From a virus (Duplodnaviria > Caudoviricetes): 39,134 nt of DNA. This document shows, one piece after another, positions 1 through 39,134 of this stretch; within the stretch, counting starts at the first letter, position 1; the number at the start of each line of letters is the position of its first letter. Location of the stretch: IMG/VR virus record IMGVR_UViG_3300049712_000015, positions 1 through 39,134 of that record, one strand, 5' to 3'. Both the position numbers and the translations under genes were made by a program. The notes beneath the pieces were generated by a model that was given only the letters and a program-made list of their open reading frames with translations, was not told the DNA's origin and did not search any database.

Positions 1-153
1 GTCAATTCAAGGTTCGTTCTTTATGCTTACTCGTGAGAAATACTGGGAATTAAACATTTCCGATGAAGCTTTTGGCTCATGGGGTTCTCAAGGAATTGAG
101 GTAGCCTGTAAGTTCTGGTTATCAGGTGGGCGTGTTATAATTAACCATAACAC
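1..153 (+). repeat. Direct terminal repeat / circular assembly overlap (copy 1)
   Basis: 1-153 is identical to 38982-39134 except T127 vs C39108 (synonymous GGT/GGC). Confidence 0.97.
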
Positions 154-391
154 ATGGTATGCACACATGTTTCGGACTCAAGGCGGTGACTTCGGGTTTC
201 CCTACGAACAGAAGCAATCTAAGGTAAACGCAGCGAAATCTAAAGCAAGAGATTTGTTTTTTAATAATAAATGGGACAAACAAACACGGCCTCTCTCATG
301 GCTTGTGGAAAGGTTTGCTCCGGTAAAGGGTTGGAGCGACAACGAAATACTAGAACTAAAAATAAATGAATCTAAGTCTTGGAATAAATAG
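2..391 (+). CDS. C-terminal part of GT-A glycosyltransferase (GT2/GT27 ppGalNAc-T-like) that starts at 38395 and crosses the circular join
   Basis: In frame with 38395 across the repeat. SIQGSFFMLTREKYWELNISDEAFGSWGSQGIEVACKFWLSGGRVIINHNTWYAHMFR resembles the Gal/GalNAc-T motif (GGLFAI.R.YF..LG.YD....WGGEN.E.S...W.CGG........VGH.FR). Confidence 0.85.
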   Translation, partial: SIQGSFFMLTREKYWELNISDEAFGSWGSQGIEVACKFWLSGGRVIINHNTWYAHMFRTQGGDFGFPYEQKQSKVNAAKSKARDLFFNNKWDKQTRPLSWLVERFAPVKGWSDNEILELKINESKSWNK

Positions 392-839
392 AACGGCTAG
401 CTCTCCATTGTCTACGCCACTGATTGCGTTTTTGGGAAGCATCAAGTATCTGTCTGCACTTTCGGCAGCGCCTTCTTCCCCCCACTTGATAAAGAGAATC
501 ATGTCCATGAATGCACTTTGTTTTTTTGGAATTAAGGGCGCTAACACTCTTACCTCTAAGGACATTTTCTCTGTTCGACACGAGTTTGAGGTGTTTTGGA
601 TTAACACAAGAGCGATTGTCACACAAGTGGTCAATTTCTTTAGACATCTTGTTTACCCATTTTTCTATGAGTCCGTATTTCCACTCATAGAACAGTCTAT
701 GAGCTTTATAGCGATGACCTCTCCAGTATATTCGCCCGTATCCATCGCTAAGATAGCCACTCGTCCAATTCCAGCATTTTGTAACTGGGTCAATCTTGAC
801 GTGTTTGAAAATTCTATCTCTTTCCTTCTTAGAAAACAT
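372..839 (-). CDS. HNH homing endonuclease (HNH_3-like)
   Basis: CWNWT..DGYGRI..AHRLFYE..IDHLCDNRSCVNPKHL..N motif plus KTKCIHGH..CRKC tail. It lies opposite to the flanking genes. Confidence 0.9.
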   Translation of the reverse strand: MFSKKERDRIFKHVKIDPVTKCWNWTSGYLSDGYGRIYWRGHRYKAHRLFYEWKYGLIEKWVNKMSKEIDHLCDNRSCVNPKHLKLVSNRENVLRGKSVSALNSKKTKCIHGHDSLYQVGGRRRCRKCRQILDASQKRNQWRRQWRASRSIYSKT

Positions 840-916
840 ATTGAAAGTTTAACACAAAAATTGGCCTATAGCGAGAATAAAAGGCTGGACAAGTTAAGTT
901 CTAAAGAATATTAAAA

Positions 917-2464
917 ATGGCAACGTACGCAACGTGGAATCCCTCGGATAAGAACGGTGGTTTAACCCTAAGTAACGGGAATCTTACCGTAACTCATGCT
1001 GACCCTGCTAACTGGAGAGCACTCAGGTCTACAATTTCAAAGACAAGTGGTAAGTGGTATTGGGAACATACAGTCAATAGCGACACAGGGACTAGGGAAT
1101 TTTCCTTCGGTGTTGGTACTTCTGGTCAGTCTATAGCCGATGGTCAAAAATGGGGCTATAGCAATGTTGCTTGGGGATATACTAACCCTGATGCACTTAA
1201 ACCAACAGGCCCTGGCAAGTTCATAACTAATTCCGTAGAAAGCGGAACACCTGCTTTCTTTACCACGGGAGATGTTATTGGTGTGGCGTTAGACATGGAT
1301 GGTGGTACGGTAACCTGGTACAAGAATAATGTATCACAAGGGACGGGTGGCTATACTGGAATATCTGGTACAATTTTTGCTGGAGCGGCTATATACGGTA
1401 ATACAAATAACTTTACCTCAAACTTCGGAGCCACAGCCCTAACCTACACACCACCCACAGGTTATAATGCTGGTCTATTTACAGTCGTGAGTTCAGAGTC
1501 ATCGTCTGTATCGTCTTCCCCTTCTAGTAGCCCCAGTTCCAGCGTTTCCAGTTCCCCTAGCTCGAGTATTTCAAATTCCCCGTCTCGAAGTATCAGCTCG
1601 AGTGTCTCCAGCTCTCCCTCGTCCTCGGTCAGCCCTTCTTCGTCCATTAGCAGCTCCCCGTCAAGCTCCCCTAGCTCAAGTGTTTCAAGTTCCCCGAGTT
1701 CTAGCGTCTCGTCTTCAATTTCTAGTAGTCCTAGCTCGAGTATTTCGAGCTCCCCCTCAAGAAGTGTCAGCTCGTCAATTTCGTCCTCCCCGTCAATTAG
1801 CGTTAGCTCCTCAATTTCTTCTAGTCCCTCGAGCAGTGTTTCTCCTTCAAGTAGTATTAGCTCTTCAGTTTCTAGCAGTCCATCTTCTTCTGTTTCTAGT
1901 AGCCCGTCTTCTTCAGCCAGCAGTTCAATTTCTAATAGCCCTAGCTCATCAATCTCGAGTAGTCCTTCTCGCTCTATCAGTAGTTCGGTTTCTAGCAGCG
2001 TCTCCTCATCAGTTTCGAGTTCCCCTAGCTCCAGCGAGTCGGCTTCACCTTCTGTCGGATACAAAGACTACACACGCTTTCATTATGCAGCTTTGCCCGC
2101 TACTGACGCAGATTTAACAACCGCTTATACAGCTCAAGACGTTATAGACGTTACAACAGACGATGGAGTTTACGTAGACCAGATAGCGGATAACCAATAC
2201 GCTATTCATCAGTTTAAAAACTATTCTAGTCCGAGTAACTCGGCCTCTTTCAGGTGGAATGGAAAAACAAACATCCCGTGTTCAACCTCAGAAGTATTCC
2301 TACAAATTTACAATCGAAACACGACAACATGGGAGACATTAGATAGCGACACTACTACCGCAACAGGTACAGATTTTGATTTGACTGCTAGTGTAGCCGA
2401 CTTAACTAATTACAAGGATGGCAATAGTGTCTTGTCGTGTCGGGTATATCAATTAGCACAATAG
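917..2464 (+). CDS. Putative virion protein: N-terminal SPRY/ConA-like domain, Ser-rich mucin-like tract, C-terminal beta-rich domain
   Basis: TWNPSDK..LSNGNLT..GKWYWE..GDVIGVALDMD is SPRY-like, followed by about 188 aa of SSS[PIV] repeats. Confidence 0.75.
   Translation: MATYATWNPSDKNGGLTLSNGNLTVTHADPANWRALRSTISKTSGKWYWEHTVNSDTGTREFSFGVGTSGQSIADGQKWGYSNVAWGYTNPDALKPTGPGKFITNSVESGTPAFFTTGDVIGVALDMDGGTVTWYKNNVSQGTGGYTGISGTIFAGAAIYGNTNNFTSNFGATALTYTPPTGYNAGLFTVVSSESSSVSSSPSSSPSSSVSSSPSSSISNSPSRSISSSVSSSPSSSVSPSSSISSSPSSSPSSSVSSSPSSSVSSSISSSPSSSISSSPSRSVSSSISSSPSISVSSSISSSPSSSVSPSSSISSSVSSSPSSSVSSSPSSSASSSISNSPSSSISSSPSRSISSSVSSSVSSSVSSSPSSSESASPSVGYKDYTRFHYAALPATDADLTTAYTAQDVIDVTTDDGVYVDQIADNQYAIHQFKNYSSPSNSASFRWNGKTNIPCSTSEVFLQIYNRNTTTWETLDSDTTTATGTDFDLTASVADLTNYKDGNSVLSCRVYQLAQ
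1490..2053 (+). repeat. Coding Ser-rich tetrapeptide repeat (SSSP/SSSI/SSSV)
   Basis: Visible in the translation; synonymous Ser codons are highly mixed. Confidence 0.95.
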
Positions 2465-2465
2465 T

Positions 2466-3944
2466 ATGGCGACAAAACTCTACCTAGAATCATCAGGCAC
2501 GCCACCAATCTCGCCAACACCGAATGCGGGTTGGACTGACCAGACGCAATTTACTCGTTTCATAGCCAATACTGCAAAGGCTAGTTCGACTATGACTACG
2601 AAGAACACCACTTCGGCCATTTCAACACAGTCAGATATCATCGTGGGACAATTCATTTCTCACCCACTGGATGTTGGGCAGACAATTACTGGAGCGCAAA
2701 CCATCAGCATTTTCGTACGCTACGCAGAAACAAACGCTGGTAACAACCTATTTCTAACCTGGGCCGTATACGTCTTTAATGGCACGACTTTACAAAAAAC
2801 CCTGGTCACTAAAAGAACAGACGGAGCGGAACAAACTTCGGCTACGTTAACCAGTGTAACGGGTGCGCCCGCTTCTGTTGCGGGTAACTACACCACTGTA
2901 GCAGGTGACCGTATCGTAATTGAGGCGGGTCTTTCGGGTGACCCGACTGGTTCGGCTACTCATGCTGGTTCGATGAGTTTTGGTTCAGATAGTGCGACAG
3001 ATATAACAGCTGGTGGTTCAACAACAGCAAACAACCCAAATGTCATTTTAGCGACAGACACGTTGACCTTTAACACTTCCTCGCCCTCATCGAGTGTTTC
3101 GTCTTCCATTTCAAATTCTCCCTCATCTTCTATTTCCAGCTCTCCTAGTTCTTCAGTTAGCAGTTCCGTCTCGAGCTCCCCCTCTCGTTCAATTAGTAGT
3201 TCGGTTTCGAGTTCCCCTAGCGTGAGCGTCAGTTCGAGTATTTCGAGCTCCCCCTCCAGCTCTATCAGCCCCTCAAGCTCAATTAGTTCCTCGGTTTCCA
3301 ATTCGCCCTCCTCAAGTGTTAGTAACTCTCCAAGTTCAAGTCCTAGTTCCAGTATTTCTTCTAGCCCATCGAGAAGCATTAGTTCCAGTATCTCAAGTTC
3401 TATCTCCAGTTCGGTTTCGAGTAGTATAAGTTCAAGCCCCAGCTCGAGTCCTAGTGTTGTTGAGGTAAATCTCCAAACAGATTTATGGAGCGTATCTTTT
3501 GTATCCTCAGCTTCTTCATCTATCTCAAGCTCGCCAAGTAGCAGCCCTTCATCCTCTGTTTCTTCCAGCCCCTCAAGCAGTGTCTCGAGTTCAGTTAGTC
3601 CTTCATCCTCTATATCCTCCTCTATTTCCAGCTCACCTTCTAGCAGTATTTCTTCTAGTATTTCTTCTAGCCCATCTTCAAGCGTTAGTTCGAGTCCTAG
3701 CTCGAGTGTATCGCCTTCTAGCAGCGTAAGTTCTAGTGTATCTAGCTCAGTCTCACCTTCGGCAAGCCCTAGTGAAGAAATTGAAACAACCCCACAAGCT
3801 GGTAAACCTAAGACAAGTTTAAGACGGTCTTATGCTGTTTTGTGGAGGCATAACGGAAGTAAATGGGTCAGGACGGTTCTTAGGTGGAAAGGTAAAATTA
3901 TTAGATTAAAGGTCTTTCTCGATATTTGGAGGGAGATTGAATAA
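2466..3944 (+). CDS. Putative virion protein with beta-rich N-terminal domain and two Ser-rich mucin-like tracts
   Basis: 492 aa ORF starting 1 nt after the previous stop; about 200 aa T/G/S-rich domain, then SSS[PIV] repeats and a basic C-terminal tail. Confidence 0.7.
   Translation: MATKLYLESSGTPPISPTPNAGWTDQTQFTRFIANTAKASSTMTTKNTTSAISTQSDIIVGQFISHPLDVGQTITGAQTISIFVRYAETNAGNNLFLTWAVYVFNGTTLQKTLVTKRTDGAEQTSATLTSVTGAPASVAGNYTTVAGDRIVIEAGLSGDPTGSATHAGSMSFGSDSATDITAGGSTTANNPNVILATDTLTFNTSSPSSSVSSSISNSPSSSISSSPSSSVSSSVSSSPSRSISSSVSSSPSVSVSSSISSSPSSSISPSSSISSSVSNSPSSSVSNSPSSSPSSSISSSPSRSISSSISSSISSSVSSSISSSPSSSPSVVEVNLQTDLWSVSFVSSASSSISSSPSSSPSSSVSSSPSSSVSSSVSPSSSISSSISSSPSSSISSSISSSPSSSVSSSPSSSVSPSSSVSSSVSSSVSPSASPSEEIETTPQAGKPKTSLRRSYAVLWRHNGSKWVRTVLRWKGKIIRLKVFLDIWREIE
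3078..3773 (+). repeat. Coding Ser-rich tetrapeptide repeat in two blocks split by VVEVNLQTDLWSVSFV
   Basis: Visible in the translation. Confidence 0.95.
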
Positions 3945-3946
3945 CG

Positions 3947-3955
3947 TGGTATAAT
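3947..3955 (+). promoter_or_regulatory. Extended -10 promoter (TGGTATAAT) for the lysis cassette
   Basis: Exact TGnTATAAT 12 nt upstream of ATG 3968. Confidence 0.65.
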
Positions 3956-3967
3956 TTATTTATTAAA

Positions 3968-4210
3968 ATGGAACAGCCCTATACGAATCGAGAATTAGAA
4001 CAGAAGTTTGATGATGTTCATGAAAAACTGGACGGACAGAATGTCATTCTCGATAAGATATTGACCCAGGCTTTAAAAACTAATGGAAGAGTCAATGAAT
4101 TGGAGAACTGGAAATCATACTCCAGTGGAGCACTCAAGATAGTCCAAGTTCTCTTACTCCCTATTGTCGGTTGGGCTTTGTATCAAATACTAACCCTAAT
4201 TCGTAAATGA
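3968..4210 (+). CDS. Small coiled-coil membrane protein of the lysis cassette (holin-like)
   Basis: KTNGRV..LE.W motif and C-terminal TM helix; directly precedes the endolysin. Confidence 0.6.
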   Translation: MEQPYTNRELEQKFDDVHEKLDGQNVILDKILTQALKTNGRVNELENWKSYSSGALKIVQVLLLPIVGWALYQILTLIRK

Positions 4211-4893
4211 AAAACCTACCCATTCCAATTATCGTCCCTTATGGCTATAAACTGAGAATTTCACAGCCTTTCGGTTCTACTGGAGATGTTGAATGGTATA
4301 AGAACAACGGGCTAAATATACCCTTTCACAATGGTGTGGATATAGTTGTGGATAACGATGACCCACGTTTAACCTATGGCTCTGCTTGTTTTTGCCCCTT
4401 CCCGAAGGGTTGGACGGTCAAGAAGACCTTCGATTCAGCTATGTCCACTAAAGGTAATGGGGTTACTTTAGAATCAGATTCTTTTGTAGAAGACGGAATT
4501 GAGAAGAAGGTACAAATTGTCCTCTGGCATCTATCTAGCCTTACAGACGGCACACAACATGTTTACAAAAATATAGTCGGATACGTTGGTAATTCTGGTC
4601 TAGTGCATCCCGCTCCAAGCACTGCTTGTCCTTTTTGCGGTAGTCACTTACATCTAATGCTTTACGAATTTCATAAAACTTCTACAGGTATGTTTATGCT
4701 TCAGAATACGGGCAATGGCGTAGGCGGGGCTGTTGACCCGATGACTCGTTTCTCTCTATCCGTAGCTGAATATGGAGAGGATACGAATGTGTCTTTTGAT
4801 ACAGCACCGCTTAAATGGGCGATGGCTAAACTCGGCCTGGTCGAGGTTTATCAAAAGATAATGTATCTGTTATCAATTATAAAAATTAAATAA
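4207..4893 (+). CDS. Endolysin, peptidase M23 family
   Basis: HNGVD (HxxxD), GNGV..WHLS, G.VGNSG and HLH zinc-ligand motifs. Confidence 0.85.
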   Translation: MKNLPIPIIVPYGYKLRISQPFGSTGDVEWYKNNGLNIPFHNGVDIVVDNDDPRLTYGSACFCPFPKGWTVKKTFDSAMSTKGNGVTLESDSFVEDGIEKKVQIVLWHLSSLTDGTQHVYKNIVGYVGNSGLVHPAPSTACPFCGSHLHLMLYEFHKTSTGMFMLQNTGNGVGGAVDPMTRFSLSVAEYGEDTNVSFDTAPLKWAMAKLGLVEVYQKIMYLLSIIKIK

Positions 4894-5159
4894 TGGAAAA
4901 AAATATTGTTGAATTAGTAAGCTCTCTCTCTGTCGTAGCAGTCTTTCTCGGAGGTGTAACTGTGGCTGTGACTCAGTTGGTTAAAAAAGCCACCCCACTG
5001 AGAACCAAGTACGCTCCTGTCGTTTCCGTAGTTACAGGAATACTTCTGGCTCTTTTCTTCATAGGTGAAGTATCCTTCCCCATCAGAGTCTTAATGGGAG
5101 TGATTGTTGGACTGACAGCTTCAGGAATATACAGCGGTGTTAAATCAGTTAGAGAATAA
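4893..5159 (+). CDS. Holin
   Basis: 88 aa with three hydrophobic helices; VTQLVKK..P..S..G and GLTASGIYS..K are typical phage holin motifs. Confidence 0.85.
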   Translation: MEKNIVELVSSLSVVAVFLGGVTVAVTQLVKKATPLRTKYAPVVSVVTGILLALFFIGEVSFPIRVLMGVIVGLTASGIYSGVKSVRE

Positions 5160-5315
5160 TTCCTTACTGGAAGCTGTCGCCATGTGCGAAGTTCTGGTTC
5201 GGAGTCTCGTAAAGAGATTCGTTAGTTGTACAAAACAGGGGACATCTTTTCGACAGCCTCTGTTTTTGTTTGCCAGAGTGTTATAATTGATATATAAAGT
5301 TCCTTGCCACTTTTT

Positions 5316-5555
5316 ATGCGCCACCCAGAACTGATATATAAAGCAGCCGATAAGCTTGATATGTCAGCCTTCCAGTTGATATATGATGCTTATGCTCATA
5401 ACGACATTTTTCTCAATAGTTCTGCAATGGTATTAGCTTTTCGTTTATACGTAAAAGCTGGTATCACTGTTCCACTCGTTGAGGATTATGCTCTCGATGT
5501 TTTAGCCGAAAGGGTACAGAAACAATCAACCACGTTAGTCATCTACTCACACTAA
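5316..5555 (+). CDS. Hypothetical protein (moron-like, own promoter and terminator)
   Basis: TGTTATAAT at 5279-5287; ATG 5316 (ORF track starts at TTG 5304). Confidence 0.55.
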   Translation: MRHPELIYKAADKLDMSAFQLIYDAYAHNDIFLNSSAMVLAFRLYVKAGITVPLVEDYALDVLAERVQKQSTTLVIYSH

Positions 5556-5577
5556 ACACCGATTTACTTCGGTGTTT
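5554..5577. terminator. Intrinsic terminator hairpin
   Basis: AAACACCGA-tttact-TCGGTGTTT perfect 9-bp stem. Confidence 0.7.
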
Positions 5578-5598
5578 GTTCTATGGTAAAATAGAGAC

Positions 5599-6063
5599 AT
5601 GAAGAAAAAGAACCCAGTCTGGTGCAGTGGTAATGTTTGTTTTATAAAAACTTTGAATAATGGTTCAGTTCATAAATTTGATAAAGGTTCACTTAATATA
5701 GTTAGTTCCGTCAGTTGGTATACAGATAGTTTTGGATATTTAATGCACAAAGGTAGAGATTTTTCGGCTAGGTTGCATAACCTTTTAATAAAACATAAAC
5801 ATGGATATGTTATAGACCATATTGATAGGAATAAGGGTAACAATTTATTTTCCAACTTGCGGCAAATCACTCACCAAGCAAATCTATTGAACAACGATAG
5901 AAAGAGTAAGGTCTATCGAAGAAAAGATACTAAAAAATGGTCAGTGCAAGTAAGGGAGCCAATTACAAAAAAAAGACTGACACTAGGTAGCTTTTCCACA
6001 AAGGAAGAAGCACTCAATGTGAAGAGATGTTTCATAAAAAAGATGCACAATATAATGGTATAA
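5599..6063 (+). CDS. HNH endonuclease with AP2-like C-terminal DNA-binding domain
   Basis: RLHNLL..IDHIDRNKGNN..SNLR..AN, then KKWSVQV..LGSFSTKEEA. Confidence 0.88.
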   Translation: MKKKNPVWCSGNVCFIKTLNNGSVHKFDKGSLNIVSSVSWYTDSFGYLMHKGRDFSARLHNLLIKHKHGYVIDHIDRNKGNNLFSNLRQITHQANLLNNDRKSKVYRRKDTKKWSVQVREPITKKRLTLGSFSTKEEALNVKRCFIKKMHNIMV

Positions 6064-6098
6064 TTGTATAGATACGTTCCCCGACATATCTATGTACA

Positions 6099-6329
6099 AT
6101 GCACAACCAAAATCCAACCACACATCTAAGGCACTGTGTTTACTGCGGCAGACAGTTCACCCCGTTCAATGGCAACGCCAGCTTCTGCTCCTACGGACAT
6201 TACCAAATGTACGTGAGGGGAGACGTCCACGAACAGCCCATCGAAAGTTTCACGCCAAACGCATCGTTCAATCGGCCTTCACCACCGATTTGCACGGAAA
6301 TCTTAGACCACGGTGACGCCAGAGCCTGA
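6099..6329 (+). CDS. Small Cys/His zinc-finger protein
   Basis: CVYCGRQF..FCSYGH; upstream TGGTATAAT at 6056-6064 and a downstream terminator. Confidence 0.6.
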   Translation: MHNQNPTTHLRHCVYCGRQFTPFNGNASFCSYGHYQMYVRGDVHEQPIESFTPNASFNRPSPPICTEILDHGDARA

Positions 6330-6374
6330 GAGGAGGTGGTCACTTATCTACGTGAGGCTAACCCCCTCACCGAC

Positions 6375-6401
6375 AAAGGAGACAGCAATGCCTCCTTTTT
6401 T
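6375..6401 (+). terminator. Intrinsic terminator
   Basis: AAAGGAG..CTCCTTT stem followed by a T run. Confidence 0.65.
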
Positions 6402-6470
6402 ATCCCATCTATTTTTATAATGTAAATAGTCGCTATTGAAACAATTTGATAAGTGTGTTAGTATAAGTAT

Positions 6471-6575
6471 ATAGCCGATGATTTAGATTCAGAGGCTCAG
6501 AGGTCTAGGATTTAGATTCCAAAACCCCCAATAACTGTTTTACTGGGCCGAAACTCGCACTTCTAGCGAGTTTTT
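6471..6575 (+). ncRNA. Candidate small antisense RNA
   Basis: TTGAAA-17-TAGTAT promoter with TG extension (6436-6464); terminator AAACTCGC/GCGAGTTT+TT (6551-6575); no ORF on this strand. Confidence 0.45.
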
Positions 6576-6684
6576 GCTTTAAATAACGCTCTTTAGCCCT
6601 TTTTCGTGCTCTATTTTCCTGGCAATCATTACAACGATGCCATGTAGGTACAGCCAAAGGCTTGTTACAGTCAGGACATCTCAT
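6505..6684 (-). CDS. 59-aa zinc-ribbon protein (not in the ORF track)
   Basis: MRCPDCNKPLAVPTWHRCNDCQENRARKRAKERY...; ATGA overlap with the upstream gene. Confidence 0.65.
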   Translation of the reverse strand: MRCPDCNKPLAVPTWHRCNDCQENRARKRAKERYLKQKLARSASFGPVKQLLGVLESKS

Positions 6685-6884
6685 ACGTTTCTTTGTCTTA
6701 CGCCCTCCTTCTTGTTTCTATACCACCAAATGACTTTAGTCTGAGGCGAGTCTATACAAGCTATTTCAATATCATCCAAGACTCCTTGATACGGTTCGTT
6801 AGTTTTTATGCAGGGAGACTGTTTAATCTCTTCTTCTAAATTGATACCTCTATTGTGCATCCATAGCCTCTCGTAGTCACTCAT
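6681..6884 (-). CDS. Hypothetical protein
   Basis: ORF coupled to its neighbours by 4-nt overlaps. Confidence 0.65.
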   Translation of the reverse strand: MSDYERLWMHNRGINLEEEIKQSPCIKTNEPYQGVLDDIEIACIDSPQTKVIWWYRNKKEGVRQRNV

Positions 6885-7141
6885 AGCTTTTTCAAAATGC
6901 CGAATAAATAATTTATATTCTTAATCCCCTTTTGCTGACAGATTTTAAAAGCATCCTCTACTTTCAGAACAGGAAATTGAACTTTCCAAAACATAGACCA
7001 AATACGACTAGCTTCTTTGTTACCAAAATACTCCTGCATCCTGACACCTAACTCTTGATAGTCGTAGTCGATTTTCTTGGCTACCTTTGGCATCTCAAAT
7101 AAAGTATCGTGATACTTACCGTCCTGAGTATATATTTGCAT
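6881..7141 (-). CDS. Hypothetical protein, possible DnaD/DnaB_2-like domain
   Basis: C-terminal INYLFGILKK resembles the YxxxIL motif of DnaD-type domains (weak). Confidence 0.45.
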   Translation of the reverse strand: MQIYTQDGKYHDTLFEMPKVAKKIDYDYQELGVRMQEYFGNKEASRIWSMFWKVQFPVLKVEDAFKICQQKGIKNINYLFGILKKL

Positions 7142-7142
7142 A

Positions 7143-7400
7143 TTATCTTTTTGGTCTAACGTGCTTAGTCCAGTGATAATTGAATTTGCTCTCTGCTATT
7201 TGTTCTCTTATTTTCTTTACAGCACGTCCATATTGATGTTTATTTATATGTGCCAAATGATACCTAAGACAGGTAGAACATTTATATACCTTATTTCTTA
7301 CCCCTATATCTCTCACGTATAAGTCTGCAACTGCTTGTGCTACATCCAAGCTTTCAAATCGTTCTTTGGATACACAAGTGCTTTTTGCTTCACGCCTCAT
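7143..7400 (-). CDS. Hypothetical zinc-binding protein
   Basis: C.SK.RF..YKCSTC..YHL motif common in small phage proteins. Confidence 0.65.
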   Translation of the reverse strand: MRREAKSTCVSKERFESLDVAQAVADLYVRDIGVRNKVYKCSTCLRYHLAHINKHQYGRAVKKIREQIAESKFNYHWTKHVRPKR

Positions 7401-7779
7401 ATTTTTCTCCTAATCTATTAAAAATACTTCTAAGTTTTCCTAATTGCATGCTGTAGTATAAAACGTCCGCCTTCACAATCTCATTTTTCATCCTATCCAG
7501 TCTAGCAAACCACGCTAGTCCTTTTATTTCCACTATCACTGATGCCCAGTAACTTTCATCCCAGTGAAGCTTCAGGTGGCAAGCGTTACAAAGAGGAATT
7601 AAGTTATCTAATTCATGTCTTAATCTCGTACTCTTGGATTTATGGACATGGTGATGAGCTACTTGGGTTGGATTAGGGCAAAGTAGGCATTTTGGATTAA
7701 GTGTTTTTACAATAGGCGTCAAAAGAGCATCAGCTTGATTACGTACTTTCTTTACAGTTAGTTTAGGTTTTTTAACCAT
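7390..7779 (-). CDS. NinG-like / HNH nuclease
   Basis: AD.L....V...CLLC..AHHH..KS..LRHELDNL..LCNACH; downstream of the NinB-like gene; likely start MVKKPK at 7779. Confidence 0.7.
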   Translation of the reverse strand: MVKKPKLTVKKVRNQADALLTPIVKTLNPKCLLCPNPTQVAHHHVHKSKSTRLRHELDNLIPLCNACHLKLHWDESYWASVIVEIKGLAWFARLDRMKNEIVKADVLYYSMQLGKLRSIFNRLGEKYEA

Positions 7780-8261
7780 TTCATTTTCACACAATACTCG
7801 ATGTAGGATTCGTTCGTTGACATAGATATTGTATCACGCCATTCAACAAATTTGTCAGGGTTTATAGCTGGATTGTCGTATGAAATACCGTAGTGTTCGT
7901 TTAAATAGTCTTGCAGTTTGTCTATAAAATTCCGTAGGGCTTTTCCCCCTTTAGTGCTCTTTCCAAACGTCTGTATCTTACCGTCAATCTTGAGAACTTC
8001 TGGGGTGAACTCAGCCTTGTAGTGCTCGAAGTAGTGCTCTAGGGTCTCATCGTCCCGATAATCATTGCCGTCTAAGTAGACTAGCAGGGGCATTAAGCCG
8101 CCATGTAGGTATTTCCTCTGTTGCCTACTTTCAGGCGTTATAGTGTTTATTTCCGCTCTTAAAGGTTTGTCATCATTGGCCGTTATAGCGTCATTAATTC
8201 TGGCCTTCCAATAATCGGCCACCTCCATTCGACCTTTATGTAGAATTATTTGAAACTTCAT
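7758..8261 (-). CDS. NinB/Orf-like recombination protein
   Basis: S.QQRKYLHG...STK...FIDKLQ pattern and nin-like gene context. Confidence 0.5.
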   Translation of the reverse strand: MKFQIILHKGRMEVADYWKARINDAITANDDKPLRAEINTITPESRQQRKYLHGGLMPLLVYLDGNDYRDDETLEHYFEHYKAEFTPEVLKIDGKIQTFGKSTKGGKALRNFIDKLQDYLNEHYGISYDNPAINPDKFVEWRDTISMSTNESYIEYCVKMKWLKNLN

Positions 8262-8872
8262 AGTTTCAGTAATTTACTCCTTGCTGCACAAGAATGTGAG
8301 CAGCATTTTTTATTTTTTGCTCGACTCGGTTGTATACTCAAAGATTTAGTGCAGACAATACAATTAACGACAACTCTTTGTAAAGGTCTGGCTTTTCCAG
8401 AACAATAAGAATTACAGAAACGTCTAATTCCAGGTTTCAATTTTCCATCTGCAAACCTATTCAAAAGTTTTTTTCCACACCACAAACAATTAACAACCTC
8501 TGTAGGTTTCTTATTGTACGGCTCTCCTCTATTTTCAGCGTAACAATTGCCACACATTGAGGCATGATTGTTCTTTCCGTGATGCCAGAGTCCTTTTTTT
8601 CCGCAAAATTTACAAGCAATATCCATCACCCCCTTATAGTTAGGATTATTTTTACCCTTTAGGAGTAGAACTTTGCATTCCTTGCTGCAACTTTTCCTCT
8701 TAAAAAACCTAGGCCAAGTTTCATAGACACCATTGCTATAAATCTTTCTCGTTATTGTACAACCACAGGCCTTACATTCTCTGCTATAAAAACCCAGTTT
8801 AACTTGGTCTTGTATCTTATTCACATTTCCCCTGTGTCCTGTATTTAATTTGTAGGATTGTGTTCTTGTCAT
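8258..8872 (-). CDS. Multi-CxxC zinc-finger protein (endonuclease-associated type)
   Basis: Many CxxC and CS..C repeats plus G.NNPNYKG; likely start MTRTQ at 8872. Confidence 0.65.
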   Translation of the reverse strand: MTRTQSYKLNTGHRGNVNKIQDQVKLGFYSRECKACGCTITRKIYSNGVYETWPRFFKRKSCSKECKVLLLKGKNNPNYKGVMDIACKFCGKKGLWHHGKNNHASMCGNCYAENRGEPYNKKPTEVVNCLWCGKKLLNRFADGKLKPGIRRFCNSYCSGKARPLQRVVVNCIVCTKSLSIQPSRAKNKKCCSHSCAARSKLLKL

Positions 8873-8873
8873 A

Positions 8874-9149
8874 TTACACCCATATATTTTTCTGCCAAAT
8901 GTATTTATCCTCTCCTGTTCCGACCACATAGCTCTCAACCCTCTTTGGTTTAACTCGGTAAATGCAGTCGCCTTTATTAGTCGTTTCGTCAGTCTTAATA
9001 TCCCAACCCTCCTTTCTCATCTTCTCAATGATTGCACCCAGTCTAAGTATTTTGTTATAGGGTAGGTTGACGTAGAAATTCCTGGAAACAAAGCCATTCT
9101 TTTTGAGGTCCCTTTCTACACGCTCACGTTGCGAAATTTTATCACTCAT
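8874..9149 (-). CDS. Winged helix-turn-helix protein
   Basis: SQRERV..L..G.VS..LRLGAII..MRKEGWDI.T pattern; likely start MSDK at 9149. Confidence 0.65.
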   Translation of the reverse strand: MSDKISQRERVERDLKKNGFVSRNFYVNLPYNKILRLGAIIEKMRKEGWDIKTDETTNKGDCIYRVKPKRVESYVVGTGEDKYIWQKNIWV

Positions 9150-9358
9150 TATGGCATCATAATTGACACACAAGTCCTACTAAAGGCGTAAAGAGAAGCC
9201 ACGGTAAATTTAGGTTTAGCGGGCATCTTCAATACAGGTATCTCATGTCCAACAACCTCTACGGGTGTTTCGTATTTCTGCACATACCACTCGATAATTT
9301 GTCTGCGGTCTTTGTGCTTATATCCATGCAACTGGACTGGTTGGGTTGGCTTAAACAT
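9149..9358 (-). CDS. Hypothetical protein
   Basis: ORF with 1-nt overlaps at both ends. Confidence 0.6.
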   Translation of the reverse strand: MFKPTQPVQLHGYKHKDRRQIIEWYVQKYETPVEVVGHEIPVLKMPAKPKFTVASLYAFSRTCVSIMMP

Positions 9359-9840
9359 TAGAATGGTTGTTTAACATCGCTCTCGTTTCCGTGATTAGTA
9401 AGAAACCAATTCCTCCATTGTTTTATTTTAAGTTCGATGTCTCCGTCTTCCATTTGTAAGTCCTTGTAGAAGGTCGTAACAATAAGCACAGCGTCTCTCA
9501 TTGCTCCCGCCAGTTTAATTGAGGTTTCCTTAGAGTCTTGGAACTTAGCAATAGACTCATTCTTCTTCTCCATCGCCTTAGCAATGCCTGGATTGCCCTT
9601 AGAACCCCCCGTAGAGGCTGGTTTAGGCGCAAACAGGTAGTTTTTACCAGTAGCACTAGTCCATAGCTCTCCGTCTATCGTAGCCCCTAAGATAATTCCA
9701 TCGAAGTTAGGGAAAGTCTCACCCTTTTTATTGACACGGTTGACTGATACTTCGGCTATCACGTTTCCTTGCTCCCCTTTTATACTTGTAATCTTCCAGT
9801 CGTTACTTTTATTATCCACCTTCTCAATTATGAATTTCAT
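9358..9840 (-). CDS. Putative single-stranded DNA-binding protein
   Basis: Beta-rich N-terminal domain, G-rich linker and a C-terminus ESDVKQPF like SSB acidic tips. Confidence 0.5.
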   Translation of the reverse strand: MKFIIEKVDNKSNDWKITSIKGEQGNVIAEVSVNRVNKKGETFPNFDGIILGATIDGELWTSATGKNYLFAPKPASTGGSKGNPGIAKAMEKKNESIAKFQDSKETSIKLAGAMRDAVLIVTTFYKDLQMEDGDIELKIKQWRNWFLTNHGNESDVKQPF

Positions 9841-9844
9841 TTGT

Positions 9845-10078
9845 TTAATAGTTAGGATTCATACTCTCTCTAAGACCGTCTACTGTTACTCCATATTCCT
9901 TATCCAGTATCCAAGCGATTTTTCTAGCTCTGTCTATTTGACCCCTATCCACTAGATTTTCAAACAGTTCGTGGAATAAATATCTTTGCTTGTCATGCTC
10001 CATTATCTGTAAGACAGTGCGAGGGTCATTTTCTAGCTGGAAGTTTTCGAGGAAGTCTCCTTCTTTAAATTTTGTCAT
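9845..10078 (-). CDS. Hypothetical protein
   Basis: ORF packed in the leftward operon. Confidence 0.65.
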   Translation of the reverse strand: MTKFKEGDFLENFQLENDPRTVLQIMEHDKQRYLFHELFENLVDRGQIDRARKIAWILDKEYGVTVDGLRESMNPNY

Positions 10079-10265
10079 TTAATAAATCTTTAAGTTGAGT
10101 TCTAATAATTCTCTCAAGCCTTCCGACCTTTTCCTCATGGATTTCTAGGACTAGAGGGATAGTCTCTTTGTCTGGGATGTCCACTTCGGTTCTAGCGACT
10201 ACCTCGTTAAAGGATTCACCATCGTCTTTAATTATCTCGTACACCGTGCTGATTAGTAGTTTCAT
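10065..10265 (-). CDS. Hypothetical protein
   Basis: ORF packed in the leftward operon. Confidence 0.65.
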   Translation of the reverse strand: MKLLISTVYEIIKDDGESFNEVVARTEVDIPDKETIPLVLEIHEEKVGRLERIIRTQLKDLLNDKI

Positions 10266-10266
10266 A

Positions 10267-10368
10267 TTATTGAGGTGTCATTACTAATAAATAGAAAACT
10301 ATAAATCCGTAAACCGTCAGTGCTCCAACGAATGCTCCAACTAATTCCAATGTTTGTTTTTTTGTCAT
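10267..10368 (-). CDS. 33-aa single-TM peptide
   Basis: MTKKQTLELVGAFVGALTVYGFIVFYLLVMTPQ; stop 1 nt before the next start. Confidence 0.55.
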   Translation of the reverse strand: MTKKQTLELVGAFVGALTVYGFIVFYLLVMTPQ

Positions 10369-10535
10369 TTGATTCTTTTTTTTATTTCATTGATATGCGG
10401 CTGAGTAGATTTCAGACGATTTCGTTCTTTCGAGATTCTTTAAGTGACTTGGTAGCACCTGAATCCAGAGAGACGTTCCTTTCTTACTTTCCACCCATGC
10501 GTATATCAATGAACTGTTATTAAACCTACTCTTAT

Positions 10536-10563
10536 AGTATATATCGGATAATATATCATGCAA
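10536..10563 (-). promoter_or_regulatory. Leftward sigma70 promoter with operator-like motif
   Basis: TTGCAT-16-TATACT on the minus strand, overlapping TATATATCGGATA (10538-10550). Confidence 0.6.
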
Positions 10564-10882
10564 GTACCACATGTTGATAACTTTCATTCTCCACAATATT
10601 CCTTTTATAAGTCAACTATCTGAGATTTAGATAAGTTCCCCCATCCGATAATGACTATCTTTGATGTTAAAAGCTATGAATATAAGACCATCTAAATTAG
10701 AACTCGTATCCAATCTCTTACAGTCCGTGATGTAAGCTCTCGCCCTCCAAGCAGCCTACTTAAAAATGAAATGACACATCTTTAAACAGACTGTTCGGAA
10801 GGGAAGGCGCTTGCGTTCTCTTTAAGGAGCGTTTTTGTTTGGAGGTTGCCCTTAAATCTCCCTTTCTTATATTGTTTATCTC

Positions 10883-10938
10883 AAAAGAAAAAACCCTTTC
10901 ACGATACTCCAGGTCATCCTAGAGAATCATGAAAAGGT
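10883..10938 (-). terminator. Long-stem intrinsic terminator
   Basis: Minus strand ACCTTTTCATGATTCTCTAGG-ATGA-CCTGGAGTATCGTGAAAGGGT (20 of 21 bp paired, including G-U), then TTTTTCTTTT. Confidence 0.75.
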
Positions 10939-10998
10939 TCTGATTGACTCTTCCTAGTTGCTTGGACATATCGTGGTTAGATTTTCTCTAACCCCTTA

Positions 10999-11026
10999 AT
11001 AATAACATGCACACAAATAGCGTCAA
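10999..11026 (-). promoter_or_regulatory. Leftward sigma70 promoter
   Basis: TTGACG-16-TATTAT with TG extension on the minus strand. Confidence 0.6.
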
Positions 11027-11062
11027 CTACATACTTATCCACTACTTTATCCCCATATTATT

Positions 11063-11090
11063 TTGACTTATATATCGGATATGATAGCAT
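11063..11090 (+). promoter_or_regulatory. Rightward sigma70 promoter with operator-like motif, leaderless start
   Basis: TTGACT-16-TAGCAT (TG extended); spacer contains TATATATCGGATA; ATG is 6 nt downstream. Confidence 0.6.
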
Positions 11091-11096
11091 GACAAT

Positions 11097-11264
11097 ATGA
11101 AAGAAAAATTAGTCGGTGTGCTCTACCGCATAAAACCAGAGCATAAGAAACATATTAAAAGGGTAGCCAAGAGAGAAAAAGAGAGTGAGTCGGGAGTAGT
11201 TAGGAATTTAATAGTCAAAGATATGGTCGGTCATGAAATAGCAGTTGAGATTAAACATAAATAA
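11097..11264 (+). CDS. 55-aa ribbon-helix-helix-like regulator (not in the ORF track)
   Basis: MKEKLVGVLYRIKPEHKKHIKRVAKREKESESGVVRNLI fits an RHH pattern (beta strand, helix, S.S.VVR.LI). Confidence 0.6.
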   Translation: MKEKLVGVLYRIKPEHKKHIKRVAKREKESESGVVRNLIVKDMVGHEIAVEIKHK

Positions 11265-11268
11265 TAAA

Positions 11269-11427
11269 TTGAAAAATCAAACTTTGGCTATGGCGGTGAT
11301 GATTAGTGGGATTATTACTTGGGCTAGTGCTTTTACTGAGATAAACACATCATTTATAGGTCTCTGCATGGTAGTTTTCTCTGTCTTTGCTTTTATGGCA
11401 GCCCATAGACTTAATAAGGTTAATTAA
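11269..11427 (+). CDS. Small two-TM membrane protein
   Basis: Two hydrophobic stretches; start uncertain (TTG 11269 or ATG 11290). Confidence 0.55.
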   Translation: MKNQTLAMAVMISGIITWASAFTEINTSFIGLCMVVFSVFAFMAAHRLNKVN

Positions 11428-11633
11428 AGTGCTGTATTTTAAGCTCTCAAAGAAGGGTTTTACAGAGAGCTGAGTCGAGAAATCTTACAACATACAATGT
11501 GTTGCCTGGGTAAATATTCTAAGCGTAATTATTCAAGTGTTGTAGAAACAAAGTTTGTTCGTGCGGCTATTAAGAAGGTAATGAGGAATTGGAAAATTAC
11601 TAGATAAGTAGTGCGCCCGAAGTAACTAAGGGT

Positions 11634-11750
11634 GTATTGGAGGTTGTGGGAGATATTGAAGGATGTTGGCTATCGGAAGGTAGTCAAAGGGATTTCTCGG
11701 AGGAATCTATTAGTTTACTCCATTCAATATTTCGCCCCAGCCCCTAATAC
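11634..11750 (+). ncRNA. Candidate structured RNA (multibranch)
   Basis: Closing helix GTATT..AGATATTGAA / TTCAATATTT..AATAC; internal TTGGCTATC-GGAA-GGTAGTCAA GNRA hairpin and a GATTTCT/AGGAATC hairpin; several G-U pairs. Confidence 0.5.
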
Positions 11751-11758
11751 AAAGAAAC

Positions 11759-11884
11759 ATGGACAACAAAACACAGATACGACTGAACAAGATATGTAAG
11801 AAGTTAGCAGTACTGGACTTCAAGTTGCACGAGTTCATTGAGATAGTAAACGCAGAGTTAAGAAGATTGAAAAAGAAAAAGTAA
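11759..11884 (+). CDS. 41-aa basic helical peptide
   Basis: MDNKTQIRLNKICKKLAVLDFKLHEFIEIVNAELRRLKKKK. Confidence 0.5.
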   Translation: MDNKTQIRLNKICKKLAVLDFKLHEFIEIVNAELRRLKKKK

Positions 11885-11917
11885 ATTAAAGGCCGAGACA
11901 GTTAATCGGCCTGATTA

Positions 11918-12021
11918 TGGGTAGTGGCAGAGTGGTCGATTGCACCCGATGTTAAGCAATTGGGTTTATCACGAAAGCTATTGCGTGAGTTACACGAAAG
12001 GTTCAAATCCTTTCCTACCCA
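11918..12021 (+). tRNA. Atypical class II tRNA-like gene (anticodon ambiguous; possibly Leu-TAA, Tyr-derived or a pseudo-tRNA)
   Basis: Acceptor TGGGTAG/CTACCCA, D-arm GCAGAGTGGTCGATTGC, T-arm AAAGG-TTCAAAT-CCTTT and a long variable arm; the anticodon loop is enlarged. Confidence 0.6.
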
Positions 12022-12039
12022 CTAGTAATTAAAAATAAC

Positions 12040-12195
12040 ATGTTAGAAGTCATCCACAGTATAGGTATGGTCGCCACAGAGTACATAAACAAATGGATTA
12101 AGTGGAAGCCGAAGGAAGTTAAGGTAGTTAAAGAGGTGAAGTTGGAGAAGTTGGGTGGGTTTATTAGGAAGAATAATTGGCCGAAATTAAAATGA
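12040..12195 (+). CDS. 51-aa basic hypothetical protein
   Basis: ATG 12040 to TGA, with an ATGA overlap into the next gene. Confidence 0.5.
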   Translation: MLEVIHSIGMVATEYINKWIKWKPKEVKVVKEVKLEKLGGFIRKNNWPKLK

Positions 12196-12479
12196 ACTAT
12201 GAGTTAGCCAAAAAGTTGAAGGATGCGGGTTTTCCAATACAAGAATGGATTCAACATAAAGATGGTAGTCGTCAGCCTTACCTTCCCACCCTCTCCGAGC
12301 TTATAGAGGCGTGTTCCGAGTTTTCTTCATTAACCAAAAGTCCACGAAATACTTGGTACACAGCAAAGCAACAGGGTTATCCAAACAATACATACGAATT
12401 AGTGGTTGGGGATGAGTATCCAACCCCCGAAGAAGCTGTCGCCAATTTATGGTTAGCATTAAATTCTAAATCCAAATGA
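12192..12479 (+). CDS. Conserved phage hypothetical protein
   Basis: MNYELAKKLKDAGFP..PTLSELIEAC..TPEEAVANLWLAL pattern seen in many small phage proteins. Confidence 0.7.
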   Translation: MNYELAKKLKDAGFPIQEWIQHKDGSRQPYLPTLSELIEACSEFSSLTKSPRNTWYTAKQQGYPNNTYELVVGDEYPTPEEAVANLWLALNSKSK

Positions 12480-13060
12480 AAAACAAACCAGAGGAGGTAA
12501 AAATAACTCTAGCTCCTAAACCAATAAATTCTAATCAAATAAAGCTCTGTACTCATATAACGTATCAGGGTCTAAGAGACTGTCCTAATTGTGGTAATAG
12601 TAGTACCTACGTTGACGCTAGAACCCCAGAGGAAAAGGCAAGTGAGCCGAAGAGTTTTATGACAACTACAGCTGATTTTGAGAGCGGTAAAGGGAAGTGT
12701 GGGAAGGAGTGTCTCAGGGGATGTAGAGACGTAAATCCTTTAATTTGCGAATGTTCCTGCCATACCATTGTAGAGAAAGGGAAGTGTGTCTGTGGAGAGC
12801 AAGAATTACTTGGAAACGGAGAATTAGAGATTGGTGGGGTTTGCCATAGACCGAATAATCCTTGTTATTGCATCGTTGTAGAGAACACCCTAGAGGGATG
12901 GGATAGTATCATGGATAAATTCTTTGCTATCTGTAAGGAACTTCACCTGAAAGAGGAAACCGTAAGCGGAAAATGTGAATGGGCTGGATTGAAAGATTTA
13001 ATCGTTAAGGCTTATGACCTCGGTAAATCTGAAGCAGAGAAACTCCTAGCCGATAAATAG
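12476..13060 (+). CDS. Cys-rich hypothetical protein (possibly extends through TAG to 13171)
   Basis: Multiple Cys clusters; the frame stays open for 36 codons after the TAG. Confidence 0.65.
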   Translation: MKNKPEEVKITLAPKPINSNQIKLCTHITYQGLRDCPNCGNSSTYVDARTPEEKASEPKSFMTTTADFESGKGKCGKECLRGCRDVNPLICECSCHTIVEKGKCVCGEQELLGNGELEIGGVCHRPNNPCYCIVVENTLEGWDSIMDKFFAICKELHLKEETVSGKCEWAGLKDLIVKAYDLGKSEAEKLLADK

Positions 13061-13175
13061 GAGGAGGTGTTGAGAATATTGGAGGAGATGGGAACAGCGA
13101 ATGTACGAAGAAATTACAATCAATATCTGATTGATGTCGCCTCCCGCATTAGAAGCATTAAACAAAAGTAATATC

Positions 13176-13439
13176 ATGGCTATAGGTAAATGTTTGAAAT
13201 GCGATGTTATAAGTCAAATGACGGAAGACCATATTATCCCTAAGTGGTTTAGGAAAATGCTTCCAGAATTTGGTATTAAAATCCCCGCTCAAAATGAGAT
13301 ACAAATGGTGTGCCAGAAGTGTAATAGTACAAAAGGAGGAAAACTGGACTATTCCCACTCTACAACTAGGGACTTCATGAAGAAAATAACTACCGATATT
13401 GTAGTTGAAATTAGAAAGCACGAAACATTTAATCTTTAA
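13176..13439 (+). CDS. HNH-type nuclease/zinc protein
   Basis: CLKC..TEDHIIPK..VCQKCNSTKG; likely start MAIGK at 13176. Confidence 0.75.
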   Translation: MAIGKCLKCDVISQMTEDHIIPKWFRKMLPEFGIKIPAQNEIQMVCQKCNSTKGGKLDYSHSTTRDFMKKITTDIVVEIRKHETFNL

Positions 13440-13443
13440 TCCA

Positions 13444-13695
13444 ATGACTAAACACATATCGTGGAGGGAGAGGTTTGATGAGAAGTTTCAACCCATACCT
13501 GCTAAGTATCGTAACTTAATGACGGGCGCATTTAATAACGAACTCAAATCTCTAGCTAGTGAGGTGAGAGGCAAGAAACATCCTGTACCATCATTTAAAA
13601 GTGATGCAAAGAATATAGATTTTCAGGAATTACTGATGATGAATGCTTACAATGAGGCTTGCGAAGACATAGCTAAACTAATAGAAAATTATTAA
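13444..13695 (+). CDS. Hypothetical protein
   Basis: WRERFDEKF..AYNEACEDI pattern; likely start 13444. Confidence 0.65.
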   Translation: MTKHISWRERFDEKFQPIPAKYRNLMTGAFNNELKSLASEVRGKKHPVPSFKSDAKNIDFQELLMMNAYNEACEDIAKLIENY

Positions 13696-13696
13696 G

Positions 13697-13834
13697 ATGA
13701 AAACAATACTAATATCTGCTCTGTTGGGTTACGCAGCTTTCCCATTTTCGATTTATTTAACAATGAAATTCGCACAGTTTTTAGCTTGGTTGATTGACCA
13801 TAAAGAGAGACAAGAGCCAGGCCATACGCTATAA
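13697..13834 (+). CDS. 45-aa membrane peptide
   Basis: MKTILISALLGYAAFPFSIYLTMKFAQFLAWL...; starts 1 nt after the previous stop. Confidence 0.5.
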   Translation: MKTILISALLGYAAFPFSIYLTMKFAQFLAWLIDHKERQEPGHTL

Positions 13835-13844
13835 TTAAAGGGAA

Positions 13845-14099
13845 ATGACGGTAACAATTGAACCTACTAATTGCGAACACTGCAAGAAAAAAACGCTGCA
13901 ATGTATCTCTGCTGGTAAGAAAGAGAATGGGTCAAGGTGGATAGTTACCGTATGCCAGGAATGTTTAATAGCTTCTGGTGATGGTCTCAATTCACACCTA
14001 CTCTCTCGTCTTACTCAAACAGAATCAGCCACAACGTTTATTCCACAGTTTCTCCCGCCTCTAATAGGAGACAGTACCCGTAGATTTGCTGGTACTTAA
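13845..14099 (+). CDS. Zinc-ribbon hypothetical protein
   Basis: CEHC..CQEC. Confidence 0.55.
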   Translation: MTVTIEPTNCEHCKKKTLQCISAGKKENGSRWIVTVCQECLIASGDGLNSHLLSRLTQTESATTFIPQFLPPLIGDSTRRFAGT

Positions 14100-14100
14100 C

Positions 14101-14130
14101 AAGGGGGACGTAATACTCCCTCTTTTCTTT
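14101..14130 (+). terminator. Intrinsic terminator
   Basis: AAGGGGGA..TCCCTCTT stem followed by TTCTTT. Confidence 0.6.
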
Positions 14131-14182
14131 GAAATAATGAATAGGAATATGTAGTACTACAGTTGAGTTAAGTAAAGTTAAG

Positions 14183-14449
14183 ATGAAAACAAGAAGTGAA
14201 GTTTTGGGCCAGGAAGTTAAGTTAGGTGTGGATGTCGTTAATTCGCAGATTAAGTTTTTACAGGGAAGGGTATTGACCATAGTGGAAGCGGCAATAAGCG
14301 ATAGAAATCAGCTAAAAGCCGTAAAGGACCTTATCAACACTAGTTTTAGTAATCAGTTGATGTATGTACTTCAACTAGGTTATCCAAAGACAATGATGAT
14401 GACTGGTGACCAGGCTGCAAATGTGTTGGAAATGAAAGAGGTTAAATAA
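14183..14449 (+). CDS. Hypothetical helical protein flanked by a 16-bp inverted repeat
   Basis: L.GRVLTIVEA....QLKAVKDLI pattern. Confidence 0.7.
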   Translation: MKTRSEVLGQEVKLGVDVVNSQIKFLQGRVLTIVEAAISDRNQLKAVKDLINTSFSNQLMYVLQLGYPKTMMMTGDQAANVLEMKEVK

Positions 14450-14504
14450 TTATCAAATCCTCGACTGTAGTATTATGGATTTCTGTGGTATAGTTTTAAT
14501 ACAA

Positions 14505-14828
14505 ATGGAAACTCAAGAGCAGCATAAAAAGCAGTACGATTGGCTTAAAGGCTATCAATTTGTAAAAGGACAGAGCGGTAACCCTGGAGGTAGAGTAAAA
14601 GGCTCTAAATCTATGAAGACCTTTGCTCGTGAGTATTTAGAAGCTCTACCTGATGACGAGAAGCTAGAATTTATGAGTAAATTACCAGCAGAACTAGTAT
14701 GGAAAATGAGTGAGGGCATGCCTAAACAAGATACAGACATCACAAGTGCAGGTAGACCTATTATCCAGTTACCAGAAGAAGTAGTTGCTAAAAATGCGCT
14801 TAACACCCAGCCAGAGTCAAATAGCTAA
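14505..14828 (+). CDS. terS: Terminase small subunit (DUF5681-like)
   Basis: FVKGQSGNPGGR.KG motif; immediately upstream of TerL; TGGTATAGT at 14486-14494. Confidence 0.8.
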   Translation: METQEQHKKQYDWLKGYQFVKGQSGNPGGRVKGSKSMKTFAREYLEALPDDEKLEFMSKLPAELVWKMSEGMPKQDTDITSAGRPIIQLPEEVVAKNALNTQPESNS

Positions 14829-16038
14829 AGATACGCACCGCTTCCGTGTTCTATGTTGTGGACGTAGATTCGGTAAGACAGTACTCGCTATTGAAGAGAT
14901 GATAGGAGTGGCTATAGCTAAGAAGGATAGACGAGTAGCTTACTTTGCTCCGACTCGTGATGATGCTAGAGAAATCACCTGGTCTATGCTTATTAAAAAG
15001 TGTGAGAACGTCATTACCTACAAGAACGAATCACTACTTCAGATAAAGATAATGACCCAAGATGGCGGGGAATCCATGATTGCTCTATACGGTTGGGAAT
15101 CAGTACAGGAAAGAGGCAAGGGTAGAGGACTGGCTAATGATTTTATAGTCTGTGACGAAGTCTCTTCGTATCGTAACTTCTGGATTGGTTGGAATGAAGT
15201 ACTCTCACCAACGCTAATTGATAGAAAGGGCAGTGCTATGTTCATCTCTACGCCTAAAGGTTTTAATCACTTCTATGACCTATATGGCATGGAGTTAAAA
15301 GACCCAAATTATAAATCATTTCATTTTACATCCTTTGACAACCCATACATACCAGCAGAAGAAATCGAAAGAGAGAAGCTATCGAAACCCGAAGACACGT
15401 TCGCCCAAGAATACATGGCAGACTTCAGGAAACAGCAAGGTCTCGTCTACAAAGAATTTAGCCGTGAAAGGCATGTGTATGACACTGCACCCGATAGCTT
15501 TGTTGAGAGCTTTGCGGGTATTGACTTCGGATTTACAAACCCCACCGCAGTTATCCATGTTAAAAGAGACTCAGATGAGAATTACTATGTTACGGAAGAA
15601 TGGTACAAAACAGGTAGAACAGAAGAACAAATAGCTGAATACGTTAAATCCTGCAGGTTCAATCAAGTCTACCCAGACCCAGAGTCTCCTAGTGCTATAG
15701 AAGTTCTTAACTCCAAAGGAATAAACGTAGTCGAAGTAATTAAAAATAAAGACTCAATCAAGAATGGTATTGATAGAGTTAGACAACTACTCAAACAAGG
15801 GAAACTACGTATCCATAAATCTTGCGTGAATTTAATCAGTGAGTTAGAAACCTATTCATACCCTGAGAAAAGACCTGACCATAACGAGGATGAGAACCCA
15901 ATCAAAGAACACGACCACGCTCTCGATGCTCTACGTTATGCTTTGTGTACAAATAAAAATACTAGTGTGCTGACTCCTGAACAAAGAGCAAGACAATTTT
16001 ATGAAGCTAGAAGAAACTTGTCGTCTAATACTAGATAG
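14794..16038 (+). CDS. terL: Terminase large subunit
   Basis: Walker A CGRRFGKT, Walker B IVCDE, STPKG.N.FY, and nuclease motifs GIDFGF.NP and HDHALDALRY. Confidence 0.97.
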   Translation: MRLTPSQSQIAKDTHRFRVLCCGRRFGKTVLAIEEMIGVAIAKKDRRVAYFAPTRDDAREITWSMLIKKCENVITYKNESLLQIKIMTQDGGESMIALYGWESVQERGKGRGLANDFIVCDEVSSYRNFWIGWNEVLSPTLIDRKGSAMFISTPKGFNHFYDLYGMELKDPNYKSFHFTSFDNPYIPAEEIEREKLSKPEDTFAQEYMADFRKQQGLVYKEFSRERHVYDTAPDSFVESFAGIDFGFTNPTAVIHVKRDSDENYYVTEEWYKTGRTEEQIAEYVKSCRFNQVYPDPESPSAIEVLNSKGINVVEVIKNKDSIKNGIDRVRQLLKQGKLRIHKSCVNLISELETYSYPEKRPDHNEDENPIKEHDHALDALRYALCTNKNTSVLTPEQRARQFYEARRNLSSNTR

Positions 16039-16056
16039 GTGTGGTATTATAAATAG

Positions 16057-16416
16057 ATGGAGAAAAATTGTAGTCACTGTCATTCAAATAAAGATTTACT
16101 GAAATACAGTAAGAGCAAGTATGGTCAGTGGTACATGTGTCGAAACTGCAATCGAGAAAAAGCTGCGGCTTATAGAAAAACAAAAAACGGTAAATTGAGA
16201 ACCCGTATGGCCGTTTACAAGTCTATTTCTAAGTACCAAAAAAGGCAAAACGCTCGAGCTAAAGTTCACAGAGCTATAAAAAGTGGTAAGTTATTAAAAC
16301 CAGGAGAGTGTAGCAACTGTAAACTTGGTGGGCGAACAATAGAAGCACATCATGTAGATTATAAGAAGCCGCTTGACGTAGTTTGGCTTTGTAGGTCATG
16401 TCATGTAATGGTATAA
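16057..16416 (+). CDS. HNH-like endonuclease between TerL and portal
   Basis: CSHC, CRNC, CSNC..AHHVDY.KPLDVVWLCRSCH. Confidence 0.85.
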   Translation: MEKNCSHCHSNKDLLKYSKSKYGQWYMCRNCNREKAAAYRKTKNGKLRTRMAVYKSISKYQKRQNARAKVHRAIKSGKLLKPGECSNCKLGGRTIEAHHVDYKKPLDVVWLCRSCHVMV

Positions 16417-16461
16417 TATAATCATTACAATATTTGGTGAGTTGCACACCTCAAACCAAAT

Positions 16462-18303
16462 ATGGCAAAAGATACAACATCATACAAAATCTTTAGTGAA
16501 GTGGACGATATTAAGTCGAATTATGAAACCTCTAGTTTAGAGAAAGTTACAGGTCTCTACCGCTCTCAGTTTCAGGTCGTAAAGATGTGTGAATACTACT
16601 CCGATTCTCGTTATCTAGTTCAGTATGACGGTGTAGACGGTAAGCCAGGCGTTAATCTAGGGGCTAATAAGCGACCTAGACCTTTTTATAACATAGTAAA
16701 TTACCGTGTCGCTTTGGCTAAAACGGCTACAGACCTAGACATTAAGGATATTCAGATAGTATCTGATAACCCAAAGTACCAAGTTCATTCCATGCTACTT
16801 AACCGTGAAGGCTACGAGTGGATGAAAGAAGCTGAGTTCTCTAAAACTCTAAATGTAATGGGTCATACTCGCCCCAAGTATGGTGGTTATCTAGTTAAGA
16901 AGTGCTATGACGAAGAGAAGGAATTAGACATTCAGGTGGTTAAATGGACGAATCTTTGGACTGACCAAAACAACATCTTGGGTGGTGGCATCGTTGAACT
17001 TCATCACATGTCGCCTGTTGATTTGATGAAGAAGAAAGCTGTTTGGGATAACGTGATTGATGTTCTCAAGGCTCACAAAGGAATGAAAGCTTCTGACAGA
17101 CCAACCTCGATTGATGTTTACGAAACTACGGGTGAGTTCCCTCTATCAGTGTTCAAAGACGCACAGGGTGAGAAGTATGACGAAGAAGATAAATACACAT
17201 ATTCTCTACAGAGATATTTCACAGCTAATGTAAACGGTAGTAAGTTCCTACTTAACTCAGAGGAATTGACTGGTGAGATGGGTGATTACTATGAGTACCT
17301 AGCTTGGGAAGATAACGGCTATGGTTTGGGTCGAGGTGTTATTGAAGACTCAGAAGAAGCTCAGGTTTGGACTAATGATTCTGTAGTTGAAGAGAACACC
17401 GCTATGAAATTGGCTGGTAGAGCAGGTATCATCACTGATTCCGCTAAGTTGGGTAACAACGTTTTGGAGCATGACCACGGAAAGGTTTACGAAATTGAAA
17501 CCAACAAGAAGGCCGTGGCTTTCAGTCTCGTGCCTGGAGCTTTGGGCAACTATCAAAACATGAGAGAGCAGTGGAGAATGCAGGCTGATAACGTTACCTC
17601 TTCTTTCAATGCTATTACAGGTGAACAGCCGCCATCAGGCACACCTTACTCTCAGACTGCTTTACTCAACCAAGTAGCTACTAAGCCTTTTGATTACAAA
17701 CGTGAGGAATGGGGTATACATCTAACTAAGATATTTGATAAATGGGTTATCCCTTACTTGATAAAAAAAATTAAGAGCGAGCATATTCTAGTTTCAGAGT
17801 TCTCTGATACTGAACTGGAAATAATTGATGAGTCTTTCGCTACTATGAATGCTAACGAGGATATCAAGAAAGAGATTTTGGCTGGTAATACTGTGAGCCC
17901 AATGCAACAGGCTGACATTACCGATGGTTACAAGAAGCACATAAAGAAACTAGGAAAGAAACGCTTTATTGAAGTACCAGATAATTACTTCGATGATATT
18001 GAATGCAAAGTAACCGTTCTCACAACAGGTGAGCAGAAGAATAAGGGAGTTATCCTAGAGTCCCTAAAGGGTTTGATGGCTACTTACGTTCAGTCTCTCA
18101 ACCCTGCAACAGGTAAGTATGAGATAGCTGAAAACCCTGTACTAGCGAAGCTCTTCAATGAAGCTGTCGAGTTGGCTGGTTCAGGTGTCTCACCTGTGTC
18201 TTTGGGGATTAAAGGAGATGTTAAGCAAGTCGCTCAAGCACCAGCTCCAGCTCCGATGCCACAAACACAAATGACTGACCTAACACCTCCAGTAACCGCA
18301 TAA
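16462..18303 (+). CDS. Portal protein
   Basis: 613 aa in the position between terminase and scaffold; PFYNIV, G.GRGVIE and GEQPPSGT motifs of podoviral portals. Confidence 0.8.
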   Translation: MAKDTTSYKIFSEVDDIKSNYETSSLEKVTGLYRSQFQVVKMCEYYSDSRYLVQYDGVDGKPGVNLGANKRPRPFYNIVNYRVALAKTATDLDIKDIQIVSDNPKYQVHSMLLNREGYEWMKEAEFSKTLNVMGHTRPKYGGYLVKKCYDEEKELDIQVVKWTNLWTDQNNILGGGIVELHHMSPVDLMKKKAVWDNVIDVLKAHKGMKASDRPTSIDVYETTGEFPLSVFKDAQGEKYDEEDKYTYSLQRYFTANVNGSKFLLNSEELTGEMGDYYEYLAWEDNGYGLGRGVIEDSEEAQVWTNDSVVEENTAMKLAGRAGIITDSAKLGNNVLEHDHGKVYEIETNKKAVAFSLVPGALGNYQNMREQWRMQADNVTSSFNAITGEQPPSGTPYSQTALLNQVATKPFDYKREEWGIHLTKIFDKWVIPYLIKKIKSEHILVSEFSDTELEIIDESFATMNANEDIKKEILAGNTVSPMQQADITDGYKKHIKKLGKKRFIEVPDNYFDDIECKVTVLTTGEQKNKGVILESLKGLMATYVQSLNPATGKYEIAENPVLAKLFNEAVELAGSGVSPVSLGIKGDVKQVAQAPAPAPMPQTQMTDLTPPVTA

Positions 18304-18304
18304 T

Positions 18305-18532
18305 ATGAAAACCATTTCCACTTTAGGGTTGTTCTACGCCAACGAAAACGAAAGAGAAGCCGTTAAGGAATTTCTCATAAATACTTTGAAAGATATTGCC
18401 GTAGAGAAGACCTTTAACAAAGAAGATGTCAGTGGAATTGCAGAAGCACGACAATTAGTTGATAAGGCTTTTGACAGATTGTCAGAGTTGTATGGTAAAA
18501 TAGACAAAGTAATAGTTGAAACAACACGATAA
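18305..18532 (+). CDS. Hypothetical protein (head module)
   Basis: Tightly packed after the portal gene. Confidence 0.7.
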   Translation: MKTISTLGLFYANENEREAVKEFLINTLKDIAVEKTFNKEDVSGIAEARQLVDKAFDRLSELYGKIDKVIVETTR

Positions 18533-18637
18533 ATGAAAAAAACTAACAAAACTCCAAAGGTTCCTTTCCCAGTTCAGGACAGATTCCCTAAGAAGAATGC
18601 ACAAGTAAAGATTTATCACGCCAAACGAGGCAAATAA
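18533..18637 (+). CDS. 34-aa basic peptide
   Basis: MKKTNKTPKVPFPVQDRFPKKNAQVKIYHAKRGK; starts directly after the previous stop. Confidence 0.5.
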   Translation: MKKTNKTPKVPFPVQDRFPKKNAQVKIYHAKRGK

Positions 18638-18680
18638 TCTTTTGAGGGCTTAGAAGGGTAACCTCATTAAAAACCTTTCA

Positions 18681-18736
18681 TAGCACTACGGCCCTGCATA
18701 AACCGTAAATAGCACGATAGCTCTGCATAAACTATC
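18681..18736 (+). promoter_or_regulatory. Tandem 29-nt stem-loop repeat in the scaffold leader
   Basis: TAGCAC-TACGG-CCCTGCATAAA-CCGTA, then TAGCAC-GATAG-CTCTGCATAAA-CTATC: same loops, different but still paired stems. Confidence 0.75.
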
Positions 18737-18744
18737 TAAAACTT

Positions 18745-19254
18745 ATGGATGAAACCATAACGCCACAGGACGGCACAAATCCTGAACCAGAGGTGGTTGA
18801 AGCACCTGTTGTAGAGGAAACAACTGAAACTCCTGCTCCAGTTGAAGCTAAGACCTATTCCCAAGAGGAATGGAACCAGCTTCACCAAAGAGCCAAACGA
18901 GCCGAAGCCGAATTAAAGACTTTAAAACCTTTAGCCAAAGCTCCAGCTCAGACAGTGACGTCCCCGCAATCTGTTGAGGAAACTGTATTACTCGCCAACG
19001 GTATGCCCGATGAACTCCTTGTGAGTCTCAAAAAGGTTGCCGCAGTTGAGGGTATAAGTTCTTTCATCAAAGCGCAGACTAGTCCTTTGTTTGTTGCGAT
19101 AAAAGAAAAGTTTGAAAGAGAACAAAAGCAGAAAGCAGCGTCTATGCCAGCGTCTCGTGGAGCAGGTTCAGCGAGAGTTCAGAAGGACTTCAAAACTCCA
19201 GGACTTACAGCAGCCGAACACAAGGCAATGGTAAAGAAGATGATGGCTGAATAG
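18745..19254 (+). CDS. Capsid scaffolding protein
   Basis: Acidic/Pro-rich N-terminus and coiled coil RAKRAEAELK; directly precedes the capsid gene. Confidence 0.75.
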   Translation: MDETITPQDGTNPEPEVVEAPVVEETTETPAPVEAKTYSQEEWNQLHQRAKRAEAELKTLKPLAKAPAQTVTSPQSVEETVLLANGMPDELLVSLKKVAAVEGISSFIKAQTSPLFVAIKEKFEREQKQKAASMPASRGAGSARVQKDFKTPGLTAAEHKAMVKKMMAE

Positions 19255-19296
19255 TTCTCAGGGGATGTCCATTAGCTAGTTTTAACACTATTCATA

Positions 19297-20205
19297 ATGG
19301 CTTTTCCTACAAGTTCAATGGGTGCTACATCTCTAGCATCTTTCATTCCAGAAATCTGGGGTGAGAAAATCAACGAGTTCTACAAGAGCAAATTGGTTTG
19401 CGCTCCTTTCTTCACAGACAGAAGCGATGAGGTACGTGAAGGTGGCGACACGCTTTATACGCCATCAATAAGTGAACTCACAGCATCCGCTAAGTCTTAT
19501 GCAACAGCAGTTACCCTACAAGACCCAACAGACGCTAAGATTACACTGACAATTGACCAGCACTTTGAGTCTTCGTTTGCTATAGAAGACAAGGAAGCAG
19601 CTCAGGTTAAGCGCTCGTACTCTACAATGGAAAGATATGCACGTTCAGCTGCATACGCTATTGCTAAGAAACTCGATACCGCTATTGCTAACCTCTTCCC
19701 AGGCTTCTCAAACCAGGTTGGTTCTTCGACAACGACAATTGCAGATTCCGACATTCGTGCCGCTATCGCAATTGCAGAAGCAGCTAACGTGCCAGTAGAC
19801 GAAATGGCGTTCTTCGTAACTCCTAACGTTTTTTGGAGACAGATTCAGAAGCTCGACAAGTTCTCTCTAGCTGTTAACTCTCCTGTTAATGACCCAACAG
19901 CTAAGAAACCTGCAGCATACCTATACGGCCTTCCAGTATTTATCTCAAACAACATTCGATACATTGTTGTTTCTGGTTCAGCAGGTCGCTACAACGCCCT
20001 CGCTCACCCAGATGCTATTCACTGGGCAACTTCTCCTCTAGGTTCAGGCTCAGAAGGAGGTATGGTTGGTTCAGGTGGCATCCGAGTTCAGTCAAATTAC
20101 ATCCCAGAGTACCTATCGACAGTAACAACTGCTGATATCCTCTACGGTGTAACTGAGAACCGAGATGAAGGTGGTGTTGGTATCCAGACTCACGCAATTG
20201 GATAG
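19297..20205 (+). CDS. Major capsid protein (HK97 fold, P22 coat/N4-gp56-like)
   Basis: FIPEIW, GGDTLYTP, TLTIDQ..SSFAIED, G.PVFISNN and DILYG motifs. Confidence 0.92.
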   Translation: MAFPTSSMGATSLASFIPEIWGEKINEFYKSKLVCAPFFTDRSDEVREGGDTLYTPSISELTASAKSYATAVTLQDPTDAKITLTIDQHFESSFAIEDKEAAQVKRSYSTMERYARSAAYAIAKKLDTAIANLFPGFSNQVGSSTTTIADSDIRAAIAIAEAANVPVDEMAFFVTPNVFWRQIQKLDKFSLAVNSPVNDPTAKKPAAYLYGLPVFISNNIRYIVVSGSAGRYNALAHPDAIHWATSPLGSGSEGGMVGSGGIRVQSNYIPEYLSTVTTADILYGVTENRDEGGVGIQTHAIG

Positions 20206-20281
20206 ACCTTAGTAAGGTTGTTTTGTGGGGGACTCGGTGCTCAAAATCCCTTGTCTCCCACAAGATTTTGAGAATAACCTA

Positions 20282-20473
20282 ATGAAAATAGAACTAAATA
20301 AGAAATTTGGAGGTATAACTGAAAAGGAATCAGTTGTCCCTAGAAAAGGCGGTGTTCGTACTGGCAGCATACAGACGACAAGAGTGTTTATTGATATTAA
20401 TGGTAATGAAATAAACCCTAGAACTAAGCAGATTATTAAGAGAAACGTGGAGGAGAAACTAGTTTTAAATTAG
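20282..20473 (+). CDS. Hypothetical protein after the capsid gene
   Basis: Likely start MKIEL at 20282; abuts the next gene. Confidence 0.6.
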   Translation: MKIELNKKFGGITEKESVVPRKGGVRTGSIQTTRVFIDINGNEINPRTKQIIKRNVEEKLVLN

Positions 20474-20776
20474 ATGAAACGAATGCTGTTGCGGTGGCTT
20501 GGAGCTATGACCTATGAAGATGTCGCTGCTTTGATTCATAGTAATGCAACTCTTATTGATGCGGAATGGAAAAAGAAAAAAGAAAGAATGACAGTAACGA
20601 ATGTAGTTAAACCTTGTGAGGAATGTCTAAAGAGAGAGCAGATGGCTAGACAGTTAGAACTCGCTAAAGAGAATGTAGAGTGCAAATCTATTGATGATTT
20701 CAAAAGGTATGGAGTTCTGACCGTAGTCCTTGATGGTGAAGAGCAAAAGTTTACTTATAAATCATGTCCTAATTAA
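20474..20776 (+). CDS. Hypothetical protein
   Basis: Abuts both neighbours with zero gap. Confidence 0.65.
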   Translation: MKRMLLRWLGAMTYEDVAALIHSNATLIDAEWKKKKERMTVTNVVKPCEECLKREQMARQLELAKENVECKSIDDFKRYGVLTVVLDGEEQKFTYKSCPN

Positions 20777-21847
20777 ATGAGAGCATATTACATAAATTCG
20801 GGTCATGCAGGCTGTTACCTTGTGAGGTGTTTGTTACCGCTTGTTGCTAACGGATGGGATGGTGACCAGACTTCTATTACTCCCGTAAACAAGACTCAGG
20901 AGAATAAAAAGAATGCCGCTCTAGCCTCTGAGGTTGTAGTTTTCCATAGAGCTGAAGACCCTAAGAGGTTGGAGTTAGCTAGGTTGCTTAAACAAACAGG
21001 TAAGAAGATAGTCTTTGATAACGATGATACCTACAAAGACAATTCGACAGTTAAGTTAAACAAATTTATTACTGAGGAAAGAGTTAAGCGTGGTATGGAG
21101 TCTATAAACAAGTACGTAGATGCCTTTGTCATGGAAGCAGACTTGGTTACCTGTTCTACTGAGTTCCTAGCCGAAGAATACAGAAAGCTAAACCCTAACG
21201 TAGTTGTCCTACCTAACTGTGTAGACCCATTTTATTTTGAGGAACCTCTAAGAAATGAAACTGATGTAGTCCGAATCGGTGTCACAGGTTCGATTGGTGT
21301 GTCCTCGGACATAGATATATTAGCCCCTATAATTAATCACTTTGAAAAAGACAAACGCGTTAAGATTGTGTACTTTTGCCTGCCTTCTAATCGTTACGAT
21401 AAGTTGGTTGGGGAGACTTACACCGATGAGTATAAGTTTCTCGATAGCATTGACGTTGAGTGGCATCCTTACGTTGATATTGATAAGTATTATGACAAAC
21501 TCAACTCTCTAAAGCTCGACATGATGATTATTCCGAGAGCAGATAATTACTTCAATCGTTGCAAGTCTAACTTGAAGTTTCTAGAGGCCTCGATGTTTGA
21601 GATTCCATGTATTGCTCAGGGTTTCCCAGATGGTAAAAGTCCATACCAAGCAAACCCAGAGGATTCGAAGTATATGGTAATCGTGAACGATAACAAAGAT
21701 TGGATACCTGAGATTGAGAAAATGATTGCCGATAAAGAAGGTCGAAGAGCTATGGGCAAGAAGGCAAAGGAGTATGTCCTAGAGAATTACGACATTGAAA
21801 AGAACGCTCATAAATGGGTTGACGCATATAGCAAATTAATTGTATAA
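20777..21847 (+). CDS. GT-B glycosyltransferase (GT4-like)
   Basis: IVFDNDD, ADLVTCST..LA, VLPNCVD, FNRCKSNLKFLEASM..IP.IA and RRAMG..A..YV...Y motifs. Confidence 0.88.
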   Translation: MRAYYINSGHAGCYLVRCLLPLVANGWDGDQTSITPVNKTQENKKNAALASEVVVFHRAEDPKRLELARLLKQTGKKIVFDNDDTYKDNSTVKLNKFITEERVKRGMESINKYVDAFVMEADLVTCSTEFLAEEYRKLNPNVVVLPNCVDPFYFEEPLRNETDVVRIGVTGSIGVSSDIDILAPIINHFEKDKRVKIVYFCLPSNRYDKLVGETYTDEYKFLDSIDVEWHPYVDIDKYYDKLNSLKLDMMIIPRADNYFNRCKSNLKFLEASMFEIPCIAQGFPDGKSPYQANPEDSKYMVIVNDNKDWIPEIEKMIADKEGRRAMGKKAKEYVLENYDIEKNAHKWVDAYSKLIV

Positions 21848-21857
21848 TATTAAGGAA

Positions 21858-22280
21858 ATGAAGACAGTTCTCCTGCAAGGTGCGTTTGACATCATCAACT
21901 ATGGGCATGTCCGTGCTATCAAACGTGCCAAGTCGTTAGGTGATTATCTAATCATCGCCCTAAATACTGACAAGCTTCTACGTCAGTACAAGAAGCGAGA
22001 GCCTGTCCTTCCCTGGAAACAGAAGAAGGTCATACTCGAAGCTATCAAGTGGGTTGATAAGGTCGTGCCAGCGCATAATTTTTCACCTCTGTCGCTTCTC
22101 AAGAAGCACAAAGTAGATGTCTACGTCTTAACCAAAGAATGGGAAAGTTCCAAATCGGTTGAGATGGATTACATGAAAAAGAAGGGTGGGAAAGTCTCTT
22201 TCTCTCCTCGTTATGCGGGTGTCGTTTGCACTTCGGAAATCAAACGCAGATTACTAAAAGAAGCTCAAGAGGGGGTTTAG
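21858..22280 (+). CDS. Cytidylyltransferase (glycerol-3-phosphate CTase/TagD-like)
   Basis: GAFDIINYGH (HxGH variant), LIIALNTD, IKWVDKV and PRYAGVVCTSEIK. Confidence 0.85.
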   Translation: MKTVLLQGAFDIINYGHVRAIKRAKSLGDYLIIALNTDKLLRQYKKREPVLPWKQKKVILEAIKWVDKVVPAHNFSPLSLLKKHKVDVYVLTKEWESSKSVEMDYMKKKGGKVSFSPRYAGVVCTSEIKRRLLKEAQEGV

Positions 22281-22296
22281 CCTTCTCTTTTTATTT

Positions 22297-22845
22297 ATGG
22301 TTCCAATACACAAAATAACGGGGAGACTAGGTAATCAAATGTTCAACTACGCTTTCCTATTGAACTACGCTCGTACTCATGGCATATCTGACAGTTACTT
22401 CCCTCAACACTTAGAATGGTTCTCTGAGTCGGCTGATTTCATCAGAGCTTTATACTCACAGGACATAGGTAAGGTAGAAATGGTAGGTATACACGTAAGG
22501 CGTGATGACTACTTAGACCCTAATAGGATTCAGTACGTTCTACCCCTCGATTACTACAAAAAGGCTATGAGTTACTTTCCTAAAGCTAAGTTCGTAGTTT
22601 GCTCTGACGATATTGAGTGGGCCAAACACGAACCACTGTTCTACGGCTGTGAGTTTTCTGAAGGTAATGAGATAGAAGATATGAACCTTTTGGCTTCTTG
22701 TTCTGAGGGACTAATCATAGCCAACTCTACTTTCTCTTGGTGGTCGGCTTTCCTCAATCCCCACAAATGCACTATCATTGCTCCTGACAAATGGGACAAG
22801 GACGGCAAGGTTTTTAGTACACCGCACTCATGGATAACCATTTAA
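22297..22845 (+). CDS. Alpha-1,2-fucosyltransferase-like (GT11)
   Basis: GRLGNQMF, GIHVRRDDY, SDDIEW and IIANSTFSWWSAFL are GT11 motifs. Confidence 0.92.
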   Translation: MVPIHKITGRLGNQMFNYAFLLNYARTHGISDSYFPQHLEWFSESADFIRALYSQDIGKVEMVGIHVRRDDYLDPNRIQYVLPLDYYKKAMSYFPKAKFVVCSDDIEWAKHEPLFYGCEFSEGNEIEDMNLLASCSEGLIIANSTFSWWSAFLNPHKCTIIAPDKWDKDGKVFSTPHSWITI

Positions 22846-22847
22846 AA

Positions 22848-23195
22848 ATGAAAACTTCAGAAAAAACTCGTCAATATCATAAAGAGTGGCGTTCCAAGAA
22901 CCAAGATAGAATTAAAATATATATTTTACGGAAAAAGAATGAAATTCCCACATATAGTAGACGGGCAAAATTAAAAAGTAGATATGGAATGTCTGTAGAA
23001 GATTTAACTAGAATGACTGCGGAACAAAACAAACTATGTAAGATTTGTGGCAAGGAGAAAGAACTTGTTGTTGACCATGACCACAAGACAGGTAAGGTGA
23101 GAGGTTTATTATGTCGCTTATGCAATATCGGTCTTGGCTCACTTAACGATAACGTAGGAAACTTGGAGAACGCTATTAAATATCTAACAATATGA
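22848..23195 (+). CDS. Endonuclease VII-like homing endonuclease
   Basis: RYG.S..Q...CKICG..VDHDHKTGKVRGLLCRLCN.GLG. Confidence 0.92.
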   Translation: MKTSEKTRQYHKEWRSKNQDRIKIYILRKKNEIPTYSRRAKLKSRYGMSVEDLTRMTAEQNKLCKICGKEKELVVDHDHKTGKVRGLLCRLCNIGLGSLNDNVGNLENAIKYLTI

Positions 23196-23782
23196 AAGAA
23201 TCATACGCACAAGTCGGGGAAGATTTAGTTGTTGACCATTATTTGGGTGAGCCTACTGGTGGATATTATGTGGATATTGGAGCATACGAGCCAATGCATC
23301 TCTCTAACACTTATTTGTTCTACAAACGGGGCTGGAAAGGGGTTTGTGTAGAGCCAAATGCCCTTCTAGCTGGTGAATACAGGGAGACTAGACCAAAAGA
23401 CCAGTTCTATACTGAAGCTTGTGGTACGGGCGAATTGAAGTTCAAACTATCTGATGAGCATGATTCCCTATCAAAAGTATCCGATTCTGGTGTACCAATT
23501 AAGTCTCGACCACTATCCGAATACTTGGCTATGCTACCGAGAGTGGATTTGCTGTCAGTTGATTGTGAGGGAATGGAGTTGGAGATTCTGAAGTCTAACG
23601 ATTGGGGTACTTACCGTCCAACAATGGTTGTTGTTGAAGTGATTGATTACGTTACCAAGAAGAAGAATCAGTCAGTCATAGATTTCATGCTATTGCAGGG
23701 TTATGGATTAGTGTGTGATAATAGTATCAACGCAATTTTCCTTGAGCGGGGTAAGTTTAATGAGATTTTCTTAATAAAGTAA
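23192..23782 (+). CDS. FkbM-family methyltransferase
   Basis: SYAQVGED, YVDIGAYEP..SNT, GWKGVCVEPN and VDLLSVDCEG.E motifs. Confidence 0.9.
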   Translation: MKESYAQVGEDLVVDHYLGEPTGGYYVDIGAYEPMHLSNTYLFYKRGWKGVCVEPNALLAGEYRETRPKDQFYTEACGTGELKFKLSDEHDSLSKVSDSGVPIKSRPLSEYLAMLPRVDLLSVDCEGMELEILKSNDWGTYRPTMVVVEVIDYVTKKKNQSVIDFMLLQGYGLVCDNSINAIFLERGKFNEIFLIK

Positions 23783-23794
23783 CTTTGTTGCAGA

Positions 23795-24583
23795 GTGAAA
23801 AAGATATATATAACATTTAGTGGTGCGGCTTACGACATAACAACTCAAAAGATTGTCGAGGATGCTCCTAAGTATGGTGCTGACGAGGTTTGGGTCTATG
23901 ACGATAAGTGGATAGTTGAGCAGGATTTCTATAAACAGAATAAGTGGCTTTGGGAACATCCACATAAACGTGGTTTTGGTTGGTATGTTTGGAAACCTTA
24001 TATAATTTGGGATGCCCTCTCTAAACTAGAAGATGACGACATGGTTTTATTCACAGACGCTGACTGTATTCCTATAGATGATTTTACGGTTCTTTATGAT
24101 ATTTGCGCTCGCACTGGAGGCATCATGCTTTTCACTGCTCAAGGACACAGGCATTACAAATGGTGTAAGCGAGATTGCTTTATAACTATGGGGCAAGACG
24201 AGGAGAAGTACAGGCAAACGCAGGCTGGCGTAGCTCGATTCATGGTATTCCAAAAAGGACACTGGAGAACAACCCAATTTCTAATGGAATGGTTGACCTA
24301 TTGCGTCAATCCAAAGTCTACGACCTTTGACCCTTCGACCATCCTTCCCGAGCATGAGGGATTCATAGAGCATCGAACTGAACAGGCAATAATGACGAAC
24401 CTTGCTCACAAGTACGGAATTAAATTATGGAGAGAAGCCTGTGATGCAGGTCAGTATACGGTTGCCGATGGTTCACACAACAATGATAGAGATTATTACG
24501 GCCAGTTATTCCAGCAAATCAACCCTCACAAGGAAAAAGTTACTGCTGATATTGGCGAGGGTAGCAAATACCGCAATGTTTAA
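23795..24583 (+). CDS. Putative GT-A glycosyltransferase of unclassified family
   Basis: G.GWYVWKPYII, LFTDAD (DxD) and EHRTEQAI motifs, in a glycosylation cluster. Confidence 0.6.
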   Translation: MKKIYITFSGAAYDITTQKIVEDAPKYGADEVWVYDDKWIVEQDFYKQNKWLWEHPHKRGFGWYVWKPYIIWDALSKLEDDDMVLFTDADCIPIDDFTVLYDICARTGGIMLFTAQGHRHYKWCKRDCFITMGQDEEKYRQTQAGVARFMVFQKGHWRTTQFLMEWLTYCVNPKSTTFDPSTILPEHEGFIEHRTEQAIMTNLAHKYGIKLWREACDAGQYTVADGSHNNDRDYYGQLFQQINPHKEKVTADIGEGSKYRNV

Positions 24584-25379
24584 CTACATAATAAATATCT
24601 ACAACTCTGAAGCGCATCTCTCTTATGTTCTACAAGGGATTAAGAACGTTAAAAGTGCTGACAGCAAAGTTTACTGCGTGATAGATGGTTGCACCGATAG
24701 AAGCGAGGAGATTGTAGACGAGTTTGGTTTCAATAAGATTCACACACCAAATGTTAGAGAGACAAAAGCCATTACAACTGCTTTAGAACAAGTCCCAAAG
24801 GCTGATTATTATTTAATTCTACAAGACGACGTTATCTTGCAAGACCCAGATACCGAAGAACACATAAAAGAAGTTTACAGACAGATTCCAAATATTGGAG
24901 TATTAGGATTTAGACACGGAGCTAACCTTGAACCCGATGCTTTAACTAACGGTAAGCATGTTTCTGAACTTGATTTAATACAAAATGAATTTCAGCCACC
25001 CCTGGACAGAGTACCGCCTCTTAGTGAAGGCAATGTAATAGAAAGGCAGATAGTTTATAAATCTCCTATTTGTATCTCTGGTGAAGTCGTATCTAAGTTA
25101 GGTGGATACGATTCTCGATTTGAGCCAATAGCCCATGATGATACTGAATACTGCATACGTGCGATTCAGGAAGGCTATAGAAACTATGTCTGTGCTTTAA
25201 AGGTAATGCAACCTAAACAATGGGGAGGAAGCAGGAGATTCTCTAAGGCGCATGATGAGATAAATGTTAAGTGTCATCAGGAACACATGAATTTATTAAG
25301 AGAGTTATACCCTACGACCATTGCCACTTTAGGAACTAAATTACCAGCCTTACCACAACAAATATGGAAGAACTGGTAG
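24576..25379 (+). CDS. GT2 glycosyltransferase
   Basis: Start MFNYIINIYNSE at 24576; IDGCTDRS, ILQDD and LGGYD..F...DDTEYCIRA. Confidence 0.88.
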   Translation: MFNYIINIYNSEAHLSYVLQGIKNVKSADSKVYCVIDGCTDRSEEIVDEFGFNKIHTPNVRETKAITTALEQVPKADYYLILQDDVILQDPDTEEHIKEVYRQIPNIGVLGFRHGANLEPDALTNGKHVSELDLIQNEFQPPLDRVPPLSEGNVIERQIVYKSPICISGEVVSKLGGYDSRFEPIAHDDTEYCIRAIQEGYRNYVCALKVMQPKQWGGSRRFSKAHDEINVKCHQEHMNLLRELYPTTIATLGTKLPALPQQIWKNW

Positions 25380-26014
25380 ATTTATACATAGGTAAAGAGA
25401 ACGTCAAAATCATATTTGAGGCTGGAGCTTGTGATTGTGAGGACAGCCTTAAACTAGCCTATGACTATCCCAACTCCCATGTCTATGCCTTTGAATGCAA
25501 CCCAGAGACTCTGACAATATGTAAAGGTAAATTAAAGGACATGATTACTTTGACTGAAAAGGCAGTATCAGACGTAAATGGTGAAGTTACTTTCTATCCA
25601 ATAGATACTAAAAGGACAATTACCAGCCATACGAATGGCAACCCAGGCGCATCTTCTATGTTCAAGGCTTCTGGTCTTTATCCGATTGAGACTTATGTGC
25701 AGAACGAAATAAAAGTACCTTCTATAACCTTAAAGACCTTTTGTGAAGAGAGGCATATAGACGAAATTGACCTACTTTGGCTAGATGCTCAGGGAGCAGA
25801 GTTAAAGATTCTCAAAGGCTTGGGAGAGGCGATTAGCAACGTCAAGATAATAAAGACTGAAGTAGAGTTCAAACCTCAGTATACGGATGCGCCATTATTC
25901 GAGGAAGTGTTGGAGTTCTTAGAGTCTAAAGGGTTTAGATTCGCAAAGTTTCTAGGAAATGTAGATTCAGAGTCATGGTTTGACGATGCAATATTTATAA
26001 ATACAAAGTTATGA
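25364..26014 (+). CDS. FkbM-family methyltransferase
   Basis: IFEAGA, VYAFECNP, GASS, IDLLWLDAQGAELKIL.G and TEV motifs. Confidence 0.9.
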   Translation: MEELVDLYIGKENVKIIFEAGACDCEDSLKLAYDYPNSHVYAFECNPETLTICKGKLKDMITLTEKAVSDVNGEVTFYPIDTKRTITSHTNGNPGASSMFKASGLYPIETYVQNEIKVPSITLKTFCEERHIDEIDLLWLDAQGAELKILKGLGEAISNVKIIKTEVEFKPQYTDAPLFEEVLEFLESKGFRFAKFLGNVDSESWFDDAIFINTKL

Positions 26015-26685
26015 AAAAAGTTTCCGTAATAATTCCATGTTTTAAGTACGCACACTTCCTGAAGGATTGTGTTAATAGCGTTAAAAGACAAACCTATGAA
26101 AATATTGAAATCATTGTGGTATCTGATGGTTCTCCAGACGATACTGTCGCTGTTTGTAAGGAACTTGGAGTAACTTGTCTTGAAAAAGAAAATGGCGGTC
26201 TTTCGTCAGCAAGGAATTACGGTATCAAACATTGCACTGGGGACTATGTGACGTGCCTAGACGCAGACGACATGATTACTCCAGGAGCTATAGAGGAACA
26301 CGTTAAATTGATGGACGATGATTACACGATAGCTCAGTGTTCTCTTATGCAATTTGGTACGAGACATAATATTCATATTCCACAAGGAGCTGACTATGAA
26401 AGACTCCTCTACGGCAACACTGTATTTTGCAATGCCATGTTTTCTAAGAAAGCTTGGGCAGAGTCTCGGTGTGGTTTTGATGAACACAAAACTATGAGAC
26501 TAGGGTTAGAAGATTATTTATTCTGGTTGGATTTAACAAAGGTCTGCAAGGTCAATACTTCAGATTTTATAGCATTAAGATATAGACAACATGACAACAA
26601 CATGACAAGTAAAACTACGCACCCAAATTGGCCAGTGATTCTCGCTTACATGCGGGAAATTCACCCATTATTAAAAGCTAAATAA
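26011..26685 (+). CDS. GT2 glycosyltransferase
   Basis: VSVIIPC, EIIVVSDGSPD, NGGLSSARN.G, LDADD and EDY.FW motifs. Confidence 0.93.
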   Translation: MKKVSVIIPCFKYAHFLKDCVNSVKRQTYENIEIIVVSDGSPDDTVAVCKELGVTCLEKENGGLSSARNYGIKHCTGDYVTCLDADDMITPGAIEEHVKLMDDDYTIAQCSLMQFGTRHNIHIPQGADYERLLYGNTVFCNAMFSKKAWAESRCGFDEHKTMRLGLEDYLFWLDLTKVCKVNTSDFIALRYRQHDNNMTSKTTHPNWPVILAYMREIHPLLKAK

Positions 26686-26690
26686 TTATT

Positions 26691-27212
26691 ATGTTTACAA
26701 TAGACAACGCAAAGTTATATAAGTTGATAGAAGACAAGGACACCCTCGTTAAACAGGGTAGGAAGATTTCATCGGAACTTGAGACGATAGAATTTAAAAT
26801 AAATAAGCTTCAGGATAAGGAGAAAGTTATTACAGGAAAGCATGAGAACAAAGACCTAGCGACTCGTGGAGAGATTGCTCGATTGGAGATGGAACGAGCT
26901 ATGAAAGCTTTTGACAAGGTTGCTGCTGAAATTCATGCAGACAAACTTGAGGCGATTCCAAAGACTATGAAGGACGAACACTACGCCTTTATGAAGAAGC
27001 GTGAGGAATTGGAAAGAGACAGAAACAAGATTGCTTTGAAAATTCAAAAGTTCAAGGATAAATTGATTCCTATGTTAAAGAAAGAAATTAAACCTCACTT
27101 GAAGGAGTTTGAAGACACACAAACGGTTGAACTGAAAGACGGCAAGGTGGTTGTTGAGACTTTTGATTACCTAGAAGACTACAAGGCAAGATTCCGCAGC
27201 AAGAAACGGTAG
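26691..27212 (+). CDS. Coiled-coil hypothetical protein
   Basis: K/E-rich helical ORF ending the capsid/glycosylation operon. Confidence 0.7.
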   Translation: MFTIDNAKLYKLIEDKDTLVKQGRKISSELETIEFKINKLQDKEKVITGKHENKDLATRGEIARLEMERAMKAFDKVAAEIHADKLEAIPKTMKDEHYAFMKKREELERDRNKIALKIQKFKDKLIPMLKKEIKPHLKEFEDTQTVELKDGKVVVETFDYLEDYKARFRSKKR

Positions 27213-27228
27213 TCAGCAAAAAGGCATC

Positions 27229-27297
27229 GAGCCTTTTGCCCACTATGTGAGAGGGACTAAACATCTCATGCAACCTTGCATAGTGGGTAAAGAGCTT
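27229..27297 (+). terminator. Long hairpin at an operon boundary (terminator or processing site)
   Basis: TTTTGCCCACTATGTGAG / CTTGCATAGTGGGTAAAG stem; an alternative GCAAAAAGGC/GCCTTTTGC hairpin overlaps its 5' arm. Confidence 0.55.
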
Positions 27298-27302
27298 GAA
27301 CG

Positions 27303-27311
27303 TGGTATAAT
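27303..27311 (+). promoter_or_regulatory. Extended -10 promoter for the tail module
   Basis: TGGTATAAT upstream of 27362. Confidence 0.6.
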
Positions 27312-27361
27312 AAGTTCACAAACCTTGAGTTGCACAAGTATTAATTACTTATCGCAACCAA

Positions 27362-28084
27362 ATGTCTATAGTTTTCTCGGACACTTCGACTAACACTGGT
27401 ATCCTGCAACAAATAAGGAAAATGATGCGTGTAGATTCTACGCAATGGCCTACAGCCAACGTCGTAGCTTCGGTTAATAACTGGCTAGATACGGTAGCTG
27501 GCTACGCTATAGGGGCAGATAGACGATTTCAGTGGGACGATACCAACCATAGCAAGCTTCCAATAGGCACTACGAACGTAGTTGCTAACCAATCAGACTA
27601 CTCTTTCCTTACAGACGAGCAAAATAACAGCATTTTAAACTTAACTCGCATTGATATTCTTGGTACTAACGGACTTTACACACGCTTGATTCCAATAGAT
27701 GAAGCCCAAATCGGTATAGCTTTGGATGAATTTGAGAAGACGGCTGGTAACCCAGTTTATTACGACAAAATCGCTGACAATATCGTTAGACTTTACCCTA
27801 AACCTGCGACGAATGTGACGTCAGGACTTAAATTTTATTTCCAAAGAACCCCGTCGTACTTTGTGGCGGCTGATACGACAAAATCCCCAGGTGTGCCACC
27901 ACTTCTACACAGGGGTTTTGTTATATCTGGTGCTTACGATGGTGCTTTGACACTTGGACTACCAAACCTGCAACCTCTCTCACTGGAACTACAGAAAGAG
28001 GAACAGAAAATGAAGGATTATTTTATGGGTCGAAACACAGATGAGAATAAGACAATGGGTTATGTATATAGAAGCTCACGATAA
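27362..28084 (+). CDS. Head-tail adaptor / tail tubular protein A-like
   Basis: 240 aa; G.PVYY..IVRLYPKP and P.VP.LLH motifs typical of podoviral adaptors; first gene of the tail module. Confidence 0.65.
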   Translation: MSIVFSDTSTNTGILQQIRKMMRVDSTQWPTANVVASVNNWLDTVAGYAIGADRRFQWDDTNHSKLPIGTTNVVANQSDYSFLTDEQNNSILNLTRIDILGTNGLYTRLIPIDEAQIGIALDEFEKTAGNPVYYDKIADNIVRLYPKPATNVTSGLKFYFQRTPSYFVAADTTKSPGVPPLLHRGFVISGAYDGALTLGLPNLQPLSLELQKEEQKMKDYFMGRNTDENKTMGYVYRSSR

Positions 28085-28272
28085 TGGCCATTACAAACGA
28101 TTCAAAACCAACGACCTCGCTTGCTAACTCATCTAAAGTTAGCGTGGGAGAAACTTGGGGCTCAATCGCATCTACTTGGACAACCGAGACTCGTACATGG
28201 CTTGAAGTATCCCAACTGATTGATAATAGTTCAAGACAGACCTCGACTTTAACTAACCAAGCAAAACCTTAA
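28084..28272 (+). CDS. Small tail-module protein
   Basis: T/S-rich with TW..I..TW..E..TW repeats. Confidence 0.6.
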   Translation: MAITNDSKPTTSLANSSKVSVGETWGSIASTWTTETRTWLEVSQLIDNSSRQTSTLTNQAKP

Positions 28273-28276
28273 TAAT

Positions 28277-29497
28277 ATGGCTTCAATTACAACAATACAA
28301 AGTACAGATTTAATCACGAACTCTCGTGCGGATTTAAATAACAACTTCACCAATCTCAACACTGATAAAATTGAGACTTCATACCTTGATACTGACACTA
28401 CACTAGCGGCTAATTCAGATACTAAGATAGCCACTCAAAAAGCTGTAAAGGCTTACGTAGATGCAGGAGGAAATCCAAATGCCAGCGAGACGACTAAAGG
28501 TGTCTCACAAGAAGCAACTGATGCACAGGTATCAGCAGGAACAGCTACAGGTTCGACAGGAGCTAAATTGTTTATTACGCCAGCTAAACTTGCTACGAGA
28601 CTTGTCGGAGGCATCGTTTTCGGTGGTACTGGTGCTGATGGTGCGCTTACAATTACATCAGGAACAACAACAGTAAACCTAGCTAGTGCCGCTTATGTTG
28701 TGAAGAACTATACGACGATTTCTATTACTGGGACGGGCAAGTTAGCCTTTTCAAATCCCCACGCAAACGGAACGAAAATCGTCTTAAAATCTCAAGGTGC
28801 AGTAACAGTAACTTCGTCTGATGCCGATGCTATAAGTGTTACGGGAATGGGAGCAAGTGCTGGTGCTGGAGGTATTCGGCCATCAGTTACCCATGCAACT
28901 GATGGCACAGATGGCATAGCTTTTATATCTACAATTAACAAAGGACTTAAAGCTGTTGACGGTAACGGTGGAAACGGGGGTGTCGCTCCAACAGCGGGTG
29001 CTTCTATAAACCAACAGTCTGATATTTCTGTAGGTTTCCTAAAACAAGTCGTAGGAGCAGGAGGAGGTGGAGGTGATTACGGAGTTTCAGGAGCAGATGG
29101 TGCTGCTGGTGGTAGAGGTGGTGGAGCTTTAAGAATTAACTGCGGTGGAGCTTTCAACTTCACGACTGGAGGCATTACAGCTAAAGGAGTAGCGGGTGGT
29201 ACAGGTACATCTACAGGTTCAGGAGGTGGAGGCGGAGGTGGCGGAGGTGGAGGTGGCGGCTCGGTACACATTCTTTACGCCTCTTTGACCGCTAACACGG
29301 GAACAATTACCTGTACTGGAGGTGCGGCTGGCTCTGGTGGGACAGGAGGAGGTAACACGGGTGGAGGCGGAGGAGGTGGAGGAGGTTCCCTAACTGCTGG
29401 GACAAATGGTTCGACACAGGCTGGAGCTAACGGTGTGGCTGGAGGAGTAGGAGGAGATGGATATTCTCTAGTGTCACTTAATACAGAATTTTCCTAA
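28277..29497 (+). CDS. Tail fibre/spike with glycine-rich domain
   Basis: ANSDTKIATQKAVKAYVD and ASETTKG fibre motifs; GGGGGGGS polyglycine segments. Confidence 0.75.
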   Translation: MASITTIQSTDLITNSRADLNNNFTNLNTDKIETSYLDTDTTLAANSDTKIATQKAVKAYVDAGGNPNASETTKGVSQEATDAQVSAGTATGSTGAKLFITPAKLATRLVGGIVFGGTGADGALTITSGTTTVNLASAAYVVKNYTTISITGTGKLAFSNPHANGTKIVLKSQGAVTVTSSDADAISVTGMGASAGAGGIRPSVTHATDGTDGIAFISTINKGLKAVDGNGGNGGVAPTAGASINQQSDISVGFLKQVVGAGGGGGDYGVSGADGAAGGRGGGALRINCGGAFNFTTGGITAKGVAGGTGTSTGSGGGGGGGGGGGGGSVHILYASLTANTGTITCTGGAAGSGGTGGGNTGGGGGGGGGSLTAGTNGSTQAGANGVAGGVGGDGYSLVSLNTEFS

Positions 29498-31011
29498 TGT
29501 CTAAAATAGTAGAATACAAAATAAATAGATTCGATGGAGGCATCAGTGATGACCCTCGTGAGTCAAGTTCTAATAAATTTGTTACAGCAAAGCATTTTGA
29601 CATTTTCTCTTTTCCAAATCGTCTAGTTCCCTACCGTTCACTTGAAGCTGACACAAACGATGGTTCAACTTCTACTGGAATGAAGCAATACATGGTTAAA
29701 GATTTCGTCTATTCCTCTACAGATGCAAAGCTCTACGGGCTTGGTCAGACTGGAGGTGGATTAACCAAAATCGTCTATAAAGCTGACGCTACTTCTGGTA
29801 ATTGGACTTTACCTGCATCGTCTGAAGGTAACGGGGCAGTGATAAATAACTGTTTCTTTGAGTTCAAAGATTATCTATTAGGTTTCCAGGGTACGAATCA
29901 AATATTTAAATGGGGGTTGCTTTCAGGCACTCCTTCTATAACAAACTCACTGGCAACGGTGGCTTCTACAATTACTTCTGTAGCCAATGGAGTGATTGCT
30001 GCTGATGGAAATGCTTACATGGCATACAACAACGTTGTAGTTAGAATAAGCACCGCTGTCGCAGTTACCGATTCAGCAAAGACAGTACCAACTAACTATA
30101 AAATCACTTCCCTATCAAACTTCGGAAAATATCTAGCAATCTGGTGTGCTCCTATTTCAACCTTTAATGGAACTTCTAAAGTGTTTCTTTGGGATTTGTC
30201 GTCTGACCTATTTGCAGAAACTATTGACTGGGGGGAGGGTGAATTACGTGTTGGTGAAACTATCGAAGGAATGCTAGTTGGTATCACTGATAGATATTTA
30301 AATAACTCTGTAGGTGCGGGACGAGGCTCGATGATTATACAGATGTATCAGAGTGGAACACCTCAAGTCGTTAAAGAAGTCTTTACACAAAAGATTGTCG
30401 GCAAATCAATTCCTCAATCTAAGGCAGTTAAAAACAACCGCCTGTTCTTTGCGGCTAAAATAATGACCAACACCGCAGGTACAGAATATGATGAAGGTTT
30501 GTGGTCTTTTGGTAGAAAGAACGTCAACTCCCCTTTCGCTCTTAACTTAGATGTAACCGATGAAAATATAGACACCGATGGCATCCAAGCTTTCGGTTCT
30601 GCTGCTAACTTCTTTTTCGTAACTCACTCGGGTGATGGTTCGATTGATAAAACTAACGATGCGGCCACGTACGATTTTGATTCTATTTACGAGTCTCAAA
30701 TAATTGATTTCGGTGACCCACATGTAACTAAAAAACTCTTGGGAATTTCAGTAACAAGTAACTGGGCTACAAGTTTAGGCACAGTTACGACAAAGTACAA
30801 AATAGACGGTGATACGTCATGGACAACTATAGGGACATTTGTAAACTCTGGTCTGACCCCTATATTCCAGGAGAACTACTTGAATATCGAAAGCACTGGT
30901 TCGGACTTTGCTAGTGGTAAAGAGTACAAGTTCAGAATTGAAAGCACCGATGGGGCAGAAATTACAGGTTTCAAATGCAGAGCACAGCTAATAAATACTC
31001 CAAACTCATAA
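29497..31011 (+). CDS. Tail nozzle / tubular protein B-like (beta-propeller)
   Basis: N-terminal F.GGISDD, beta-rich body and a YESQIIDFGDP..KK motif; position in the tail module. Confidence 0.65.
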   Translation: MSKIVEYKINRFDGGISDDPRESSSNKFVTAKHFDIFSFPNRLVPYRSLEADTNDGSTSTGMKQYMVKDFVYSSTDAKLYGLGQTGGGLTKIVYKADATSGNWTLPASSEGNGAVINNCFFEFKDYLLGFQGTNQIFKWGLLSGTPSITNSLATVASTITSVANGVIAADGNAYMAYNNVVVRISTAVAVTDSAKTVPTNYKITSLSNFGKYLAIWCAPISTFNGTSKVFLWDLSSDLFAETIDWGEGELRVGETIEGMLVGITDRYLNNSVGAGRGSMIIQMYQSGTPQVVKEVFTQKIVGKSIPQSKAVKNNRLFFAAKIMTNTAGTEYDEGLWSFGRKNVNSPFALNLDVTDENIDTDGIQAFGSAANFFFVTHSGDGSIDKTNDAATYDFDSIYESQIIDFGDPHVTKKLLGISVTSNWATSLGTVTTKYKIDGDTSWTTIGTFVNSGLTPIFQENYLNIESTGSDFASGKEYKFRIESTDGAEITGFKCRAQLINTPNS

Positions 31012-31250
31012 TGAACGAGCAAAACCAACTAGCTACTTTAATAAAAGACATGGAGGCACTAAAAGCCGACTACTATCGAAACAATTTTTCCGCTTATCAG
31101 GACTTTTCCAAGTATTCAAACTTCACTTTTCGACTGAAAGTTCCTGTCGTAACAGCATTATCGACAACCTGTGAGATAGGAGAAGTGGTTTCTTATGGAG
31201 GGAAACTTTACCACGCCTCCGCACTAAATACGTGGACGGCTCAGACTTAA
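31011..31250 (+). CDS. Small tail-module protein
   Basis: Likely start MNEQ at 31011; GEVV..GGKLY..TW C-terminus. Confidence 0.6.
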   Translation: MNEQNQLATLIKDMEALKADYYRNNFSAYQDFSKYSNFTFRLKVPVVTALSTTCEIGEVVSYGGKLYHASALNTWTAQT

Positions 31251-31279
31251 AAAAGGTATAATTATTACAACACAAATTT

Positions 31280-33001
31280 ATGGCAATAACATTAACAGGG
31301 TCAGTACCATCAGCATCATCCTTTACCTCGGCTTATAAGTCTGGTTCTACATCGGGTTCGACTACTCTAAAAGCCCCTACTGGTGGCACGGTAACTAATT
31401 CGGCGGGTCAACTCATAAATGACCAGGGTAATGTAGTCGGTGGGGCGGTTACATCATCAGGACTTTCATACGGTAGTGGCACAATTCCTGGCACTTCTGG
31501 CTCCTACATAGATAAGGGCTCTACTTCTGTACCTGTTTTGGCCTCAGATATAAACACCACTCAGGCCGTCAAACTACCCAACAATCCAGTAACCCAAGAC
31601 TACAGCAAGTATTTAAACGACATTTTTTCTACACTTAGCTCTCCAACTGGAGAAGCTAAAGGGGGAACAGATACAGCAGCTGCAACCAAAGGTGATACCT
31701 CTTTTGCAGATATTCTTTCGGCTGAATTAAACAGACCAGCACCACCAAATAGCACTAACATTTACAATAAAGCTCTAAAAGCTTCGGGAGTGGCTGATAA
31801 AGAAGCAGCGGTCAGTAACTACACAAACCAACTGAACTCTATTGTCGCTAAAAGGGATGCTGACTTACTCTCTACTCGGGGAACCCTAAGCGCAGAAGGA
31901 GGTACAGAGGCTGTTTATGGTGGTATAGCAAATACAATCAATCGTGAAGCAGCGATAAAAGCTTTACCAGTTTCAGCTCAACTTAGCGCAGCTCAAGGTG
32001 ATTTAGTTCGTGCAGAGAAACAACTCGATACTCTTTACAAGCTTCAAATTGACGATGCTAAAGCTACTTATGACTACAAGAATAAGGTGCTAGATTCAAT
32101 AGTCGGTATTCTCACAAAGAAAGAAGAGAGACAGTACCAGGCAAGAAAAGACGCTAACAATCGTGCTTATGATTTGGAGAAAACAAATTATACGATGATG
32201 AATGAATGGGCAAAAATGGCAGTAAGTACTGGTCAATCAAACCTAGTAACGCAATTTACTTCTCTCGACCCTAAGTCGTCTACCTTCTCAAGAGATATAG
32301 GGAAACTACAATCTAAAGTTGTAGATGTAAATGGAATTTTGGATAGACAATACAAGCAGGCACAGATTGATAAAATGAAGGCTGACACTACAGGTCAAAC
32401 TAAGAAGGAAAAAGAAGATGCTATCAAAGCTCAAAAAGAGGCAGTCGCTTCTATACCAACAATGCGAGATAAAATCTCAACAGTGGGTGCTCTAATGGAT
32501 GACCCTGGTTTGCATTCAAGGGTTGGTACGGGAGTTCTCTCAAGAACTTCACAAGGTTTCTGGGGAACTGTGGGCAAAGCTGCAACTGGAGTAGGATTGC
32601 TAGAACTACCTAATGACTTAAGGGCGAAGTCTATGGGATACGGGCAAAACTTTTCTGGTCAAGTTCATAAACTTGTTGCGGGTCTTACTATAGATGAACT
32701 CACTGCTGCAAAAGCTCGTGGAGCTACCTTTGGTGCTCTTTCTGATTCTGAACTGAGTATACTTTCAAATGCAGCCTCAGCTATAAATGATTGGGAAATA
32801 AAGGATAAAAATAATAAAGGTACAGGCGTATGGAACATTGATGAACAGTCTTTCAAGGCAGAACTGAAAACAATTCAGGAGCTTACAAGCAGGGCGATGC
32901 AGCAACAGCAACAGAATATCTTTTCAGAAGATGAGACCTCAGCTCTCGATGCGGTTTATAAGGTCAATAATATGGTATTAGGAGCAGATAATTATTACTA
33001 A
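31280..33001 (+). CDS. Putative DNA ejection / internal virion protein
   Basis: 573 aa; S/T/G-rich N-terminus, coiled coils and a GATFGALSDSEL motif; follows the nozzle gene. Confidence 0.6.
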   Translation: MAITLTGSVPSASSFTSAYKSGSTSGSTTLKAPTGGTVTNSAGQLINDQGNVVGGAVTSSGLSYGSGTIPGTSGSYIDKGSTSVPVLASDINTTQAVKLPNNPVTQDYSKYLNDIFSTLSSPTGEAKGGTDTAAATKGDTSFADILSAELNRPAPPNSTNIYNKALKASGVADKEAAVSNYTNQLNSIVAKRDADLLSTRGTLSAEGGTEAVYGGIANTINREAAIKALPVSAQLSAAQGDLVRAEKQLDTLYKLQIDDAKATYDYKNKVLDSIVGILTKKEERQYQARKDANNRAYDLEKTNYTMMNEWAKMAVSTGQSNLVTQFTSLDPKSSTFSRDIGKLQSKVVDVNGILDRQYKQAQIDKMKADTTGQTKKEKEDAIKAQKEAVASIPTMRDKISTVGALMDDPGLHSRVGTGVLSRTSQGFWGTVGKAATGVGLLELPNDLRAKSMGYGQNFSGQVHKLVAGLTIDELTAAKARGATFGALSDSELSILSNAASAINDWEIKDKNNKGTGVWNIDEQSFKAELKTIQELTSRAMQQQQQNIFSEDETSALDAVYKVNNMVLGADNYY

Positions 33002-33002
33002 A

Positions 33003-34874
33003 ATGGCATTTGATACAAAAGAAAAAGAAATCATAAATTATGGATTGAGAAATGGTAAATCTCGACAAGAAGTTGAGCAAGCTTTGACCCGCTACAGAAC
33101 TGGCGTACCAACAAGCATGCAAAACAAAACAGAACCTAACGAAGTAGATGGTTCTATGAAGCCAAGTCAGCCTTCTTATCTTTCTCGTGTAACTGATGCT
33201 GTAGGTCAAGATATAAGTACTCGTACTGACAAAATGGGAGAGATACTTAATCGAAACACCGAAGCTCCAGCCATTACTAATAAACTCTTACCTATAACAA
33301 AGCCAGGAACTAATAAAAATCTCCACGTAGAGCAGGGAGTTCAGGCTTTCGGACAGGGAGCTGGTATGGCGGCTAATGCACTGGAAACGACTGTTACTGA
33401 AATTCCTGGAGTTAAGCAAGCAGTTGGAGCGGTTGGCTCAGGAATTGATTGGTTAGCTAAGTCTGACCTCTCACCTATAAAATATTTAGGTGATGCGATT
33501 GGTAGTAGCAAGGCTCTTCAAGAGGCAGTTAAACTTTATGATACAGACAAAAATTTTAAAGACACCGTAGACGGGGTAGCTAATATCGCAAGACTTGGAG
33601 GAGATATTCAAACAGCTGTTGATAGTGCTAATTTTGTTTCAAAAGTTACTAATAAATTAGTATCGAAAACAGCAGCTTCCCCAAAAGTGGACTCAGTAAT
33701 TGAGGGACATTTCCAAGAGTCTAACGATGTCATAAAATCTTTGCCGCCAGAGGAACTTAATTCGCTCGGTGGAATGAAAGAGTTGATTCAAAGAACCAAG
33801 ACGAATATAGTTGATGGTCTGAAAGGCTCTGGTATGGAAACAGATGCAGCTAGAGTAAATGCTATAGATATTTCTAAATTTAATACACTCGATGAGTTTA
33901 AAAATGCAGCTCTACCTAAGTCTTCACCTATAGCCGATGTTGTGGGAGCAGGTTCAAAAGTAGTGAATGATGCGAAATCTCTTGCGGGTAAATCATTACA
34001 GGGTAAAGATGCCAAACTCTTGAGCATATTTACAGGGGAGGGTGTTGACGTAGTTGAGTCCGCTCTCAAAGACCCCGTAACTGCGGATATTGGTATAAAA
34101 GGTGGCGATTCCGCTTTGAGAGAAGTAGTTAATAAAGGAAGTGAGGCTTCGATTAAGGCAAAACAAGCCTTTATTCAGGGTCAGGCTGATGCGGTAAAGC
34201 AGATAGTAGGAGGCACTAAATCTAAGGTAAGCAGACAGAAAGTTTTGTATCAGTTTGTTGATGATTTGAATGCTGCTGGGGTAAAAATAAAGAACGGAGA
34301 AATAGATTTCAGTACGAGCAAAATTAACACTAACCCAGGTGAAGTGGGTAAGATTAAGGCAGCTTACAAAGCTATTCAGAATTGGACTGATTGGAGTGTT
34401 GAGGGTACTCACGAACTAAAGCAGCTTGTAGGTGGCTACACTAGATTCGCTAACGAAGCTGGGGGTACGTCTAAGTCTCCATTTTTAGGTAAATTTTATT
34501 ACACTCTGAACGAGACAATAAAGGATACTTTGCCATCGGCTAAAGCTAAAGCCTATGAAGATTTAAACAGAAAGTTCACTAACAACATAGACTTATACAA
34601 TGACATGGTTGATGCCTTCAACTCAGGCGACCCATTCACGAAGCTCTCTCAACTATTCGGAGCAAACAAAGACTCCTTGAGACAGATTGTAGACTTCTAT
34701 GAAAAAACCACAGGCAATAAAGTCTCTCCTGTGGTTGCTGGAAGGACTCTAGCTCAAGAAAAAGCTGTCTCACCTTTTCTATTCACACCTAGAGCGATGA
34801 TAGATTTCTTCATAAATCCGAAAGTGCAGGCGTCTTTGGTAACAAAAGTAGGCAAGATTAAAAAATCGAAATAA
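33003..34874 (+). CDS. Putative DNA ejection / internal virion protein
   Basis: 623 aa helical A/G/K-rich protein in the position of podoviral ejection genes. Confidence 0.6.
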   Translation: MAFDTKEKEIINYGLRNGKSRQEVEQALTRYRTGVPTSMQNKTEPNEVDGSMKPSQPSYLSRVTDAVGQDISTRTDKMGEILNRNTEAPAITNKLLPITKPGTNKNLHVEQGVQAFGQGAGMAANALETTVTEIPGVKQAVGAVGSGIDWLAKSDLSPIKYLGDAIGSSKALQEAVKLYDTDKNFKDTVDGVANIARLGGDIQTAVDSANFVSKVTNKLVSKTAASPKVDSVIEGHFQESNDVIKSLPPEELNSLGGMKELIQRTKTNIVDGLKGSGMETDAARVNAIDISKFNTLDEFKNAALPKSSPIADVVGAGSKVVNDAKSLAGKSLQGKDAKLLSIFTGEGVDVVESALKDPVTADIGIKGGDSALREVVNKGSEASIKAKQAFIQGQADAVKQIVGGTKSKVSRQKVLYQFVDDLNAAGVKIKNGEIDFSTSKINTNPGEVGKIKAAYKAIQNWTDWSVEGTHELKQLVGGYTRFANEAGGTSKSPFLGKFYYTLNETIKDTLPSAKAKAYEDLNRKFTNNIDLYNDMVDAFNSGDPFTKLSQLFGANKDSLRQIVDFYEKTTGNKVSPVVAGRTLAQEKAVSPFLFTPRAMIDFFINPKVQASLVTKVGKIKKSK

Positions 34875-34962
34875 GCAGTGAAAGCAAGCCTATCACTATG
34901 ATTACTGGTATTAAATTCGATACGAGTAGCACCAGTATTATTTTTGAGAAGATTTTAAACAT
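34858..34962 (-). CDS. 34-aa very hydrophobic membrane peptide with its own consensus promoter
   Basis: MFKIFSKIILVLLVSNLIPVIIVIGLLSLLISIF; TTGCAA-17-TATAAT (34997-34969) ends 6 nt before the ATG. Confidence 0.65.
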   Translation of the reverse strand: MFKIFSKIILVLLVSNLIPVIIVIGLLSLLISIF

Positions 34963-35059
34963 AAATGGATTATATCATACTAGTTACAAAATTGCAATAG
35001 TCATAGATTTGCATACAAGTAAGCCAATGCGTGATATAATTTATACATAAACCACTGCA

Positions 35060-35635
35060 ATGGATAAAGCAGAACGACTAAAAAGGCTATTAGATGTCGC
35101 AACAGAAGACCGCCCTTCAACAAAAGAAGTGGCTGGCTTACTTTCCACCTTAATTAAACAAGTCAGAGAGACTTTGGATAAGACAAAGGGCGAAATGATG
35201 AAGTGTATGGAGAAGGTTTCACATGAAACCCTGATGTCTGTGAACGAGAAGGTCGCTTCTATGGATACGATGCTCCAAGACTGTGAAAAGCGTCTTAATA
35301 AAGCGATTAAAACTCTACAAACAGACAACTACAAACTCCTGAACAACGAGGTATACAAGCTAGAGCAAGCCATAAAGGATATTAAGCCCTTTGACGCTAC
35401 AACCTTAGAGAATAAGTGGGCGGTTAGACTACTCGAAGTAGAAACCCGAATTGATGAAATCAAACAACTAAGTGCTTACGAGGTTCGAGATTTAATAGAG
35501 TCCTTACCTGATGGAGAAAAGGTAGTCTGGTCTGCAATTCAAGGCGTTGTAGGTATCCATGTTGGTAAAACACCACCAGAAGACAAGGATATGCTCTGGT
35601 TAGACACCACTGGTGGTTGGGTTGAGATGAAATAA
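35060..35635 (+). CDS. Coiled-coil putative virion protein
   Basis: Coiled coil plus C-terminal IHVGKTPP...LWLDT motif seen in fibre-associated proteins; TGATATAAT at 35032-35040. Confidence 0.6.
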   Translation: MDKAERLKRLLDVATEDRPSTKEVAGLLSTLIKQVRETLDKTKGEMMKCMEKVSHETLMSVNEKVASMDTMLQDCEKRLNKAIKTLQTDNYKLLNNEVYKLEQAIKDIKPFDATTLENKWAVRLLEVETRIDEIKQLSAYEVRDLIESLPDGEKVVWSAIQGVVGIHVGKTPPEDKDMLWLDTTGGWVEMK

Positions 35636-35637
35636 AC

Positions 35638-36420
35638 ATGCTTAGTTGTATCATTCCTAGTTATAAAGACCCTCTTTTACAAAAGACGATTGATTCTCTA
35701 TTGGAAAATGCTGAAGGAGAGATTGAGATTATTGCCGTCCTCGATGGCTATTGGCCGACAGTTCCCTTGAAAAATGACAAGCGTTTAAAGATACTACACT
35801 TAGGTAAAAATCGTGGCATGAGGGAAGCCATAAACGCTGGTATTTTAATGTCTACGGGAGAATGGATTATGCGTATGGACGAACATCAGATAGTTGGTAA
35901 GGGTTACGACAAAGTTCTAACTAGAGACTGTAGCGACAACATGGTTATGACCCTACGTAGGTATTTTTTAGATGTAGTGAAGTGGGAAGTTATGGACATA
36001 CCACCCGTGGACTCTTCTAAGTTAGTTATCGCAGGAGAGCCGAAGAAATTTGCTGGCTCTGAGTGGAAAAGTCATGCTGAAAAGAACAAAGACGTAATGA
36101 TTTACGAAACAATGGCTATGCAAGGCAGTATGTGGTGCATGAAAAGAAGTCATTGGGACGAAGTCATTGGTAAACTTCAAACAGAAGGTTATGGCCCATT
36201 GATACAAGACTCACATGAGATAGTTTTCAAAACTTGGAAGAACGGAGGCAGATTGATGGTGAACAAAAATTCTTGGCACGCTCATAAGCATAGGGACTTT
36301 CCTAGAACCCATAACAACGGCACTCCTGAAAATCCTGCTAAATGTAATGACGGTTATGCCTACGCTTTATCTGTTTGGGGTGACTACTATAAAGAAATAA
36401 AAGAAAAATGGGGGATTTAA
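35638..36420 (+). CDS. GT-A glycosyltransferase (GT2/GT27-like), paralogue of 38395
   Basis: SCIIPS, EIIAVLDG, GMREAIN.G, MDEH (DxH), MQGS.W and W..GGR.MVN...WHAH motifs. Confidence 0.85.
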   Translation: MLSCIIPSYKDPLLQKTIDSLLENAEGEIEIIAVLDGYWPTVPLKNDKRLKILHLGKNRGMREAINAGILMSTGEWIMRMDEHQIVGKGYDKVLTRDCSDNMVMTLRRYFLDVVKWEVMDIPPVDSSKLVIAGEPKKFAGSEWKSHAEKNKDVMIYETMAMQGSMWCMKRSHWDEVIGKLQTEGYGPLIQDSHEIVFKTWKNGGRLMVNKNSWHAHKHRDFPRTHNNGTPENPAKCNDGYAYALSVWGDYYKEIKEKWGI

Positions 36421-37097
36421 CAATCATAATGCTTACGAGCAATAAAGTGCCAGATGGCTGGGCAAAGTTTCATAAGGAGGAACTTTTAAAGGCGGCTGGT
36501 AAGTACCCTATTATTTCTATATCTCGTAAGCCTATAGACCTCGGTACGAACTACATTGACCAAGAACCGATGTCTTTCTCCAATCTATACGCTTTAATCT
36601 TACGGGGCGCAAAACTCGCCACAACGCCATTTATCGCCCTTGTGGAAGACGATACCCTCTATACCCCAGAACATTTCAACTCATTCCGCCCGCCAACGGA
36701 CTCTTTTGGATACAACATGAATAGATGGTCACTTTTCACTTGGGGCGAAGCAATATACTCAAGAAAGGACAACAAGGTCGGAGCAGCCATGATTGCTCCG
36801 AGACTTCTGACTATCGAAGCTCTTGAAGAACGCTTCGCAAAACACCCGACACTTCCACCTGTAAATTGCGGAGAGCTTGGAACTGGCGGTGAGAAAGAGC
36901 TTGGTGTATCGGAGAGAAAGTCTTGCAGATTTAATTCAAAATACCCCATTGTTCAATTCAATCACGACTTCTTTTCCACTATAGATAACTCTGAAGCCAA
37001 CGTAGCTCGAAGACACAAAAAGAAATTAGGAGACGTTCAAGCATACGATATTCCTTACTGGAGAACAGCCGAAGATTTAGTTAAGAAATTCTCATGA
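36408..37097 (+). CDS. Putative GT-A glycosyltransferase, paralogue of 37094
   Basis: GAKLATTPFIALVEDDTLY (DxD-like), FNHD and AYDIPYW motifs. Confidence 0.65.
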   Translation: MGDLTIIMLTSNKVPDGWAKFHKEELLKAAGKYPIISISRKPIDLGTNYIDQEPMSFSNLYALILRGAKLATTPFIALVEDDTLYTPEHFNSFRPPTDSFGYNMNRWSLFTWGEAIYSRKDNKVGAAMIAPRLLTIEALEERFAKHPTLPPVNCGELGTGGEKELGVSERKSCRFNSKYPIVQFNHDFFSTIDNSEANVARRHKKKLGDVQAYDIPYWRTAEDLVKKFS

Positions 37098-37780
37098 ATA
37101 CCACGGTAATATTTCTCACGCAAAATAACCTTCCCAAACAATGGACTTCATATCACAGGGGAGTTCTTTTGGAAGCTGTGGGGGATTTACCGCTCATCAC
37201 CGTTTCCCGCAAGCCCTTAGACTTTGGACTAAACATCATTCAGACAGAACCTAAAAGCCCATCGAATATCTACTGGCAGATACTTAAGGCGGCAAAGATT
37301 GCCACGACTAAATTTATTGCTATAGCTGAAGATGACACGCTATACCACAAAGACCATTTCAATTTCAAACTAGACGATGGAGCTGTCGGCTACAACATGA
37401 CCCACTGGTCTTTATTCACTTGGATAGACAAGCACCACAAAGAGCCGACATATTCCTGGCGCAATAGGAGGGGTAATTATTCAATGAAAGGCGATAGAGA
37501 GGTAATTATAAAAGCGTTGGAGGAGAGATTTGCCAAGTGGCCAGACGGTACGCCTGATAAAACAACTGGTGAAATAGGGAGGCCGATGGTGGAAAGGAAT
37601 TTAGGAGTGAGTCATGTAGAAGCGGTGGAGTTCTACACTTCGATTGCTGTGGTGAATTTCAATCACGACTACGCAATGGATGACTTACAAATAAGACATC
37701 AGAAAGGTATGGGAGGACTGCGGGCGTACGACATCCCTTATTGGGGTAGGGCGAAGGATTTAGTAACTAATTTTAAATAA
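37094..37780 (+). CDS. Putative GT-A glycosyltransferase, paralogue of 36408
   Basis: AAKIATTKFIAIAEDDTLY, GYNM.HWSLFTW, FNHD and AYDIPYW motifs. Confidence 0.65.
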   Translation: MNTTVIFLTQNNLPKQWTSYHRGVLLEAVGDLPLITVSRKPLDFGLNIIQTEPKSPSNIYWQILKAAKIATTKFIAIAEDDTLYHKDHFNFKLDDGAVGYNMTHWSLFTWIDKHHKEPTYSWRNRRGNYSMKGDREVIIKALEERFAKWPDGTPDKTTGEIGRPMVERNLGVSHVEAVEFYTSIAVVNFNHDYAMDDLQIRHQKGMGGLRAYDIPYWGRAKDLVTNFK

Positions 37781-38398
37781 ATGAAAATTAAAGACGCACT
37801 AAAAGAAAAGGGAACTCCATATGAAATACCAGATTGTAACCGAGAGGATTTGCCAGCTTTCTTTAAAGAAATGGGATATAAGGTAGGTGTCGAAATTGGT
37901 ACGGCTAAGGGTGTATACGCAGAGATTATCTGTAAGGCAGGGCTAAAACTCTACGCCATAGACCCCTGGATTGATTACGCTGACTATCGAAGTACTAAGG
38001 TTAGTGAGTGGCAGAAGGAACTCGACCATCAGTATCAACAGACGGTTGACCGTTTGAAACCCTATGACTGCACGATTATAAGGAAAACTTCTATGGAGGC
38101 CCTCAATGATTTCGCTGATGAGTCACTAGATTTTGTCTACATAGACGGTAATCATGAATTTAAATACGTTGTAGAGGATATTCACGAATGGTCAAAGAAA
38201 GTCCGCAAAGGAGGCTGTATCTCAGGTCACGATTATCTCTACACCATGCCTCGTGCCTGGGACAGAATACACGTCAAAGATGTCCTTCCAGCCTATACAA
38301 AAGCCTACGGGATAAAGCCGTGGTTTGTAGTTGGTAGAAAAGACAAAGTCCCAGGGGAAAAGAGAGATGGTTTTAGAAGCTGGTTTTGGCTCAAATGA
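37781..38398 (+). CDS. Class I SAM methyltransferase (Methyltransf_24-like)
   Basis: GVEIGT..G, LYAIDPW, LDFVYIDGNH.F..V..D and GG.ISGHDY motifs. Confidence 0.9.
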   Translation: MKIKDALKEKGTPYEIPDCNREDLPAFFKEMGYKVGVEIGTAKGVYAEIICKAGLKLYAIDPWIDYADYRSTKVSEWQKELDHQYQQTVDRLKPYDCTIIRKTSMEALNDFADESLDFVYIDGNHEFKYVVEDIHEWSKKVRKGGCISGHDYLYTMPRAWDRIHVKDVLPAYTKAYGIKPWFVVGRKDKVPGEKRDGFRSWFWLK

Positions 38399-39134
38399 AA
38401 GACATATCAATCCTCATACCCGCCAGAAATGAGATGTTTCTAGCAGGGACAATAGAACAGCTACTAAAGTATTCTGAAAGTGACTTTGAAATTATCGTTG
38501 TACTGGACGGTCAATGGGCTGAACCTGCTATACCTCAACATGAACGTGTGAACGTTGTGTACTTACCAGAAAGTATAGGGCAGAGAGCTGGGACAAATTT
38601 GGCATGTCGTTTGGCACAAGGTAAGTATGTAGTTAAAACAGATGCACACTGTATGTTTGAGAAGGGCTGGGATAGAAAAATGTTGGAAGGTTTTAAAGTA
38701 ACTGGAGATAACGTTGTAGCCGTGCCGACCATGAGGAACTTGTGGATGTTTGATTGGAAATGTTACTCCTGCGGTTGGAAAAAGTATCAAGGGCCAACAC
38801 CAGATAAGTGTGCCGAGTGTGGAAGTACCAATGTAAAACGAAAAATGATGTGGGTAGGGAAGGAAAGGCCACAAAGTAATTCTTACTGTTTCGACTCAGA
38901 GCCGCATTTTCAATACTTCAACGAATATTGTAAAAGACCAGAATATTTGGAGCAACTAAAAACAGGGCTAACCGAGTCCATGTCAATTCAAGGTTCGTTC
39001 TTTATGCTTACTCGTGAGAAATACTGGGAATTAAACATTTCCGATGAAGCTTTTGGCTCATGGGGTTCTCAAGGAATTGAGGTAGCCTGTAAGTTCTGGT
39101 TATCAGGCGGGCGTGTTATAATTAACCATAACAC
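38395..39134 (+). CDS. GT-A glycosyltransferase (GT2/GT27 ppGalNAc-T-like) with zinc-ribbon insert; continues to 391 (325 aa in total)
   Basis: Not in the ORF track because it runs off the end. MKDISILIPARNE..EIIVVLDG..GQRAGTN..KTDAHC (DxH at 38641), CYSC..CAEC, then the Gal/GalNAc-T-like motif. Confidence 0.87.
   Translation, partial: MKDISILIPARNEMFLAGTIEQLLKYSESDFEIIVVLDGQWAEPAIPQHERVNVVYLPESIGQRAGTNLACRLAQGKYVVKTDAHCMFEKGWDRKMLEGFKVTGDNVVAVPTMRNLWMFDWKCYSCGWKKYQGPTPDKCAECGSTNVKRKMMWVGKERPQSNSYCFDSEPHFQYFNEYCKRPEYLEQLKTGLTESMSIQGSFFMLTREKYWELNISDEAFGSWGSQGIEVACKFWLSGGRVIINHN
38982..39134 (+). repeat. Direct terminal repeat / circular assembly overlap (copy 2)
   Basis: Matches 1-153 with one mismatch. 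Confidence 0.97.

What the first reader, a model, noticed from the sequence alone, without database searches (positions are those of the whole stretch)
35638..39134. Candidate phage-encoded mucin-type O-glycosylation system: GT27-like enzymes directly upstream of Ser-rich virion proteins
Seen: across the circular join the gene order is GT, GT, GT, methyltransferase, GT (38395-391), an inserted HNH, then two proteins with long SSS[P/I/V] tracts (917-3944). The 38395-391 enzyme has DAHC and QGSFFMLTREKYWELNISDEAFGSWGSQGIEVACKFWLSGG..AHMFR. The 35638 paralogue has DEH and the same MQGS..W..GGR..HAH spacing. Established: a DxH motif plus WGGEN.E.S...W.CGG...GH.FR characterises the polypeptide GalNAc-transferases (GT27) that start mucin O-glycans on Ser/Thr near Pro. 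Bacterial serine-rich-repeat adhesins are instead primed by GT-B GtfA/B. Inference: the phage primes hundreds of Ser sites on its own fibres in the host cytoplasm, then extends and O-methylates them, making bottle-brush stalks. Enzymes and likely substrates sit in one locus.
Basis: partly seen in the sequence, partly recalled or inferred. Interest (0 to 1): 0.93.

Follow-up and report, generated by a model that had tools for sequence, protein, structure and literature searches.

The report
Phage mucin-type glycosyltransferase pair, serine fibres
An uncultured phage carries two enzymes predicted to fold like the animal enzymes that start mucin sugar chains, beside two proteins with serine at every second position; the pairing recurs in many uncultured phages and ultra-small bacteria, so the enzymes likely sugar-coat these probable virion fibres.

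Summary
Observation confirmed: the genome is circular and the 325-aa enzyme spans the join. Its model matches polypeptide GalNAc-transferases best (Z 27.0; other GT-A folds 18.5 or less), as does the 35638 paralogue. DxH and the C-terminal His are invariant, but WGGEN reads WG[S/N/Q]QG and lectin and membrane anchor are absent: a GT27/GT60-clade relative, not GT27. (Ser-X)n genes accompany the enzyme in 69 of 80 phage loci; 0 of 44 capsid/terminase relatives have the enzyme, and none showed a Ser-Pro tract. In 400 Patescibacteria genomes each trait occurs in 5, with 4 shared (p 2e-8). The two paralogues are predicted to dimerise (0.88, best control 0.21). Best reading (0.6): cytoplasmic O-glycosylation of serine stalks of virion fibres, then extension and methylation. 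Activity, donor sugar, virion location and host are untested; one complete phage has such fibres without these enzymes. The scan found this system before on other DNA; I found no paper on it.

The parts
35638..36420 (+). GT-B: DxH GT-A enzyme of the GT27/GT60 clade, 260 aa, paralogue and predicted binding partner of the 325-aa enzyme (my label GT-B means second paralogue, not GT-B fold)
   Evidence: profile A3 vs PDB: top four hits GalNAc-Ts, E 2e-13; D81, H83, H216 in 144 of 144; 25% identity to the 325-aa enzyme, E 6e-23; complex score 0.88 vs control 0.21
36408..37097 (+). GT-A-fold protein without DxH (EDD), 229 aa; likely extending glycosyltransferase
   Evidence: no Pfam hit; Atlas structure hits to GT2 clusters TM 0.68-0.70; best-hit homologues in 37 of 80 phage loci; role inferred
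37094..37780 (+). paralogue of 36408, 228 aa; likely extending glycosyltransferase
   Evidence: 44% identity, E 1e-59; best-hit homologues in 16 of 80 loci
37781..38398 (+). SAM methyltransferase (Methyltransf_24), 205 aa; likely glycan O-methyltransferase
   Evidence: PF13578 E 1e-16; homologues in 60 of 80 loci; only a weak PDB hit, 6g7d E 0.03; substrate inferred
38395..39134 (+). GT-A (first paralogue), 5' part: 325-aa DxH enzyme with GalNAc-T-like fold and a four-Cys zinc-ribbon-like insertion (residues 123-142); continues across the circular join
   Evidence: zinc ribbon only a sub-threshold Pfam hit
1..391 (+). 3' part of the same 325-aa enzyme (positions 1-153 repeat the window end)
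372..839 (-). inserted HNH endonuclease gene, not part of the system
   Evidence: PF13392 E 4e-10
917..2464 (+). Ser-repeat protein 1, 515 aa: SPRY head, 190-aa (Ser-X)n stalk (1487-2056), conserved 133-aa C-terminal beta-sandwich; probable virion fibre
   Evidence: SPRY E 9e-11; phrog_19943 'virion structural protein' E 3e-18; no hydrophobic signal or membrane segment
2466..3944 (+). Ser-repeat protein 2, 492 aa: unassigned 200-aa head, two (Ser-X)n tracts (3075-3458, 3501-3779), short Trp/basic C-terminal tail; probable virion fibre
   Evidence: no Pfam or PHROG hit; no signal or membrane segment

Best explanation
The phage encodes two soluble DxH glycosyltransferases that are predicted to fold like polypeptide GalNAc-transferases and predicted to pair as a dimer, and they likely attach a first sugar to the serines of the (Ser-X)n stalks of the two neighbouring proteins, which are probably virion fibres. 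Shown: gene order, motifs, repeat structure, absence of signal or membrane segments, and reciprocal co-occurrence with controls. Predicted: fold and dimer. Inferred: priming happens in the host cytoplasm from a nucleotide sugar (probably a UDP-HexNAc, identity open); the two DxH-less GT-A proteins extend the glycan and the methyltransferase caps it; about 290 serines in the tracts become a stiff, shielded stalk that holds a variable lectin-like head away from the particle. The cassette is an accessory module exchanged among unrelated phages and some Patescibacteria cells, the likely hosts.
For: Fold: model pLDDT 92; all 32 listed Foldseek rows within the top 50 are GalNAc-Ts; VIA Z 27.0, rmsd 2.6 over 269 residues to GalNAc-T1 and 25.1 to Toxoplasma T3, next 18.5. 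D83, H85, W223, G224, H251 in 153 of 153 orthologues. Forward: 69 of 80 phage loci have a strict (Ser-X)12 tract; 10 of the 11 without have 2.3 kb or less downstream; of 42 loci with 3 kb or more downstream, 37 have such a gene downstream, 22 within 200 nt. Controls: enzyme in 0 of 32 terminase and 0 of 12 capsid relatives (positive control 5 of 5), no Ser-Pro tract seen in them. Reverse: 40 of 63 records picked by a Ser-Pro DNA pattern have the enzyme, 16 of 19 near-complete ones; two of the three misses (one phage) carry divergent DxH GalNAc-T-like genes. Patescibacteria sample of 400: 5 with the enzyme, 5 with the pattern, 4 shared, Fisher p 2.4e-8; both discordant genomes have the missing half on closer look. 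Second paralogue upstream in 47 of 53 phage and 44 of 56 cellular loci with full flank; both types fused in one chain in P0245; complex score 0.88, best of 3 controls 0.21, runs agree in 100% of contacts, partner pLDDT 91 or more; that mark was reached by 116 of 157 solved complexes and 2 of 215 mismatched pairs. About 1 of 158 Ser-repeat proteins shows a signal-peptide-like start (8 flagged as hydrophobic, 7 judged by eye to be beta-rich mature sequence). Heads hit LamG, F5/8, Gly-rich and tail or virion PHROGs in part. Variants of a related strain in the enzyme are 7 of 7 synonymous. GT27 and GT60 share DxH and polypeptide Ser/Thr O-glycosylation (PMC7185993, passages).
Against: No activity, glycan or virion proteome has been measured. 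The WGGEN motif is changed (Q for E in 152 of 153, G for N in 153 of 153), and those residues contact the donor sugar in GalNAc-Ts (recalled). G067, a 100%-complete phage, has three (Ser-X)n ORFs but no DxH GalNAc-T-like gene, only other GT-A-like genes, and L038 has the enzyme with 5.4 kb downstream and no tract. 23 of 63 reverse records lacked a hit (mostly fragments). The reverse pattern was learned from enzyme-positive loci, several loci are near-duplicates, and only 15 of 44 control records are 90% complete. Virion assignment is indirect: 23 of 30 Ser-repeat proteins had no PHROG hit, and the C-terminal domain's best matches are weak (Z 7.2 to a baseplate protein; E 3e-4 or worse). Cellular copies lack signal peptides too and have no virion to join, which the model does not explain. 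The dimer interface is a symmetric edge-strand pairing, so it may be a homodimer surface shared by both paralogues or recalled from solved GT-A dimers; homodimers were not tested.
Confidence: 0.6

Rival explanations
1. The Ser tracts are glycosylated, but the DxH pair extends rather than primes; priming is done by the DxH-less GT-A proteins, by the capsid-adjacent GT4-like enzyme (20777) or by a host enzyme.
For: G067 has Ser-repeat fibres with other GT-A-like genes and no DxH enzyme; WGGEN is altered; the GT27/GT60 clade also holds glycan-extending GT7 and chondroitin polymerases (PMC7185993, passages); bacterial serine-rich repeats are primed by GtfA/GtfB (PMC7661464, passages).
Against: DxH is a mark of the two peptide-priming families; the pair is the most constant part of the cassette (80, 61, 60, 37 and 16 of 80 loci for the five genes, the first by construction); the GT4-like gene follows the capsid gene in 29 of 31 relative loci, while none of the 12 such records read in full has Ser-Pro tracts.
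Confidence: 0.15
2. The module is a host-surface conversion cassette: the glycosylated Ser-repeat proteins are displayed by or released from the infected cell and are not virion parts.
For: The same cassette sits among housekeeping genes in Patescibacteria chromosomes, often next to TatC; close capsid relatives build particles without it.
Against: No signal or membrane segments; no integrase hit among the window proteins scanned; the genes lie on the structural-gene strand between the tail-region genes and the holin; heads match virion and tail PHROGs in some cases.
Confidence: 0.15
3. The enzymes glycosylate phage DNA (hypermodification) or a host polysaccharide, and the Ser-repeat genes are only neighbours.
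For: Phage glycosyltransferases are known to modify DNA and host serotype (PMC12619734, passages); Pfam calls both enzymes GT2.
Against: No base-hydroxylating or nucleotide-modifying gene among the window proteins scanned; fold is far closer to GalNAc-Ts than to any polysaccharide synthase; reciprocal co-occurrence in phages and in cells.
Confidence: 0.05

Closest known systems
Polypeptide GalNAc-transferases (CAZy GT27; mouse GalNAc-T1 8v9q/1xhb, human T2)
   Same: GT-A fold with Z 27, DxH, C-terminal metal His, W-G-x-x-x-x-E...W..GG segment, H-x-F-R and the following loop.
   Different: No ricin lectin, no membrane anchor, WG[S/N/Q]QG for WGGEN, four-Cys insertion, about 19% identity; cytoplasmic; predicted paralogue pair; acceptor would be Thr-poor (Ser-X)n.
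GT60 polypeptide alpha-GlcNAc-transferases (Dictyostelium Gnt1, T. cruzi)
   Same: Lectin-free relatives of GT27 with DxH, some cytosolic, present in prokaryotes and protists (PMC8724618, PMC7185993, passages); phage proteins annotated 'Glycosyltransferase, GlcNAc' are among the next structural neighbours in BFVD.
   Different: No hit to the Pfam GlcNAc-transferase family at E 0.05 (that this family is GT60 is recalled); those BFVD proteins are 10-16% identical; no known link to (Ser-X)n fibres.
Serine-rich repeat glycoproteins of Gram-positive bacteria (GspB, Fap1, PsrP) with GtfA/GtfB
   Same: Head-on-stalk proteins with serine-rich repeats, glycosylated in the cytoplasm by a two-protein initiator plus variable accessory transferases on an island (PMC7661464, passages).
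   Different: No signal peptide, LPxTG, accessory Sec or GtfA/B seen; Pro at about 17% of tract positions; initiator candidates have a GT-A fold; carried by phages and Patescibacteria.
Mycobacteriophage Che8 virion glycosylation (Freeman et al. 2023; seen only through citing papers)
   Same: Phage-encoded transferases put O-linked glycans on virion proteins (PMC13445384, PMC11256854, PMC12619734, passages).
   Different: Che8 gp108-110 do not match this family (hhalign probability 15, 0.5 and 0.3%; gp109 has no DxH); its targets are capsid and tail-tube termini, not repeat stalks with hundreds of sites.

Membership tests
GT27 polypeptide GalNAc-transferases | GT-A catalytic fold closest to GalNAc-Ts | tested here: met
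   (Z 27.0, rmsd 2.6, 269 aligned); paralogue by profile
GT27 polypeptide GalNAc-transferases | DxH motif and C-terminal metal-binding His | tested here: met
   D83/H85/H251 in 153 of 153; D81/H83/H216 in 144 of 144; aligned to GalNAc-T1
GT27 polypeptide GalNAc-transferases | WGGEN(x)E motif | tested here: not met
   WG[S/N/Q]QG[I/V]E in the 325-aa family; mostly YG-x-x-x-Q[E/D]xxE in the paralogue
GT27 polypeptide GalNAc-transferases | C-terminal ricin-type lectin domain and membrane anchor | tested here: not met
   325 and 260 aa, no lectin Pfam hit, maximal hydropathy 0.83 and 0.75
GT27 polypeptide GalNAc-transferases | Transfers alpha-GalNAc from UDP-GalNAc to Ser/Thr | not testable with these tools
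   needs an assay
GT60 polypeptide GlcNAc-transferases | Lectin-free DxH enzyme of the GT27 clade | tested here: met
   definition from PMC8724618 and PMC7185993 passages
GT60 polypeptide GlcNAc-transferases | Match to the GT60 family profile | tested here: inconclusive
   no Pfam GlcNAc-transferase hit at E 0.05; structural neighbours so annotated at E 5e-12; no tree with GT60 or GT27 sequences could be built
Serine-rich repeat glycoproteins (SRRP) | Long serine-rich repeat stalk next to a binding head | tested here: met
Serine-rich repeat glycoproteins (SRRP) | Extended signal sequence and LPxTG wall anchor | tested here: not met
   no hydrophobic segment in either window protein; sequences
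Serine-rich repeat glycoproteins (SRRP) | GtfA/GtfB and accessory Sec genes in the locus | tested here: not met
   none among window proteins scanned or among the flank proteins scanned
Che8-type virion glycosylation | Homologues of Che8 gp108-110 | tested here: not met
   (compared with the 35638 family profile)
Che8-type virion glycosylation | Glycans on virion proteins | not testable with these tools
   uncultured phage; no match of the enzyme among 50,697 isolated phage records

The most novel reading that the evidence does not exclude
A large, undescribed prokaryotic and viral branch of the GT27/GT60 clade (497 clusters at 50% identity with E 1e-30 or better) works as a heterodimeric cytoplasmic protein O-glycosyltransferase, a GT-A-fold counterpart of GtfA/GtfB, that turns (Ser-X)n stalks into methyl-capped bottle-brush fibres on phage particles; Patescibacteria cells took the kit from their phages several times to build their own giant fibres.
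Probability: 0.35. Interest if true: 0.9.

Novelty: new variant of a known kind. Interest (0 to 1): 0.78.

Why it matters
Mucin-type initiation is known from eukaryotic GT27/GT60 enzymes, dense serine glycosylation in bacteria from GtfA/GtfB, and phage virion glycosylation from unrelated mycobacteriophage enzymes. If this locus works as inferred, it joins the three: phages would build densely glycosylated fibres with small soluble relatives of GalNAc-Ts. That bears on where mucin-type O-glycosylation came from, on how phages of ultra-small bacteria reach or avoid surfaces, and on glycoengineering, since a 260+325-aa cytoplasmic pair without lectin or membrane anchor could be expressed in laboratory E. 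coli. This genome holds a minimal version (five enzymes, two substrates, about 7.3 kb) that can be tested directly.

Tried and rejected
Assembly artefact at the join: rejected. DNA slippage as source of the tracts: rejected. Homology to Che8 transferases: not found. Isolated phages: no match for the 325-aa enzyme, one partial N-terminal match for the paralogue. Host from capsid homologue names: none given; the host remains inferred from 0 of 28 genes with a Shine-Dalgarno motif and from where the enzyme occurs in cells. Fold of the 133-aa C-terminal domain: beta-sandwich, no clear match. Methyltransferase substrate: only a weak PDB hit. The five pattern hits in the terminase controls: G015 gave no Ser-repeat ORF and G010 an 86-aa Ser-[Arg/Gly/Trp] ORF of another kind; G018, G026 and G028 (1-4 matches) were judged by eye only. 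No RNA holder listed. A first all-against-all clustering timed out and was repeated with faster settings. No tree with eukaryotic GT27 or GT60 sequences was possible because no tool returned them as sequences. Freeman et al. 2023 is not held. Literature searches listed no paper on this system; subscription papers and bioRxiv supplements were not visible.
Full report
Context. The window is a circular 38,981-bp tailed-phage genome: the ends overlap by 153 nt with one mismatch; terminase, major capsid, adaptor and holin genes are identifiable. The five enzyme genes (35638-391 across the join) and the two Ser-rich genes (917-3944) lie on the structural-gene strand between the tail-region genes and the lysis genes, interrupted only by an antisense HNH gene. 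A 13,905-nt contig of run X1 spans the join exactly, and the 325-aa product is in the protein database (P0001). The four runs laid are soil or rhizosphere metagenomes.

The enzymes. Pfam calls both DxH proteins GT2, but the closest solved relatives are polypeptide GalNAc-transferases by sequence (profile of the 35638 family E 2e-13; the single 35638 sequence found only two generic GT2s) and by structure: the AlphaFold model (pLDDT 92) gives only GalNAc-Ts in the 32 rows listed from Foldseek's top 50 and Z 27.0 and 25.1 to GalNAc-T1 and Toxoplasma T3 against 18.5 or less for every other GT-A protein. D83, H85, W223, G224 and H251 are invariant in 153 orthologues, D81, H83 and H216 in 144 paralogues; these correspond to Asp209, His211 and His344 of GALNT1 (PMC4202792, passages; alignment). 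The WGGEN motif reads WG[S/N/Q]QG, lectin and anchor are missing. DxH replaces DxD in GT27 and GT60, which share polypeptide Ser/Thr glycosylation, and GT60 lacks the lectin and occurs in prokaryotes and protists (PMC7185993, PMC8724618, passages). So these are relatives in the GT27/GT60 clade, members of neither by the tests available. The family is large: 2,723 proteins at E 0.001 and 497 clusters at 50% identity at E 1e-30, yet the 325-aa enzyme has no match in 50,697 isolated phage records. 36408 and 37094 are paralogous GT-A-fold proteins without DxH; 37781 is a Methyltransf_24 protein.

A pair. The second paralogue lies upstream in 47 of 53 phage and 44 of 56 cellular loci with a full flank, and domains of both types occur in one chain (P0245). 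The complex prediction scored 0.88 against a best control of 0.21, three runs agreeing in 100% of contacts, partner pLDDT 91 or more; that mark was reached by 116 of 157 solved complexes and 2 of 215 mismatched pairs, counts that hold only roughly with my alignments. The interface pairs the equivalent edge strands (48-59 with 46-57), so it may be a homodimer surface shared by both paralogues or a likeness to solved GT-A dimers. It supports binding and does not show it.

The putative substrates. Both proteins have a globular head, a stalk with Ser at every second position (94 of 95, 63 of 64, 45 of 46), and a C-terminal module. The three tracts hold 286 Ser and 1 Thr. In related loci the tracts are 53% Ser, 17-18% Pro and under 2% Thr and reach more than 2,000 residues. 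Heads vary (SPRY, LamG, F5/8, Gly-rich, DUF2341); 7 of 30 tested had PHROG hits, three of them to tail or virion families, and the window's SPRY head hits a virion structural family. The 133-aa C-terminal domain of protein 917 is conserved in the 13 homologues aligned and is a beta-sandwich with only weak matches to baseplate and fibre proteins. About 1 of 158 has a signal-peptide-like start. Virion location is therefore probable, not shown.

Co-occurrence. Forward: of the best 80 of 139 viral matches, 69 have a strict (Ser-X)12 tract; 10 of the other 11 end within 2.3 kb of the enzyme, L038 has 5.4 kb without a tract; 37 of 42 loci with 3 kb downstream have the gene there, 22 within 200 nt. 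Some loci are near-duplicates. Controls: of 80 terminase and 80 capsid relatives I kept the 32 and 12 further records of 23 kb or more; none has the enzyme (positive control 5 of 5). None showed a Ser-Pro tract; one has an 86-aa Ser-[Arg/Gly/Trp] ORF and three had 1-4 pattern matches that I judged by eye only; the same pattern finds 69 of 80 enzyme loci and 167 places in the window. Only 15 of the 44 are 90% complete. Two misses (G063, G099, one phage) carry divergent DxH genes, one with WGGEEQ and GalNAc-T hits. G067 is a true exception: complete, with Ser-repeat genes after its capsid gene and a different transferase cluster. The pattern was learned from enzyme-positive loci, which favours the result.

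Cells. The genome scan gave 109 matches, largely titled as Patescibacteria lineages, many others as uncultured Gammaproteobacteria (one of these is a 938-kb chromosome, so I suspect mislabelling; not tested); 51 of the best 80 have a tract. L326 and L364 show the cassette among housekeeping genes with TatC next door, and 78 of 134 flank representatives scanned gave MetRS, HtpX, UppS, CorA and TatC but no terminase, portal or capsid; a few loci look prophage-like (L334, L377). In 400 genomes drawn from the phylum, 5 have the enzyme and 5 the pattern, 4 both (p 2.4e-8); G478 has a tract at its contig end and G304 has two paralogue genes. In a tree of 148 orthologues the cellular ones fall in several clades nested among viral ones (14 label changes against 49.6 in shuffles; weak root, sampling centred on the window's protein): repeated exchange, direction suggestive only. 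No gene of 28 has a Shine-Dalgarno motif, which fits such a host (own knowledge).

Mechanism. Inferred: the DxH pair primes serines in the cytoplasm, the DxH-less proteins extend, the methyltransferase caps, and the stalk becomes a stiff shielded spacer. Donor identity is open. Rivals: extension only (0.15), host-surface display (0.15), DNA or polysaccharide modification (0.05; no base-modifying partner found).

Known systems and novelty. It works like an SRRP glycosylation island (PMC7661464, passages) run by GT27/GT60-like enzymes in a phage. Phage O-glycosylation of virions is known from Che8 (seen only in passages of citing papers: PMC12619734, PMC11256854, PMC10955285, PMC12582341, PMC13445384; the original is not held), whose three enzymes do not match this family. 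Ten literature searches (listings only) showed no description of it. The scan's own notes report the system in other genomes (look-alikes in 21 windows of 20 genomes; none for this genome); I saw them after my main tests and count them as no evidence. Verdict: real, new variant of known kinds, directly testable; interest 0.78.

Noticed in passing
window 20777-26685: A second, separate glycosylation cluster after the major capsid gene: GT4-like (phrog_7162), cytidylyltransferase-like, GT11, two FkbM methyltransferases, two GT2 and an unknown. The GT4-like gene follows the capsid gene in 29 of 31 capsid-relative loci, the rest is variable: possibly a lineage-wide capsid glycosylation system.
   Followed up: partly
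G099 (L495:83-9843) and G063: Phage with Ser-repeat fibres and four divergent DxH transferases, one with WGGEEQ, closer to the canonical GalNAc-T motif than the window's family.
   Followed up: partly
G067 (L491:10695-14722; L492:655-5437): Complete phage with Ser-repeat proteins after the capsid gene and a cluster of DxH-less transferases elsewhere: candidate for a different priming chemistry.
   Followed up: partly
L326:18898-19728, L364:16904-17638 and other cellular loci: TatC-like genes flank the cellular cassette (two families, 9 and 7 loci) although the giant Ser-repeat proteins show no signal peptide; their C-termini share an IPSW..GRP...G..GFN..T..LE...G..W motif. Export route unexplained.
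   Followed up: no
L015:1644-2423, L041:2004-2876, L059:527-1657, L066:2646-3383, L049:14104-15741: A second class of short proteins with a C-terminal Ser tail upstream of the cassette (near capsid genes in some loci), and tracts inserted into what looks like a tail protein: further possible substrates.
   Followed up: no
window 38395-39134, residues 123-142: Four-Cys zinc-ribbon-like insertion in the catalytic domain, with C123 and C139 invariant in 153 orthologues; absent from the 35638 paralogue; could shape acceptor binding.
   Followed up: no
L488:4963-5286 (G010): Small ORF with an 86-aa Ser-[Arg/Gly/Trp] alternating repeat in a phage without the cassette.
   Followed up: no
whole window: 0 of 28 genes have a Shine-Dalgarno motif; starts are A/T-rich. 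Several free-standing HNH-type endonuclease genes (372, 5599, 7390, 13131, 22830).
   Followed up: no
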